A DNA stretch of 64,000 nucleotides from Nitrospirota bacterium (lineage in GTDB: Bacteria; Nitrospirota; UBA9217): contig CAWCKW010000006.1 in NCBI GenBank assembly GCA_963796285.1, positions 152,090 to 216,089 on the forward strand, given 5' to 3'. Of this stretch, positions 1 through 64,000 are shown piece after piece; position 1 is the first letter of the stretch, and each line of letters opens with the position of its first letter. The position numbers and the translations under genes were made by a program. Under the pieces are notes generated by a model that was given only the letters and a program-made list of their open reading frames with translations, was not told where the DNA came from and made no database searches.

Positions 1-1354
1 GATCCTGAGCGGTCCGAACGCCGGCGGCAAAACAGTGATCCTGAAGACCGTTGGACTCCTCTCCCTCATGGCGCAGTCCGGCATACCGGTGACAGCGGAT
101 GAAGGAAGCGAGCTTCCGTGCTTCAGTTCGTTATTCGCCGATATCGGCGACGAGCAGAGCCTGGAACAGGACCTGAGCACCTTTTCGTCCCATGTACGCC
201 AGATCGCGGAGATCCTTCATCAGGCGGATCGGGATTCCCTCGTGCTGCTGGACGAACTCGGGTCCGGCACGGACCCGAACGAGGGTGCGGGACTCGGCGC
301 GGCAGTGCTCGAGAGCCTGATTGAGCGCGGCTGCATCGCTCTTGTGACCACGCATCACAACGCGCTGAAGCTTTTTGGTTCGCAGACGAGCGGTGCCGTG
401 AACGCGGCCATGGAGTTCGATCCCCAGACGCTCAAGCCCACGTACCAGCTCATACCAGGCAGGCCTGGCAGGAGCTATGGCTTGGATATGGCAACGAGGC
501 TTGGTGTGCCAGATGAGGTGATCGGTCGCGCACGGGCACGGATCAGCCAGGATGATGCCAGGCTTGAGACGCTGCTCAAACAGGTGGAGGATGATTCCCG
601 TCTGCTCGCGTCCGAAAGGGAATTTCTCGAAAAAGAGTGTGCAGCAGCAAAACAGGAACGGGTCGAGGCAGCATCCCTGCTCCGGGCAGCGAAGGAAGAG
701 GCCCGTGCGGTAAAAACAAGGACAAAAGAGGAGGCGCGGGAGGTCCTGTCCGCCCTGCGTCAGAAGCTCCGAGAACTTTCACGTACTGCGGAGCTGGAAC
801 AGGCAGATATCAGGAAAACGGTCTCGGAGGTCGAGGCCCTAGCGAAGGCATTGCAGCCCGGTGAATTGGAACCGCAGGTTGCTTCTGTGCCGCTGACCGA
901 CCTGCACCGGGGTGACCGGATAAAGCTGGTGAGGGTGAACAAAACCGGCATTGTGCTCGGTTCGCACCGGGGCATGCTCGAGATCGAGGTTGACGGCAAG
1001 AAGATCAAGCTCTCCTCGCGCGAGGTTGTGCTGCTCGATCCTGTTCCGCATGGGCAAAAAGCGCACAGTGTACCTGGCTGGGGTACCGAACTCCACGAAG
1101 AAGAAGGACCATTGGACCGGCTCAACCTCCTCGGTTTTCGCGTGAATGAGGCATTGACAGAAGTGGAACGGTTCATCGACCGCGTCGGGATGAGCGGCCT
1201 GACCGTTGTGACCATTATCCACGGCTTGGGGACCGGCGCCCTCAAGACAGCAGTAACAGAATATCTCACGAACCATCCGCTTATCGCAGTCATCCGGCCG
1301 GGAGAACCGGCCGAAGGCGGCGCAGGCGTTACCGTGGCGGAGTTGAAAAAATAA
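1..1354 (+). CDS. mutS2: MutS2 endonuclease/ribosome-splitting ATPase (5'-truncated by window edge)
   Basis: Walker A GPNAGGKT at window start, LLDELGSGTDP Walker B, coiled coil, KOW-like segment and C-terminal Smr domain (IIHGLGTGAL). Confidence 0.95.
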   Translation, partial: ILSGPNAGGKTVILKTVGLLSLMAQSGIPVTADEGSELPCFSSLFADIGDEQSLEQDLSTFSSHVRQIAEILHQADRDSLVLLDELGSGTDPNEGAGLGAAVLESLIERGCIALVTTHHNALKLFGSQTSGAVNAAMEFDPQTLKPTYQLIPGRPGRSYGLDMATRLGVPDEVIGRARARISQDDARLETLLKQVEDDSRLLASEREFLEKECAAAKQERVEAASLLRAAKEEARAVKTRTKEEAREVLSALRQKLRELSRTAELEQADIRKTVSEVEALAKALQPGELEPQVASVPLTDLHRGDRIKLVRVNKTGIVLGSHRGMLEIEVDGKKIKLSSREVVLLDPVPHGQKAHSVPGWGTELHEEEGPLDRLNLLGFRVNEALTEVERFIDRVGMSGLTVVTIIHGLGTGALKTAVTEYLTNHPLIAVIRPGEPAEGGAGVTVAELKK

Positions 1355-1355
1355 C

Positions 1356-3140
1356 GTGTTCTCCGAAGATATCATAAGCCGGGTCAGGGACAGCATCGAC
1401 ATCGTTGATCTAATATCCGGATATGTGTCCCTCAAGAAAACGGGCAAGAACCACCTCGGCCTCTGCCCCTTTCATTCTGAGAAGACGCCGTCGTTCAACG
1501 TGAACCCGGAAAAACAGATCTTCCATTGTTTCGGGTGTGGTGTGGGCGGGGACGTGTTCAAGTTTCTCGAGTTGCAGGAGGGGCTGAACTTTCCCGAAGC
1601 AGTGAAGCAGTTGGCGGCCAGGGGGGGGATACCGCTTCCCGCTGACAGTGTGTCGCGCAAAGAGGACAAGAGGACGGAAGATGAGCGCAAAGCCCTCCTC
1701 ACGATCATCGCTGATGCAGCGGGCTACTTCCGGCAAGAGCTCGAAGGACCCGCTGGCAGTGCGGCCCGGGCCTATTTGAATAAAAGAGGCGTGACCGACC
1801 AGGTTGTACAGGATTTTGCGCTCGGTTTTGCCAGGCCCGAGTGGGACGGATTGCTCAGGCATCTCAAGCAGAAGGGATACGCTTTCAGCCAGATGGAGAA
1901 GGCCGGGCTCATCGTTAAGCGCAGCGAGGCCGAGGGTTACTACGACCGGTTCCGGGGCAGGATCATCTTCCCGATCCGCGATATCTCCGGGAACGTGATC
2001 GCCTTCGGCGGCCGGGTGATGGATGACTCACTTCCCAAGTATCTGAACTCTCCGGAGACGCCGCTGTACAGCAAGAGCAACGTTCTCTATTGCCTGGACA
2101 AGGCAAAAGAGCCGGCTCGGAAGCAGAAATATTTTATCATCGTCGAGGGATATCTCGATGCGATCGCGTGCCATCAATACGGGGCGCAGAACACGGTGGC
2201 CACGCTCGGCACGGCGCTCACCGAGGGGCATCTTCGGCTTATGCGGCGTTTCGCTCAGAACCTCGTGCTTATCTTCGACCCTGATCCGGCGGGGGTGAAG
2301 GCAGCCATGCGGGGCCTCGACCTGTTCGTGTCGAGCGGATTGAAAGTGAATGTCGTCTCGCTTCCCGACAACGACGACCCTGACACGTTCCTGAAGAAGA
2401 ACGGCTACGAGGCGTTCGCCGCCTGTCTCAGGAAGTCCGAGAAGTTCATGGACTTTGTGCTCGGCCAGGTGGTGAAGGGAGGTCAGGCGACCTCGATCGA
2501 CGAGAAGGTGGAAAAGGCTGGCGAGATGCTCGGATACATCGCCAGGCTTCCGAGCGGCATCGAGCGCGATTACTATCTAAAACGGACTGCGGAGGCGCTG
2601 GACCTGGACGAGGGTGTACTGAGGCAGGAGATGCCAAGGCCGCCAAAGGGCCCTTCCCATCACCCGGCGGAAAATAAAGTCCCTGCAACACACCGGGGGC
2701 ACAAGCCCAAGGCCGAAGAGACGCTGATCCATTTGATGCTCAAGGATGCGGCAATCGCTCTCGGCTTGAGGGACCAGGTGAAGCCCGAGGATTTTACCGA
2801 CCCCCTGTTCCAGCGCGCGGCGAAGCTCATTTTTGATTCACTCGATGATCAGGGCAGGCTTGATGCCGGTGCATTGCTCCGGGATGGAGACGAGGAGATA
2901 AAAAATCTGATTTCCCATTATTCCGTGCTCGAAATGGTGTATGATGATCAGGCAAAATCATGCAGCGATTGCATTGATTTGATAAAACAGAAGGACCCGG
3001 AAAAAAAGATGAAGTTGTTGCCGAAGGCGATCGAGGAAGCAGCGGCCAATGAAGACTGGGCGGAACATCGCCGGTTGCTTGAGGAGCAGAACCTGTTAAG
3101 CCGAAGAACAGGCAGAAAGATCCCCGGATTGGGCAGTTAA
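1356..3140 (+). CDS. dnaG: DNA primase
   Basis: CPFH...CFGC zinc finger, YDRFRGRIIFPI, KYLNSPET, TOPRIM EGYLD and DPD motifs. Confidence 0.97.
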   Translation: MFSEDIISRVRDSIDIVDLISGYVSLKKTGKNHLGLCPFHSEKTPSFNVNPEKQIFHCFGCGVGGDVFKFLELQEGLNFPEAVKQLAARGGIPLPADSVSRKEDKRTEDERKALLTIIADAAGYFRQELEGPAGSAARAYLNKRGVTDQVVQDFALGFARPEWDGLLRHLKQKGYAFSQMEKAGLIVKRSEAEGYYDRFRGRIIFPIRDISGNVIAFGGRVMDDSLPKYLNSPETPLYSKSNVLYCLDKAKEPARKQKYFIIVEGYLDAIACHQYGAQNTVATLGTALTEGHLRLMRRFAQNLVLIFDPDPAGVKAAMRGLDLFVSSGLKVNVVSLPDNDDPDTFLKKNGYEAFAACLRKSEKFMDFVLGQVVKGGQATSIDEKVEKAGEMLGYIARLPSGIERDYYLKRTAEALDLDEGVLRQEMPRPPKGPSHHPAENKVPATHRGHKPKAEETLIHLMLKDAAIALGLRDQVKPEDFTDPLFQRAAKLIFDSLDDQGRLDAGALLRDGDEEIKNLISHYSVLEMVYDDQAKSCSDCIDLIKQKDPEKKMKLLPKAIEEAAANEDWAEHRRLLEEQNLLSRRTGRKIPGLGS

Positions 3141-3216
3141 TCAATAGCGCGTTGCGCACGGCATTGAATTCATGAGCGCGGACTGGTGAACATTTAACAC
3201 AAAGGAGCATCACAGT

Positions 3217-5019
<1,803 letters not shown>

Positions 5020-5184
5020 ACAAACCCGGACGCGCCATCCTTGACATTTGTCACGGGTTGTGTCAATATACGCATTCGTCGCGCGGAAGATATCCAATAT
5101 CAAACAGTAGATCTCGAACAAATTGTAATTACCAATGAGTATCGTTGGTGTTTGGGGTTTGAATTTTAAATTTGCAGTAGAGCA

Positions 5185-5260
5185 GGGCCCATAGCTCAGC
5201 TGGTAGAGCTACCGGCTCATAACCGGTTGGTCCCAGGTTCGAGCCCTGGTGGGCCCACCA
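5185..5260 (+). tRNA. tRNA with CAT anticodon, most likely tRNA-Ile2 (lysidine-modified)
   Basis: 76 nt cloverleaf GGGCCCA...TGGGCCC-ACCA, anticodon arm ACCGG-CTCATAA-CCGGT, GTTCGA T-loop; paired G1-C72 argues against initiator; position after rpoD as for ileX. Confidence 0.93.
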
Positions 5261-5403
5261 ACCTATCCGTCTGTCCGAATTGAGAGGAATGCCTCAGATG
5301 ACTGGTATTGTAAGGCTTCGTATCAAGACGCCGTTGACAACACGCAGAACGTACGGAAAAATCATTAATATGCGCCCATAGGCGCATTTTTTATTTTGGA
5401 GGA

Positions 5404-6132
5404 GTGATGGACCAACAGCTTAACTTGCTTATTCAGCTTCAGGAAATTGACGGAAAACTTCGCGCTCTCGTCGAAGAGAAAAAAAGGCTGCCCGAGATCC
5501 TCGCGGAGTTCGAGCGAAGGCGTGCGGCAAACAAAGCGAACCTGGAACAGGTCAAGGAAACCCTTCAACTCGCGCAGAAAAACAAGCGGGACCGTGACCA
5601 GGACCTTGAGGTTGAGGTCCAGAAAGTCGGGAAGCTCAAGGCGCACACGTCAGAGATCAAGAACAATAAGGAATACCAGGCGCTGCTCAAGGAGATCGAG
5701 GCCGCGGAGCAGGCAAACAAGGCCATCGAAGACGACATCCTCAGTCTCATGGAGAAGATCGATGCCGCCTCCGCCGGCATCGTTGCAGCGGAAAAACATG
5801 CACAGCAAGAAGAAGAGGCGCTCCAGAACGAGCAGAATAAGATCGAAGCTGAATTTGCGAAAACGGAGACGGATTTGAAGGCCATTGAACAGGCGCGTCA
5901 GGACTTCGTCGTGCGCATCCAGCCGGTTGTGTATGCCAGGTATCAAAAATTGATCGGCACCAAGGCGGGCGTTGCCATTGCCGAGGCGCGCGGTGAATCC
6001 TGCTCCGGCTGCTACATGAGCATCCCGCCCCAGGTGTTCGTGAACGTCAAGAAGAACGAGAACATCATCACCTGTCCGAACTGCGGCCGCATCTTATATT
6101 TTAAAGAAACGATCGTGCAAAAAGACACCTAA
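5404..6132 (+). CDS. C4 zinc-ribbon coiled-coil protein (DUF164/CT398-HP0958 family)
   Basis: Long coiled coil followed by CSGC...CPNCGRIL; usual neighbour of RNase H and rnpB. Confidence 0.9.
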   Translation: MMDQQLNLLIQLQEIDGKLRALVEEKKRLPEILAEFERRRAANKANLEQVKETLQLAQKNKRDRDQDLEVEVQKVGKLKAHTSEIKNNKEYQALLKEIEAAEQANKAIEDDILSLMEKIDAASAGIVAAEKHAQQEEEALQNEQNKIEAEFAKTETDLKAIEQARQDFVVRIQPVVYARYQKLIGTKAGVAIAEARGESCSGCYMSIPPQVFVNVKKNENIITCPNCGRILYFKETIVQKDT

Positions 6133-6242
6133 CCATGTTTACAATCCATAACATATGCCGATCAACCGCTCTTATCCGTTTTAAAAGATATTGTCCCGGC
6201 TGTTCTTAAGCTCTAGCTCGCCCGGTTTAATAAGGATCATTC

Positions 6243-6668
6243 GTGCATAAAACAGGTGTAGGAGAACTCACTGTCTTCAGCGACGGCGCATCGCGCAACA
6301 ATCCCGGCGAGGCCGGGGCGGGCGTGTTCATCATGCGGAACGGCAAGCCTCTGGAAAGGATCGCGCGGTATCTGGGGATGACGACTAACAACATCGCCGA
6401 ATATACCGCCGCGATCATCGGGCTTGGAGCGGGCCGTCCAGCTCGGCGCGTCGAGCGTCAAGCTGTTCGCGAACTCTGAGCTGCTCGTCAAGCAGATCAA
6501 CGGCCTCTACAAAGTGAAGAATGAAGGACTGAAACCGCTCGCATGCCAGGGCCAAGGAACTGATTGCAAAGATCGGCAGCGTTGAGGTACAATACCGTCC
6601 CTAGGGCAATGAACAAGGAAGCGGACGCCCTGGCGAATAAGGCGATAGATGAGAAAATTGGAAATTGA
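6243..6668 (+). pseudogene. rnhA: Ribonuclease HI family protein, three apparent +1 frameshifts (possibly sequencing errors)
   Basis: DGASRNNPG and TNNIAEY in the first frame; SELLVKQING and NKEADALAN recovered after single-base insertions near 6427, 6541 and 6596. Confidence 0.8.
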
Positions 6669-6750
6669 AGTCGGAAATTAAAAATGCAAATTGGTTTGAA
6701 GGAGAACTTTAAATTCGAAATTTCCAATCTTCAATCACCAATTTTCAATT
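6654..6750. repeat. Degenerate 7-nt-periodic inverted repeat
   Basis: AAATTGG/AAATTGA-type units, then complementary TTTCCAA/TCTTCAA/TCACCAA/TTTTCAA units. Confidence 0.5.
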
Positions 6751-6758
6751 GATCTTTG

Positions 6759-7139
6759 AATCAGAGCGGGTGAGGTGATCGCTCTCCGGCAACGGGGGGA
6801 GGAAAGTCCGAGCTCCGCAGGGCAAGGCGGTCCCGAAACGGGACAGGGGGCGACCCCATGGACAGTGCCACAGAAAAGAAGACCGCCCCGTACAGGGGTA
6901 AGGGTGAAACGGTGGGGTAAGAGCCCACCAGGCCCGGCAGCAATGCCGGGTGCTTGGAAAACCCCGCCTGGAGCAAGACCACATAGGGAAGCGTCTCCCG
7001 AGCAATCGGGAGTAAGGACGGCCCGTCCGAGACTTCCGGGTAGGTCGCTCGTGCCTTCGAGCAATCGAGGGCCCAGATAAATGACCACCACTCCCGGGCA
7101 ACCGGGAGGACAGAACTCGGCTTACGACCCGCTCTGATT
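6759..7139 (+). ncRNA. rnpB: RNase P RNA, bacterial type A
   Basis: GAGGAAAGTCC, CAGTGCCACAGAAA, GGGTGAAACGGTGGGGTAAGAGCCCACC and ACAGAACTCGGCTTA motifs; P1 AATCAGAGCGGGT/ACCCGCTCTGATT. Confidence 0.97.
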
Positions 7140-7147
7140 TTTTTACC

Positions 7148-7180
7148 AGCCCATGCTGATGATTCGGCATGGGCTTTTTT
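7148..7180 (+). terminator. Intrinsic terminator of rnpB
   Basis: AGCCCATGCTGA-TGAT-TCGGCATGGGCT hairpin followed by a T-run. Confidence 0.85.
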
Positions 7181-7377
7181 GTTCGCCTGAACCTCTTTGA
7201 ATATTCCTTCCGTATTATAGTTCGCCAGTTCCAAGAAATCCCGCCTTCGTATGCTCATCAAAGACACGCGTTGTTTAAACGAGTCGGTGACAAATTGTAA
7301 ACGGCTGCACCGGAAGCCGCCGCCGTGTCGGCGCCTACGCACAAAATTGCCCGCTCACAACAGTGCACAAAAACAGC

Positions 7378-7406
7378 TTGACACGTGTAACCGTAAGGGT
7401 TACACT
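7378..7406 (+). promoter_or_regulatory. Sigma70 promoter with overlapping palindromic operator (higBA)
   Basis: TTGACA-17 nt-TACACT; inverted repeat GTGTAACC-N5-GGTTACAC at 7385-7405. Confidence 0.75.
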
Positions 7407-7414
7407 ATGGATAG

Positions 7415-7708
7415 ATGATCAAGACCTTCGCCCATAAGGGACTTGAAGACTTCTTTTTCGACGGCACGAAGAAGGGAATTCAGGCGGTTCACGCGCAGAA
7501 GCTTTCGGACATTCTGGACAGACTGGATGCCTTGCACATCGTGGAGGACATGAGATACCTCGGCTCAGACCTGCATCAGTTGAAAGGCGCGCTGAAGGGC
7601 TTCTGGGCGGCAAAGGTTTCCGGAAACTGGCGCGTTGTTTTCACCTTCAAAGAAGGCAACGCCTACCAGGTGAACTATCTCGATTATCATAGAGAGGTGA
7701 GAACATGA
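7415..7708 (+). CDS. higB: HigB-like toxin (RelE/ParE superfamily)
   Basis: MIKTFAHKGLE...LHQLKG...VSGNWRVVF...DYH; toxin-first arrangement. Confidence 0.9.
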   Translation: MIKTFAHKGLEDFFFDGTKKGIQAVHAQKLSDILDRLDALHIVEDMRYLGSDLHQLKGALKGFWAAKVSGNWRVVFTFKEGNAYQVNYLDYHREVRT

Positions 7709-7998
7709 GAACTGGAAAAAGAACACCCACCCATCCGGGCGGCATTTTGAAAAGGCAGTACATGGAACCTTTGTCTCTGACGGTTTCCGAGCTCGCCGGG
7801 ACCCTCGGCGTGTCCCGAAAGACCTTGTCGAAAATCGTGAACGAACGCGGCGATGTGACCCCTGACATGGCGCTGCGTCTCTCCAAGGCGTTTAACACGA
7901 CCCCGGAACTGTGGCTCAATCTCCAGCGTAATTACGATCTCTGGGAAGCCGCGCACAAGTCGAACGACTGGAAGCTGGTCGAGGCGATAGCGGTATAA
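7705..7998 (+). CDS. higA: HigA antitoxin (HTH-XRE)
   Basis: HPGGIL, helix-turn-helix, MALRLSKAF, WLNLQ; ATGA overlap with the toxin. Confidence 0.92.
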   Translation: MRTGKRTPTHPGGILKRQYMEPLSLTVSELAGTLGVSRKTLSKIVNERGDVTPDMALRLSKAFNTTPELWLNLQRNYDLWEAAHKSNDWKLVEAIAV

Positions 7999-8060
7999 AC
8001 GGCAGTTGCAAGAGATAAGGATGAGTGCGCGACCGATACCATAATAAAGGACCTGATACC

Positions 8061-8174
8061 CTAGCGACTCCGGCGCTCGCTGCAACGGCAATGGACCAGA
8101 AGTCAAGTATTATGACCGGGGATTCGGAGTTCAGGGAGGTGGAGCAACTGGTGAACGTAGTGTGGATAGGATAG
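8061..8174 (+). pseudogene. C-terminal remnant of a PIN-domain (VapC-like) toxin
   Basis: Translates LAATAMDQKSSIMTGDSEFREVEQLVNVVWIG*, resembling PIN C-termini (TGD.EF..V); no N-terminus. Confidence 0.6.
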
Positions 8175-8214
8175 GCCCAAAATATTTTTAATTTCTTAAT
8201 TGGAGGGTACACTC

Positions 8215-8601
8215 ATGAAATGGCTCGCTAAGTACACGGACGAAGCTTACGCCCTGATGCGAATCGTGGCGGGATTCATGTTCTCGTTCCACGGCGCTCA
8301 GAAGATCCTGGGAATGCTTTCCGATTTCCAGCCGCCAATGGGATCCCAGCTCTGGTTCGGCGGGCTTATCGAACTTATCGGCGGGCTGGCGGTGATGCTG
8401 GGGTATCAAACGCGCATAGCAGCATTCCTCTGCAGCGGCGAGATGGCTGTGGCCTATTTCCAATTTCACTGGAAATTCCAGATGGGACGTAATTTCTTCC
8501 CGACAATAAACAAAGGCGAGTTGGCTGCTCTCTACAGTTTTGTTTTCCTCTATATTGCCACGCGGGGCGGGGTGAAATGGAAGCTGGACAAAACAAACTA
8601 A
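8215..8601 (+). CDS. DoxX family membrane protein
   Basis: RIVAGFMFSFHGAQK, IELIGG, GEMAVAYF, NKGELA; GGAGG RBS. Confidence 0.9.
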   Translation: MKWLAKYTDEAYALMRIVAGFMFSFHGAQKILGMLSDFQPPMGSQLWFGGLIELIGGLAVMLGYQTRIAAFLCSGEMAVAYFQFHWKFQMGRNFFPTINKGELAALYSFVFLYIATRGGVKWKLDKTN

Positions 8602-8644
8602 AGATTGCTCAAATGAACAGCAGATGTTAAGAATGGAGATAACC

Positions 8645-8876
8645 ATGGACGAAACTGCACAGCTCAGGTATTTGAAGATCGCACTGGTATTTACCAGGGC
8701 ATTCTGCGCGGTGTGAGTCTTTATCAGCTAACCATTTCTGGCCGTCGGGCTGGGCCTGGCACGCGCACGCGGAGGGCCAGTCGCTCTATTTGCAGATGAT
8801 CATCGGGATCTTTGCGACACTCGGCGCTTTCCTGATAATCGCGGCCCGAAATCCCCTCGAGCATCTCAATCTCATC
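8645..8876 (+). pseudogene. Truncated, frameshifted membrane protein (DUF6632-like)
   Basis: WPSGWAWH...YLQMIIGIFATLGAFLIIAARNP follows a frameshifted N-terminus; 3' part missing. Confidence 0.5.
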
Positions 8877-9081
8877 GGCGGCGGTAGGGCCTGGTCTTTC
8901 TTCTTGAAAGGCTTCTTTTGCGAACATTTGGGGTCAGACTTGAGTTATTGAGATTCAAGCAACCCATAACGGGTCTGGCTCTGGAAATTAAGGATTGCTG
9001 ATCGTCCTACAGGCTTCAACCATATTCCAGATGGCGTCGTACTGCATTAAAGATCCCCTTCCACGCACATAGTGATCGCCT

Positions 9082-9785
9082 ATGAAAACCACTCGATATT
9101 TCATGATCATATTCCTGGGCCTTGCGGTGGCATCCTTAGCCACAGGCAGTATTCGGCGCAGAGGATATCTCCAGCCTTCTGGAAAAGAAGGGACCAACGG
9201 CAAAGGGAATAATTACAGAACCATCCATCGTCCGCGAGTCGAAGCTTCCGAACCTGCCGATCAATCCGAAGCAGATCGAGTATCTGATAGACAACCCCCA
9301 CGTAATGCTGGCGTTTGCACACCTGTACGCCCCGTTCCTGGACAACTATAGTGTAGAGTCGATCCGATCATGTGGTCCATATTGACGAACCGGGTACCTT
9401 GGCGGGTGACGCGGAACTTATCGATATCCGTCCGGCAGGAGGGTCTACCTTATTGCCGGATATTACGACGTTTTCAATATGCGGTTCAATGGGGATGTGG
9501 TCCTGGTGACAATGTATTCCGAACAAAGTGAGAACGCGGCAGTTTCAGTAGATGCAACCACGATCGCCTATTTCAAGATCAAGTAGCGGCTTTGCAGGCG
9601 CGTTCGCGCGGCTGGCGGATTATCTGTTCCCTAAAAAAGTGGACGAACGGATCGAGCGCTTTGTCCGTGCGGCGGAAATTATCGCCGTCGCGGTCCATAA
9701 GGACCCCGCGGAAGCATACAGGAAGCTCAAGGCCTCGGGAGAGGTCAGCGCCGAGGAACTCGAGGAGTTTGGCCGGACGTTTTAA
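9082..9785 (+). pseudogene. Exported hypothetical protein split by several frameshifts
   Basis: Signal-peptide-like MKTTRYFMIIFLGLAVASLA; protein-like sequence continues in shifted frames to ...EELEEFGRTF* at 9785. Confidence 0.5.
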
Positions 9786-9921
9786 GAATGCTTGTGAGGC
9801 CGCGTGGGATCAGACATACATCTGTGGTTATGATGCAGCGAGAGTCTTCGATCATCATTCGGAACAAGGAGGCTACGAGTATCTCCCTTTGCATCCTTGA
9901 TCATCACATAAGAAGCTCCTG

Positions 9922-9974
9922 TAGACAGGGCTTTCAATAAGTGCTATAATGAGACCTGTTAATAGTACTATTAA
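9922..9974 (+). promoter_or_regulatory. Promoter and palindromic operator of phd-relE/parE
   Basis: TAGACA-17 nt-TATAAT with extended TG; perfect palindrome TTAATAGTACTATTAA at 9959-9974 next to the RBS. Confidence 0.75.
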
Positions 9975-9985
9975 GGAGGTCTTCA

Positions 9986-10255
9986 ATGGGCACAAAATTT
10001 TCCGAAGATATTGTTCCGCTCAGTGACCTGAAGGTAAATCCCGGCAAAGTGGTTTCGCACGTACAAGAGACACACCGGCCTATTTTGCTCACGAGCAGGG
10101 GCCGTGGAGTGGCCGTGGTCCGATCACTCAAGGATTATGAGGAAGAAACTGAAGAGCGCGCCTTTATGCAGGGCGTGGTGAAGGGGCTGATGGACCTGGA
10201 AGAAGGCCATGAAATTTCGCTCTCCGAGGCGAAAAAACGCCTTGGTCTGAAGTAA
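9986..10255 (+). CDS. Phd/YefM family antitoxin
   Basis: IVPLSDLK...PILLTSRGRGVAVV motif; AGGAGG RBS. Confidence 0.9.
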   Translation: MGTKFSEDIVPLSDLKVNPGKVVSHVQETHRPILLTSRGRGVAVVRSLKDYEEETEERAFMQGVVKGLMDLEEGHEISLSEAKKRLGLK

Positions 10256-10259
10256 TTCC

Positions 10260-10559
10260 ATGGCTGAACAGGCACGAATAACGTTTGCTGCTTCAGCGAT
10301 CAAGGACCTTGAGGACCTGCAGGCCTTTTATGCGGGTGAAGGTGTGCCTGATGTAGGGAAAAGGCTCGTCGCTGAGATCATTACCAGGGTTGAGCGACTG
10401 GGCGCGCATCCGCTGAACGGCCGCGTTGTGCCGGAGTTTGATGTTGAACATCTGCGAGAGATAATTTATCCGCCATTTCGTATCGTTTATCGGCATGATA
10501 AAAACAAGGTGCGTATTGTTCGAATATGGCGAAGTGAAAGACTTCTGAGAATGCCGTGA
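10260..10559 (+). CDS. RelE/ParE family toxin
   Basis: AIKDLE, P..GRVVPEF, LREII..PFRIVYR; follows the antitoxin. Confidence 0.88.
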   Translation: MAEQARITFAASAIKDLEDLQAFYAGEGVPDVGKRLVAEIITRVERLGAHPLNGRVVPEFDVEHLREIIYPPFRIVYRHDKNKVRIVRIWRSERLLRMP

Positions 10560-10822
10560 CTACGTCAGCTATTGTCAAAAATTCTTGAACACCGTAACAT
10601 CCTCCGCGACGATGGGATGAGTAACGGCGATTAAGTAAAGCAACTCACGTACACCTGCTGTTCCCCAAAAAGCCCGAACATTTTAGGGATAGGTCTTTAA
10701 CGTTTGACTATACCCTTTTTCTCTGATAATCTCACTGCATGATTTTCTTCTCGCGCTAATGTAGCTCGCGGCATTAACGAGCGAGTTTTTATCAGCAATG
10801 CCGGGGTACGGGGGGAGGGGCG

Positions 10823-11737
10823 ATGGAACAAACAGGCAGCATAGGCAGCGAAACACTTCTTGACTGCATCGTCATCGGGGCGGGCCCGGGAGGCCTGCAG
10901 GCCTGCATTCACCTTGGCCGCTACAACTTCCGCGTCATGCTGTTCCATATCCTTGGGGGGCGGACGCTCCTCGCGAAACATATCGAGAACTACCTCGGCA
11001 TTCCCGTTGTCTCCGGCCCGAACCTCCTGGAGACCGGCCTTGCCCAGGCAAAAAGCTTCGGCGTCGCTGTGGAGAACGCCAAGGTGGACCGTGTCACACC
11101 CCGGGAGGGGCACTTCGAGGTGCTGGCCGGGGGGAAGACCTATCGCTCACGCTTTGTCATCGCCGCCTCAGGGGCCAAGGAGACCCTTGCCCCGTTCAAG
11201 AATCTTTATCGCTTCTTCGGCATCTCCTATTACACCTGCATGATCTGCGACGGCTACCGCACCACGGGCAAGAAACTGCTCGTCATTGACCGCACCATCA
11301 ACGGGGTGCGCCTCAGCGTCGGCATGAAGCAGATGTACACCAAGGACGTGACCTTCCTCGCCCACGGCTTTACCCTGGCGCCGGTGTATCGGTCACTGCT
11401 CGATGACGAGGGGATCGGCCTGGTCGAGGGGCGGCCGGAAGAACTGCTCGGCGAGAAGGCCCTCGAGGGGGTGCGGCTTTCCGACGGCCGCGTTATCCCC
11501 TGCGAGGTCATCCTGGGGTGGGGCGGGATATCCCTGAACGACGAGTACCTCGAGGGCATCGACCTGGAGCGCGACGCCGAGGGGTTCAAAATAGCGACGA
11601 AGGGCTCGGGCGAGTCGAGCATCCCCGGCTTCTTCGTCCTGGGCGCTCTCCGCCACGGCCACTCCCAAGCGATCATTTCCGCCGGCCAGGGTGCCGAGGC
11701 AGCGATCGAGATCAGCACGAGGATCGTCGAACTCTAA
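10823..11737 (+). CDS. Thioredoxin reductase-like NAD(P)/FAD oxidoreductase
   Basis: GAGPGG FAD-binding motif, CMICDG redox motif, SIPGFFVLG. Confidence 0.85.
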   Translation: MEQTGSIGSETLLDCIVIGAGPGGLQACIHLGRYNFRVMLFHILGGRTLLAKHIENYLGIPVVSGPNLLETGLAQAKSFGVAVENAKVDRVTPREGHFEVLAGGKTYRSRFVIAASGAKETLAPFKNLYRFFGISYYTCMICDGYRTTGKKLLVIDRTINGVRLSVGMKQMYTKDVTFLAHGFTLAPVYRSLLDDEGIGLVEGRPEELLGEKALEGVRLSDGRVIPCEVILGWGGISLNDEYLEGIDLERDAEGFKIATKGSGESSIPGFFVLGALRHGHSQAIISAGQGAEAAIEISTRIVEL

Positions 11738-11760
11738 AAGAAGATATTGTTAGTACAGGC

Positions 11761-12009
11761 TTAGCTGTGCGATGAAGCGGTTGACTGCGACGGTCTTGCC
11801 GGCCTCGGCCCCGAACCGGATGGCCGCGCGCGCTTGAGGAGCTTCCGCCTTCGCTTCTCCGCCTCGATCTGCTTGTTCTTTTTCTTCACCGAGGGCTTTT
11901 CGTAATGACGTCGCTTCTTCAGTTCGCCCATGAGGCCGTCCTGCTGGAGCTTCTTCTTCAGGTCCCGCAGGGCCTTTTCGATGTTCTGGGACTGGACCCT
12001 TATCTCCAC
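11761..12009 (-). CDS. rpsU: 30S ribosomal protein S21 with C-terminal extension
   Basis: IEKALRDLKK...KRRHYEKPSVKKK; GTG start overlaps the upstream gene. Confidence 0.9.
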   Translation of the reverse strand: MEIRVQSQNIEKALRDLKKKLQQDGLMGELKKRRHYEKPSVKKKNKQIEAEKRRRKLLKRARPSGSGPRPARPSQSTASSHS

Positions 12010-12326
12010 GATTTTCCCCCTCCTCCGCCGTATCCGCCGCGATCACCCCTGCCGCCGCCACCGGAACCCGAGCGGTCAGTCTTGGGTTTTGCCTCGTTCA
12101 CCGTGATAGTCCGGTCCATGAATGTGGTGCCGTTCATGGCAGTGATCGCTTTGGCCGCGTCCTCGTCCGACGCCATCTCCACGAAACCGAACCCTTTGGA
12201 CCTGCCGCTCGCCTGATCGACGATCAGCGTGGCGGATACGACCTCGCCAAGCTTCGAGAATGCCTCGCGTAAATCCTCCTCGTGGGTGTTATACGATAAA
12301 TTTCCAACATACAGTTTCTTCGCCAT
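12000..12326 (-). CDS. RRM RNA-binding protein with Gly-rich tail
   Basis: RNP2 LYVGNL, RNP1 KGFGFVEM, GGGGRGDRGG tail. Confidence 0.95.
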   Translation of the reverse strand: MAKKLYVGNLSYNTHEEDLREAFSKLGEVVSATLIVDQASGRSKGFGFVEMASDEDAAKAITAMNGTTFMDRTITVNEAKPKTDRSGSGGGGRGDRGGYGGGGGKSWR

Positions 12327-12593
12327 GTTGCCTCCTATGTTATTTCAAGTTCACGCTGACGGTCAATGCCGCGCAGCGCGTTACGTCTTCACCTCGGTCA
12401 TGTGGTCCTAAAAAAGCGTGCGCGGACTCGCGTGAGTATTCACAAAACCGCGTCTCTCGCCAACCAGGTATGCTATCGCTTTTAAGTAAGAAAAGGTGAG
12501 AGCAGGAAGAGTCAGTTATCGAAGATGCGGCGCGGACGATATTTCGTTCCAATACGCGAGGGCCTTGCCCCATTTATAATAGTGTATGTGTCT

Positions 12594-12621
12594 ATTATAC
12601 CGTTTTCGCTGGCAAATGCAA
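12594..12621 (-). promoter_or_regulatory. Sigma70 promoter for RRM-rpsU (about 260 nt leader)
   Basis: TTGCAT-16 nt-TATAAT on the minus strand. Confidence 0.6.
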
Positions 12622-12694
12622 GGATTACTCGAAAAAGATCGTGACACTGTGGGAACGTTAAACAAAAAGCGAGAAAGATCGTTTGGACCGGGCT

Positions 12695-12790
12695 ATGCTA
12701 TATATTCGGCATGACCATCCCTGCTCGTGTTCCCGGAAGAACCAATCAGCTCGCCACAGGGCTGGGCCTAGGAAGTGAACGCATTCTGAG
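12695..12790 (+). repeat. Degenerate copy of the promoter and first ~27 codons of the aldo/keto reductase gene
   Basis: TGCTATATATTCGGCATGACCATCCCTGCTCGT...GGAAGAACC aligns with 13262-13357. Confidence 0.8.
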
Positions 12791-12856
12791 CAAAATCAAT
12801 AGATTCCCTCTACGTTATGTATACTTAGATCAAGGAAGAACGCTGAAGGTGGCACA

Positions 12857-12975
12857 ATGTTGATCGAGATGCTGCAAGACAAAGATGCTGAGAAATCAGG
12901 CAGAGTCATGAAGGCAATGCTTCAAATGAATAAAATTGTATAAAAACGTTAAAGCAAGCCTATGAGCAAAAATGA
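12857..12975 (+). pseudogene. C-terminal remnant of a VOC/PhnB-like protein
   Basis: MLIEMLQDKDAEKSGRVMKAMLQMNKI-IKTLKQAYEQK*, typical C-terminus of this family. Confidence 0.65.
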
Positions 12976-12988
12976 TATGCCACTAATA

Positions 12989-13123
12989 AATGACAAAGTC
13001 GTAAAAAGTCTTGTCTCACACAAAACCACTAAGCTACGGAGAGGGACCACCTCCATAATTAATAGCTTTTCTTTGTGCCCTTTGTCCTTAGTGTGAAAAA
13101 TTGACTCTTACGAGATTATCATT
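12989..13123. repeat. MITE/REP-like element with imperfect terminal inverted repeats
   Basis: TCGTAAAAAGTC...GACTCTTACGA enclosing TCACAC..CACTAAG / CTTAGTGTGA. Confidence 0.55.
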
Positions 13124-13276
13124 AAATGAAAAGGACAAATAAGATATGGCAAAAAGCAAAATTGAGATAGCCAATACAAACGGTCCCGTCCCGCATTGAT
13201 TCGTATGATCGTATCTTTGTCGTATGAACGAAAGCGATGAAACCTCGCATATCCGCGGTTGTGCTATACTTTCGGC

Positions 13277-14110
13277 ATGTCCATCCCTACTCGTATTCTC
13301 GGAAGAACCGGACAGCTCGTCACAAGGCTCGGCCTCGGCGGCGAAGGGGTTCTCAGGACCTTTGGGCAGGACCAGGCCGCGTATGCACTGGTCAACCGGG
13401 CGCTGGATCTGGGCATTACCTATTGCGAATCCGCGCGGGCTTACTCGGGAAGCGAGGTCTATTACGGGAAGGCGCTCGGGGAGCGGCGGAAGGAGATCTT
13501 TCTCGCCAGCAAATCCCACAACCGCAACAAAAAGGGCGCGCTGGCCCATCTGCATGAGACGCTGACGAATATGAAGACCGACCATCTGGATCTCTGGCAG
13601 GTACATGACGTGCGGGAGGCAGAGGATATCGCAGCTATCTTCGGGCCGGGCGGCGCTATCGAGGCCTTTGTCGAGGCAAAGCAGCAAGGGAAAACACGGT
13701 TCATCGGCATCACCGGCCATCACGATCCTTCCATCATAAGGAAGTGCATCGAGCAATTCGATTTCGATACCGTTTTGATGCCGGTCAATCCTGCAGAGCA
13801 GAAGTTTAAGAGCTTTATCGAGAACGTCCTGCCCCTGGCTCGGGAGAAGAACATGGGGATCATCGGCATGAAGGTCTATTTACGCGGATACGCCTCTGGT
13901 TTACCGTGGTACGCCAGCATGGAACCTTTCCTGCGTTTCGCCCTCTCCCAGCCAATAACCAACGTCGTCATCGGCTGCGACGACATCGCACAGCTCGAAC
14001 AGAATGTTGAATTCATCGGTTCATTCGAGCCCATGACGCAGGAGCAGCAGCAGGATCTCATCCGAGACGTGTCTCCCTTTGCGCGGCAGCTCATGTATTA
14101 CAAACCATAA
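13277..14110 (+). CDS. Aldo/keto reductase
   Basis: RILGRTG...LGLGG, FLASK, TDHLDLWQVH, RFIGITGH, IIGMK. Confidence 0.92.
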   Translation: MSIPTRILGRTGQLVTRLGLGGEGVLRTFGQDQAAYALVNRALDLGITYCESARAYSGSEVYYGKALGERRKEIFLASKSHNRNKKGALAHLHETLTNMKTDHLDLWQVHDVREAEDIAAIFGPGGAIEAFVEAKQQGKTRFIGITGHHDPSIIRKCIEQFDFDTVLMPVNPAEQKFKSFIENVLPLAREKNMGIIGMKVYLRGYASGLPWYASMEPFLRFALSQPITNVVIGCDDIAQLEQNVEFIGSFEPMTQEQQQDLIRDVSPFARQLMYYKP

Positions 14111-14419
14111 TCCCTGCGACGTTCGAATAAAATTTGGTGATATCATCCTGGGAGAAGGATCCAATCTCGAAGGAGGTCTTGTCTATGAGGCACTCATTAA
14201 TGCGGGGTGAGGTGAGTATTATTGGGAACCGGTGAAAGTTATGTTCAACCAGTAATAATAGGGACTCTAGAATCAAAAATGATCTGATCTCAAAAGATCT
14301 CAAGGATATCCTGAGCAGACTATCCTTTTCTAGGAACAGGGGGAAATAACAACAGGATGTTTTACTTTATTAAAGGGCTGGAATTGTACGTCACATAACA
14401 GGAGTGTCTAACAGAAGAG

Positions 14420-14618
14420 AAAAAAAATTGTGCCTTGAGTTTTGAGTGTTTGCGAGGCTGGTTCCAAAGTATTTGCCTTAGCAGATGCTTTAGGCTACCC
14501 TCTCTGTTCCTGTGAGGGCTTGCACACCGCATGATGCATAGAGGCGTTCTGATTACTACGGTACCTCTCAACTCAAAACCCAAGGCGAACTGGTAAACTT
14601 GCAGACGATTAAAGCGTT
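14420..14618 (-). ncRNA. Candidate stand-alone structured ncRNA, 6S RNA-like
   Basis: Own promoter (TTGCTA-16-TGcTATACT), 16-bp closing stem 14432-14447/14571-14586 with a G-U pair only on the minus strand, central bubble, inner stems, U8 tail; no credible ORF. Confidence 0.55.
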
Positions 14619-14763
14619 AGTGATAGTATAGCACAGATTTTCAATTTAGCAAGTTCTTGCCGACTATCCCCACTGGGCATATCCTTACCCTGGATTCCCA
14701 CCACTTAACAAGCAGTTATCAAAACCCTGTAGCCTCCCGAAGATGAGTGGAGTATAATTCGGC

Positions 14764-15417
14764 ATGAGTAATAAAAAGGCACAATTCTCGGTACGTCCTT
14801 TTGACAAGCTCCGTAAAACAATGGAGCAACGCGAGGCATTAACTATGCCCGCGACTCCTCGCCAAAAGAAGAAAGAAGACTATACCGACGAAGAGCTGTT
14901 CAGCCGCGAGATGGACGACGTCCTGGTGATCGAGGAATTCCGTTCACTTACCTGCGCTCCTTGCCCACAAAACAAGAGAACGGCACTAGTGCCGCGCGAC
15001 CCTGATAAGGAAGCGCTTGCGGAACTCTGCGATATCACGGAAGGGCTGCTGCCGATCCATCTGCCCGATACCCAGGAATATGTGGAATGGGTCCATCCCG
15101 CGTTTCGCGATGATATCATCCGGAGCCTGCATGAGGGGCGGTTTTCGGTCCAGGCATATCTCGATCTTCACGGGTTCATTGTTCCCGAAGCAGAGAACGA
15201 ATTGGACGAGTTCATTTTGGACGCGCTGAAAAAGGGCCTGAGCTGCATCAAGATCATCCATGGCCGCGGCCTTCGATCGGTCAAAGGCGCCCGGCTGAAG
15301 CACGCGGTGGTGAAAAGACTGTCCGGCCATTTCCGCAGAGACATCATCGCCTATGTGACTGCACGCCAGTGCGACGGCGGCCTGGGTGCGCTGTATGTAC
15401 TCTTGAGAAAAAAATAG
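14764..15417 (+). CDS. Smr domain protein (SmrA/SmrB-like)
   Basis: LDLHG, IIHGRGLRS, GGLGALYVLL. Confidence 0.9.
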   Translation: MSNKKAQFSVRPFDKLRKTMEQREALTMPATPRQKKKEDYTDEELFSREMDDVLVIEEFRSLTCAPCPQNKRTALVPRDPDKEALAELCDITEGLLPIHLPDTQEYVEWVHPAFRDDIIRSLHEGRFSVQAYLDLHGFIVPEAENELDEFILDALKKGLSCIKIIHGRGLRSVKGARLKHAVVKRLSGHFRRDIIAYVTARQCDGGLGALYVLLRKK

Positions 15418-15446
15418 GACCCTCCACGTTCACTCCGAAAAATATT

Positions 15447-16304
15447 ATGAATAAGAAGACAACAATGACCCGTCGACCGAAGAATAACAAGGCACTCACC
15501 TTGGCCCAGGCCCGTGCGTTCCAAAAAAAAATTTACGGTCACTACAACACCCAGGGCCGAGACCTCCCGTGGCGAAAAAAGCTGAATCCCTACCGCGTGC
15601 TGGTCTCGGAGATCATGCTCCAGCAGACGCAAGTGGAGCGGGTCATCGAAAAGTTCCAGGGGTTCCTCAAAGCGTTTCCCGATTTCAATGCCCTTGCACA
15701 TGCACCGCTCCCGAGACTGCTCAAGATCTGGCAGGGCATGGGATATAACCGCAGGGCCCTGGCACTCAAGGCGCTTGCGCAAAAGGTCGTTGCTGAACAT
15801 CGGGGCAAGCTTCCCCAAGAGCCCGAAAAGCTGATTTCACTCCCGGGTATCGGACCGTATACTGCAGGTGCGATTTCAGCCTTTGCCTTCAACCGGCCCG
15901 TCGTGTTCATGGACACGAACATCCGTCGGGTCTATATACATGAGTTTTTTCATGATCGCGATGATATCCATGATGATGAAATAATCCCTTTCCTCGAACG
16001 GACGATGGATGCCGAACATCCGGGGAAATGGTACAATGCTCTCATGGATTACGGGACCATGCTGAAGAAGGAGCATGTGAATCCGAACCGGAGGAGTGCG
16101 CACTATTCGCGCCAGAGCCCCTTCGAGAATTCGAACCGGCAGGTGCGCGGCAGGATCCTCAACGTGCTGGTGAAGGAAGCACCGCTCACCCAGGCGCAGA
16201 TCGTGCTGAGGTCCGGGATGGACCGGGATCGGGTGAAGCAGAATCTCGTGCAGCTTATGGAAGAAGGGTTCATTAAGAAGAAGGGCATATTGTTCGCCCT
16301 CTAG
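15447..16304 (+). CDS. mutY: MutY-like HhH-GPD adenine glycosylase, short form without Fe-S motif
   Basis: RDLPWR, VSEIMLQQT, WQGMGYNRRA, LPGIGPYTA, DTNIRR; C-terminal HTH-like segment; start uncertain. Confidence 0.85.
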   Translation: MNKKTTMTRRPKNNKALTLAQARAFQKKIYGHYNTQGRDLPWRKKLNPYRVLVSEIMLQQTQVERVIEKFQGFLKAFPDFNALAHAPLPRLLKIWQGMGYNRRALALKALAQKVVAEHRGKLPQEPEKLISLPGIGPYTAGAISAFAFNRPVVFMDTNIRRVYIHEFFHDRDDIHDDEIIPFLERTMDAEHPGKWYNALMDYGTMLKKEHVNPNRRSAHYSRQSPFENSNRQVRGRILNVLVKEAPLTQAQIVLRSGMDRDRVKQNLVQLMEEGFIKKKGILFAL

Positions 16305-16364
16305 TAATGCCCGTTAGATCCCCTGTCCAGCCGAGCGGGAGAGGGAGCAAGAGGTCGTCATACC

Positions 16365-17279
16365 ATGAGATCAGCCCCCGACTATATTCAGTTCTACCCC
16401 ACGCTCCGATGCAACCAATCATGCGAGTTTTGTTTTAACCGATCAATGCCGCCCATGCCGGATATGTCAGCTGATGACTTCAGCGTTATGCTCGAAAAGA
16501 TCATCGCGCTCCCGGTGAGGACCCTGGATATTATCGGCGGCGAGCCTTCCCTGCATCCGCATATCGTCGGGTTTGTCCGAAAGGCAGTGCAGCACGGACT
16601 GAACGTAAATGTCAGTTCCAATGGAACAAATATTGTTGTGCTCGAAGACCTGCTGGATGCAGGCAACAAGGTTGCCATCGGAATATCGATCAACGACCGG
16701 GAATCCCTGGATCGTTTAGCCGGGTTTATTCAAAAGAATAAGGTGGTCGTGAAATCGATCTTTCATCCGGCAATTGATGAAGCGTTCATTCGCGACATCC
16801 TCGCCCTCAGGCCAAAGACGTTTTATCTGATCTATCGCGATACCCTGGATTCTAAAGACCTTCACGCGAGCGTGCCTTTTCATCAATTCATATCGGTTGC
16901 AACAGAACGGTTCTATCCGCCGCAGGCCGATACGGTCTTCTGTTCGGGCTTCATACCCGATAGCGTGAATTATCCCGAGCTTGCGCAGGTGCGATGTCCC
17001 GCCGGCACCACGAAGCTCGGCATCATGCCAGACGGCTCCGTCTATCCCTGCAATCTGTTCTTCGGAAAAAAGGAATTTCTGCTCGGCAATATCCTGACCG
17101 ATCCGTTCGAGTCCATCTGGCATCACCGGGCCCTTGACTTTTTTCGGGCCGCTGTTCACAACAGCTGTCCTGAAACAACCTGTGAACTTCATACCCGATG
17201 CCACGGCGGATGCCCTGCGCACAGTTTCGCACATACCGGCAGGTTGAATGCTCCTGATCCGCGTTGCGTCGGAGGTTGA
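16365..17279 (+). CDS. Radical SAM/SPASM domain protein
   Basis: CNQSCEFC, GGEP, CPAG...DGSVYPC, C-x3-C-x5-C-x3-C and DPRC. Confidence 0.9.
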   Translation: MRSAPDYIQFYPTLRCNQSCEFCFNRSMPPMPDMSADDFSVMLEKIIALPVRTLDIIGGEPSLHPHIVGFVRKAVQHGLNVNVSSNGTNIVVLEDLLDAGNKVAIGISINDRESLDRLAGFIQKNKVVVKSIFHPAIDEAFIRDILALRPKTFYLIYRDTLDSKDLHASVPFHQFISVATERFYPPQADTVFCSGFIPDSVNYPELAQVRCPAGTTKLGIMPDGSVYPCNLFFGKKEFLLGNILTDPFESIWHHRALDFFRAAVHNSCPETTCELHTRCHGGCPAHSFAHTGRLNAPDPRCVGG

Positions 17280-17345
17280 CAGGCTTCATGAGGGAGAGTA
17301 AAATTGAACGCAGGTTTAATGAACACATACCCGAGGAGGTCGATC

Positions 17346-17621
17346 ATGGTTACTGCGCTGGTCCTGTTGAATGTTGAGAGGAGCAAGGTGAACACGGTAG
17401 CGGAGATGCTTGCGGAGATGAACGGCGTTTCCGAGGTCTATTCGATCGCCGGCAGATACGATCTTGCCGTTGTCATTCGGGCCCGGGACAACGACCAGAT
17501 GGCCGAGTTGGTGACCGACCATATGCTCAAGGTCGACGGTATCATCAAATCAGAGACGCTTATCGCCTTCCGCGTGCACTCCCGCCACGATCTGGACAGC
17601 ATGTTCTCCATAGGAATGTAG
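17346..17621 (+). CDS. Lrp/AsnC ligand-binding-domain-only protein
   Basis: EVYSIAGRYDL, SETLIAF; no HTH; GAGGAGG RBS. Confidence 0.85.
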   Translation: MVTALVLLNVERSKVNTVAEMLAEMNGVSEVYSIAGRYDLAVVIRARDNDQMAELVTDHMLKVDGIIKSETLIAFRVHSRHDLDSMFSIGM

Positions 17622-17749
17622 CGTAGTATGTGCTAGTCATTCCCACCGGTGATCTGAAGAAAATATCATTGAGAATGTCCCCAAAATAGTATACTATTAC
17701 CCCACGTTGCCGCATTTATAACAGGACACTAATTGATTGAGGAGGATGT

Positions 17750-19102
17750 ATGAGACAGACCAAGATTCTTCTTTCCGACAAGGAGATCCCAACCAAGTGG
17801 TACAACATCATGGCGGACATGCCGAGCAAACCCAAGCCGCCCCTCCACCCGGGCACGCATCAGCCGATCGGACCGCAGGATCTTACCCCGATCTTTCCCA
17901 TGGCGCTCATCGAGCAGGAAGTGAGCCAGGAGCGCTGGATCGACATCCCTGAAGAGGTCCTCGACATCTACTCACTCTGGAGACCTTCACCTCTGTACCG
18001 GGCGCACCGGCTCGAGAAGGCCCTTGGCACTCCGGCAAAGATCTATTATAAATACGAGGGCGTAAGCCCGGCAGGCAGCCACAAGCCGAACACCGCCATT
18101 CCCCAGGCTTATTATAATAAGAAGGCGGGGATCAAGCGCATCGCTACAGAGACGGGTGCCGGGCAGTGGGGGGCATCCATGGCGCTCGCGGGCAAGCTTT
18201 TCGGACTTGACGTCACGGTGTACATGGTGAAGGTGAGCTATGGCCAGAAACCCTATCGAAGAATTCAGATGGAGACATGGGGCGCCACGGTGCATGCAAG
18301 CCCGTCGAAGGTCACGAACTCGGGAAGGAAGGCCCTCGAGCTCGATCCGAACAACCAGGGCAGCCTCGGCCTCGCCATCTCCGAGGCTGTGGAGGACGCG
18401 GCCACTCACGATGATACGAACTATGCACTCGGTTCAGTGCTGAACCACGTATGTCTGCACCAGACCGTGATCGGGCTCGAGGCCAAGAAACAGATGGAGA
18501 TCGCGGGCGATTATCCCGACGTCGTGATCGGCTGCTGCGGCGGCGGGAGCAACCTCGCGGGTATCAGCTTTCCGTTCGTGCACGACAAGATCGAGGGCAA
18601 GAAGGTCCGCATCATGGCGGTCGAGCCGGCGTCCTGCCCCACGCTCACCAAGGGCGAGTTCAAGTACGACTTCGGCGATGTTGCCGGACTTACTCCCCTG
18701 ATGACCATGTATACGCTCGGCCATGACTTCATGCCGCCGGGCATCCATGCCGGCGGGCTTCGCTACCACGGCGATTCACCGCTCATCTCCCAGCTTTATC
18801 ATGACAAGCTCATCGAGGCCAGGGCGTACAACCAGATTCCGGTATTCGAGGCGGCGCTGCAATTCGCCAATACGGAGGCGATCATCCCGGCCCCTGAGAG
18901 CGCGCATGCGATCCGGGCGGCCATCGATGAGGCGCTGCTCTGCAAGCAGGAAGGCAAACCGAAGACGATTTTATTCAACCTGAGCGGCCATGGGTACCTC
19001 GATCTCCAGGCCTATGCCGATTATCATGATGGCAAGCTCCAGGATTACGAGTATCCAGCAGCGAAGATCAAAGAGGCGCTCGCAAAGCTTCCGAAGATCT
19101 AG
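17750..19102 (+). CDS. trpB2: TrpB2 (tryptophan synthase beta-like PLP enzyme)
   Basis: [36 protein letters not shown]. Confidence 0.95.
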
Positions 19103-19118
19103 ATCTTATTTTTCTCGT

Positions 19119-19148
19119 GCTCCCCGTCTTTGGACGGGGAGCTTTTTT
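19119..19148 (+). terminator. Intrinsic terminator
   Basis: GCTCCCCGTC-TTTG-GACGGGGAGC followed by T6. Confidence 0.85.
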
Positions 19149-19252
19149 GTTTTATAGAGATGGTAACAGGTGGAGGAGTAGAGGGAAAAGTGAGGCTACG
19201 TTTCGTCGTCGACAGGTTCCTTGCAATGACAGGTATTACGTTGTGTTAAAAA

Positions 19253-20861
19253 TTACGTTGTATTTGTATTCTGCATCTCCCGCTTGAACTCCGAGGTGAA
19301 GTGGAACTTGATCTCGGGGTAGGCCTCGATCATATTCCGCAACACCCAATCCGATTCAGCAAGAAACACGATATTGCCGTCCTTGTCCGTGGCAATGCGG
19401 TCCGACTTGAATCTGCAGAATTTGTCCATTTCCTTTTCGTCGCTCGCGGTGATCCAGCACGCCTTGTAAATTTTCATCGGTTCGAACCTGCAGGCCGCGT
19501 TGTACTCGTGCTCCAGCCGGTACTGGAGCACGTCGAACTGGAGCTGGCCCACCGTGCCGACGATCCTGCGGTTGCCCTGCTGCTGGGTGAAGAGCTGGGC
19601 CACGCCCTCGTCGGTAAGCTGCTCGATGCCTTTTGCAAGCTGCTTGGATTTCGACGGGTCGAGGTTCACGAGCTCCTTGAACACCTCGGGCGAAAAGGTA
19701 GGGATGCCCTGGAACATGAGCTTCTCGCCTTCCGTGAGCGTGTCGCCGATCTTGAAATTGCCCGTATCATACAGGCCGATCACATCGCCGGGAAAGGCCT
19801 CGTCCACAATGCTCTTGCGCGCCCCCAAAAAACTCGCCGGGCTGGTGAAGCGGATCTGTTTTCCCAAACGGACGTGAAGGAACATCTTGTTCCGCTCGAA
19901 CTTGCCTGAGCAGACCCGGATGAAGGCAATGCGGTCGCGGTGCCGGGGGTCCAGGTTTGCGTGGATCTTGAATACGAAGCCGGTGAAAGCCGCTTCGTCA
20001 GCGTTCACGATGCGCTGGTCCGTGGGTCTGCTGCCGGGCGTGGGAGCGATCTCGGTAAAGGTGTCCAACAGTTCCTTTACGCCGAAGTTGTTGATGGCGC
20101 TTCCGAAGAACACCGGCGCAAGGTCGGCGCGCGAGATAGGCATTGACGTCGAAGGGGTTGTGCGTACCTTCGATCAACTCCACGTCCTCCCGGAGCTTTA
20201 CTGCATAGTCGCCAAGCTGCTGGTCAAGGACCGGGTCGCCGATGCCCTGGATCTCGAGCACGTCGTTCGCGACTCTGACGCCGCCGGGCCGGAAGAGGTA
20301 GAGGCTGTTGTTATAGAGATTGTAAACACCCTTGAACGAGGTTCCCATGCTGATGGGCCAGGAGAGCGGCTGGACCTTGATATTCAACTTCGTTTCGAGC
20401 TCATCCAGAAGCTCGAAGGGATGCTTGCCCTCGCGGTCAAGCTTGTTCACGAAGATGATGACCGGCGTTTTGCGCATGCGGCAGACTTCCATAAGCCGCA
20501 GGGTCTGTTCCTCAACGCCTTTGACACAGTCGATGATGAGGATGACGCTGTCCACGGCGGTGAGCGTACGGTACGTGTCCTCGGCAAAATCCTTATGGCC
20601 GGGCGTGTCGAGCAAATTGATCTTGAGCCCGTTGTAGTCGAAGCCCATGACCGACGTTGCCACCGAGATGCCGCGCTGGCGCTCGATATCCATGAAATCC
20701 GAGGAGGTGCTCTTCCTGATCTTGTTCGACTTGACCGCGCCTGCCACCTGGATCGCTCCGCCGAAGAGCAGAAACTTTTCCGTCAGGGTGGTCTTTCCCG
20801 CATCCGGGTGACTGATGATGGCGAAGGTCCGCCGCTTATTTATTTCGTCTGTATAGCCCAT
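19253..20861 (-). CDS. prfC: Peptide chain release factor 3, one apparent frameshift near 20128
   Basis: [25 protein letters not shown] in ORF 19998-20861; [22 protein letters not shown] in ORF 19253-20143. Confidence 0.93.
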
Positions 20862-21071
20862 GAATTTATGTGTGTTGATCGTATTGCCGTGGTTATGGCC
20901 GCTTCAGTTCTGCCCAACGGTAACGCCTGCGGATACCGGAGATGCTATGAACACCTTGGAACAACTTGCGATGAGGGAGCCCCGGAGCCATGCAACATAA
21001 CAACTGGACGGGAGAAAGTCAAGGATTTCTTGCGCTTTGAAGGAGAGATGGGGCGTTCACTCCGTCCGAAC

Positions 21072-21839
21072 TCAGCCATGATACTCTGTGCTGATGGCCC
21101 TGTGCGTTTCCGCGGCCAGCTCTTTTCGCGACCCTCCGGGACGTACCTTGATCCTTTTGAGGGGGACGACCTCCACGTCGATAGATCTGAGCGACAGGAA
21201 CCGGAGGAAGTGTTTCGCAAAGGTCACTCCGCCATAGTAGAAGACGAGGTCGCGGTTCTCCGGCGTGACGTGCTCGTTGTTCACTCGGTTGTAGCAAAGG
21301 CAGATCGGGACGATATTGGCCCTCGTCAGAACGGCAGCGTCAAACAAGGAATTCTTAAAGGGCTGTACGCGGTCGCCATTCGACGTGGTGCCTTCGGGAA
21401 AGAGCACAACGGGAAGGCCCTGGCCGAGTGCCAAGGCAATGTCCTCGATCTCGTGTTTCAGTCCCGACGGCCTTCTGCGCTCTACAAAAATACTTCCACT
21501 CAGCCGGGCCAATGTGCCGAGCAGCGCGGTGTTCTTCAGTTCAACCGAGGTGATGAACACCGAGGGTACGAGGGAGGAAATGACAAGGACGTCGATATAG
21601 GAAAGATGATTAGACACGATGAGGCGTACGCCACCGGTCTCGTGGACGTGTTCGCGATGTTTCACGTGCACGCGTATGTTGAACAGAAAGAGCGCTATTC
21701 GCGCAAAGCCCGAGGTGGTCCGTATCGCAGCTGCCCGTTTGGTTTTCTGACGAACGGGGAGCAGGCGGATGACACCTGATAGTAAAAGATATGAGAGGAG
21801 AAGGGGGATGAGCCCCGCGCCCTTGAGCAGTGCTCGCAT
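21072..21839 (-). CDS. Lysophospholipid acyltransferase (PlsC family)
   Basis: NHLSYID, IFVER, FPEGTT. Confidence 0.9.
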   Translation of the reverse strand: MRALLKGAGLIPLLLSYLLLSGVIRLLPVRQKTKRAAAIRTTSGFARIALFLFNIRVHVKHREHVHETGGVRLIVSNHLSYIDVLVISSLVPSVFITSVELKNTALLGTLARLSGSIFVERRRPSGLKHEIEDIALALGQGLPVVLFPEGTTSNGDRVQPFKNSLFDAAVLTRANIVPICLCYNRVNNEHVTPENRDLVFYYGGVTFAKHFLRFLSLRSIDVEVVPLKRIKVRPGGSRKELAAETHRAISTEYHG

Positions 21840-22146
21840 TGTATGTCGTTGCTCCTGATTCGTGAACTATTCCAACGTGTTTCCGCTGCCAAGATGGCTG
21901 GTTGAGATTATTGCATATGGCCCTGCACTTTTCAATTGAAAAACGGCTTGTTGCCTGCCTTTTCCCATTGAGAGAATGCATTCGGCTGTTGTAGACAGGC
22001 GATCATCTCTAAAATGCACATTGTTATATAAAATCACACGTCTTCTCGAACGGGGTTTACATCAGCGGGAACCGCGGCTATACTTGAATTAGAAGCGATT
22101 GTTGTGCATGATCGCAATTATTCTCTTTTTCAGGGGGTCTCATCAG

Positions 22147-22458
22147 ATGAGCGTTATGGCGGAATTCAGCGTTGTACCGGTCGGGAAGGGTGCCAGCCTC
22201 AGCCCCGTGATCGCTCGAGTTCTCCTGATCGTTGTGAAAAGCGGTGTTCGCTACAAGGCAAATCCGATGGGTACCGTTCTCGAAGGCTCATGGGAGGAGG
22301 TCATGGGCGTCATCAAGAAATGCCATGATGAGGTCATGAAGGATGCGGAGCGTGCCGTTACCAGCATCAAGATAGACGATCGCAAGGGAACGGATGCACG
22401 GATCGAGAAAAAGCTTGGATCGGTGGAACAAAAGCTCGGGTTGAAACTGAATATCTAG
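22147..22458 (+). CDS. MTH1187/YkoF thiamine-binding family protein
   Basis: EFSVVPVG, PMGTVLEG, IKIDDR. Confidence 0.9.
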   Translation: MSVMAEFSVVPVGKGASLSPVIARVLLIVVKSGVRYKANPMGTVLEGSWEEVMGVIKKCHDEVMKDAERAVTSIKIDDRKGTDARIEKKLGSVEQKLGLKLNI

Positions 22459-22475
22459 CGGGAGCGAGGTGGATT

Positions 22476-22694
22476 ATGGACGGCAAGAAGAGTGAAAACG
22501 GCATGATGGAACGGCTCAAGATCCAGGAGAAGGCACTGTCGAACCTCGCGGACTCCTTGAAGAAGCACGAGGTGAAAGCGGTGGAGGAGATCAGAGACAT
22601 GCAGGCGGAGCTCAAGGCGCTCAAGCTGTTCCTCGCTCGAAATATCCCCGAGTTCAAAAAGCAATTTCCCGAGATCCAGGGAAAGGTGAAATGA
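22476..22694 (+). CDS. Small coiled-coil hypothetical protein
   Basis: GAGGTGG RBS, host-like codon usage, operon position. Confidence 0.7.
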   Translation: MDGKKSENGMMERLKIQEKALSNLADSLKKHEVKAVEEIRDMQAELKALKLFLARNIPEFKKQFPEIQGKVK

Positions 22695-22740
22695 GGATGT
22701 CCCGGATAAGGTCCTGTTCATAGAAAGGGAGGCGAGTTAT

Positions 22741-23265
22741 ATGAAGATCGTCGGAAAAGTAGAGAGATCATACAAGCAGACATACAAAAAGAAATCATCA
22801 ACCGCGGATCCCTATCTTCCAAAAGGCGCGAGCAAGAGGATAACGGTTTGCGACGGGTGCCATACCGTCTACAAGAAGAAGCGGTGGTATGCCGATCCGC
22901 ATCTCTACAACGAGGCGGTCAAGATTCATGATACGGCTGTCGCGGTCTGCCCCGCCTGCCTGAAGATACGCGATAATTTCCCCGGCGGCATTGTGACACT
23001 GAAGGGTGATTACGTGCTTCCCCACAAGCAGGAGCTTTTGAACCTTATCAAGAACGAGGAAGCGCGGGCGCGGGGGTTTAACCCGCTCGAGCGCGTAATG
23101 TCGGTGAAGGAAACGGGGTATGGCAGCTTAGTAATCTCCACGACGAATGAAAAGTTGGCGCAGAAGATCGGCCGGGCCATCAAGAAGGCCTTCCGAGGAA
23201 AAGTAACATACCAGTGGTCCCACGACAACAAGCTGGCGCGGGTGGACTGGGCGAGGGCTGCGTGA
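22741..23265 (+). CDS. BCAM0308 family (NMD3-like zinc-binding) protein
   Basis: DPY...CDGC...W...CPAC..I.D..P.G, NPLERVM, LAQKIGRA. Confidence 0.8.
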   Translation: MKIVGKVERSYKQTYKKKSSTADPYLPKGASKRITVCDGCHTVYKKKRWYADPHLYNEAVKIHDTAVAVCPACLKIRDNFPGGIVTLKGDYVLPHKQELLNLIKNEEARARGFNPLERVMSVKETGYGSLVISTTNEKLAQKIGRAIKKAFRGKVTYQWSHDNKLARVDWARAA

Positions 23266-23328
23266 TGGTAGCGCCACAAAGGATGGATTGAATAAACCGG
23301 TTGGCGTGTGAACAATTTAGTGGGGCCA

Positions 23329-24009
23329 TCAGAAAGAATACATCATGTCAAGAGTTGCTCCGGCAAAGGTGTCCTTGACTTTGGTATCTTCGCCTTTGGT
23401 CGTTTCGTACTGGTAGCCGAGAGCACCGGTGATCTCCCTGGTGAAGACGTAATTGACCCCGGCCCTGGAAAACCATCCCAAGGCCGTTTCTTTTTCGTTA
23501 GTCGCGGCAAAGGTCGCTTTCGTACTCCAGGGGAGACAGGTCAGTTCGCCGAAAAGCGAGAGAGCATTGTTCAGGGGCACTGATCCCCTGACACCGATGA
23601 GCGGTCCGTGCACGGTCTCTTTATTTTTGGTCATCTTTTCCCAGAATTGCGAACTCCGATATCCGGTGAAAACCCCCACGTTGCGATTGAACTGATAGCC
23701 TGCCACGACGTCAACATCATTGCGCTCCACATCGGTAGTAACATCGGAGTGCTCGAATGAGTAATCTGATACAGAGACCAGGTACGAAGCCTCTACAAAA
23801 ACACCATTAGAGAATTCCGCTTCGGCCGCCCAGCCGATCAGCGCGCCGATTCCAGATGTCCCGCTCTGTGAGCCCGGACCTTCACTCTTCCACCTGTTCA
23901 TCCATATTTTGAGGCCCGCTGCGGTCCTGGTGCCTTCTTCGGCGCTCGCTGTTCCGGCCATGGACAAAAGAATTAGTATTGCGACAAACCTACGAGCGAT
24001 ATGGTTCAT
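23329..24009 (-). CDS. Outer-membrane beta-barrel protein
   Basis: Signal peptide, amphipathic beta-strands, C-terminal YSF. Confidence 0.75.
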   Translation of the reverse strand: MNHIARRFVAILILLSMAGTASAEEGTRTAAGLKIWMNRWKSEGPGSQSGTSGIGALIGWAAEAEFSNGVFVEASYLVSVSDYSFEHSDVTTDVERNDVDVVAGYQFNRNVGVFTGYRSSQFWEKMTKNKETVHGPLIGVRGSVPLNNALSLFGELTCLPWSTKATFAATNEKETALGWFSRAGVNYVFTREITGALGYQYETTKGEDTKVKDTFAGATLDMMYSF

Positions 24010-24445
24010 ACCTACACTTCCCCTTCTTCCGGGTCCAGGTGCTCTTTTAGGTTATCCACTGAGGATAGAACCGCGATCCATGATCGGCTAAATAATGATA
24101 GTATGACAGGCGCTCTGAACGTTGTCAACAGGCGGCGATCTGATCGCGGATAGCGGTGGCTTGATGAAAAAGTTTTTTAAAGCCGCGGTCCGAGCGCACA
24201 TTTGCCGCTCATATCAGGCTGTTCCGGGTTTCTTCGATGGATTTCCCCTTGACATCAAGGAGAAAGACCTATAGGTTTAATCCAGCACTGTCGTTTTTAT
24301 ACCTCCGCGATATCATGGGCGCAAAGCCCGAAGAGGGAGAGCATGAGATGGCGATGACGCAATAATCGAGATGGTTAGTTGGTCTTTGCCGGCGAGACTT
24401 TTCTTTTTTTGTCGTACCCGAGTAATTATCGTTGAAGGAACATAT

Positions 24446-26647
24446 ATGCTGAAAAAATTACTGCTCATCACACCACCGTTTACCCAGCTCAATACTCCTT
24501 ATCCGGCGACCGCTTATTTAAAAGGCTTTTTGAAATTGCACGGGTATGATGTTGTTCAGGCTGATCTCGGTATTGAATTGATAAATAAAATATTTTCGCA
24601 GGAAGGTTTTGAAAAACTCTTCCACGTTGTTAAAAAGCAGAACAATCAGCTGTCCCAAAACGCGCTTCAGATCATACACAATGAAAATTATTATTTGCAA
24701 ACTGTGGGTCCGGTAATGAATTTTTTGCAGTACCGGGACAATACGCTGGCACAGCTCATCTGTAGTGATATGTTTTTACCAAGGGCCTCCAGATTCGATC
24801 AATTGCCTGATCTGGAGTGGTCATTCGGGAACATCGGGGTGAACGACAAGGCCCGGTTTTTAGCAACACTGTATATTGAAGATGTCGGCGACCTTATAAA
24901 GGAGGCGGTAACACCCTATTTTGGTTTCAGCCGTTATGCCGAAAAGCTTGGAAGGTCGGCGCGCTCCTTTGCGCCGCTCGATGCAGCTCTACACCAGCCT
25001 GTAAATATCATTGAGGCATGGATGCTTGAATTGCTGAAACACCATGTCGAACATGCAGCCCCCGACGTCATCGGGATAAGCATTCCTTTTCCCGGAAATC
25101 TGTACTCGGCGTTAAAATGCGGCCAATTCATCAAGAACAATTTTCAACAGATGAAAGTTGTTGCAGGCGGTGGATTTGTTAATACGGAGCTTCGTGAACT
25201 TTCAGAACCTGCTGTCTTTAATCATGTGGATTTTTTAACCGTCGACGATGGCGAACTTCCCTTGTTAGCTGTTCTTAAATATCTTCAAGGTGCAATAACG
25301 GAGAAGGATCTCCAGAGAACGTTCATCAGAACAGATGATGAAGTGCACTATATTCATGGTGCCGCGGAAAAAGAACATTCCCACGCCGAGATCGGCTGCC
25401 CGGATTATTCGGATCTCCCGCTGGATAACTATCTTTCCCTGATAGAAATTGCAAATCCCATGCATCGCCTGTGGTCCGACGGACGATGGAACAAGCTTAC
25501 CGTCGCCCATGGGTGCTACTGGCATCAATGTTCATTCTGCGATACCGCCCTCGATTACATCAATCGATACGATACTGCACCGGTCAAGGTGCTGGTTGAC
25601 AGCATTGAGCAGGTGATCGCCCAAACCGGCCAGACCGGCTTTCATTTTGTTGATGAGGCCGCGCCGCCCGCGGTACTGAAAGAATTGGCGCTGGAATTGC
25701 TGAGACGAAAGATCAGCATTTCCTGGTGGGTAAATATCCGCTTTGAACAGGCGTTCACCGAAGACCTTTGCAGACTGCTGGCTGCTGCCGGCTGCATTGC
25801 CGTGACCGGCGGCCTGGAGGCGGCCTCGGACAGGCTTTTGAAATTAATGAATAAAGGCGTGACTGTCCGCCAGGCCGCATACGCATGCCGAAATTTCAGC
25901 AATGCAGGCATCATGGTGCATGCCTATCTGATGTATGGTTTCCCGACACAGACTGAACAGGAAACCATCGATGCCCTGGAGATCGTGCGGCAGTTCTTTC
26001 ACGAGGGCCTTATACAATCCGCGTTCTGGCATGTATTCACTGCGACGGTTCACAGCGATGTAGGAAGACATCCGGAAAAATATCAATGCAGGATCATCGA
26101 TCGTCCTGTTGGGAGGTTTGCCGCCAATGATCTCGTACACGAAGATAGTATCGGCTGCGATCCTCACGTGTATGCGCACGGCCTGAACAAGGCGGTGTAC
26201 AATTTTATGCATGGTATCGGTACGGACCTTTCGATCAAAGACTGGTTCGATTTTCAAGTCCCTGCGGTTTCCATAAAAAGAAATTACGTGGAGCAGGCGA
26301 TCAATGAGGCCCCTGTTTTTGACAATGAAAAGTGGAAATCCAGGGTCGTCTGGATAGAAAACCAACCTCACCTTGGGCAAAACGGTTCGACGAGGCGGGG
26401 AAAACAGGGGGGAAAAAGCAAACTTGTTTTTTACAACAAAAGAGAACGATTCACGCTCATCACAACTGCTGAAAGAGGAGGGTGGTTGAATGAAAACTTT
26501 GAGAAATTTTTACTCCGGAATTCAAAATTACTGTTGCTTGAAGAATTGAAGCAAGATTATGAGAAACATATACCTTCTTCTTTTGAATCTTTTCTGCAAT
26601 CCAAAGAATGGAAAACCCTGAGGGGAAGAGGGCTACTATTGATATGA
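24446..26647 (+). CDS. B12-binding radical SAM protein
   Basis: PPFTQLNTPYPA, GCYWHQCSFCD, HFVDEA, HAYLMYGFP. Confidence 0.9.
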   Translation: MLKKLLLITPPFTQLNTPYPATAYLKGFLKLHGYDVVQADLGIELINKIFSQEGFEKLFHVVKKQNNQLSQNALQIIHNENYYLQTVGPVMNFLQYRDNTLAQLICSDMFLPRASRFDQLPDLEWSFGNIGVNDKARFLATLYIEDVGDLIKEAVTPYFGFSRYAEKLGRSARSFAPLDAALHQPVNIIEAWMLELLKHHVEHAAPDVIGISIPFPGNLYSALKCGQFIKNNFQQMKVVAGGGFVNTELRELSEPAVFNHVDFLTVDDGELPLLAVLKYLQGAITEKDLQRTFIRTDDEVHYIHGAAEKEHSHAEIGCPDYSDLPLDNYLSLIEIANPMHRLWSDGRWNKLTVAHGCYWHQCSFCDTALDYINRYDTAPVKVLVDSIEQVIAQTGQTGFHFVDEAAPPAVLKELALELLRRKISISWWVNIRFEQAFTEDLCRLLAAAGCIAVTGGLEAASDRLLKLMNKGVTVRQAAYACRNFSNAGIMVHAYLMYGFPTQTEQETIDALEIVRQFFHEGLIQSAFWHVFTATVHSDVGRHPEKYQCRIIDRPVGRFAANDLVHEDSIGCDPHVYAHGLNKAVYNFMHGIGTDLSIKDWFDFQVPAVSIKRNYVEQAINEAPVFDNEKWKSRVVWIENQPHLGQNGSTRRGKQGGKSKLVFYNKRERFTLITTAERGGWLNENFEKFLLRNSKLLLLEELKQDYEKHIPSSFESFLQSKEWKTLRGRGLLLI

Positions 26648-26781
26648 GGTGACACTGCAGCGAGATAATGATAGATCCTCCTCTACGGTTCTTTTCGGGA
26701 TGCTCTGCGGAGGGAGCGTGTCTTGAAGCAAAAAGAGCAGGGAGAGACGGGATCGTCAAGCACAGAACTGACAGCCTGGTG

Positions 26782-29268
26782 CTAAAAGGTTCCGTCGCTG
26801 TGCTCAAGAACCGGTCCCCTGATGTCATCTGCTTCAGGACGCGTTCTCTTCTCTTCTCCTGTTTTCCGGTAACTGTCCAGAAACTTCATCATCTCGTCCC
26901 CGGGAATCGGATGGCTGATGAGGTTGCCCTGCATCACACAACATCCTTCGCCGCAGAGTATTTTCAACTGCCGTTCCGTTTCCACTCCTTCAGCCACTAC
27001 ATTCAGCTTCAGACTGTGTGCCATGGCAATGATTGCCTTGGGGATCGCGGCATCATCAGGGCCGACATGAATGTCCCTGACAAACATGCGGTCAATCTTT
27101 ATTTCATGGATAGGGAAGCTCTTCAAGTAACTTAATGACGAGTAGCCCGTGCCAAAATCATCCATCGAGAACAGCACCCCTCTCCGCGTCAATTCGTTAA
27201 AAATGGCCATAATCTCCGCCGAATGCAGCATGACAATGCTTTCGGTAATTTCCAGCATGAGGTAGCGGGGTTCCAGACCGCATGCTTCAAGCGCCTGTGT
27301 TACGGTTTCGATAAAGTTCTGCTGCTTTAACTGCTGCCCGGATATATTCACGGATACGGAGAGCGATGCATAACCGTGTTTCTGCCACTCCTTGTTTTGC
27401 GCACACGCAGTGCGCAGCACCCATTCCCCGAGAGGCACGATCAATCCCACCTCTTCGGCCAAGGGAATGAACGTATCCGGCAGGATGATTCCCCGGTCGG
27501 GATGCTGCCAGCGTATCAGCGCCTCCACTCCAACGATAGTTCCGGTGCGGACGTCTATCTGGGGCTGATAGTACAGTACAAACTCGTCCCTATCCAGCGC
27601 CTTTCGCAGACTTTCCTCCATGTTCAGCCGCTCGATTGCGATAATGTTCATGGACTGCTGGAAATACTGGTAATTATTTTTCCCCCGCCTCTTGGCCTCG
27701 TACATGGCGATATCCGCATTCTTGAGCAGATTGTCAAGGTTCTCCCCATCGACCGGATACAGGGCAATACCGATACTGGCGGTGATGAACAGTTCATGCC
27801 CCTCGATCCTGAACGGTCTCGCCAGGGTTGCGAGGAAGCGCTGCGCCACTGCCGCCGCGTACGGCGCATGACTGATCTCAGTGAGCAGAATGGTGAACTC
27901 ATCGCCGCCCTGACGGGCGACGGTAACTCCGAAATCATTCGGTTTCTCGTGGGCGACAGTATCGGTAGATCGAATACTATCGGTCAGGCGCAGGGCAACC
28001 TTCTGCAACAGTACATCTCCCCCCTGGTGGCCCAGCGTATCGTTGATCCATTTGAAATTGTCCAGGTCGACAAAGAGCAGCGCAAGGAGTTGTTGATGAC
28101 GCTGGGCATGAGAAATGGCAAGCTGCAGCCGATCACGGAACAGGAGCCGATTCGGAAGGTTTGTTAAACTATCATAATAAGCCATTTTAGTTATCTGCGC
28201 CTGTGCCTGCTTCAGGTTGCTGATATCTATGAAGCTTTCAATAAGATGGTTGCGTCCCTTGTAGCGGATCTGCACAACGGACTTCAATATCGGTATCTTG
28301 CTGCCATCTGCCGTCAGGAGCTTGCGTTCGGAATTGTCGATCAAACAGTGGTGGTCTGTAATGGGACAATTCCCGGTCTCCTCGGGGCAGATGAAATTAT
28401 GACATAAGCGGCCGACAACCTTTTCCTTCGGCGCTCCGATCATCTTAAGCGCGGAATCATTCACATTAACGATCTCGTGCGTCTCGGAATCGATGACGAC
28501 CACTCCCGCATGGATCGAATCAAGGATTTTCTTCAGTTGTGTCTCGCTTGTCCGGAGAGCGTCCTCAGCCTGTTCTCGCTCCTTCAGTACCGCATTGACC
28601 TGATCAAGCATTCGGTTGAAAAACCGGGAGAGATAGCCGAATTCGTCCTCACTGCGAGCGTCAAGCCGAAGCGCAAGGTCTCCCCCGGAAACGGCCTTCG
28701 TCGCACTGATGAGCGTTTTAAACGGCTGTGTAATAAATTTGCGGATCACCCAGGTAAGAAAAAAGCCGAACAAAAGGGCCACGACCGCCATTACGAGGAA
28801 AAACCCGTTGCGACGGGCCTTCGCACTCTCATGGAGTGGCGGAAAAAAGAGCTCCAGCGTGGCTGCCTGTTGCGTTGTCTGGAGCGCCGGCCCGTTCACC
28901 TGCACCATCCGGATGAAGGAAGCGGTCTTCTCGGGCAGGTTTCCGACCAGAATTCGCTGTTGATTTACGGTCAGGGCGACACCTGAAAAATGAAAGGATG
29001 CGAAATGCCTTCGCACAATAGATTCGATGGTGGAAATGGACGCGTGAGGACGGCTTTCGAGGTCAGCCGTGATCTGGTAGGCGAATTGGTCCGCCTCGGC
29101 GGAGAACTCGCTGCTCAGTTTTTCTTCCACATTGTGGAGAGCGAAAATAGTGACTGCCAGGCCGACAAAGACAACTCCGTACAACACCGCGGCCGTGATC
29201 TTTATCGCGATACTGGCCCGCCAGTTTTTTACCCAGTCATCGGATATGGGGAGCGGCTCATCCTTCAT
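26782..29268 (-). CDS. Membrane HAMP-PAS-GGDEF-EAL diguanylate cyclase/phosphodiesterase
   Basis: Two TM segments, HAMP (DEFGYL), PAS, GGDEF, EAL, DDFGTGYSS. Confidence 0.93.
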   Translation of the reverse strand: MKDEPLPISDDWVKNWRASIAIKITAAVLYGVVFVGLAVTIFALHNVEEKLSSEFSAEADQFAYQITADLESRPHASISTIESIVRRHFASFHFSGVALTVNQQRILVGNLPEKTASFIRMVQVNGPALQTTQQAATLELFFPPLHESAKARRNGFFLVMAVVALLFGFFLTWVIRKFITQPFKTLISATKAVSGGDLALRLDARSEDEFGYLSRFFNRMLDQVNAVLKEREQAEDALRTSETQLKKILDSIHAGVVVIDSETHEIVNVNDSALKMIGAPKEKVVGRLCHNFICPEETGNCPITDHHCLIDNSERKLLTADGSKIPILKSVVQIRYKGRNHLIESFIDISNLKQAQAQITKMAYYDSLTNLPNRLLFRDRLQLAISHAQRHQQLLALLFVDLDNFKWINDTLGHQGGDVLLQKVALRLTDSIRSTDTVAHEKPNDFGVTVARQGGDEFTILLTEISHAPYAAAVAQRFLATLARPFRIEGHELFITASIGIALYPVDGENLDNLLKNADIAMYEAKRRGKNNYQYFQQSMNIIAIERLNMEESLRKALDRDEFVLYYQPQIDVRTGTIVGVEALIRWQHPDRGIILPDTFIPLAEEVGLIVPLGEWVLRTACAQNKEWQKHGYASLSVSVNISGQQLKQQNFIETVTQALEACGLEPRYLMLEITESIVMLHSAEIMAIFNELTRRGVLFSMDDFGTGYSSLSYLKSFPIHEIKIDRMFVRDIHVGPDDAAIPKAIIAMAHSLKLNVVAEGVETERQLKILCGEGCCVMQGNLISHPIPGDEMMKFLDSYRKTGEEKRTRPEADDIRGPVLEHSDGTF

Positions 29269-29651
29269 CTAAAACCCAATTTTTTACAGGTAATCGATAT
29301 GGGGCAGATGCCGGTAATGCCCGCCATGGAGAGACCAAACCCCACGGCCCAGGGGAAAAACCAGAGGGTCTTGGGAAAGACAAAGCATGAAACAATGAGG
29401 AATGCGGCAATAACCAGTCGGAAAACACGCTCAGCCTCAAAATTGTATTTGTATGTTCGTGGAGCGTTCGCAGCTGGCTCGCGATATGAATCAGGATATC
29501 TCAGCTTTGAAATCAGAAGGGGAATACGCCAGTTCGTAAGACCTTCCACGGTGATCATGACGATATAAACATACAGGAGGGGCGTCCATTCAAAGAATAG
29601 AATGATAAGCAATGATACACCAAGAAATAGTCTGAAAACGCGTTCGGTCAT
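29265..29651 (-). CDS. DUF2892/YgaP-like membrane protein
   Basis: Two ERVFRL repeats, GITGICP motif; overlaps the GGDEF gene start. Confidence 0.8.
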   Translation of the reverse strand: MTERVFRLFLGVSLLIILFFEWTPLLYVYIVMITVEGLTNWRIPLLISKLRYPDSYREPAANAPRTYKYNFEAERVFRLVIAAFLIVSCFVFPKTLWFFPWAVGFGLSMAGITGICPISITCKKLGFR

Positions 29652-29905
29652 ATCGTTCCCCTTTTGTCCGACCGGCTTCCGTGTAGCGATGTACACCGGC
29701 GTGTTGAACCATCTTCGTCATCGCTTCCACGGTCTCGGCCCGCGCAAGGGTCTGTGCACCGAGGGCCGCGACTGAGACCCTCTGGACGGAGATACGCCTA
29801 CCGTGAAGATGGTTTCTTTGTCCCGTGTCATGGCCCTTCCGCGTACGAACCAGAACAACCCCGCACTATTTTTTGTATGATACCGGAAATCTTGGGGAAA
29901 GACAA
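29652..29905 (-). promoter_or_regulatory. Promoter plus ~220 nt structured 5' leader
   Basis: TTGTCT-17-TATCAT (29905-29877); 10-bp stem AACCATCTTC/GAAGATGGTT enclosing two hairpins. Confidence 0.55.
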
Positions 29906-30490
29906 TAGAAAAGCGGTCGTTCGCTTCCGCATCACGGGTGGTGAAACGAGGGTCTTTCGGACCACCGATGATTCCCAGTTACTACAGGGCGTTCAGTGAG
30001 CCTTGGGGTTAAAAAGTGATAGAGATCGGAGTGTCGAGCGCGGCAAAGGATTTAAAGGGTGAAGTAGCAGGTGATTGGGGTCGTTCAATCAGGGTCCAGA
30101 AGGTCGCTCTTGCCGCTTTTACATCATCATTCTGAAGTTGTGGTTTTCTTCTCTCGTATTGTTGGGGGAGCGGTTAATCAACGTATTTAATACATTTTCG
30201 ATTCAGAATGCAGATTTCTTGTCATTTGAAGAACAAAAACAAAACTGTGAAAAGCAATTTTCTTATCCTATTACCTCTTTCTGAGCCCCAGGGTCTTGAA
30301 AACCCTGAGGGAAAAAGGACTGTTATTGATCTGATGTACATGTGCCGCGAGATTAATTTCAGATGTCATACACAACATGCCGGGACAGGTTCTTTTCCCC
30401 TTGGGTTCCCCTTGACAGTCAATTCCCCTGCAGTTGCTTTTTCGCCGGTTTGCAGATACAATTATTCTAACCGCATTCCGGAGGTGCTCT

Positions 30491-33455
30491 ATGCGCTTCA
30501 CCCTGTCGCGAAAGGCCAGGATCGCCGGCATCATCGTATGCCTTTTTTTCGTCCTTTACACCATCGCAGGTTTTTTCATCCTGCCGCCCTACCTGAAAAA
30601 GACAGCCGTGGAGAAGCTGAGCGAGCAGCTTGGCCGCAAGGTAACCATCGATTCGGTCAGCCTGAATCCTTACGCCCTTTCGGCCGTCATCAAGGGGTTC
30701 GAGATCAAAGAGAACGACGGCAGCACCACGTTCATCTCCTTCGGGAGGCTGTATGTCGACCTCAAGATGATCACCATCGTCAAAGGCCTGCCCGTGATAC
30801 GAGAGGTCAAACTCGAACAGCCCCGCATCCATCTTGTCCGCAAAGAAGCCAATGTCTATAATTTTTCCGATATCATGGATACGAATGCAAGCGAAGCGTG
30901 AGGCCAGTGTCCCCGAACAGCCCGGGAAAACGGTTTCCTTTTCCGTAAGCAATATCCAGATCATAGATGGGGGCATCGAGTTCGAAGACCGGCCGGTCAA
31001 GACGAAACACGAGATCACCCAGATCAATATTGCGATACCCTTCATCTCCAACCTCCCCACCTATGTGGAATCCTTTGTGCAGCCCTCGTTCAGCGCCTCG
31101 GTCAATGGTTCGGCAATGACCGTCCAAGGCACGACAAAGGTTTTTTCCGACTCCTTCGAAACATCCGTCGACATTGCGCTGAAGGACATCGATATCCCGT
31201 ATTATCTTGCCTATGCGCCCGCAAAACTGAATGTGAAGGTGACGTCAGGCAGGCTCGACGTGGCAATGAAACTTGCCTACCGCCAGTATACGAACCGTTC
31301 CCCCATGCTGGTCCTTGCCGGCGAAACACGGGTGAAGGACCTTACGGCAGTGATCAAGAATGTCGACGGCGATTTTCTTAAGATACCGCTTTTGACCATA
31401 AAGGATATCTCGTTCGATCTCGGCGCGGCGAAGATGGAAATCGGCTCTATTGCTACCGAAAAGGGGTCCGTCGCGCTTGTGCGCTCCGGAGAAGGACAGC
31501 TGAACGTGGCCTCGATCATGACCGCGTCGCCGGAGCAGGCTCTCCCGAAAAACGTGAAGCCGCCATCCACGGACGTTCCCTGGACCGTGTTGCTTAAATC
31601 CCTCGTCATCGATGGTTATTCCGTGAAGCTGGCCGACCAAAGCCTTGCCGAACCCTTTGGCATTACCCTGGACGAAATCAACTGCAAAGCCCGGGACATC
31701 TCAACGGCAAAGGATGCAAAGGGAACGATCGCCCTCTCGATGCGGGTGGACCACAGAGGGAATGCCTCGGTTGGCGGTGACCTGATCGTCGATCCCCCTG
31801 CAGTAGACCTTGCCGTGAGTCTCAAGAAGCTCCCGCTCAAACCGATGCAGCCGTTCCTGACCGAACGGACACAGGTCCTTCTTGCGACCGGGTCGATGAC
31901 CATGAGCGGCAGGCTCAAGGCGCGCCAGGACGCAACGACTGGGCTCAGCGCCGCATTCAAAGGGAAGCTCCGGATCGACAAGGTGTCGCTTCTCGACAAG
32001 ACGACTGCCGAGGAGCTGCTGACGTGGAACACGCTGTACCTGGGCGGGATGGATGTCAGGTTCGCACCACTGTTCGTGCACATCCCGGAAATTGCGCTTT
32101 CAAAGTTCTCCTCCCGCATCATCATCAACGCAGACAGGACGATCAACCTGCAGGAGGTCTTAAAAACGCCGGCACCGGCGGAAGAAGCAGTAGCTCCGTC
32201 CATACCGGGTCCGCAAACGGCAGGTGCTGCCAAGGACGATCAACCGGCACCTTCAAAGCGACGCACTATCCGGATCGACAAGATCACGCTTCAGGGAGGC
32301 ACGATCAACTTCACCGACGAAAGCATAAAGCCGCGCTTCAGCTCCAATCTGCTCGATATCAATGGACGCGTTTCAGGGCTCTCGTCCGATGAAAACACGG
32401 CAGGAGAGGTCGAACTCAGAGGCAGGTATGACAGCTACGCACCGCTCGAGATCACCGGAAAGATCAACCCGCTCAGGGACGATCTGTACGTGGAGCTCAA
32501 GGCGAACTTCAAGGACATGGACCTTACCACGGTCAGCCCCTATGCAGGCCACTATGCAGGCTACACGGTCCAGAAGGGAAAGCTTTCATTTCAGCTTGAA
32601 TATCTGATCGTGAAGAACAAGCTTGACGCCAAGAACAGCGTTTTCCTCGACCAGTTCACGTTCGGCGATCCAGTTGAAAGCCCCGATGCCACGAAGCTTC
32701 CCGTGAAGCTCGCCGTGGCGCTCCTGAAAGACCGGAAGGGCGAGATCTCTCTCGATATACCCGTCAGCGGCGAACTGAACGATCCGAAGTTCAGCGTGGG
32801 CGGCGTGGTGCTCAAGGTCATCGTGAACCTGCTTGTAAAGGCGGCGACTTCCCCCTTTGCCCTTCTGGGCGCTGTCTTCGGCGGCGGTGAGGAACTCGGC
32901 TATGCTGAATTCGATGATGGCTCCGCCGCACTTACGGATGCCACGAAAAAGAAACTCGAAATCATCGGGAAGGCCCTGCAGGACCGGCCTGCGCTCAAGA
33001 TGGATATCATCGGGCATGCAGATCCTGAAAAAGACCGGGAGGGGCTGAAACAAAACGGCCTGCTGCGAAAAATAAAATCCCGGAAGATCAGGGCAATGGT
33101 TAAAACCAGCGGAGATACCCCCTCCCTTGATGCGGTGACCGTTACGCAGGAGGAATATCCTGTGTATCTGAAGCAAGCCTATAAAGAAGAAAAGTTCCCG
33201 AAACCGCGGAACTTTATCGGCATTGCGAAGGATCTAACCGTGCCCGAAATGGAGAAGCTCATACTCACCAACCTGACGGTTACGGATGACGACCTGAAGG
33301 CGCTCGCCGGAGAGCGGGCGCGGTTGGTGAGGGATTACTTATTGCAGTCAATGCAGATCGAACCGGAGCGGATCTTCGTTGTTGAGACCAAAACCCTCGA
33401 GGTGGAGAAAAAAGAAGGGGCCAAAGACAGCCGCGTCGACTTTAGTCTGAAATGA
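30491..33455 (+). CDS. DUF748 repeat (AsmA-like) envelope protein, apparent frameshift near 30880
   Basis: N-terminal TM (GFFILP), repeated beta-rich units, LPVKLAVALLKD, OmpA-like C-terminus; split over two overlapping ORFs. Confidence 0.85.
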
Positions 33456-33490
33456 GCATCATGTATTCATCAATTCACAGGAGGCTGCAT

Positions 33491-34057
33491 ATGAATAATA
33501 ACCTCTATAAAATACTTGGCAGTGCCGCTGCAGCATTGATCTTCATCACCGCGCTGCTGGCCGGATGCAATTACACCGCGATGCCGAACAATGTTCCTCG
33601 CATAACGGGAGCTGATGAGCTCTTGCTCAAGAACATATCGGTCATCATCATAAATGCCGAGAAGAACGGGTCGATTGAAGAGATCCTGACGGATCAAGGA
33701 GAGACCTCGGGCTTTCAGGCGAACCGTCAACTCTGGTCGAAAAAGCTGGTCGAGTCCCTTGCTGCCGAGCTTGCACGGCGCGGGGCGATGGTGCGCAGCA
33801 ACGCCCCGATAAAGCTCAGCATCTCATTGCCGGAAATAACTGCGCTCCAGACCACAAACCTCTACCAGTTCAGGGTAAAGGTCCTGGTTGTGTCGTCAAC
33901 GGGATGGTCGAAAACATATGAGGGGGTCGCGGGTGGCGACATAAAGGTCGTTTGGTCCGTCACCTCAGCAGCAGCCCAATGGTCCGGTCAGGCGCTGGCC
34001 GAGGTCATAAAGGCCATGTTGTCTGACCGTGAATTCGTGGCCGCTCTTGGAAAGTAG
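33491..34057 (+). CDS. Hypothetical lipoprotein
   Basis: Lipobox LAGC; GGAGG RBS. Confidence 0.75.
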   Translation: MNNNLYKILGSAAAALIFITALLAGCNYTAMPNNVPRITGADELLLKNISVIIINAEKNGSIEEILTDQGETSGFQANRQLWSKKLVESLAAELARRGAMVRSNAPIKLSISLPEITALQTTNLYQFRVKVLVVSSTGWSKTYEGVAGGDIKVVWSVTSAAAQWSGQALAEVIKAMLSDREFVAALGK

Positions 34058-34235
34058 GCGGCTGTCTCATCGTCGTGAAACTCCCGCATCATGGCGACAG
34101 CACAGGAGAGGCTGATCCAAGCTGAACTCGTTCGATACCCGCCCTGGGAAATACCATCACCCTGGTTTGCCGATGCCCATCATGGCTTCAAATCCCGCAA
34201 CGCAACGTGTGCAACTACATCCCGCTGGCGCCTAG

Positions 34236-35479
34236 CTACGTGAAGATCCCGATGACGGCGCCGGTCATGCAGGTCGCAAGGGTTCCTGCAACGAGCGCCT
34301 TCATACCGAGCCCAACGATCTCATCGCGCCTTTCAGGCGCCAGGCTCCCGAGGCCGCTAAGGAGGATGCCAAGGCTGCCGAAATTGGCGAAGCTGCTGAG
34401 CGCATAGGTCATGATCAGCCGGCTGCGCGGGTCAAGGGCGTCCGCCGGGAGTTTGGACAGCTCGATAAAAGCGAGCAGCTCGTTTAAAATTGTCTTGGTG
34501 CCCATGAGATATCCGGCCGTCTGCGCCTCGGCCCAGGGTATGCCGAAGAGCCAGACAACAGGGGCCATGACGAACCCGAGGACCCTCTGTAGGGTGAGCG
34601 GCCGGCCGTTGACGTCAGGAAGCAGGCTGATGAGCTGGTTCGCGAGATACACCAGAGCAACCATGACCACGAGTACGGCAATGATATTCAACAGGAGATG
34701 GAGACCATCCAGCGTCCCCTTTACCACCGCATCCATGGAGCTGCTCGCCGTCCGCTGGGGCACGAAGGCCCCTGATGTCCCTTCCCCGGTCTCGGGGACC
34801 ATGATCCGGGCGATCGTGATCGCGGCAGCCACGTGGATGAAAGACGCGACAAGGATATGGCCGAGCGGGTCAGGGACCACGCCTTTCAAGATCGTTGCGT
34901 AGAGGACCATGACCGTACCCGCAATGCACGCCATGCCCACCGTCATGAGAGAGAAGATCTCGCTCCGCGTCATGGTCCGGAGATAGGGCTTGATGACCAG
35001 GGGCGCCTCCACCATGCCGAGGAAGATCGTTGTTGAGGCGCCGAGACCGAGCGCACCGCCGATGTTCAGCGTTTTCTGAAGCAGCAGGGAGAACGCGTTC
35101 ACAATGAACAGGCATGATCCTCCAGTAAAAAAGCAGGGCAGAAAGTGCGCCGATCACGAGCACTAACGGCAAAGCCTGGAAGGCGAGGATGAAGTTCGCT
35201 CGCGGGTTCCTGGAGAACAAAGGGCGGCGCGCCGCCGCCGATGTAACCGAAGACAAAGGAGGTGCCCGTATGTTGTTGCGGCTTCAAGGGTAAGCACGAC
35301 GTTATTCAGGAGCAGAAAGGACTTTTTGAAGAATGGAATATAGAGAAGGATGCCGGCAATGGCGAACTGGACCAGCACGCCGGTGAGGATGATCGTAGGT
35401 TGACGCTTTTCCTCTTCTCGCTGATGGTCCAGGCGATGCCGAGGAAGACGACGATGCCGAGCAGACCTTGTATACGCAT
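34236..35479 (-). CDS. NupC/CNT nucleoside transporter, several apparent frameshifts in the 5' third
   Basis: FVFGYIGGG, LAFQALP, IFLGMVEAP, KTILNE, FANFGS spread across frames. Confidence 0.85.
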
Positions 35480-35653
35480 GGAGCGCTCCTTAATGACAGA
35501 TGCTTGACGTACGTTTTCGCGATTATGCCATGCCAGGGGACAATTTTCAATTTAAAAGGTAGGCTGTCGAACAAGGGAGGGCGGCAGAATCCGGCTTTTC
35601 ATCCATTCTGAATTATGCTACACTTATTCTGTCGGCAGAAAGACAAAGTGAAT

Positions 35654-36103
35654 ATGCTCCTGTTCCTGAACATACTCCAGACCATCCTGCTGCTGTTGAT
35701 CGCGTCAGGCGTTGCCTACCTGGTTTACCGGTCATCCCGTGGCGCAAGGAGCACCAGGAAGTCCCTGCATTCGAGACGCAAGGATATCTATGGCGATCTC
35801 GTGCGGGTTCTGGCCACGCTCAGCAAGACAGGCGAGATCCGGAAAGAGGAGCTCCTGGACTTCCGGTCACGTACGCTGGATGCTGCTCTTATCTTCGACA
35901 CGGAGATCGCCGCATACATCGACGAGATTTATACCCGGGGAGTGAAGCTCATGAGCACCAGCGAACTCCTGAAGGGAGCGGATTTGCCGATCGGCGAGAA
36001 ACGCGACGATATCACTGTTGAGAACGCGAGGCAAACGATCTGGCTTGCCGATCAGCTCGCGATGGTGGAGAAAAAATTCGGACATTACCCGGATGTGAAG
36101 TAG
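35654..36103 (+). CDS. Hypothetical protein with N-terminal TM helix
   Basis: Uninterrupted ORF with hydrophobic N-terminus; start uncertain. Confidence 0.7.
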   Translation: MLLFLNILQTILLLLIASGVAYLVYRSSRGARSTRKSLHSRRKDIYGDLVRVLATLSKTGEIRKEELLDFRSRTLDAALIFDTEIAAYIDEIYTRGVKLMSTSELLKGADLPIGEKRDDITVENARQTIWLADQLAMVEKKFGHYPDVK

Positions 36104-36225
36104 CAAGAAGAGATACACGAAGCGTCATGCATCGTTGTCATCCTCCCGCGCGTATAATTCTGTTTCTCATCGTGTCATAAGGTCCGCCATAGCGAGGTAT
36201 TTTCCCTGGTAGCATACCTGCTCCT

Positions 36226-36408
36226 CTAAGGCCTCTGCACGCTTTTTGCGCGTATGAAGTAAGACATTGAAACTAGGTTTTCTCCGGATGTCCTATTCCT
36301 TTCCAAACCTTCCCCGCTAATGATAATCAACGGATCGCTGAAAGTACATTGGCGTTGACTGTCACTAGTTAGAAACAAGCAGAAGGCATCCTCGCATTCA
36401 ATAAGCAT
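36226..36408 (-). CDS. Possible small Cys-containing protein
   Basis: 60 aa ORF IECEDAFC...C in an otherwise empty intergenic region, G-rich upstream. Confidence 0.3.
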   Translation of the reverse strand: MLIECEDAFCLFLTSDSQRQCTFSDPLIIISGEGLERNRTSGENLVSMSYFIRAKSVQRP

Positions 36409-36601
36409 CCCCCCGCATCTTGACTTCTCATCTTCGTATGATATAGTTTTCTCAGAAGCCTGACATCAAGCCTCGAGTATAAGCGCGCCTCAATTAAATA
36501 ATACTATGGTAATACTATCGTCCTGAAGTCGTTGCCTCAATAGTGAGAAAGTATCATTGTTGTGCAGTTTGAACTTCTTAAATTACGAAAGGAGGCATTG
36601 A

Positions 36602-37039
36602 ATGTTAAAAGAGTTCAAGGAATTCATCATGCGGGGAAACGTAGTGGACCTCGCAGTCGGTATTATCATCGGCGGGGCATTTGGAAAAATCATCACTTCG
36701 CTGGTGGGTGATATCCTGATGCCGCCGCTCGGGAAGATCATGGGCAATGTGGATTTCAGCGGGTTGTTCATCAACCTCTCCGGCACTCCGTATCCATCAC
36801 TGGCTGCAGCCAAGGCAGCAGGTGCGGCCACGATCAACTACGGGTTGTTCATCAACACGGTGATCGATTTCATCATTGTGGCGGCGGCAATATTCATCCT
36901 GATCAAGCAGGTCAATCGTCTGAAAAAACCGGTGGAGGTTGCAGCTCCAGCCACCAAGGCATGCCCCTATTGCCTGTCCGCGGTGCCGCTCAAGGCAACC
37001 CGTTGTCCGGCATGCACATCAGAATTAAAGGCCGCCTGA
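36602..37039 (+). CDS. mscL: Large-conductance mechanosensitive channel with C-terminal zinc ribbon
   Basis: [28 protein letters not shown]...RCPAC. Confidence 0.95.
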
Positions 37040-37105
37040 AAAGACGAAGAGCAACGGTCTGGCAATGCCGGTAAACACGATCTCAACGAAAGGGGGAACA
37101 AGAAC

Positions 37106-38395
37106 ATGAAAAGACTGATGCTGATAGTATTTTCCATTATCGTAACTGGAGTGCTGGCATTACCCAGCTTTGCGGCAATAACACCGGGGAAATGGTCGGT
37201 GTCGCCGTTTGTAGGATGGTATTCATTCGATCATGCCATGGACCTGACGGACAAGCCCGTATACGGACTCAGGCTCGGCTATGATCTCACCGAGCGATGG
37301 GGTTTGGAGGGTGCGCTAGACTACGTAAAGACGAAGCTCGAACACAGCAATGGAGATGCCGTAAGGGTTTATGGTTATCGATTGGATGCGTTGTTTCATT
37401 TTATGCCGCAGGAAAAGCTTGTCCCCTATGTTGCCGCAGGAGTGGGCGGGACAAATGCCGAATATCCGGTAAACCAACCTAATGATAATGACTTCCTGTT
37501 CAATTACGGTGCTGGAGTGAAATATTTTCTGTCCGACAACTGGGCCCTCAGGGCCGATATCCGTCATCTGCTCGTGTTCGATGGAGGACGCCAGGACTGG
37601 GAATCTACAATAGGGCTTACCTTCCTTTTTGGCGGTATGAAGCCCGCACCGGTCGCGGCCATGGATTCGGACAACGATGGAGTTCCGGATTCCATGGATA
37701 AGTGTCCCAATACGCCGAAAGGCGTGAGTGTGGACGCCGCCGGCTGTCCGCTTGACAGCGACGGCGACGGTGTGCCGGATTACCTTGACAAGTGTCCTAA
37801 TACTCCGAAAGGGGAGAAGGTAGGCGCAGACGGCTGTCCGCTTGTCAGCGATAGCGACGCCGACGGTGTGGTGGATTCCATGGATAAGTGTCCGGATACG
37901 CCGAAAGGCGTAAGTGTGGACGCCGCTGGCTGTCCGCTTGACAGCGACGGCGACGGTGTGCCGGATTATCTTGACAAGTGTCCTAATACTCCGAAAGGAG
38001 CGAAGGTTGACAAGGACGGCTGTCTTGAGAAGTTGGCTGAAAAGGTCAGCATTGCGCTCCAGATCGAATTCGATTCCGGCAAGGCAGACATAAAATCAAA
38101 GTATGAAGAGCAGATCAAGAAGGTGGCTGATTTCATGACCACCTATCCAGAGACAACTGCAGTGATCGAGGGCCATACGGACAATGTGGGCAAAGAAGCA
38201 TCCAACGTCCGTCTCTCGACGAGGCGCTCGGAAAGCGTCAGAACGTATTTGATAGAAAAATTCGGTATTGCTCCCGGGCGTCTGATCACCAAGGGGTTTG
38301 GTTCTTCACACCCGGTGGCTGACAATGCCACACCGGAAGGAAGACAGAAGAACCGCCGGATCACCGCGGTCATCGAGGCAATGACAGTGCGATAG
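37106..38395 (+). CDS. OmpA/OprF family protein with TSP3-like Ca-binding repeats
   Basis: Beta-barrel N-terminus, four DSDxDGV..DKCP repeats, IEGHTD, NRRI. Confidence 0.93.
   Translation: MKRLMLIVFSIIVTGVLALPSFAAITPGKWSVSPFVGWYSFDHAMDLTDKPVYGLRLGYDLTERWGLEGALDYVKTKLEHSNGDAVRVYGYRLDALFHFMPQEKLVPYVAAGVGGTNAEYPVNQPNDNDFLFNYGAGVKYFLSDNWALRADIRHLLVFDGGRQDWESTIGLTFLFGGMKPAPVAAMDSDNDGVPDSMDKCPNTPKGVSVDAAGCPLDSDGDGVPDYLDKCPNTPKGEKVGADGCPLVSDSDADGVVDSMDKCPDTPKGVSVDAAGCPLDSDGDGVPDYLDKCPNTPKGAKVDKDGCLEKLAEKVSIALQIEFDSGKADIKSKYEEQIKKVADFMTTYPETTAVIEGHTDNVGKEASNVRLSTRRSESVRTYLIEKFGIAPGRLITKGFGSSHPVADNATPEGRQKNRRITAVIEAMTVR
37687..38000 (+). repeat. Near-identical intragenic duplication (186-nt period)
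   Basis: GGATTCCATGGATAAGTGTCC... block at 37687 and 37873. Confidence 0.9.
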
Positions 38396-38476
38396 AGCGA
38401 TAACGAGCCAGGGGGCAGCAGCCCCCTGGGCTATTCAGTGGCGTGAGATATTGCTGCCGGACAAGGAGAAAAACTT

Positions 38477-39382
38477 GTGAACCCAAAAAAAAGAAATATG
38501 ATCCAAACCAGCATTTTCTTTGCGATAGCTATCGCCATGACGCTGGTTCTTAGCCCGTCGGGAGTTCTCGCAAAGGAAAAAAAGGACACGAAAAGCGCGA
38601 AGAGTGAAAAAAAAGAGGCTGTTGACCTGAACAATGCATCGCAGAAGGAACTGGAAGCGTTGCCCGGCATAGGGGCGGCTGCTGCAAAGAAGATCATAGC
38701 TGGACGGCCGTACCGATCAGTAGACGAACTTTCCCGGGCGGGCCTGTCCGCCAAGAAGATAGAGGCCCTGAAATCTCAGGTCATGATCGGTTCGGCATCT
38801 GCGGCGCCCCAATCGTCGTCCGAGGGCAAGACGAAGGAAACAAAGAGTACGAAGGAAACGAAGGGCGCGAAAAGCTCGAAGAGCGAAAAGCATGAAGTTG
38901 TCGACCTGAACAATGCATCACAAAAGGAACTGGAAGCGCTGCCCGGTGTCGGGGCGGCGACTGCCAAGAAGATCATAGCAGGACGGCCGTACCGATCGGT
39001 GGATGAGCTCTCAAAGGCGGGCCTGTCCGCCAAGAAGACTGAGGCATTGAAATCACAGGTCATGGTCGGTTCAGCACCCGCAGCAGTACCCGCGCCATCC
39101 GAAGGCAAGGCGGGCGCAGTTACCGCCCCGTCTCCAAAAAGTTCAGCACAAGAGGAAAAACCCGCTGCGTCATCAAAATCAATGAAGCTCGCGCCGGGCC
39201 AGCGGGTGAATATAAATACCGCGAGCAAGGAAGATCTAGAGGCGCTTCCGGGCATCGGACCCGCAAAATCCCAGGCCATCATCGATGGCAGGCCATACGG
39301 CTCGATCGAAGACATCATGAAGGTAAAGGGGATCAAGCAGGGGATCTTCAACAAGATCAAGGACAATATTACCGTTCGATAG
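38477..39382 (+). CDS. Exported ComEA-like protein with three helix-hairpin-helix modules
   Basis: Signal peptide; DLNNAS..ELEALPG twice and [15 protein letters not shown]; 279-nt internal duplication. Confidence 0.9.
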
Positions 39383-39452
39383 AAAACTGGTCCGCGTCGT
39401 TTCGCGGGGAGCAGCGTTGCATTGTGCGGTCAAAAAAGAAAAGGAGGGTCGT

Positions 39453-39749
39453 ATGATAAAACGCAGTCTGGTAGTGATGGCAATAGGTATTTTTCTGCTG
39501 GTCGCGTCGTTCGCATTTGCTGGTGCGCCGAAGACGTACCAAGTGACAGGACCCGTCCTTGAGCTAAAGGACGATATGATCATTGTCCAGAAAGGGAAGG
39601 ACCGCTGGGAAATCGCCCGCGGAGCAGATGCCAAAGTGACGGGTGATCTTAAGGTCGGCTCAAAAGTCACGATCGAGTACCGTATGAATGCTGCCACGAT
39701 CGAGGTCAAGGATGCAGGCAAAAAGGAAGGTAAGAAAAAGGGAAAGTAA
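39453..39749 (+). CDS. Small exported beta-rich (OB-fold-like) protein
   Basis: Signal peptide AFA, TYQVTGPVLE, LKVGSKVTIEY; AGGAGG RBS. Confidence 0.8.
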   Translation: MIKRSLVVMAIGIFLLVASFAFAGAPKTYQVTGPVLELKDDMIIVQKGKDRWEIARGADAKVTGDLKVGSKVTIEYRMNAATIEVKDAGKKEGKKKGK

Positions 39750-39871
39750 GTCCGTTTGAACATGCAGCAATTAACATCGGATGTGCCGGCTGTCTAAGCC
39801 GAAACGAACATCCCTCATCCCCGTGAGGCCCCACATCACGGTCTCACGGGCGCTTTTTTGGAGGAATCGCC

Positions 39872-40288
39872 ATGGGTTTACTCGATCAAATCACAAGCGA
39901 TCTGAAAAGCGCATTGTCAGGCGGAAGCGGTCAAAGCAGCTTGTTAGATGGTGTCAAGGATCTCTTGACCAATTCGTCAACCGGCGGACTCGAAGGGCTG
40001 GTACAAAGATTCAAGGAAAAAGGTCTCGGCGATACCATAGCCTCCTGGATCAGCACGGGAGAAAACAAGGTGGTCACTAACGAACAAATTCAAAAGGTGC
40101 TGGGAAGTGGTTTCATTCAACAACTCGCCGAGAAAGCGGGCATCTCACAGGAAAAGGTTTCCCAGCAATTGGCCGGCATGCTCCCCCAGGTCATAGACAA
40201 ACTGACACCGAACGGAAAGCTCCCGGAAGGCAGTAAAATTGCAGAGGGTCTGAACATGCTGAAGGACCAGTTTTTCAAGAAAGCGTAA
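39872..40288 (+). CDS. YidB (DUF937) family protein
   Basis: GGLEGL..F..GLG...SWISTGEN, LPQVIDKLTPNG. Confidence 0.9.
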   Translation: MGLLDQITSDLKSALSGGSGQSSLLDGVKDLLTNSSTGGLEGLVQRFKEKGLGDTIASWISTGENKVVTNEQIQKVLGSGFIQQLAEKAGISQEKVSQQLAGMLPQVIDKLTPNGKLPEGSKIAEGLNMLKDQFFKKA

Positions 40289-40310
40289 GGACTGTACGGA
40301 TAGTTCAAAT

Positions 40311-40347
40311 AAAAAACGCCACGGGTTCAAACCGGTGGCGTTTTTTT
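40311..40347. terminator. Bidirectional-type intrinsic terminator
   Basis: A6-CGCCAC...GTGGCG-T7. Confidence 0.75.
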
Positions 40348-40427
40348 CCCTGAATGCATTTGGTGTATTCTGAGGAAACACGGGTTTTTTCTGGACAGAG
40401 AACATAACAACGAAGAAAGGATCTAGT

Positions 40428-41172
40428 ATGATAAAACGAGCACTCTTAATTATGTTGTTGAGCATCGGAATTACCGCAGCTTGCATCAGTTTCCTTCGCA
40501 GAGGAGAAAGCACCGGAGAAGGCATTAAGCGACGAAGGTGAGGTTTCGTATGTTCAAACCGACGGCAATACAAAGGTCAGCACCCTGTCAGCAAAAAATA
40601 TGGTGAAGTATAAATTCAACGATCGGCTGCTGGGCACCTGGAAGGCTGGCGCGGTGAGCGCCGAAACATCCAACGTAAAAACCGCGGAAAGCTATTTTAC
40701 GGACCTCAAGCTGGATTATCAGAACACACCGCGATTGTATTCCTTTGTCAATGCCGGCTGGCAGCAAAACAGATTTGCGGGCGTTGATGAGCACATCTAT
40801 GGAGGGGTCGGCGAAGGCTATAAGTTCCTTGATGGGCCTGCACATTTCCTGATCGGTGAACTCGGTGTAATGTATGTGGCCGACAAGTATACCGATACGA
40901 CAAAGAAAGATTATCCCGGCGGACGAGCTTTTGCGAAATACACCTATGCGTTTACCGAAAAGAACAAGTTCTCCCAGTCCCTGGAGTATCTCAACGACTT
41001 TAATGATTCGAAGAGATACTTTGTGAATTCCGAGACAGCGGTCATTTCCGCGTTAAGCGGCATTTTTTCCCTGAAGGCTGCTTACCTTGTAAATTATACC
41101 AACGAACCGGTCCCCGCAACATTGAAAAAGAAGGACTCCATGACGACCGTGGCGCTGGTGGTCAACTACTAA
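40428..41172 (+). CDS. DUF481 (YdiY-like) outer-membrane protein, frameshifts in the 5' part
   Basis: Signal peptide, YVQTDGNT in a shifted frame, beta-barrel body ending VVNY. Confidence 0.8.
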
Positions 41173-41587
41173 ACAACGAACTGAATCCCGTTTTGTTTCC
41201 CCGGGGACCGAAAAGTCCCCCCGGGGAGGTAACGTATTTATGGGCGACTCTTTAGATCAAACGTTACTACCCGCTACGCGTACGGCATCCCGGACATGCG
41301 GTGCCACGCGGAATGCGAAAGGGCTCGCCTGCTGAATGCGGGTTATTCATTGACTGTACCCGTATAGCCTGCCATCACCCACCAGCTTTTTTACGAATCA
41401 TTCTTTCAGGTTTTTTCCATTCCTTTCATCCGTTGAAATAAAAAAAGTATGAGTAAAACAACTTGCTGGGTTGATATGCATAAACTTTGGGTACATTGGG
41501 TTTTTCAGCGTTTTATTGCAGAGTAACGGTACTCGGGTACAAAATATTAAGACCGTCCGGGATTACTGCGAAAGGGGGTATGTTGGT

Positions 41588-43072
41588 CTATGCCTTCGCC
41601 ACGCGCACGAGGGAGTTGTTCTCGTTCAGGCCGTCGATGATGGCGCCGAGGCCGGCCATGTTCTGGAGGTAGTTCAGGGCGTCCTGGGAGATCTCTTCTC
41701 CCGGGACCAGGAGCGGGATGCCGGGGGGATAGACGGTAACGATCTCGGTCGAGACCCTGCCCACGGAATGGTTCACGTCCACCAGCTCGCTGTCCGAATA
41801 GAAGGCATCGCGCGGGGTCATGATGACCTTGTTGGTGAACGACGGCGGATGGACCTTGTCGAGCGGCAAAAGCGCGCCCTGGAGCCCGGTCTCGGCCGAG
41901 ATCACCTTGAGCGCTTCCACAAGACGGTCCAGGTCATCCTGGCGGTCGCCGATCGAGACGATGACGAGCACGTGGAAGGGGTCCGCCATCTCGACCTGGA
42001 TGCCGAAGCGGGTGTTCAGCAGCTGGGACACATGGTAGCCCGAGAGGCCCATGTCCGACACGGTAATGGTCAGCTTGGTCACATCCATATCTGCCATGCC
42101 TGCCTGCTTTGCCCGGTCCTTGGTGAAGCAGGTGATGCCGGGGATCATATTGATCTTGGCGCGGGCCTCCTCGGCGAGCTTGATGGTCCGGGTGAGCAGT
42201 TTTTTGCCTTCCGTGGCCATCTGCATGCGCGCCAGGTCGAGAGAGGCCATCAGGATATAGGACGGGCTCGTGGTCTGGAGGAGCTTTAAGGTGTTCGTCA
42301 CGTCGTCGAGGTTGACCCTGCCGGCATTCGCGTGGAGCATGGACGCCTGGGTCATGCCGCCCACGATCTTGTGCGTTGACTGGACGCACATGTCCGCGCC
42401 GGCCTCGAGAGCGCATTTGGGGAGTTTGGGGTGGAACTTGAGATGCGGGCCGTGCGCCTCGTCCACGAACACCATAAGGCCCTTCTCGTGAGCGTAGGTG
42501 ATGATCTTTTCGATGTCGGTACAGAGGCCGTAATAGTTCGGGCTGGTGATCAGGAGCACACGGGCTCCGGGGTTCGCGTCAATGGCGGCCTTGACCGTGT
42601 CGAAGGTCACGTTCAGCGTCAGCTTGAGGTCGCGGTCAAAGGAGGGTTGGAAGAAGATCGGCTGCGCCCCGCTCATGATCAAGCCGGTGAGGACCGACCG
42701 GTGGCAGTTCCGGGCTATCAGGACCTTGTCGCCCGGGCCGGTCGATGACGCCACCATGGCATGATTTCCCACGGTGGTGCCGTTCACCAGAAAATAGGAT
42801 CGGTCCGCGCCGGCAGATTTTGCTGCAAGCTCCTGGGCCTCTTTGATCACGCCCGTCGGGTTCTGCAGGGAGTCTACTTCATCAAGGGTGGTGAGGTCGA
42901 TCGAAAAGACGCGCGGCCCAACGAACTTGCGGAACCGGGTAGCGATGCCTTTGCCGCTCTTATGTCCGGGGGTATGGAAGGAGACTTTGCGGCTCTCCGC
43001 AAGGTTGACCATTGCGTCGAACAGGGGGGTGCGGAACTGCTCATCCTCGATTCGTGAAAGAGGAGGATTCAT
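41588..43072 (-). CDS. Orn/Lys/Arg decarboxylase (fold type I PLP), probably arginine decarboxylase
   Basis: FHTPGHK, LVNGTT, VDEAHG, QSTHK, TTSPSY, YPPGIP; operon with speD and speE. Confidence 0.92.
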   Translation of the reverse strand: MNPPLSRIEDEQFRTPLFDAMVNLAESRKVSFHTPGHKSGKGIATRFRKFVGPRVFSIDLTTLDEVDSLQNPTGVIKEAQELAAKSAGADRSYFLVNGTTVGNHAMVASSTGPGDKVLIARNCHRSVLTGLIMSGAQPIFFQPSFDRDLKLTLNVTFDTVKAAIDANPGARVLLITSPNYYGLCTDIEKIITYAHEKGLMVFVDEAHGPHLKFHPKLPKCALEAGADMCVQSTHKIVGGMTQASMLHANAGRVNLDDVTNTLKLLQTTSPSYILMASLDLARMQMATEGKKLLTRTIKLAEEARAKINMIPGITCFTKDRAKQAGMADMDVTKLTITVSDMGLSGYHVSQLLNTRFGIQVEMADPFHVLVIVSIGDRQDDLDRLVEALKVISAETGLQGALLPLDKVHPPSFTNKVIMTPRDAFYSDSELVDVNHSVGRVSTEIVTVYPPGIPLLVPGEEISQDALNYLQNMAGLGAIIDGLNENNSLVRVAKA

Positions 43073-43078
43073 CGGCCG

Positions 43079-43999
43079 TCAATGATAGGTAAAGAGGGGT
43101 GAGTTGTCCTCTATGATCTTGGTCTCTTCCGCCAGTGCCTTGCGGATGTGCTTGGGCAGCAGGTACATGCCCTGGTTCGTGATGCCGTCGTAATACCGGT
43201 TCTCGCCCTTGATCCGCTTCTTGATCATGGCGTCAAGGTCTTTGGGGGCGAATGTTCGGGGATCGAGGTTCTTCGAGGCCAGGGTAAAGCCCCAGGGGAG
43301 GCCGAAGGACGGTATGGACACGGCATAGGGCGCCACCACCGGGAAAACCGCGTTCAGGGTCTTGTCCACTGCCGTGAAGTTCAAAAGCTGGTGCAGGGCC
43401 GTGGTGCCGGCCTGCAGGGAGATGGTGCCGTCCGGGCTCAGCCGCTCTTTCACGATCTCGTAGAACTCGCGGGTGTACAGGAGGTACGCCGGGCCTTCTT
43501 CAACAGGTTCGGAGATATCGATGATGATCACATCATAGGTGTCGGTCGTTTCCTCGAGATACTTGCGCGCGTCCATGTACCTGAGGTCGGTCCGCGGGTC
43601 GTCAAAGGCGCCCTGGTGCCACTCGGGCAGGAGCTCTTTTGATTTTTCAACAACTTCCTGGTCGATGTCCACCATCATGCAGTACTCGACGCTCTTGTGG
43701 CGGAGCACTTCGCGGAGCGTGGCGCCTTCGCCGCCGCCCACGATGAACACGCGCTTCGGGTCCGGATGGGTAAGCATGGCCGGATGGACCAGTGCCTCAT
43801 GGTAGATGAACTCGTCGGTGACCGTGGACTGCATCTTGCCGTCCAGCACCAGGCACCGGCCATAGCTCCCGCTGTCCATGATCTCCATTTTCTGGTACCT
43901 GGTCTGGCTCGCGTAGTGGATCATCTTGATGCCGTGCAGATGCCCCTCGTCGGGGCTCGTGTACTCAATGAACCACTTGTTGCTCTTGGGCTCTATCAT
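43079..43999 (-). CDS. speE: Polyamine aminopropyltransferase (spermidine synthase)
   Basis: LDGKMQ, YHEALVH, GGGEGATLRE, YDVIIID. Confidence 0.95.
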   Translation of the reverse strand: MIEPKSNKWFIEYTSPDEGHLHGIKMIHYASQTRYQKMEIMDSGSYGRCLVLDGKMQSTVTDEFIYHEALVHPAMLTHPDPKRVFIVGGGEGATLREVLRHKSVEYCMMVDIDQEVVEKSKELLPEWHQGAFDDPRTDLRYMDARKYLEETTDTYDVIIIDISEPVEEGPAYLLYTREFYEIVKERLSPDGTISLQAGTTALHQLLNFTAVDKTLNAVFPVVAPYAVSIPSFGLPWGFTLASKNLDPRTFAPKDLDAMIKKRIKGENRYYDGITNQGMYLLPKHIRKALAEETKIIEDNSPLFTYH

Positions 44000-44397
44000 G
44001 CGGAAACCAGTTCTCCCTGAACGATGGGCTTGTGGGGAAGCTTTTCGGTACCAAGGATACCCCGCTTGATCTCGACGATCGAGGGGTTCTGGGACTGGAA
44101 CTTCTCAATGAGGTAGTTGGCGGCGACCCTGGGATCGATCAGGTCCCCGCAGGTGAAGACATCGACTGCGGCATAGCCGTATTCCGGCCAGGTGTGGATG
44201 GCAAGGTGGGATTCGGCGATGACCACCATCCCGCTGATGCCAAAGGGGCTGAACTCGTGGAAAGCGACTTCAACAATGGTCGCCTTTGCCTCAAGTGCGG
44301 CATTTTTGAGTGTTTCCTGTACAAACTCCAGATTGGTCAGTGTTGTGCGGTTGCAATCCCGCAATTCCAGCAACAGGTGGGTTCCTAACGCGTGCAA
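43996..44397 (-). CDS. speD: S-adenosylmethionine decarboxylase proenzyme
   Basis: IAESHLAIHTWPE, DVFTCG; TTG start after AAGGAGGT RBS. Confidence 0.95.
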   Translation of the reverse strand: MHALGTHLLLELRDCNRTTLTNLEFVQETLKNAALEAKATIVEVAFHEFSPFGISGMVVIAESHLAIHTWPEYGYAAVDVFTCGDLIDPRVAANYLIEKFQSQNPSIVEIKRGILGTEKLPHKPIVQGELVSA

Positions 44398-44826
44398 CCT
44401 GTTTACCTCCTTCTCCGCCTGCTTCACAAGCTCCGGGATGTCTCCCGGTCTCCGCAGACACTGCCTCCCGATCTCTCAGGAGGGCTAAGGTCCGATGCCA
44501 ATCCGCCTCAACGTCAGACGGCGCCAAAAAAATAAAACTTAGTTGTCATTTATCAAATATTGAACTCTTTGTCAAGAATAAAAGTGTCTCGCGCACATTT
44601 TTTTCTTCCGCGCTGTTTTCCGTCTCACCGAGACTGCTCACCGGGATGTTCAAGGGCTCTTTTTTTGTTGCGCAATATACTCTTTTTTTCGACGAATGCA
44701 AGTGAAAATTGAAGTCCGTGAAAAAAAACTTTACTTCCATCCCCGATAGTTTTAATATTGCCCACACTGCTCCCGCTGGGGGCGCCGGAGCGTCAAAATC
44801 GGGATCATCGGGGTTCGGAATCCCCT

Positions 44827-44854
44827 GTCTTCCGACTTCTGACCTCTGACTTCT
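44827..44854. repeat. Short heptamer tandem repeat
   Basis: TCCGACT TCTGACC TCTGACT TCT. Confidence 0.6.
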
Positions 44855-44873
44855 AATCATTGGAGGAACCACC

Positions 44874-45533
44874 ATGTCGTCCGGAAAAAACGGCTTCGTC
44901 GAGATCGCTTCCGTGCTCGTCAACCCGGAGATCTTCACCCGTCCCTACACCTGCGATGTGGTCGGCTATGACTGCAAGTCGCAGTGCTGCTACCGCGCGT
45001 GTATCGTGCCCGGTCATGAGGCCGAACGGATCGAGGCGAACTTCGACGACATTCTTTCCTATCTCAGCCCGGAGAACCGGGCCGTGCTTAAAAAGAACGG
45101 AACCATCCTTGCCGATTGCAAAAAACAGTGCCCAAACGGATGCGAGATCCATGAGGACGAAGCCCGCGCCATCAGGCGGGCCTTCGGGGGCAAGGAATTC
45201 CGATGTGTCCTGATCCACAACAACATCTGCTCCCTGCTTTACACGAACAAGGAAGGGCTCAAGTACTGCGCCGTGCACACCTATGCCATGGACAAGGGCC
45301 TGGTCTGGGAGGAGTATAAGTTTGCGGACTGCGTCCAGTACCCCCTCGCCTTCTACTCGACCGAGGACGGGAAACAGGTGCTCTCCATCCAGGACACGCC
45401 CTACCTGGACCACATCCCATGCATGAAGAACCCCAAGGGCGAGCCCATGTACAAGAGCCTCAAGAAGACAATCGAGACCTACCTGGGCAAGGATTTCTAC
45501 AAGCAGCTGGAGGCCTACGCGAAGAAGAAGTAG
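44874..45533 (+). CDS. Cys-rich DUF3109-like protein
   Basis: TCD...CKSQCC, CAVH, CVQYPL; GGAGG RBS. Confidence 0.75.
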   Translation: MSSGKNGFVEIASVLVNPEIFTRPYTCDVVGYDCKSQCCYRACIVPGHEAERIEANFDDILSYLSPENRAVLKKNGTILADCKKQCPNGCEIHEDEARAIRRAFGGKEFRCVLIHNNICSLLYTNKEGLKYCAVHTYAMDKGLVWEEYKFADCVQYPLAFYSTEDGKQVLSIQDTPYLDHIPCMKNPKGEPMYKSLKKTIETYLGKDFYKQLEAYAKKK

Positions 45534-45561
45534 CAGGACAAGCCGACAGCAGCAAACCATT

Positions 45562-45660
45562 TTTACCGCGAAGGCGCAGAAGGTCGCGAGAGGAAAGCGT
45601 TATACAAACAGTCAAAGTATTCTTTGACGTCCTCTGCGTACTTGGCGCCTTCGCGGTAAA
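45562..45660. repeat. REP-like inverted-repeat element
   Basis: Perfect 16-bp IR TTTACCGCGAAGGCGC/GCGCCTTCGCGGTAAA with an inner GTCAAAG/CTTTGAC hairpin. Confidence 0.8.
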
Positions 45661-45703
45661 TGTTTTTACTGTTTTGTGTAGAATTTAATTCTTCTCCTAA
45701 CCT

Positions 45704-46480
45704 ATGGGAAACCTCTTCCTCAGCTTCACCATAGCCATCTCCGGCGCCATCGGCCTCGTGATCATGAGCCGCTTTTACGATTTCGAGAACTACACCAACA
45801 AGATCTTACCGCTCGTACCAATCCTTTACGCCATCGTCTATGAGGTCCTGGAACACCTGAAAAAGGGCAAGACCAAGTATGTCCAGGAGCCCCGGGGAAA
45901 AGATGAGCTCAAGGAACGCAGGGCCCATGCAGACGAGCGGCGGCTCACCTTCGGCAGGGTCGTAAATGATGTAGGCGTCATCTTCATCATCAAGTTCTCC
46001 GTCGAGATGTTCCTCGTCGCGCTTTTCCTGAGCACTAGCGGACTGACCTTTAACGAAGCCTATGGCACCTTCGGCATCGACACCGTCGGCACCTTCCTCC
46101 GAGGAGACCACCCCTGGCTCTCGGGCAACCAGGGCACCTGGCTGCTCGCGCTCATCGCGATCCTCACCTGTTTAATCTCGGGACTCTGGATCGGATACAC
46201 GTCGAAAGGCGTGGCCATCGTGGAAGGCGTGCTCGCCGGCGCAGCGGTCACCGTCGTCATGACCATGACCAACATGCTCATCCTTTACCGGAAGATCGAA
46301 GAGGTGACGGAGCGGCTTGCCGACTCCATGGGCTACGCCATGCAGGCGGGCTTCCTCGTCGTGATCGCGCTGCAGGTTCTGCTCTATGGTCTCTGGAGCG
46401 GACTGGTACAGATGGGGAAAATGGAACGCGCGCGGCAGACGGCGGAGAAGAAGCTGGCGAAGAAGGCGAAGAAGAAATAA
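45704..46480 (+). CDS. Hypothetical multi-pass membrane protein
   Basis: Five to six hydrophobic segments, strongly host-like codon usage. Confidence 0.8.
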   Translation: MGNLFLSFTIAISGAIGLVIMSRFYDFENYTNKILPLVPILYAIVYEVLEHLKKGKTKYVQEPRGKDELKERRAHADERRLTFGRVVNDVGVIFIIKFSVEMFLVALFLSTSGLTFNEAYGTFGIDTVGTFLRGDHPWLSGNQGTWLLALIAILTCLISGLWIGYTSKGVAIVEGVLAGAAVTVVMTMTNMLILYRKIEEVTERLADSMGYAMQAGFLVVIALQVLLYGLWSGLVQMGKMERARQTAEKKLAKKAKKK

Positions 46481-46692
46481 TCCCCGGAAAAGCCTCCGCT
46501 GAAAACCGTTCACAACTATTCTCGTCACGAAGTCATCAAGACACTAAGAAAGACAATCCCTGAAGTAAAATTCAAATCTGCATGCCTTCATGCAGGAGCT
46601 TGTCCTCGAATGATCCTATCGGGGGCGTCTCCGTGTGGCCCGCTTCTTGGCCGTTGTGGAAAATCAGGTGTTATAGCGGGGTTTGAAGAGAA

Positions 46693-47190
46693 TCAAATGA
46701 ACCTTCGTGCGTCGATGAAGTGATCTCTCCAGTAGGGGTCCTGGAGGCTGTCTTTCCGGACATTCCCTCCCCTGCTGGGGGCGTGGACAAAGGTATCGTT
46801 CTCGAGGTAGATGCCGACATGGGAGTATTTCTTCCCGCGTTCGTTAAAGAACAAGAGATCGCCGGTCTGCAGGTTCCTGCCTATTGATCTGGTGCGGTTC
46901 ATAAGCGACTTCGCACCGTGGGGCACGTCCAGACCCGCGGACTGATAGCTGTACTGCACAAGTCCGCTGCAGTCGAAGCCCGCGGGGCTGTCGCCTTTGT
47001 ATTTGTAGGGTCTGCCGATCATGGAGACTGCGGTGAGGGCGGCCTTCTCGCCGATTGTGGAGGGGTACTCGGGCGCAGGGCCGGTGGACAGCACCGTGGC
47101 GCAGCCGATAGCTGAGAGGAGGATCACACAGAACATGACCCCATATTCAATCCGAAGCAGTCTGTTGCCGATCAAGCTCACGGTTCCCAT
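46693..47190 (-). CDS. NlpC/P60 (C40) peptidase lipoprotein
   Basis: GFDCSGL, GDLLFF, HVGIY, FVHAP. Confidence 0.92.
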   Translation of the reverse strand: MGTVSLIGNRLLRIEYGVMFCVILLSAIGCATVLSTGPAPEYPSTIGEKAALTAVSMIGRPYKYKGDSPAGFDCSGLVQYSYQSAGLDVPHGAKSLMNRTRSIGRNLQTGDLLFFNERGKKYSHVGIYLENDTFVHAPSRGGNVRKDSLQDPYWRDHFIDARRFI

Positions 47191-47247
47191 ACTAATTCAT
47201 TCACACGACCATGTCAACACATCGGCAGCAGGCGACGGCCGGTAGAG

Positions 47248-48369
47248 TCAGGCAGTCCCGGGAGGGGCATCCTTGTAACGTTCGTAGATTGCCTCGTACT
47301 CCCTGGTCGTGTCCTTGAATATTTGGAGGATCTGGGGATCAAAGTGTTGCGGCCCCATCCGTTCATTTCCCCCGACCATGATCCGGTAGGCCATGATGTA
47401 ATCGAACGGCGGCTTGTATGGCCGGATGCTCCTGAGGGCATCATACTGATCAGCGAAGGCCGCGATCCTTCCCTCGATCGGGATCTTCTTTCCCGCGAGT
47501 CCGGCCGGATATCCGGTCCCGTCCCAGCGTTCATGGTGGTTGATCGCGATCCGTTCCGCCATCTGGAGAAATGTCGACCGTGACCCATGCAGGATCCTCC
47601 CGCCGATTGTCGTATGCGTCTTGACCAGGGCAAGCTCCTCGGGAGAGAGGCCTGAGGGTTTCAGCAGGATATCGGAGGGAATGCTGATCTTTCCGATGTC
47701 ATGCATGGGGGCGGCGTATTGAATCGTTTCCACCCGCTCCTCGGACCATCCCAGATGCTTCGCGATGTGGGCACAGCACAATCCCACCCGTTTGACATGC
47801 GACTCCGTTGCTTCGTCCTTATACTCTGCCACAAAGGTCAGCCGGTAAATTGTGTCAAGATAGCTGTCCTTTAAACTTTGCTGGGATTTCTCGAGGTCCC
47901 TCATGGTTGCATTCAGCGCGGATGTTTTTTTCTCGGTCTCCGTCTTGAGGCGGGACGCGTAGTTCTTCAGAAAATCTTCAAACTCTTTTATTCGGAGGAG
48001 ATTCCTCGTCCGGATCAATAACTCGGTGCTGTCAACAGGCTTGGTAAGAAAATCGTTTGCCCCGGCTTCGAGCGCTTTGAGCTTTGAGGCCTTGTCATCA
48101 AGGGCCGTCATCACCAGGATGGGAATATGCCGGGTATCGGGATTGTCCTTCAGCATCCTGCAGACCGCGTAGCCGTCCATCTCCGGCATCATGATGTCGA
48201 GGAAAATGAGGTCCGGGGTGAACGAAAGGGCCCTGAGGATGGCAGCTCTGCCGTCCTTCGCAGTGTCGAAGGCGCAGTTGAGATTTTTTAATATCGCCGG
48301 GATCAGTCTGAAGTTCTTTTCCTCATCATCGACTATGAGTATCCTCGGCTGTTCCTTTGTTTCTTCCAT
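47248..48369 (-). CDS. Response regulator with HD-GYP c-di-GMP phosphodiesterase domain
   Basis: REC domain (IVDD, LDIMMP, KP), HDIGK, HHERWDGTGYP. Confidence 0.93.
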   Translation of the reverse strand: MEETKEQPRILIVDDEEKNFRLIPAILKNLNCAFDTAKDGRAAILRALSFTPDLIFLDIMMPEMDGYAVCRMLKDNPDTRHIPILVMTALDDKASKLKALEAGANDFLTKPVDSTELLIRTRNLLRIKEFEDFLKNYASRLKTETEKKTSALNATMRDLEKSQQSLKDSYLDTIYRLTFVAEYKDEATESHVKRVGLCCAHIAKHLGWSEERVETIQYAAPMHDIGKISIPSDILLKPSGLSPEELALVKTHTTIGGRILHGSRSTFLQMAERIAINHHERWDGTGYPAGLAGKKIPIEGRIAAFADQYDALRSIRPYKPPFDYIMAYRIMVGGNERMGPQHFDPQILQIFKDTTREYEAIYERYKDAPPGTA

Positions 48370-48416
48370 ACAATCCTCCTCGTTCGTAGTTCCACAGCAA
48401 AAAGCAAGGGATGCCG

Positions 48417-50600
48417 TTATTCGCTGCCCGGAAGGTCGCGTCCGTACCCCGCAGCTGCGACCCGGGGTATGTTGAAGCTGAATCGGGAGCCCGCGCCGGG
48501 TGTGCTCTCCACCCAGATGCTGCCCCCGTGCAGACCGACGAGCTTCCTGCTGAGATACAATCCAAGCCCCGTACCCTCAAATTTCCGCGTTGTGGAGGTA
48601 TCGAGCTGCAGGAACGGGCGGAAAAGCTTCCCTGTGTCTTCTGCAGGGATGCCGATGCCCGTATCCCACACATCGATCTGCACGCCGGCGCTGCTCCCCG
48701 ATGCCCGTATTCCCACGCGCCCTCCGCTGGGCGTAAATTTCAGGGCATTCGCCAGGAGATTCAATGTCACCTGTTTTATCTTCGTTTTGTCCGCGGTGAT
48801 CATGGCGATATCGGAGCCGATCTCCGCGCTCAAGGCGATTTGTTGCCTGAGCGCCTTTTCCCGGAACAGCGCAAGTGTTCCCTCGAGCAGTTCCTTGAGA
48901 TCAAAGTCGTCAAGATCGATCGCCATCATCCCCGCCTCGATCTTCGAGACGTCCAGGAGGTTATTGATGATCCGCAATAGATGCCTGCCGCTCTCCCAGA
49001 TGTCCTTGAGGTATGCCTCCTGGTCCGGCGTGAGCGGCCCCGCAGTGCCGTCGCGCATGACCTCGGAAAAACCCAGGATCGAGTTGAGCGGCGTTCTTAG
49101 CTCGTGGGTCATTTTCGACAGGAAATCCGATTTCGCCCTGTTCGCGGCCTCGGCAATCTCTCTCGCAGTCTCGAGCTCGCGGGTCCGCTCGCGGACTTTT
49201 TCTTCCATTTTGTCGTAGAGCAGAGCGTTCTCGATCGCCATGGCGGCCTGGATTGCAAGCGCCTCCAGAAGATTGATATCGAGTTTCGTGTAGGGCTCTT
49301 CGCTTATTTTCGGACCCAGGGCCGCCACTCCCAGCAGCTGGTCTTTATAAAACAGCGGGATGGCCACGGCAATCTTGTTTTCTATTAAACAGCTGCTTAC
49401 CGATCTGGACTCCTCATCAGGGCCTTCCGCATCCAGCTCTTCCTTGATGACCATCTTCCCGGACCGTTCTATCCACAGGACAACGTTCTCATCAAGGCAT
49501 CCGGTGCGGCTGATCCTCTCATGAACATCGCATCCTTTCCGCAGTGTATACTGTCCTCCCGCGGCCCTCAGAAATATGCAGACGCTTTCGGCGTCCAGGC
49601 TTTTTTTCATACTGTTATTGATGAAGTCGAGCAACTCATCCAGGTCCAGTTTGGTGGAGATCGCCTTGATGGCCTCCCTCAACACCTCATGATGATCATA
49701 TTTGTGCTGTTCCACGGCGCGTTTTATCAACGTCTGCACTGTCCGGCTCATCTGGGTACCGAAGAAAAGAAATCCGATGATCACCAGGGAAAGCAGGATC
49801 GCGAGCGTGTTGCCGAGCTCCGGCTGGAACAGCATGAACAGGGTGATGTGAATGGCCGAGAACAGGAGCGACAGCAGCACGATCGAAAAGGTACGCGACG
49901 CAATGACCCGAAGATCGAACAGGCGGTGGCGCGTCATGGCGTAATAGGTCAGGACCACCCACGGAAAGCCGAAGTAGGAGCCCAGGCCGGGTTCGAGGAA
50001 AAAACCACTGGCCAAGGGGAGTATGCCGGCAACGAGCGTCCCCCCTCCCGCGAAAAACAGCATGCCGAGGGTGAAGTAGTTTAATTTCGTCCAGGCAAGA
50101 CCGGTCGTCTGCCGTCTGAGCCGGAAGAGCTCGTACATCAACCAGAAGAGCTGGATGATACCCAGGACCCGGAGGGGTTTGCCGAGAGGGCCGGACCGGT
50201 CAAGATAGGGGATCAGTGCGTAATTACCGCGCTCAATGAGATCGGTCGATACGCTCACGCACAGGACGATGATCCAGAAGGGATAGAGGATGTAGCCCAC
50301 CTGGCGAGCGGTCCGGCTTTTTTCGTCCCGCAGGTAATAGATGAACTGTATCGCAGCGGGGATCATCAGCCAGCCGATCCAGTTGAGACGGGCCAGAGGG
50401 GTGATGTCCCGGCCGAAGGATGCAAGGATATACATGAACGCGGTGACAAGAGCGAAGGATGCTGCGAAAAAAGAGATGGCTGCAACAGATTTGTTCACGG
50501 GGCTGTTGCGGGGGTTCTCCCTGAGAAGGATAAACCCCAGGAGGAACTCCAGGGCCGAGATAACCAGCAGCGGAGCGCCGATAATTTGGAAAAGATTCAT
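48417..50600 (-). CDS. 7TM-GAF sensor histidine kinase
   Basis: Multiple TM helices, GAF, HELRTPL, NALKF, DTGIG, GTGLGL; start uncertain. Confidence 0.92.
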   Translation of the reverse strand: MNLFQIIGAPLLVISALEFLLGFILLRENPRNSPVNKSVAAISFFAASFALVTAFMYILASFGRDITPLARLNWIGWLMIPAAIQFIYYLRDEKSRTARQVGYILYPFWIIVLCVSVSTDLIERGNYALIPYLDRSGPLGKPLRVLGIIQLFWLMYELFRLRRQTTGLAWTKLNYFTLGMLFFAGGGTLVAGILPLASGFFLEPGLGSYFGFPWVVLTYYAMTRHRLFDLRVIASRTFSIVLLSLLFSAIHITLFMLFQPELGNTLAILLSLVIIGFLFFGTQMSRTVQTLIKRAVEQHKYDHHEVLREAIKAISTKLDLDELLDFINNSMKKSLDAESVCIFLRAAGGQYTLRKGCDVHERISRTGCLDENVVLWIERSGKMVIKEELDAEGPDEESRSVSSCLIENKIAVAIPLFYKDQLLGVAALGPKISEEPYTKLDINLLEALAIQAAMAIENALLYDKMEEKVRERTRELETAREIAEAANRAKSDFLSKMTHELRTPLNSILGFSEVMRDGTAGPLTPDQEAYLKDIWESGRHLLRIINNLLDVSKIEAGMMAIDLDDFDLKELLEGTLALFREKALRQQIALSAEIGSDIAMITADKTKIKQVTLNLLANALKFTPSGGRVGIRASGSSAGVQIDVWDTGIGIPAEDTGKLFRPFLQLDTSTTRKFEGTGLGLYLSRKLVGLHGGSIWVESTPGAGSRFSFNIPRVAAAGYGRDLPGSE

Positions 50601-50857
50601 GCCCAGCCCCATGCGGTCCGATTCATTGTTTTTGAACCGCATTCGTTGTTTGCGCCCGAACCTACGGCAAGCAGCCCGGAAAGGACGCTTCACGCGCCAT
50701 GTGCCTCTCGAACAGAGAAGAAAGGGGAACGTTATCCATGCGCGTTCATCAACCCGATTAAAACCAATGCGATTGTACCATACTGGATCGTCTCTGTAAT
50801 TAAAAAACAGACACAATACCTCTTGACCCTTTTTTCTCGCCCTGCTATATTCAACTC

Positions 50858-52789
50858 ATGAAACGCAAGGTCATCTTCCTCCCCGACAATGTCACTGTCG
50901 ATGTCGACGACAACACGAACCTCTTCAGGGCCGTCAAAGCCTCGGGCGTTTACGTGCTCTCGTCCTGCGGCGGCAAGGGCAACTGCGGCAAGTGCAAGGT
51001 CATCATTAAGGAAGGTACGGTCGAGAGCGGCAAGTCCCGCTCCTTCCTGTCCGCTGAAGAAGCCGAGCGCGGCTACGTGCTCGCCTGCCTGTCTCGCGTC
51101 AAGAGCGACGTGATCGTCGAGATCCCGCAGGAGTCGCGGATGCAGGCAAAGCACAAGATCGCCACCGGCGCGAAGACGGACGAGCTGATAAAGCTCATGC
51201 AGACCGCCGGCGGGTGCCTGGAGTCGCGCATCAAGCGGATCCACCTCGAGCTCAGCCCGCCCACGATCGACGATAACATAGCGGATTACGAGCGGGTCAG
51301 ACGCGAGCTGGACAAGGCGGGCTTCGACGCATCGCATCTCCACCTGAACTACCTGGTGCTGAGCAAGTTGTCGCATGTACTGCGTGAAGACGGCTGGAAC
51401 GTCACGGTCTCGGTCTTCAACGCGGGCGCTTTACTTGAAGTGCTCGACATCTTCCCCGGAGACACCACGAAGACGCGGTACGGCGCGGCCGTGGATATCG
51501 GCACCACCACGGTGGTCGTCTACCTTGTTGACATGACGAACGGCAACATCATCGGCACGGCTTCGACATACAACAGCCAGGTAAAGTGCGGCGACGATGT
51601 GATTACGCGCATCGTGTATGCGACGGAGCGGAACGGGCTCAAAGAGCTCCAGGGCCTGGTCGTGGGCAACATCAATACGATGCTCACCGAGCTGGCTGAA
51701 AAGAACAGGGTGCCTCTGGGCATGATCGACTACATCGTCGTGGCAGGCAATACCACGATGGAGCATTTGTTCTACGGCATCGATCCGCAGCACCTCCGCG
51801 AAGAGCCCTATATCCCGACGGCGACCTTTTTTCCGCTCATCCGCGGCAAGAACGTGGGCCTGCAGGTCGATCCGCAGGCCATTATTTACTCCATGCCGAA
51901 CGTGGCAAGCTACGTGGGAGGCGACATCACCGCCGGCGTGCTCGTATCGCAGATCCACAAGCAGGACTCGGTCTCGCTCTTCATCGATATCGGCACGAAC
52001 GGAGAGATCGTGCTCGGGAACAAGGACTGGCTGGTGACCGCGGCCTGCTCGGCGGGCCCCGCCTTCGAGGGGAGCGGGATCAAGTTCGGCATGCGCGCCA
52101 TGGAAGGGGCCATCGAAGAGGTCGAGATCAATCCGAAAACCTACGAAGTGAACTTCCGCGTGATCGGAGATTCGAAGCCCATCGGCATCTGCGGCTCGGG
52201 CATGATTGACATCCTCGCCGAGATGTATCTGAACGGCGTGATCGACCAGAGGGGAAAGATCCGTGAAGAGATCGGGTCCAAGCGCATCCGCCGCGGGGAG
52301 AGCGGCCTGGAGTTCGTGATCGCCTGGCGCGTAGAGAGCGCCATCAACAAGGAGATCGTGATCACCGAGGTGGACCTGGACAACCTGATCCGCGCCAAGG
52401 CGGCGATCTACGCGGGGTTCGCCACACTGCTTTTGCACATGGATATGCAGTTCGGCGACATCGAGAAGCTGTATATTGCCGGAGGCTTCGGACGCTACAT
52501 CGACGTCGAGCGCGCCATCACTATCGGCATGCTGCCCGACCTGCCCGTGGACAGGTTCCAGTTCCTGGGAAACACCTCCATCATGGGAGCGTACTACGGC
52601 CTCCTGTGCGACCGCCTGCGACACGAAGCGGAAGAGATCGCGAAGAAGATGACCTACATCGAGCTGTCCGTCTCGCGCAGCTTCATGGACGAGTATATGT
52701 CGGCGTTGTTCCTGCCGCACACGAACCTGAACGCCTTCCCGACGGTCAAGAGGGAGTTGGAGGAGAGAACAAAGAAGGGGCAGGGTTGA
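50858..52789 (+). CDS. ASKHA-domain reductive activator of corrinoid proteins (RACo/AcsV-like)
   Basis: CGGKGNCGKC [2Fe-2S] motif, DIGTTT, DIGTNGE, SAGPAFEG, GICGSG, AGGFG. Confidence 0.92.
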   Translation: MKRKVIFLPDNVTVDVDDNTNLFRAVKASGVYVLSSCGGKGNCGKCKVIIKEGTVESGKSRSFLSAEEAERGYVLACLSRVKSDVIVEIPQESRMQAKHKIATGAKTDELIKLMQTAGGCLESRIKRIHLELSPPTIDDNIADYERVRRELDKAGFDASHLHLNYLVLSKLSHVLREDGWNVTVSVFNAGALLEVLDIFPGDTTKTRYGAAVDIGTTTVVVYLVDMTNGNIIGTASTYNSQVKCGDDVITRIVYATERNGLKELQGLVVGNINTMLTELAEKNRVPLGMIDYIVVAGNTTMEHLFYGIDPQHLREEPYIPTATFFPLIRGKNVGLQVDPQAIIYSMPNVASYVGGDITAGVLVSQIHKQDSVSLFIDIGTNGEIVLGNKDWLVTAACSAGPAFEGSGIKFGMRAMEGAIEEVEINPKTYEVNFRVIGDSKPIGICGSGMIDILAEMYLNGVIDQRGKIREEIGSKRIRRGESGLEFVIAWRVESAINKEIVITEVDLDNLIRAKAAIYAGFATLLLHMDMQFGDIEKLYIAGGFGRYIDVERAITIGMLPDLPVDRFQFLGNTSIMGAYYGLLCDRLRHEAEEIAKKMTYIELSVSRSFMDEYMSALFLPHTNLNAFPTVKRELEERTKKGQG

Positions 52790-52836
52790 GATCTCTTCCT
52801 GCGGGATCCCGCAGCACCATCCGCATATCTATTTTC

Positions 52837-54045
52837 CTATGTATTATCCATATCCACTGCCTTATTCAGCATATCGAGAATGCCGGGGACGGCGGACGTC
52901 ACCCGGTTCCAGTTCGGGATAAGCGGCATACCCATGGGGTTTTCCATGAACGCCGATGATGCCTGCGTGATCGCCCGGGTAAAGGCTTCGACTGCTTTTG
53001 CCTCCTCGTGCCGGTCGAATTCCAGGCCGTTGATTGCGGCGTCGGCCTCATACTTCATGATGGTATCCTCGGCGCTCCTCAGATAGGCCACGGAAAGAGA
53101 TTTGAAAAAGCCATCCGAGAACACGACCCCTTCCGAGGCCAGGGTCCTGAAAATGGACTTGCAGATATCAACGGTCATCTTCATCAGGCCCTTGTCCGCG
53201 TCATCCGGCGAGAGCTCCTGATGTTTATGTTCGTAGGTCTCGGCAATATCCACCTGGCAGACCCTGCGCGGAGAATAGTTCCGGTAAACTTCCGCAAGCG
53301 AACCGACTTCCAGCCCCCAGTCCCAGGGGATCCTGTTCACCCGCGCCAATTCCGTCGTCATTGAGAACTCCCCGGAAAGGGGATATCGGAAGCTGTCGAG
53401 AAACATGAGAAACTCGTGTGGTCCGATGAGCTGCTGGATGGACCGGACGAGGGGCGTCATCAGGAGCCGCGTAACCCGGCCGTGCATTTTGGTCGTCACC
53501 CTGCTGTAGAAACCCTTGCAGAACACATAGTCCAGGTTGGGATTTGCCACCGGGTAGCAGAGCCGGGCGAGCATCTCCCTGTTGTAGTTGACGATATCGC
53601 AGTCATGCAGGGCGATGACATCTGACAACCCGCGGGCGAGCACGTAACCGTAGGCCAGCCATGCGGAGCGCCCCTTGCCGCGCTGTCCTACATCCAGCCC
53701 GTTCCGGGCGAGGGTTTCATATATTTCAGTGATCCGTTTGCCGTCATTGTGGATGATCTTGACATCGGTAGAGATCGGCGACATGAACTCCCGCACGCGG
53801 AGAAACTCTTTTTCCGAGGCCTTGTCGAGGACCAGTACGATTTCTTTCAGGTAGTTCACCTTGGCGAGCTCCTTGATGATCCCGGGCATGGCCGGACCCT
53901 CGAACTCGGAATAGAGTGACGGCAGCACCAGGGCGATCGGCCGGGTCTTTGAAAAACCGCGGAGTTCCGCCTCCATGCGCTCGATCGACGGCTTGCCGAG
54001 CTTGTGCAGTGTCGTGATGATCCCTGTCTGGTAAAAATCGGTCAT
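52837..54045 (-). CDS. Glucosyl-3-phosphoglycerate synthase-like glycosyltransferase
   Basis: MTDFYQ.G.ITTLH, GKGRSAW, HDCDI, GRVTRL, YPLSGEF, YEHKHQ. Confidence 0.82.
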   Translation of the reverse strand: MTDFYQTGIITTLHKLGKPSIERMEAELRGFSKTRPIALVLPSLYSEFEGPAMPGIIKELAKVNYLKEIVLVLDKASEKEFLRVREFMSPISTDVKIIHNDGKRITEIYETLARNGLDVGQRGKGRSAWLAYGYVLARGLSDVIALHDCDIVNYNREMLARLCYPVANPNLDYVFCKGFYSRVTTKMHGRVTRLLMTPLVRSIQQLIGPHEFLMFLDSFRYPLSGEFSMTTELARVNRIPWDWGLEVGSLAEVYRNYSPRRVCQVDIAETYEHKHQELSPDDADKGLMKMTVDICKSIFRTLASEGVVFSDGFFKSLSVAYLRSAEDTIMKYEADAAINGLEFDRHEEAKAVEAFTRAITQASSAFMENPMGMPLIPNWNRVTSAVPGILDMLNKAVDMDNT

Positions 54046-54059
54046 GGGCTTTCCTCCGG

Positions 54060-54764
54060 TCAGATATGCTGGATATCATCTTTCGCCTCTTCCGTGCTCT
54101 TTTCCACGGTCTCCCGCTCGATCATCCGTTTTGCCGCGTCGATGCCCCCCACGCCGAAGGAGATGGCGAGGGCCAGCACGATCCCGCCGAAGAGGATCGA
54201 GAAGGTGGCGAGCACGATGCCGGGTGCGACCTGGAGCTGTTCCAGGACCATGGCCAGGACCAGGACCGTCAACAGGAGCCGTATCGCCTCGGCGAGCAGC
54301 TTGGCGTAGTGATATCCGCTGTTCACCGCGGCGATCAGCACCGCCCTGCTGACGAAGCCCGTAAGCAAATAACCGACGAGCAGGATCATGACCGCAGAAA
54401 AAGCACGGGGCAGATACAGGAAGAACTGCGACACGAGGTTGTCGACGGCCTGGATCTTGAGCGCGCTCAGACCCATCATCAGCGCAACGACGATCATGAT
54501 CCAGTACAGGATCGAACCGAGGGCGAGAGAGGGCTTGGCCCACAGGTCGCCCTTGCGCATGAGCGTCGTCATGCCCATCCGGTCGGACCAGCTGTCGAAC
54601 TTGAGTGCTGTCAGGAACCTCACGAGGACCACCCGCAGCACGCGTGCAACGAGGATCCCGATGATCAGAATGACCAGCATGGCCAGCAAGTTGGGCAGGA
54701 ATTGCGTGATCGTGTGAAACACGTCCTTTAATGGTTCGAATATCAGGTTCAGAAAATCCGTCAT
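54060..54764 (-). CDS. TM-helix repeat (MscS-associated/CmpX-like) membrane protein
   Basis: FLPNLLA and YLPRAF repeats, LAISFGVGG. Confidence 0.8.
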   Translation of the reverse strand: MTDFLNLIFEPLKDVFHTITQFLPNLLAMLVILIIGILVARVLRVVLVRFLTALKFDSWSDRMGMTTLMRKGDLWAKPSLALGSILYWIMIVVALMMGLSALKIQAVDNLVSQFFLYLPRAFSAVMILLVGYLLTGFVSRAVLIAAVNSGYHYAKLLAEAIRLLLTVLVLAMVLEQLQVAPGIVLATFSILFGGIVLALAISFGVGGIDAAKRMIERETVEKSTEEAKDDIQHI

Positions 54765-54799
54765 AGGGCACCTCCCGAAGATTATGTTATGTCAAAATT

Positions 54800-54976
54800 A
54801 ACCACAGAGTTCACTGAGGAAGCCTCATATCTCAAAAGGGTTAAAGCTCTTTACCAGCTTCTTTCTCTGAGTCCTCTTGTTAAAGTATTGCAGTTTCCGC
54901 ATTCTTAAGGGCTTTCAACGGTCTTTTTGTTGAAACAGTTGAGAACACAGAGCATTCCTCAGTGTCCTCTGTGGTT
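54800..54976. repeat. REP-like inverted-repeat element
   Basis: AACCACAGAG-TT-CACTGAGGAA / TTCCTCAGTG-TC-CTCTGTGGTT. Confidence 0.75.
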
Positions 54977-55044
54977 TCATGTTCTACCGCTTTTTTTTCA
55001 TGAACGTTTTGACAGTATCTTTCATTAAGATATTGGCACAGTCG

Positions 55045-56310
55045 TCATTTCCAGCTTGCTATCAGGTATTCCTTGCTGTTCTCAAATTCCTGGCAGAGTT
55101 TTTCGATCTCGGCCTCGGCCTCATCCTGACCCATCTGCTCCACCTCAAGGATGAACGATGCGGTCTTTCCAAGGTAGAGGGGCGTCAAGGACTTGATCAG
55201 GTGTTCGACCGGCAATTTCTTGTTGTGATAGGCTATGGCATAGTCGTAAATGACCCGCGTCCAGAGCGCGAGGGGAAAGCGGAACTCCTTGTCCGCCAGC
55301 GTACCGAGCCTTTCCACTTCCCCGAAATCGCCGTTCCCGAGGACATCGAGCCATAGTTCACGAAGGTTTTTGAGGCCCTCCCGGAACAGGTTCAGCATCC
55401 GGCCGGTATTCACATTGACCTGTTCGAGCCCGACCGAGTATTCAAAACCAAAGGCCGTTACCGGTTCAGACCCGCGGATGGGTTTCCAGACGTCCCGGTA
55501 GGTCTCCATGAGCTCGAACGTTGCACCGACCACCTGGTAGAGCATGGCGCTCAGATCGGAGCCGGGGTCCTTGGCATCGTGGATCTTGGCGCCGAGAAAG
55601 GACTGGGTGACCTTGAACTGGTTCGCGATCGCAGTTGTGGTCATCCAGATGTCGATGCCGAACCGCGCAACATCGGTTTGCCAGACATCCTTGGTGAGGT
55701 AAAATTTTGCAAGCTTGCCCGAGAAGCCGAAGTCCCCGCCGATAGGCTGGCGCACCCGCTTTCCATAGAGCGCCCGGGTGAGCGGATAAACAATGCTGTT
55801 CGTGATGGTGCCATCGTACTTATGACGGTGGTACAGGGGGGCGACATAATCGAACCCGTCCTCCAATACGGGCTTCACGAGGAGTTCGATCCATTCGGGC
55901 GTGATGCTCCTGAGGTCGGAATCGACGACAACGCAGGCCTTCGCGTCCAGCGCCCCGGCGATCTCAAAGATAGTGCGAAAGGCGCTTCCCTTGCCAGGAA
56001 GGCCCGAATAGGGGGTCGCGATCTTGAACAAGGGTTCCACCCGATGGTGCAGATGGATTGTGGCAAAATTCTCGATGGACGTGTTCCGCACCACCTCGAG
56101 GGTGCCGTCCGTTGAACCACCATCGGAATTGATCAGCACATTCTTCCGGTCAGGGAAATACTTCGCCAGCCCGGCCTGGACCGCGCGGACCACATGGCCG
56201 ATCGTTCGGGCGTTGTTGAAGCTCGGGATGCCCACGACGATATCGGCCTGCTGTATCCCATCGAGCTGCTCCTGAACTTCTTTTCTGAAGGTAACGGTTT
56301 TCGTTGTCAC
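55045..56310 (-). CDS. GT-A glycosyltransferase, glucosylglycerate synthase-like
   Basis: VGIPSFNN, DGGSTDGT, PGKGSA, DSDL, RHKYDGTITN, QPIGGDF, FGIDIWMT. Confidence 0.8.
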   Translation of the reverse strand: MTTKTVTFRKEVQEQLDGIQQADIVVGIPSFNNARTIGHVVRAVQAGLAKYFPDRKNVLINSDGGSTDGTLEVVRNTSIENFATIHLHHRVEPLFKIATPYSGLPGKGSAFRTIFEIAGALDAKACVVVDSDLRSITPEWIELLVKPVLEDGFDYVAPLYHRHKYDGTITNSIVYPLTRALYGKRVRQPIGGDFGFSGKLAKFYLTKDVWQTDVARFGIDIWMTTTAIANQFKVTQSFLGAKIHDAKDPGSDLSAMLYQVVGATFELMETYRDVWKPIRGSEPVTAFGFEYSVGLEQVNVNTGRMLNLFREGLKNLRELWLDVLGNGDFGEVERLGTLADKEFRFPLALWTRVIYDYAIAYHNKKLPVEHLIKSLTPLYLGKTASFILEVEQMGQDEAEAEIEKLCQEFENSKEYLIASWK

Positions 56311-57686
56311 GATCGTGCTCCCTTGTTTTCCACTTCCTTGTCAGGATCGCCGCGTTTTTCAAGCAGTATGATCTGGAGGTCCATGACGTTCGTTCCCGTG
56401 GGCCCGGTAATGACATGGCTCTTGTTACCTGACAACTCATCGAACCGCTGGAAGAACATGTACGAATCATTATAGTCCAGACATTGGACAGGGTCAATGC
56501 CGAGTGCGCGCGCCCGGGAGACCGTGCTGCCATCAACGATCGCACCCGCTGCATCGGTCGGGCCGTCAGTACCGTCGGTCCCCGCGGACAGAAGGGAAAC
56601 ACCTTCCAGGCCCTCGATCTCCAGAGCAAAGGCAAGGGCAAGCTCCTGGTTCCTGCCGCCCTTTCCGTTTCCCTTTACGGTCACCGTGGTCTCGCCGCCG
56701 GAGAGAAGACATCGCAGTTCTCCGGGTCTCAGGGCGCCGTGCGCGCGAAGCGCTGTCTTTGCAAGAAAACGGGCAGCGTCGCGAGCTTCTCCCTGGAGTT
56801 CCCCGGTAATGATCTCCGGAGCAAAACCGAGTTGCCGGGCCTTCTCGTTGGCCGCGGAAAGGGCCTGGGTGATCCCGCCGATGATCACATTTCTGGTCTT
56901 ATGAAGACACGAATCACCGCTTTTCACGGTCTCAGGCTCCTGCCCTTCCATTCCCCGCTCCAGAAATGACAGAACGCGTATCGGTATTTTCTCCTTTAAT
57001 CCGTATTTCTCGATCACCGCCACTGCATCGTCAAAGGTCGTACTATCCCGGGCGGTCGGGCCCGATGCGATCACATCGAGCCGGTCACCGATGACGTCGG
57101 ACAGGACCATCGTCACGACCTGTGCCGGGCATGCCGCCTTCGCGAACCGCCCTCCCTTGACAGCAGAAAGATGCTTCCGCACGGCATTCAGCTCTCCGAT
57201 GGAAGCACCTGCCTTCAGGAGCAATGAGGTCACCTCCTGTTTATCTTGCAGCGTCAAGCCGTTCATTGGCGCGACGAACAGTGCAGAAGCGCCGCCGGAT
57301 AAGAGACAGATGACGAGGGTCTTCTCATCGGCCGCCCGCACCAGCTCTACTATCCTCTTTGTGCCCTCCACTCCCGCCTCATTGGGAACGGGATGGGAGG
57401 CCTCCACCTGCTTGATGATTTTGAGCGGAGCAGTATGACCCTCCTTCACCACGATGAGCCCTTCGGTGATCCGGCCGCCAAGGGCGCCTTCAATCGCCAA
57501 TGCCATGCGCGCGGTGGCCTTCCCGGCCCCGACCACCAGGATCCGGCTGAAGGCATCAAGTTCGTAGGCTGCCCCGGCAGCATGCAAACAGTTGTGCTCA
57601 ACAGTTATGGCCCGGATCACAGAATGGTAGGGATCAACGGCAGCAAGTGCTGCGTTGAAGATGTCGATAAGGTTGCTATCTTTCAT
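56307..57686 (-). CDS. Glycerate kinase (MOFRL family)
   Basis: GAGKA, SHPVP, SGGASAL, ASGPT, GGETTV, GGRNQE, TGTNVMD. Confidence 0.92.
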   Translation of the reverse strand: MKDSNLIDIFNAALAAVDPYHSVIRAITVEHNCLHAAGAAYELDAFSRILVVGAGKATARMALAIEGALGGRITEGLIVVKEGHTAPLKIIKQVEASHPVPNEAGVEGTKRIVELVRAADEKTLVICLLSGGASALFVAPMNGLTLQDKQEVTSLLLKAGASIGELNAVRKHLSAVKGGRFAKAACPAQVVTMVLSDVIGDRLDVIASGPTARDSTTFDDAVAVIEKYGLKEKIPIRVLSFLERGMEGQEPETVKSGDSCLHKTRNVIIGGITQALSAANEKARQLGFAPEIITGELQGEARDAARFLAKTALRAHGALRPGELRCLLSGGETTVTVKGNGKGGRNQELALAFALEIEGLEGVSLLSAGTDGTDGPTDAAGAIVDGSTVSRARALGIDPVQCLDYNDSYMFFQRFDELSGNKSHVITGPTGTNVMDLQIILLEKRGDPDKEVENKGARS

Positions 57687-57718
57687 ACGGTTATTTCTGA
57701 TTCGATCAGCCCTCCCGA

Positions 57719-58553
57719 TCAATCTATTCCTGCCCTTGTTCCCAGCAGCTTCTGCACGGCCTCGTTCCATCCCGCTGGACCTATTCCTTGAGTGCGATAG
57801 AGTCCAGGGATGTTGATCCTCCGATCGTGAATCCCATCTTCATTCCTGACCAGGACCGGATGATCAACGGCCAGAAGAAAGGGGAGATCGTTCAGACTGT
57901 CGCCGAGTCCCGCGATGATCACGGGACCCATCCCCCGCTCAAAAAGTGCGCGCAGAAGAGTTACTGCCTTGCCCTTGTGATGATTTCCCATAATATGAAA
58001 CACGCGGCCCTGGGTCCACCTGAGGCCCGAGGCTTCGATCGCCTGCAGCAAGCGTTCGTTCGCTGCACCAGGAAATACGAAGGGTTCTTCATATTCCCGC
58101 TGTTTTGCCAGTACTGCGTCGTCGAACGAAAGGCCGGTCAGTGCTGCGATCTCGGCCGGGGTCATATCTCCGAAGCCGGTTACCGGTATCCGCAGCTCAT
58201 CGCGGAGGCGAATGAACTGTTCGCGGACCAAGGCGTAGGGCATGCCGAGGGTGACGACCCGATACCCCTTGCGAGTCTCGCCTTCCACGGGGAACGGGAA
58301 GTAACCTTCGGGGATAAAAATCCCGCCGCCGTTCTCAACGATAAAAGGATGGCGGTTTTCCAGCCTATCCCGCCAGGCCTCCATCTCCGCCCGTGTCTTG
58401 CTGGAGCAGAGGACCAGCGGGATATGATCCTTCTTGATCTGCTCAAGGGCAGGCCCGGCCTCTTCAAAGGAGTAGGTCTTCGAGTCCAGCAGCGTCCCAT
58501 CCAGGTCGGTAACGATTATGATCTGCTGCGGCAGTTGTACTTCTTTTATTCAT
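57719..58553 (-). CDS. HAD-IIB mannosyl/glucosyl-3-phosphoglycerate phosphatase, frameshifts in the 5' part
   Basis: TDLDGTLLD, CSSKTRAE, ENGGGI, GDSLND across frames. Confidence 0.85.
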
Positions 58554-59903
58554 GGTCATTTTTTTTCTTCGTGAGCTTATGGAAGACCTTCAGCATGGCC
58601 TCACTTATGCTCTTCGGCCGCGGCAGGTACTCCACTCTTCCGATGCTCCTCATCTCGGTGCCGTGCGACACGACCAGGGATGATGATTTCGTGAGGGAAA
58701 GCACCTGGCTTGGATAGACGCTCCGGTGGCCTGTCATGAGAAAGCTGATGACACAGGCCACGGCTGCATAGGGTCCGATCGCCGGACCGAACAGCTCAAT
58801 GGCCATGATACTCGCCGATATGGGGGTGTTCGCTGCGCCCGCGACAAGGCTGACCATGCCGATCGCCGCGAATACCGATATATTGAAGCCCAGAACACTG
58901 CCGAAGAGGCTGCCGGCTGTCGCCCCGATAAAAAAAATCGGTGTAATGATCCCGCCGCTGCCGCCGAAGCCGAGCGTAATTGCCGTAAACAGTATTTTCA
59001 GCAGAAAGGCGCCAGCCGGCATCACACCTCCTTCAAGCGCATCCTTGATGGTGTCCAGGCCGAGCCCGAGATAACGGGTCGAGAAGATGAAGGTGAGTAT
59101 GACAAGGACGGAACCACCCAGGAGCCCTTTCAGGGGTTTCCATACGTTCATCCGATGGCTTACGCGCTCGAAGAAGCCCAGCCCCTCTATCAGCAGCAGC
59201 GAGCACAGGCCGAAAAATATGCCGGCACCGCAGACCTTGATGAAGAAAAGGCTGCTGAACACGGGCACAAACTTGAGCGGTTCATGAAAATAGGTGATGC
59301 CGAAGGACGAAGATACCTGAAACGCTACGATGCCTGCCACAAAGGAGGGAAGCAGCACCTCGTACAGCATCCCGCCGACGAAGAGGACCTCCACACCGAA
59401 GATCGCGCCCGCGATCGGCGTCCCGAACACGGTTGCAAAGCCGGCGCTGATGCCGCAGATGACCAGTTTTTTCCGGTCCTTATCATCGAACCGCAGGAGG
59501 TCGGAAAAGGCCGATGAGACGCCTGCTCCGATCTGGGCTGCCGGGCCTTCCTTCCCGGCCGATCCGCCAAGCGCGATCGTAATGACCGTTGCAACCAGCT
59601 TTACCGGGACCACCATCAGCCGGATCTTGCCGGAATGCTTGTGGACTGCCTCAATGATCTTTTCCGTTCCATGCCCCTCTGCATCAGGCGCCAGATACTT
59701 GACGATGAGGGCGCTCAGGAACATGGCCGCCGGAAGCAGCAGATAATAATACCGGTATTCCGAGGCCGCGGAAATGCTAACCCGAGCGCTTTCAAAAAAA
59801 CCGTCGTGGACAGGCCGACGAGGACGCCGGCACAGGATGCGAGGAACAACCACTTCAGGATGCTGATGAACAGCACCGAACTTTCCACTACTCTTCGTCT
59901 CAT
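58546..59903 (-). CDS. ClC family chloride channel/transporter, frameshift near 59790
   Basis: GHGTE, GKEGP, FGTPIAGAIF, GGIITPIF, ANTP. Confidence 0.88.
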
Positions 59904-60071
59904 AATTCACCTCAAGCTATTCCCGCTTCATAGAGCCATCCTATATTGACAGAAATTGCCGGTTTTGACAAGACCCAACGATTCACATCTCACCTATAAG
60001 CAACAAGCCACTTTAAGTGAGAGCACATTGGCCGACAAAATGGGAACTCCGAATGCAAATGCGCTAAAAAG

Positions 60072-60108
60072 AAAAGGTACCGTAGTACGACAAAGACCTA
60101 CGGTACCC
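60072..60108 (-). terminator. Intrinsic terminator for the pal transcript
   Basis: GGTACCGTAG/CTACGGTACC stem with an adjacent A-run on the + strand. Confidence 0.65.
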
Positions 60109-60142
60109 CAAGTGAAACAAGTGCTACATTAGGGAGGATAAT

Positions 60143-60304
60143 CTATTCCCCATCATCCTTTGGAACATAACGCGTAGCGAACAGTATGATGGCGGTACTC
60201 AGGAAAAAGAGCACGACCCCAAAGAGCGGTCTCAGGTAAGTTGCCATATCTTGCAATGCCGAAGCCACTTTCAGGAATGTATCCATTAGCGCTGACATTT
60301 TCAT
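60143..60304 (-). CDS. Unannotated 53-aa single-TM protein
   Basis: MKMSALMDTFLKVASALQDMATYLRPLFGVVLFFLSTAIILFATRYVPKDDGE*; starts 9 nt after the pal stop with a TAAGG RBS. Confidence 0.55.
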   Translation of the reverse strand: MKMSALMDTFLKVASALQDMATYLRPLFGVVLFFLSTAIILFATRYVPKDDGE

Positions 60305-60313
60305 ATGACGACC

Positions 60314-60868
60314 TTACTGTCCTATGGCAACGAAGTCATCCCTTCTGCTCTTCTGCCAGCATTTCTCGGTGTTTTCAGTACATATCGGCTTTTCCTTGCC
60401 GTAGCTGGTGAGTGAAATGCGACTTGCCGAAATACCCATTGCGGTCAGATACTTTTTAGCACTTGCTGCACGCCGTTGGCCGAGGGCCTGGTTGTATTCT
60501 TTTGTGCCGCGCTCGTCGCAATTCCCTTCAATATTGATCTTTGCCTGAGGATGCGCCTTGAGCCACTCCACGTTCATATGCATCGCGTCCTTTGCATCAT
60601 CGCGGATGACGGACTTATTGAAATCAAAATATACGGATTTCATTCCGTCAGTTGTTGCCGTCCCTTTTTCATTCGACCCTTCGGATTTCATCGCAGCAGC
60701 TGATTCGGTGCCGGACATGGAGGATGCCTCAGGAGTAGCAGGCGCTGTTATCGTTTCTTTCTGTGCATCTGATGTTGAACTTAGCTCAGCTTTTTTGGGA
60801 CAACCCCAGAGTGAAAGAAGTCCGACCAGTAAAACGAATGAAAGATATACCATGCCTTTGTGATTCAT
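60314..60868 (-). CDS. pal: Peptidoglycan-associated lipoprotein
   Basis: Lipobox WGC, VYFDF, IEGNCDERG..EYN.ALG.RRA, SYGKEKP. Confidence 0.93.
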   Translation of the reverse strand: MNHKGMVYLSFVLLVGLLSLWGCPKKAELSSTSDAQKETITAPATPEASSMSGTESAAAMKSEGSNEKGTATTDGMKSVYFDFNKSVIRDDAKDAMHMNVEWLKAHPQAKINIEGNCDERGTKEYNQALGQRRAASAKKYLTAMGISASRISLTSYGKEKPICTENTEKCWQKSRRDDFVAIGQ

Positions 60869-60968
60869 ATTTACACTCCTCCTTGATTGTATAATGCTCC
60901 AAGATTATTGTTCTCTGTCGCGTCCGAGACGCGCTATCAGGATCAGACGCAGCGATCGGTTCAGTAGC

Positions 60969-61235
60969 CTATGAAGCTTTGTTCCCGGCGCGTCCAACAA
61001 TGGTATTGTAAAGCCATGCGAATATAGCACCACCGACCAAAGCGTCGAAGAAACCATAAACGAGTCCGACAACACTGCCGATAGGACTGATGTTGTAGCC
61101 ACGGTATAGTCGGCCAATAAGCGTAACTTCGTGCGTGGCCCCATCAAAAGCAATAATCCACCACGTAAGAGCGAATAATCCGAAGCCCCACACTATGCCG
61201 CACGTCAGTGCGAATGCTTTAACGTTCAGTTTCAT
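60969..61235 (-). CDS. Small membrane protein of the family often labelled 'bacteriophage holin'
   Basis: MKLNVKAFAL, YRGY.....GS..G..YGFFD, AWLYN; no phage context. Confidence 0.7.
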   Translation of the reverse strand: MKLNVKAFALTCGIVWGFGLFALTWWIIAFDGATHEVTLIGRLYRGYNISPIGSVVGLVYGFFDALVGGAIFAWLYNTIVGRAGNKAS

Positions 61236-61468
61236 TGCGGCGTCCTCCTTTCTTCTGGAGAGGAATTCATTATTTATTGATTTTTTGCCGTTTTTTTACA
61301 ACGAAGCTGTCTGTTCTTCCTATCAGACACGAAGACCGGTATTAAGTTTAATGGTGCAATACTATTTTATTTGCAATTTATATCATATGTGTTAAAATCA
61401 TTTGTATAAGAACTAATTAGCACTTAGTTGGTGCTTTGTCAAGCATATTTTTAAGGAGGAACTCCCCG

Positions 61469-62024
61469 ATGAGCAAGAAATCCGAAATAGTCGCGGAAAT
61501 AATCAACAACCTGCGCCGGGTATTTCAGGTCGTCAACGAACAATCGAAAAAAGCCGAGCATGAGACGGGCCTGACCGGTCCCCAGCTCTGGGCGATCAAA
61601 ATCATAGCCCAGGAAGCACCGATCATGGTTTCTGATATCGCGCGGCGCATGTTTCTTCACCCTACCACCGTGGTCGGTATTCTGGACCGTCTCGAAAAAC
61701 AAGGGTTAGTCGTACGAATACGCTCGACAGAAGACCGTCGTGTGGTAAAAGTGGAATTAACCGCACAGGGCCGGGCTTTAGTCAAGAAAGCGCCGGAAGT
61801 AGCTCAGGGCCTCCTGGTCGCTGGGCTTGAGAAACTGAACGCAAAAAATCTTGATAAATATTGCGCAGGGGCTTGATCAGATGGTTGGCATCCTCGGGGC
61901 GCAAAACATTCCTCCGCAACTTATTCTATCCCCGGAGGTAAAAAAACCTGGAATAACCGCAGTTGGTGCGACAATGGCAAGCTTTGCCACGCGACGAAGA
62001 TTGGCTGCAACAAAAACCCGATGA
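61469..62024 (+). CDS. MarR family regulator, apparent frameshift near 61858
   Basis: GLTGPQL, TVVGILDRLE, DRRVV.V.LT; continues IAQGLDQMV...PPQLI in the shifted frame. Confidence 0.88.
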
Positions 62025-62056
62025 ACAAAGATGAAAAGATAAAAGCACCTATCAAT

Positions 62057-62115
62057 AGCCTTGTCGCACCCCATGCGCCGCAGGGCCGCGAGAATGACGT
62101 TGTTGCTCAGGCTTA
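62057..62115 (-). mobile_element. Tiny remnant of a P4-like tyrosine integrase
   Basis: [18 protein letters not shown] resembles the conserved S.NT...ALRRMGY segment. Confidence 0.5.
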
Positions 62116-63124
62116 TCCCCTCCCTCGCAACCGGTACAAAAGAGCGATATTCACGAGATAGGCAAGAAAGAGCGCGAGCGCATCCCAGCCGATACGAAGC
62201 GCCGTTTTTTTCTCCAGCCGATACATGAGGCTTACGACCACGATAGCAGTCATGATGATGGCGATCGTCCCCGTTATCACATGGTTCTGCGATACGGCGC
62301 TGAACAGAGGTCCGTGTGCGTAAGCAAGATCGTCGATGGCGAGGATCACCATGTTGAACAGGTTGCTTCCCAGGAGGTTCGCGATCGCCATATCCGCGGC
62401 GCCGATCCTGAGGGCGGAGATCGACACGGCCAGCTCCGGCAGCGACGTGGTCATGGCGATAAGGATTGAACCCACGAAGCTCCTGCCGAGCCCTGTCGCC
62501 TCGGCCAGGCCAACGCCGATGAACGGAAGCCAAGTGGCGGCAGCGACGATGACCAGGGCGTTCAGTGCATACTTTGCAGATGCTTCTTGTGTGGAGATAT
62601 GGTCATACTGAAGCGCAGGGGCGATCTCTCCGATGTGGGGCACAGCCTGTCGTTTCTGGAACAGGAATACGCTCCGCATGGAGAGAGCATACAATCCGAT
62701 GATGAGTGGCGTGGAAAACGAGATATGTCCGAAAGACGGAAGCCCCGTTGCGGCGGCGACGGAAAACGTGGCGATCCCCATCAGGATCACGCCGAATCCC
62801 GCGCTCAGAATATGGCAGTGCTCTGCACGGGAAAAGATCGGCTGCGTGCCGTGCAGCATATCCATGAGCGCAATGAGGGGAGAGATTGAACACGCAGCTC
62901 CCCATCACGTCACCCAAAGCGATATCGGGAGCCCCGGCGATGGCAACGGAACTGACTCCCGTGATCAACTCCGGCAGGGAGGTGACGCCGGACATCAGGA
63001 TCAGCCCGATCCATGCCCTCCCGAGCCCGGTCTTCTCGGCGATCACGTCCCCGTAGCGCGACAGCTTCGTCCCACAGTAAACGATGAAGGTGGAGCAGAT
63101 CAGGAATTTCAGCCGGAACAGCAT
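62113..63124 (-). CDS. Na+/Ca2+ antiporter (CaCA family), frameshift near 62878
   Basis: Two alpha repeats: TSLPEL...GSCVFN and TSLPEL...GSNLFN. Confidence 0.88.
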
Positions 63125-63155
63125 GCTTTCCTCCCGAATGACTGCGACATTGCTG

Positions 63156-64000
63156 CTACCATGGCGGACGCTTCATCAGCCGTTCGCCTTTGGGGATGAT
63201 CGATATGCCGGATGGATCGCGGTGGCAGGCGCATTGGAGCCGATCGACATCGGGCCCGAACCCGATCCGCTCGCCTTCTGCGAGTTCATTGAACTTGTCC
63301 ACGATCACCCGCTTGAGGCGGCAGCCTTTCTTGATCACCGAGTGGTCCATGATGATACAATCTTCGATAACGACGTCTTCTTCGACAACGACGTCCCGCC
63401 GTATCACTGAATTGACGATCCGGGCGTCCTTGATCAATGCACCCTCGGAAATGAAGCTGTTCTGAATATCGCCCTTCAAGATCTTCGCTGAAGGACCCTC
63501 ATATTCCGATGGATGGATGGGCCATTGTCGGTTATGCAGTTCAAATTTCGGCCGTTCGCCCAGCATGTCCATGTGGGCATCGAAAAAAGCCGGGATCGTG
63601 CCCACATCCCGCCAATACCCCTGCTCCTCGTAGGGCATGAAGCCGGGGATGATGTTGGTTGCAAAGTCATACGCGAACACCTTCCCGGTATCTACAAGAT
63701 CAGGGAGCAGATGGGTCCCGAAATCATGGTGGTCCTTCTGCTGCCCCTTGACGAGCGCGTCCAGCAGGACCTCCTTGTTGAAAATGTAGTTCCCCATGGA
63801 TGCATAGGCCCGCTGTGGATCATCGGCCATGGGGGCGGGGTGGGCCGGCTTTTCCTGGAATCCGGTGATCCTTTTGGATTGGTCCGTCTTGATGATGCCG
63901 AATGCAGATGCCTGACCCATTGGCACCGGCCGGGCGGCGACCGTTACGGCAGCGTTTCGCTCGAGGTGAAAATCGATCATCTGGCGGATGTCCATCCGGT
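63156..64000 (-). CDS. glgC: Glucose-1-phosphate adenylyltransferase (5'-truncated)
   Basis: [23 protein letters not shown], left-handed beta-helix C-terminus. Confidence 0.93.

Follow-up and report, generated by a model that had tools for sequence, protein, structure and literature searches.

The closest described relatives of the RNA reported here are 6S RNA (SsrS, RF00013) and several rods that resemble it. Passages of PMC8876501 place the recognition elements of 6S RNA in the apical arm (a '-35-like' region) and in the 3' strand of the bubble (a '-10-like' region), and describe a short-armed, truncated 6S-1 that still cycles. Bacillus subtilis carries a second 6S-type RNA, 6S-2 (BsrB), beside the canonical one; passages of PMC10578484 give Bacilli and their close relatives among the Firmicutes as the main carriers of such second paralogues. 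Ms1 of mycobacteria and actinobacteria, a 6S-like rod that does not belong to the canonical 6S family, interacts with RNA polymerase and binds the core enzyme (passages of PMC4191392 and PMC9130861). The RNA scr3559 of Streptomyces coelicolor, also outside RF00013, was named '6S-like' for its predicted fold (a passage of PMC8539372).

We analyzed a window of 64,000 nucleotides, which is the whole stretch of DNA under study, from a bacterium of the phylum Nitrospirota. The host organism is known from metagenome assemblies only. On the minus strand, positions 14652-14420 of the window carry a promoter of the sigma-70 type upstream of a rod-shaped RNA of 155 nt, with a U8 tail behind it. We consider it likely that the segment 14618-14420 is a stand-alone small RNA, namely an accessory and strongly diverged paralogue of 6S RNA which sequesters the holoenzyme as a promoter mimic.

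The locus, its promoter and transcript ends

The features of the locus are given below, all on the minus strand and read from the sequence unless another basis is given.

14653..14760, minus strand: block 5' of the promoter, conserved among A-type copies (13 loci aligned together with their flanks)
14652-14647, minus strand: -35 element TTGCTA
14633-14625, minus strand: extended -10 element TGc-TATACT, after a 16-nt spacer from the -35 element
14587..14618, minus strand: predicted 5' leader of about 32 nt, variable in sequence among copies
14432..14586, minus strand: 6S-like RNA core, 155 nt (covariation and covariance models)
14586-14571 / 14447-14432, minus strand: closing stem, 16 bp with one G-U pair
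14567-14564 / 14457-14454, minus strand: second helix GAGG/CCUC
14563-14546 / 14474-14458, minus strand: central bubble, 18 nt / 17 nt
14545-14542 / 14478-14475, minus strand: internal stem GCCU/AGGC
14537-14535 / 14483-14481, minus strand: internal stem GCA/UGC
14532-14529 / 14488-14485, minus strand: internal stem AUGC/GCAU
14494..14528, minus strand: apical module GGUGU-GC-AAG-CCCUC-loop-GAGGG-UA-GC, common to canonical 6S RNA
14518-14514 / 14502-14498, minus strand: apical hairpin CCCUC/GAGGG with an 11-nt loop (14513-14503)
14493-14489, minus strand: CUAAA after the apical module, belonging to the same signature
14420..14431, minus strand: ACAA spacer and U8, a terminator-like 3' end jointly with the closing stem
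14427-14420, minus strand: U8 tail

An earlier sequence-only reading had described the promoter (TTGCTA-16-TGcTATACT), the closing stem with one G-U pair, the GAGG/CCUC helix, the interrupted stems, the apical hairpin and the U8 run. All of them are present in the minus-strand sequence, and so is the bubble, which had been put at about 17/15 nt and measures 18/17 nt. The internal stem of the window copy also holds GC/GC.

The promoter (14625..14652) scored 9/12 plus the TG extension in a promoter scan. The same scan gave 5 promoter-like sites in 1.4 kb, while 1.7 ± 1.3 were expected, and therefore the match by itself is weak evidence. Most of the closest relatives (L047, L054, L029, L050, L042, L040, L060, L036, L056, L039 and L041) have a matching -35/TG/-10 arrangement 34-44 nt 5' of the closing stem. 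Transcription is predicted to start near A14618, and the predicted primary transcript is about 199 nt long, with the core of 155 nt. The leader columns were poorly conserved in the alignment of copies. The leader may be trimmed off, for which the precursor of 6S-1, with its 11 additional 5' nucleotides, provides a model (as described in a passage of PMC10578484).

At the 3' side, a run of at least 4 T within 12 nt past the closing stem was found in 34/45 copies. The U8 end was not called by a simple terminator scan, because the closing stem encloses the entire RNA. A protein-coding reading of the overlapping 73-aa frame was rejected, as this frame is open in just 12/45 copies.

The rod fold and its covariation

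We calculated a folding energy of -61.4 kcal/mol for the minus strand (z = -3.0; 1/200 shuffles equally stable), and a z of -1.9 for the plus strand (10/200 shuffles equally stable). Covariation was counted in a MAFFT alignment of 45 distinct copies of the 6S-like RNA, over 38 pairs of the rod. We observed that 91.7% of the cells of these pairs were paired and that 23/38 pairs had changed on both sides. None of 500 shuffles was as good, and slid controls were 30.5-50.5% paired. For the internal stem (columns 56-64 / 110-117) the paired fraction was 92.7%, with 6/7 pairs compensatory. Conservation and compensatory base changes in the 45 copies are decisive evidence against chance. The covariation shows that the RNA adopts a rod: a closing stem of 16 + 4 bp opens into a bubble of about 17/17 nt, above which an interrupted internal stem leads up to the apical hairpin.

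At minimum energy the window copy folds into a four-way junction, which is more stable than the rod-constrained fold by 2.7 kcal/mol, and the rod was reached without constraint in just 14/45 copies. The sequence-only reading had offered this fold, as a three-hairpin junction, as an alternative that would point to a different class of RNA. However, its additional helices did worse in covariation: they were 64%, 72% and 88% paired, the last (88%) with 0 compensatory pairs. The junction and the RNAalifold consensus were each considered as the structure and set aside, since the covariation counts favour the rod. A new class of non-coding RNA is not supported. Likewise, AUGC/GCAU was considered as a pseudoknot and rejected, this pairing being part of the 6S-type internal stem. 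A similar difficulty is described for 6S-2 in passages of PMC10578484: it too is mispredicted by RNAfold, and its rod was obtained by alignment only. Both RNAs thus have near-isoenergetic non-rod folds as single sequences.

The central bubble of the copies has a median size of 17/17 nt, with weak cross-pairing. In the closest copies weak pairing of the two strands is possible (AGUA/UACU type; the duplex energy averages -4.4 kcal/mol and z averages -0.84), and the bubble may not be fully open. At least two types of copies, which differ in bubble sequence, were distinguished; the closing pair is G-C in 22/45 copies and A-U in 20/45.

Relation to 6S RNA and distribution

A strong match to the Rfam 6S model had been suggested as a check, and none was obtained: the RF00013 covariance model (gathering score 46.4 bits) gave no match at E<=10 on window 14200-14900. 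At the same threshold in the own genome it matched the canonical 6S alone (103.5 bits, on a different contig from the 6S-like element), and at E<=1 it gave no match on six further family members (L018, L027, L078, L076, L093 and L033). A scan of the whole window at Rfam gathering scores detected RNase P RNA and one tRNA only. Among other Rfam families, Ms1 and 6S-Flavo included, the element itself gave at E<=10 only two chance matches far under the cut-offs (lactis-plasmid, 17.4 bits; SAM-SAH, 11.6 bits). The lack of an RF00013 match suggests that the element is more divergent than known second 6S copies. A tRNA-like Y RNA, a retron RNA, a guide-RNA scaffold, SRP RNA, tmRNA and a riboswitch were also considered and rejected, since there was no Rfam match and no linked protein gene.

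We built two covariance models from the 6S-like family alone, R1 on the RNAalifold consensus and R2 on the rod; the scores of the window copy are 177.9 bits (R1) and 172.4 bits (R2). Forward-strand scores of R1 were 104.7-184.4 bits, against 19.2-31.1 bits on the reverse strand. The weak R1 matches outside the host family were made into 13 loci (L079-L091). Six of the 13 are RF00013 matches over the gathering score (79.9-127.2 bits), and four more are sub-threshold RF00013 matches at the same place and strand (35.6-46.1 bits). R2 matched 14/14 tested 6S or 6S-like loci (28.4-49.9 bits). In a search of the complete own genome (3.58 Mb) at E<=1, the matches of R2 were confined to the two copies, the reverse strands of these copies, and the gene for canonical 6S, which scored 28.4 bits (E 0.0086).

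The apical arm carries a further likeness. The RF00013 consensus has the apical signature gGuGuGcAaGCC-stem-loop-stem-GGAAgCcuaAA, and the apical arm of the element reads GGUGUGCAAGCCCUC...GAGGGUAGCCUAAA in a column-by-column alignment with certified 6S RNAs; common to the 6S-like RNA and the consensus is GGUGUGCAAGCC...GG(A/U)AGCCUAAA. The majority of invariant columns of alignment A3 fall in the apical module 14494..14528. The 3' bubble strand reads AAAUACUUUGG in the element, compared with CCCACCUGG/CCCACUUGG in certified 6S RNAs of the phylum, so that the motif is partly kept; the CCCACCUGG-type motif of the RF00013 consensus occupies the expected '-10-like' position. A relationship to 6S RNA is supported by the recovery of Rfam-certified 6S genes of other Nitrospirota with family-only models and by the common apical signature. 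Together with the rod covariation, these results support the earlier proposal of a 6S-like RNA in an atypical context.

The element shares with 6S RNA the plan of the rod, from closing stem and central bubble to the interrupted internal stem and the apical loop, a similar size, and its own sigma-70-type promoter with a U run past the closing stem, as in the canonical 6S of its own genome. It differs in being invisible to RF00013, in a shorter closing arm (about 20 bp; its canonical counterpart from the same genome has about 30 bp), in the replacement of the GGG...CCC pair and, at least in part, of the CCCACCUGG-type motif, in the predicted leader, and in being accessory.

Canonical 6S RNA was found exactly once in 60/64 genomes of the family, the own genome included. 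Therefore the 6S-like RNA is a paralogue beside canonical 6S and not its orthologue. The suggestion of a divergent 6S stood as regards kinship, but the RNA is not the organism's own 6S. Ms1 takes the place of 6S in its hosts and is a longer RNA; the Nitrospirota 6S-like RNA, by contrast, coexists with 6S.

BLAST detected the element in 17/36 genomes of the same family and in 0/24 genomes of other families. With R1 at E<=1e-10 we found 54 matches in 37/64 family genomes, at 1-4 per genome, spread over 11/19 genera of the family; in the own genus apart from G000 the RNA was present in 4/8. The own genome has two copies, which are 73% alike. Compared with 6S-2, the phylum is a different one and there are up to 4 copies instead of one extra; scr3559 also belongs to another phylum. 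A full-text search returned no literature on these Nitrospirota RNAs, the principal survey of how 6S RNA is distributed (Wehner et al. 2014), which may describe them, being outside its scope.

Genomic context, transcription and possible function

The absence of a downstream same-strand gene that the RNA could regulate, as claimed from the sequence, was confirmed: the next plausible minus-strand gene encodes an RRM protein at 12326-12000, more than 2 kb away. Pfam analysis of 112 flanking ORFs from 41 distinct loci identified no conserved neighbour and no common downstream family, and many neighbours are on the opposite strand, convergent or divergent. The aldo-keto reductase gene, the RNA and the Smr gene are on separate contigs in G001 and G005; the two genes are similarly placed in G003, which has no RNA copy. 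In G008 they are on different contigs, also with no RNA copy, and in G006 just the Smr part was found. The BLAST match in G005 spans window 14385-14726, with both flanking genes on other contigs. We conclude that the 6S-like RNA gene is a stand-alone gene without a linked protein gene. The upstream block is common to the closest (A-type) copies despite differing neighbour genes. It holds TAAC-N5-GTTA and a near-palindrome centred on GGGAATCC, and it may be regulatory DNA, its membership in the unit being uncertain.

The element was covered by contigs of 4 RNA libraries from 4 studies; these contigs come from relatives 90-99% alike and are unstranded and without defined ends. In three of the libraries the contigs were at most 202 nt long and all within 14285-14579, with a depth of up to 258 in X16. 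In X15 the depth of the element was 5.6, compared with 9-17 for the neighbouring gene. No contigs of X16-X18 went past 14579 and the stretch 14584-14634 was uncovered, which is not readable as a mapped 5' end and is a weak hint of leader trimming. Several relatives' contigs extend beyond U8, which is likewise not readable as a mapped 3' end, and the adapter-joined ends in X16 (14434 and 14579) represent short inserts, not necessarily RNA ends. The coverage is a weak sign of expression; DNA carry-over is possible. Matches in DNA runs came from soil, peat and sediment, and the coverage figures are those of the RNA libraries.

By homology with 6S RNA, the diverged paralogue would act as follows. 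It would be transcribed from its own sigma-70-type promoter, with a 3' end that is probably at, or trimmed to, the closing stem and U run. The bubble between two helical arms would mimic an open promoter, and the apical arm, retaining the module of canonical 6S, would contact sigma region 4 in the manner of a '-35-like' element. Seated in the active-site cleft of the RNA polymerase holoenzyme, the RNA would sequester the enzyme. It would probably be released when its 5' bubble strand serves the polymerase as template for a short product RNA. Since one canonical 6S is kept per genome and only about half of the family has the 6S-like RNA, at 1-4 copies that have diverged, we propose that the extra copies probably add differently regulated or tuned sequestration, like 6S-2 beside 6S-1 in Bacillus.

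Several other explanations were weighed against sequestration by a 6S paralogue. That the element is non-functional (a decaying 6S duplicate, a MITE, or else a leader or riboswitch that acts in cis on the gene next to it) seems to us highly improbable, and the neighbour, covariation and distribution results have largely refuted it. Its patchy distribution (37/64 genomes, 4/8 in the own genus apart from G000) and a genomic place that shifts even inside the genus would fit such an origin. A MITE, however, would yield many near-identical copies. The numerous dispersed copies that had been named as speaking against an RNA gene were not found, the family having just 1-4 per genome with the own two only 73% alike; there were 0 matches in viral contigs, plasmids and phages, and the long inverted repeat is accounted for by the closing stem, which covaries. 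A leader or riboswitch is rejected by the same 41 loci, which have no downstream gene family in common, and by the distance to the window's next minus-strand gene. Compensatory changes and invariant loops over 11/19 genera, moreover, indicate purifying selection. We find it very unlikely that the RNA is a trans-acting base-pairing sRNA, or has some other function, with a variable 5' leader or loop as the regulatory part and a merely ancestral likeness to 6S. Selection acts along the whole rod, as compensatory changes in the closing and internal stems demonstrate, and on the 6S-type apical module, while the leader is the least conserved part of the RNA. In base-pairing RNAs it is usually the seed region that is conserved best. 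For base pairing speak the own promoter, the terminator-like end, the variable context with no linked gene, and the single-stranded leader of about 32 nt in the predicted transcript.

A 6S-derived RNA with a changed partner is possible but unlikely; the partner would be an alternative-sigma polymerase, the core enzyme as for Ms1, or another nucleic-acid-binding protein, and the RNA would then not be a plain back-up of 6S. In favour of a change, the 3' bubble strand, where passages of PMC8876501 place the '-10-like' element, departs from the RF00013 consensus, and this model fails completely on the 6S-like family. The presence of at least two types with different bubbles, and of several copies per genome, fits functional diversification, and Ms1 is a precedent of a 6S-like rod that binds the core enzyme (passages of PMC9130861 and PMC4191392). 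On the other hand, the best-kept part is the apical module, which contacts sigma region 4 in canonical 6S and so favours a holoenzyme of the sigma-70 type. The RNA has no linked protein gene (Pfam, 41 loci), and the data indicate no particular other partner. We also consider, as a rather doubtful extension, that 6S forms a small multigene family here: up to four accessory rods with differing bubbles and own promoters, each sequestering a different form of polymerase, e.g. alternative-sigma holoenzymes, or acting under a different condition. One subtype would have a common upstream control block. If true, this would be an RNA-based partitioning of the transcription machinery, which to our knowledge is undescribed in any organism.

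The accessory 6S paralogue is new in that an uncultured phylum other than Firmicutes has 1-4 extra 6S-derived RNAs that the standard Rfam model does not see. Therefore accessory 6S-type RNAs may be under-counted where annotation relies on RF00013. The family is a natural experiment on the indispensable parts of 6S, as the apical '-35-like' module and the two-armed bubble were kept, while the closing arm became shorter and the 3' bubble motif was mostly lost. Alignment A3 and model R2 could seed a new Rfam family or broaden RF00013.

Anatomy of the locus

The sequence-only reading had described an orphan, 6S-like rod RNA with its own promoter at window positions 14652-14420 on the minus strand (hereafter the RNA; its 155-nt core is 14586-14432). 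We read the sequence on the minus strand and found the promoter, stems, bubble, hairpin and U8 all in place. They are listed here with the flanking genes.

Features of the RNA and its flanking genes (window positions)
14652-14647, minus strand: promoter -35 TTGCTA, 16-nt spacer to the -10
14633-14625, minus strand: extended -10 TGc-TATACT, scan score 9/12 with TG
between promoter and closing stem, minus strand: leader of ~32 nt
14586-14571 with 14447-14432, minus strand: closing stem of 16 bp, one G-U pair
inside the closing stem, minus strand: GAGG/CCUC helix
minus strand: internal bubble, 18/17 nt
minus strand: three short interrupted stems GCCU/AGGC, GCA/UGC and AUGC/GCAU
minus strand: apical hairpin CCCUC/GAGGG with an 11-nt loop
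14427-14420, minus strand: U8, preceded by ACAA
13259-14110, plus strand: aldo-keto reductase gene
14764-15417, plus strand: Smr-domain protein gene

The scan found 5 promoter-like sites in 1.4 kb where 1.7 were expected, so the promoter match of the RNA is not significant alone. The minus strand of the element folded at -61.4 kcal/mol (z = -3.0; 1 of 200 shuffles folded as well), and the plus strand was weaker (z = -1.9; 10 of 200 shuffles). R1, a covariance model built only from the family of the element on the RNAalifold consensus, scored 104.7-184.4 bits on the forward strand and 19.2-31.1 bits on the reverse strand. These scores, the G-U pairs, the promoter and the U run together fix the strand of the RNA.

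Given the positions and strands of its neighbours, the RNA gene is convergent with the aldo-keto reductase gene and divergent from the Smr gene. Since both lie on the plus strand, the earlier claim that no gene follows the RNA on its own strand was borne out. The next plausible gene on that strand (12000-12326, minus) is more than 2 kb downstream and encodes a protein of 108 aa that combines an RRM_1 RNA-recognition motif with a tail rich in glycine and arginine. A 73-aa frame overlapping the RNA was rejected, since it stays open in just 12 of the 45 related copies.

The rod with a central bubble is the selected structure

The rod had been proposed together with an alternative junction fold. 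At minimum energy the window copy forms a four-way junction, which RNAalifold reproduced in part. We aligned 45 distinct copies with MAFFT, without structural information, and counted the pairs of each fold. For the rod, 91.7% of cells were paired, compared with 64.1%, 71.8% and 88.3% for the junction's own helices. Both sides had changed in 23 of the 38 rod pairs, while the junction's local GCCU/AGGC hairpin had no compensatory pair. The controls were run for the rod: none of 500 shuffles matched the observed values, and slid controls gave 30.5-50.5% of cells paired. These counts show that the rod with a central bubble is the selected structure, and the junction is less well supported.

Within the rod, the internal stem (GCA/UGC and AUGC/GCAU) was paired in 92.7% of cells, with 6 of 7 pairs compensatory. 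The GCCU/AGGC helix reached 77% in the same alignment; part of this shortfall is due to misalignment of the variable 5' bubble region (an offset of 1-2 columns in the copy at L044, for instance). Pairing between the bubble strands (median 17/17 nt) is weak (mean -4.4 kcal/mol, mean z -0.84), and a short AGUA/UACU-type helix is possible inside the bubble of the closest copies. Rod and junction are energetically close. The rod-constrained fold lay 2.7 kcal/mol above the minimum for the window copy and a median of 2.8 kcal/mol above it over the 45 copies, of which 14 folded to the rod unaided. The same problem, a rod that is not the plain minimum-energy result, has been described for B. subtilis 6S-2 (PMC10578484).

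Copies, neighbours and expression

The genome (3.58 Mb, 13 contigs) holds a second copy, 73% identical, 51 kb away on the same contig. Among 36 other genomes of the same family, BLAST found relatives in 17; among 24 genomes from other families of the phylum it found none. In our census of the host family (E<=1e-10), 37 of 64 genomes from 11 of 19 genera carried the RNA, with 54 matches. We also scanned a degenerate pattern of the apical region over one genome each of ~185,000 species and obtained 38 loci. Their records were labelled Nitrospirota, Nitrospirae, Nitrospiria or Nitrospiraceae in 34 cases, and Aquificaceae, Acidobacteriota, Syntrophales or 'uncultured bacterium' in the remaining four. 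Full-length model matches were obtained for 36 of the 38; the 'uncultured bacterium' locus matched partially and the Aquificaceae locus had no model match. The full-length copies in the records labelled Acidobacteriota MAG (L039, 177.1 bits) and Syntrophales MAG (L056, 167.2 bits) carry phylum labels at odds with the other 34, and L039 shares the Smr and HhH-GPD neighbours of the RNA with the window.

In most of the closest relatives a conserved -35/TG/-10 precedes the closing stem by 34-44 nt; most other copies have TATACT-like boxes. A T run of at least 4 occurs within 12 nt after the stem in 34 of 45 copies. Upstream of the promoter, ~110-130 nt are conserved among the closest, A-type copies (window 14653-14760, minus) and recur at L047, L054, L040, L036, L050, L042 and other loci, where the neighbouring genes differ. 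Within this block are a TAAC-N5-GTTA inverted repeat and a near-palindrome centred on GGGAATCC; on its opposite strand, a TATAAT-like box immediately precedes the Smr start codon. Judged by eye, the genome's second copy lacks such a block upstream.

No neighbour proved to be conserved in a Pfam search of 112 ORFs flanking 41 distinct loci. Among the adjacent genes, many of them on the opposite strand, are those for DinB, flavin reductase, a beta-CASP RNase, archease, poly(A) polymerase, universal stress proteins, an epimerase and FBPase. The arrangement is not kept even within the genus: in genomes G001 and G005 three different contigs carry the aldo-keto reductase gene, the RNA and the Smr gene; in G003 and G008 the two protein genes are on different contigs; G006 yielded the Smr part only. 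The last three genomes (98-100% completeness) lack the RNA. We therefore rejected a leader or riboswitch, as there is no conserved downstream gene. A MITE, which the sequence-only reading had linked to many dispersed copies, was rejected because each carrier genome has 1-4 diverged copies. Viral contigs, plasmids and phages gave no matches to the RNA.

Sixteen probably-DNA runs (soil, peat, sediment) were listed for the stretch; 14 contain part of it and two were included only as runs of the same study. Parts of it are also in 6 RNA runs. Our expression data are contigs from 4 RNA libraries of 4 studies; being 90-99% alike to the stretch, they come from relatives and not from the source strain. 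Libraries X16, X17 and X18 gave contigs of at most 202 nt, all within 14285-14579, with depth up to 258 at 14464-14487 in X16. In library X15 a 434-nt contig covered 14226-14664 at depth 5.6, and the neighbouring gene was no shallower (9-17). Neither strand nor transcript ends can be read from such contigs, and they may include DNA carry-over; they give a weak hint that the RNA is expressed in relatives. Several extend past U8. A terminator-like hairpin (CTCAGGATATCCTTGAG, then a T-rich tail) lies at 14299-14315 on the same strand, ~105 nt beyond U8, and contigs of relatives cover 14285-14420; the primary transcript may thus extend beyond the rod, or this stretch may hold a second short transcript.

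Relation to 6S RNA and possible function

The genome has its canonical 6S on another contig (Rfam 6S family RF00013, 103.5 bits). RF00013, the check proposed at the outset, gave no match at the element, nothing besides the canonical gene across the genome at E<=10, and nothing on six other members of the element's family at E<=1. In the reverse search, R1 gave weak matches outside the host family (26.9-43.8 bits), which aligned full-length and shared the core. Of the 13 taken further as loci, six are RF00013 matches above the gathering score (79.9-127.2 bits) and four are sub-threshold matches at the same place and strand (35.6-46.1 bits); L081 was scanned at the gathering threshold only, and L087 and L089 had no 6S match at E<=1. 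R2, the family model built on the rod structure, scored all 14 6S or 6S-like loci tested (28.4-49.9 bits). Over the whole genome at E<=1 its matches were the two copies (172.4 and 156.7 bits) on both strands and a single further locus, that of the canonical 6S (28.4 bits, E 0.0086).

The RF00013 consensus line and the element have the same apical signature, followed by a helix equivalent to AUGC/GCAU, and in an alignment with certified 6S RNAs the apical correspondence is visible column by column. The homology to 6S is concentrated in the apical arm. We are highly confident that the RNA gene is genuine and shares ancestry with 6S. The earlier description as 6S-like holds in that the family models find 6S and the apical signature is shared; the RNA is not the genome's own 6S, which is the separate RF00013 locus. 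Canonical 6S occurs exactly once in 60 of 64 host-family genomes, and this coexistence indicates a diverged paralogue of 6S, not a replacement. The RNA is thus a 6S-derived accessory family invisible to RF00013. Second 6S paralogues are reported mainly in Bacilli and related Firmicutes (PMC10578484, citing Wehner et al. 2014). Our full-text literature search gave no report of extra 6S-type RNAs in Nitrospirota; an earlier listing (Wehner et al. 2014) is possible.

6S RNAs mimic an open promoter; in E. coli the key recognition elements are a '-35-like' one in the apical arm and a '-10-like' one in the 3' bubble strand. The 5' bubble strand serves polymerase as a template for product RNAs, whose refolding releases 6S; a truncated 6S-1 reduced to the bubble and two short arms still runs through the whole cycle, with ~10-fold lower affinity (PMC8876501). 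By analogy, the RNA would bind a sigma-70-type holoenzyme in the same way, its shorter closing arm would be tolerable, and extra copies would provide additional or differently regulated sequestration of polymerase. We consider it fairly probable that the RNA acts as such a polymerase-sequestering promoter mimic. A changed partner, either an alternative holoenzyme or the core enzyme, for which Ms1 is a precedent, stays a serious rival to a simple back-up, because the canonical 3' bubble motif is only partly kept and the copies divide into two or more types that differ in their bubbles. Of the 45 copies, 22 have G-C as the closing pair and 20 have A-U.

In genomes of two other Nitrospirota families we observed 6S-like RNAs at L088:177-362 (-) (RF00013 46.1 bits, cut-off 46.4; R2 43.1 bits) and L086:146-325 (-) (40.8 bits with each model), both at contig ends. 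On the same strand, the 5' end of a 16S rRNA gene follows only 37 and 57 nt downstream of them (RF00177 matches at L088:1-139 and L086:1-88), which suggests that a 6S-type RNA lies within the leader of an rRNA operon. The rod RNAs at L087:1501-1660 (+) (R2 49.9 bits) and L089:1503-1670 (+) (34.0 bits), from other Nitrospirota families and with the apical signature, may be further 6S forms missed by Rfam.

Across the whole window, Rfam at gathering score found nothing beyond a bacterial class A RNase P RNA (6763-7139, +, 270.4 bits) and a tRNA (5185-5257, +, 69.7 bits). The release factor RF3 gene prfC (19253-20861, -) is split into two overlapping frames, 19998-20861 with GTP_EFTU and 19253-20143 with EF-G_D2 and RF3_C, by either a frameshift or an assembly error.
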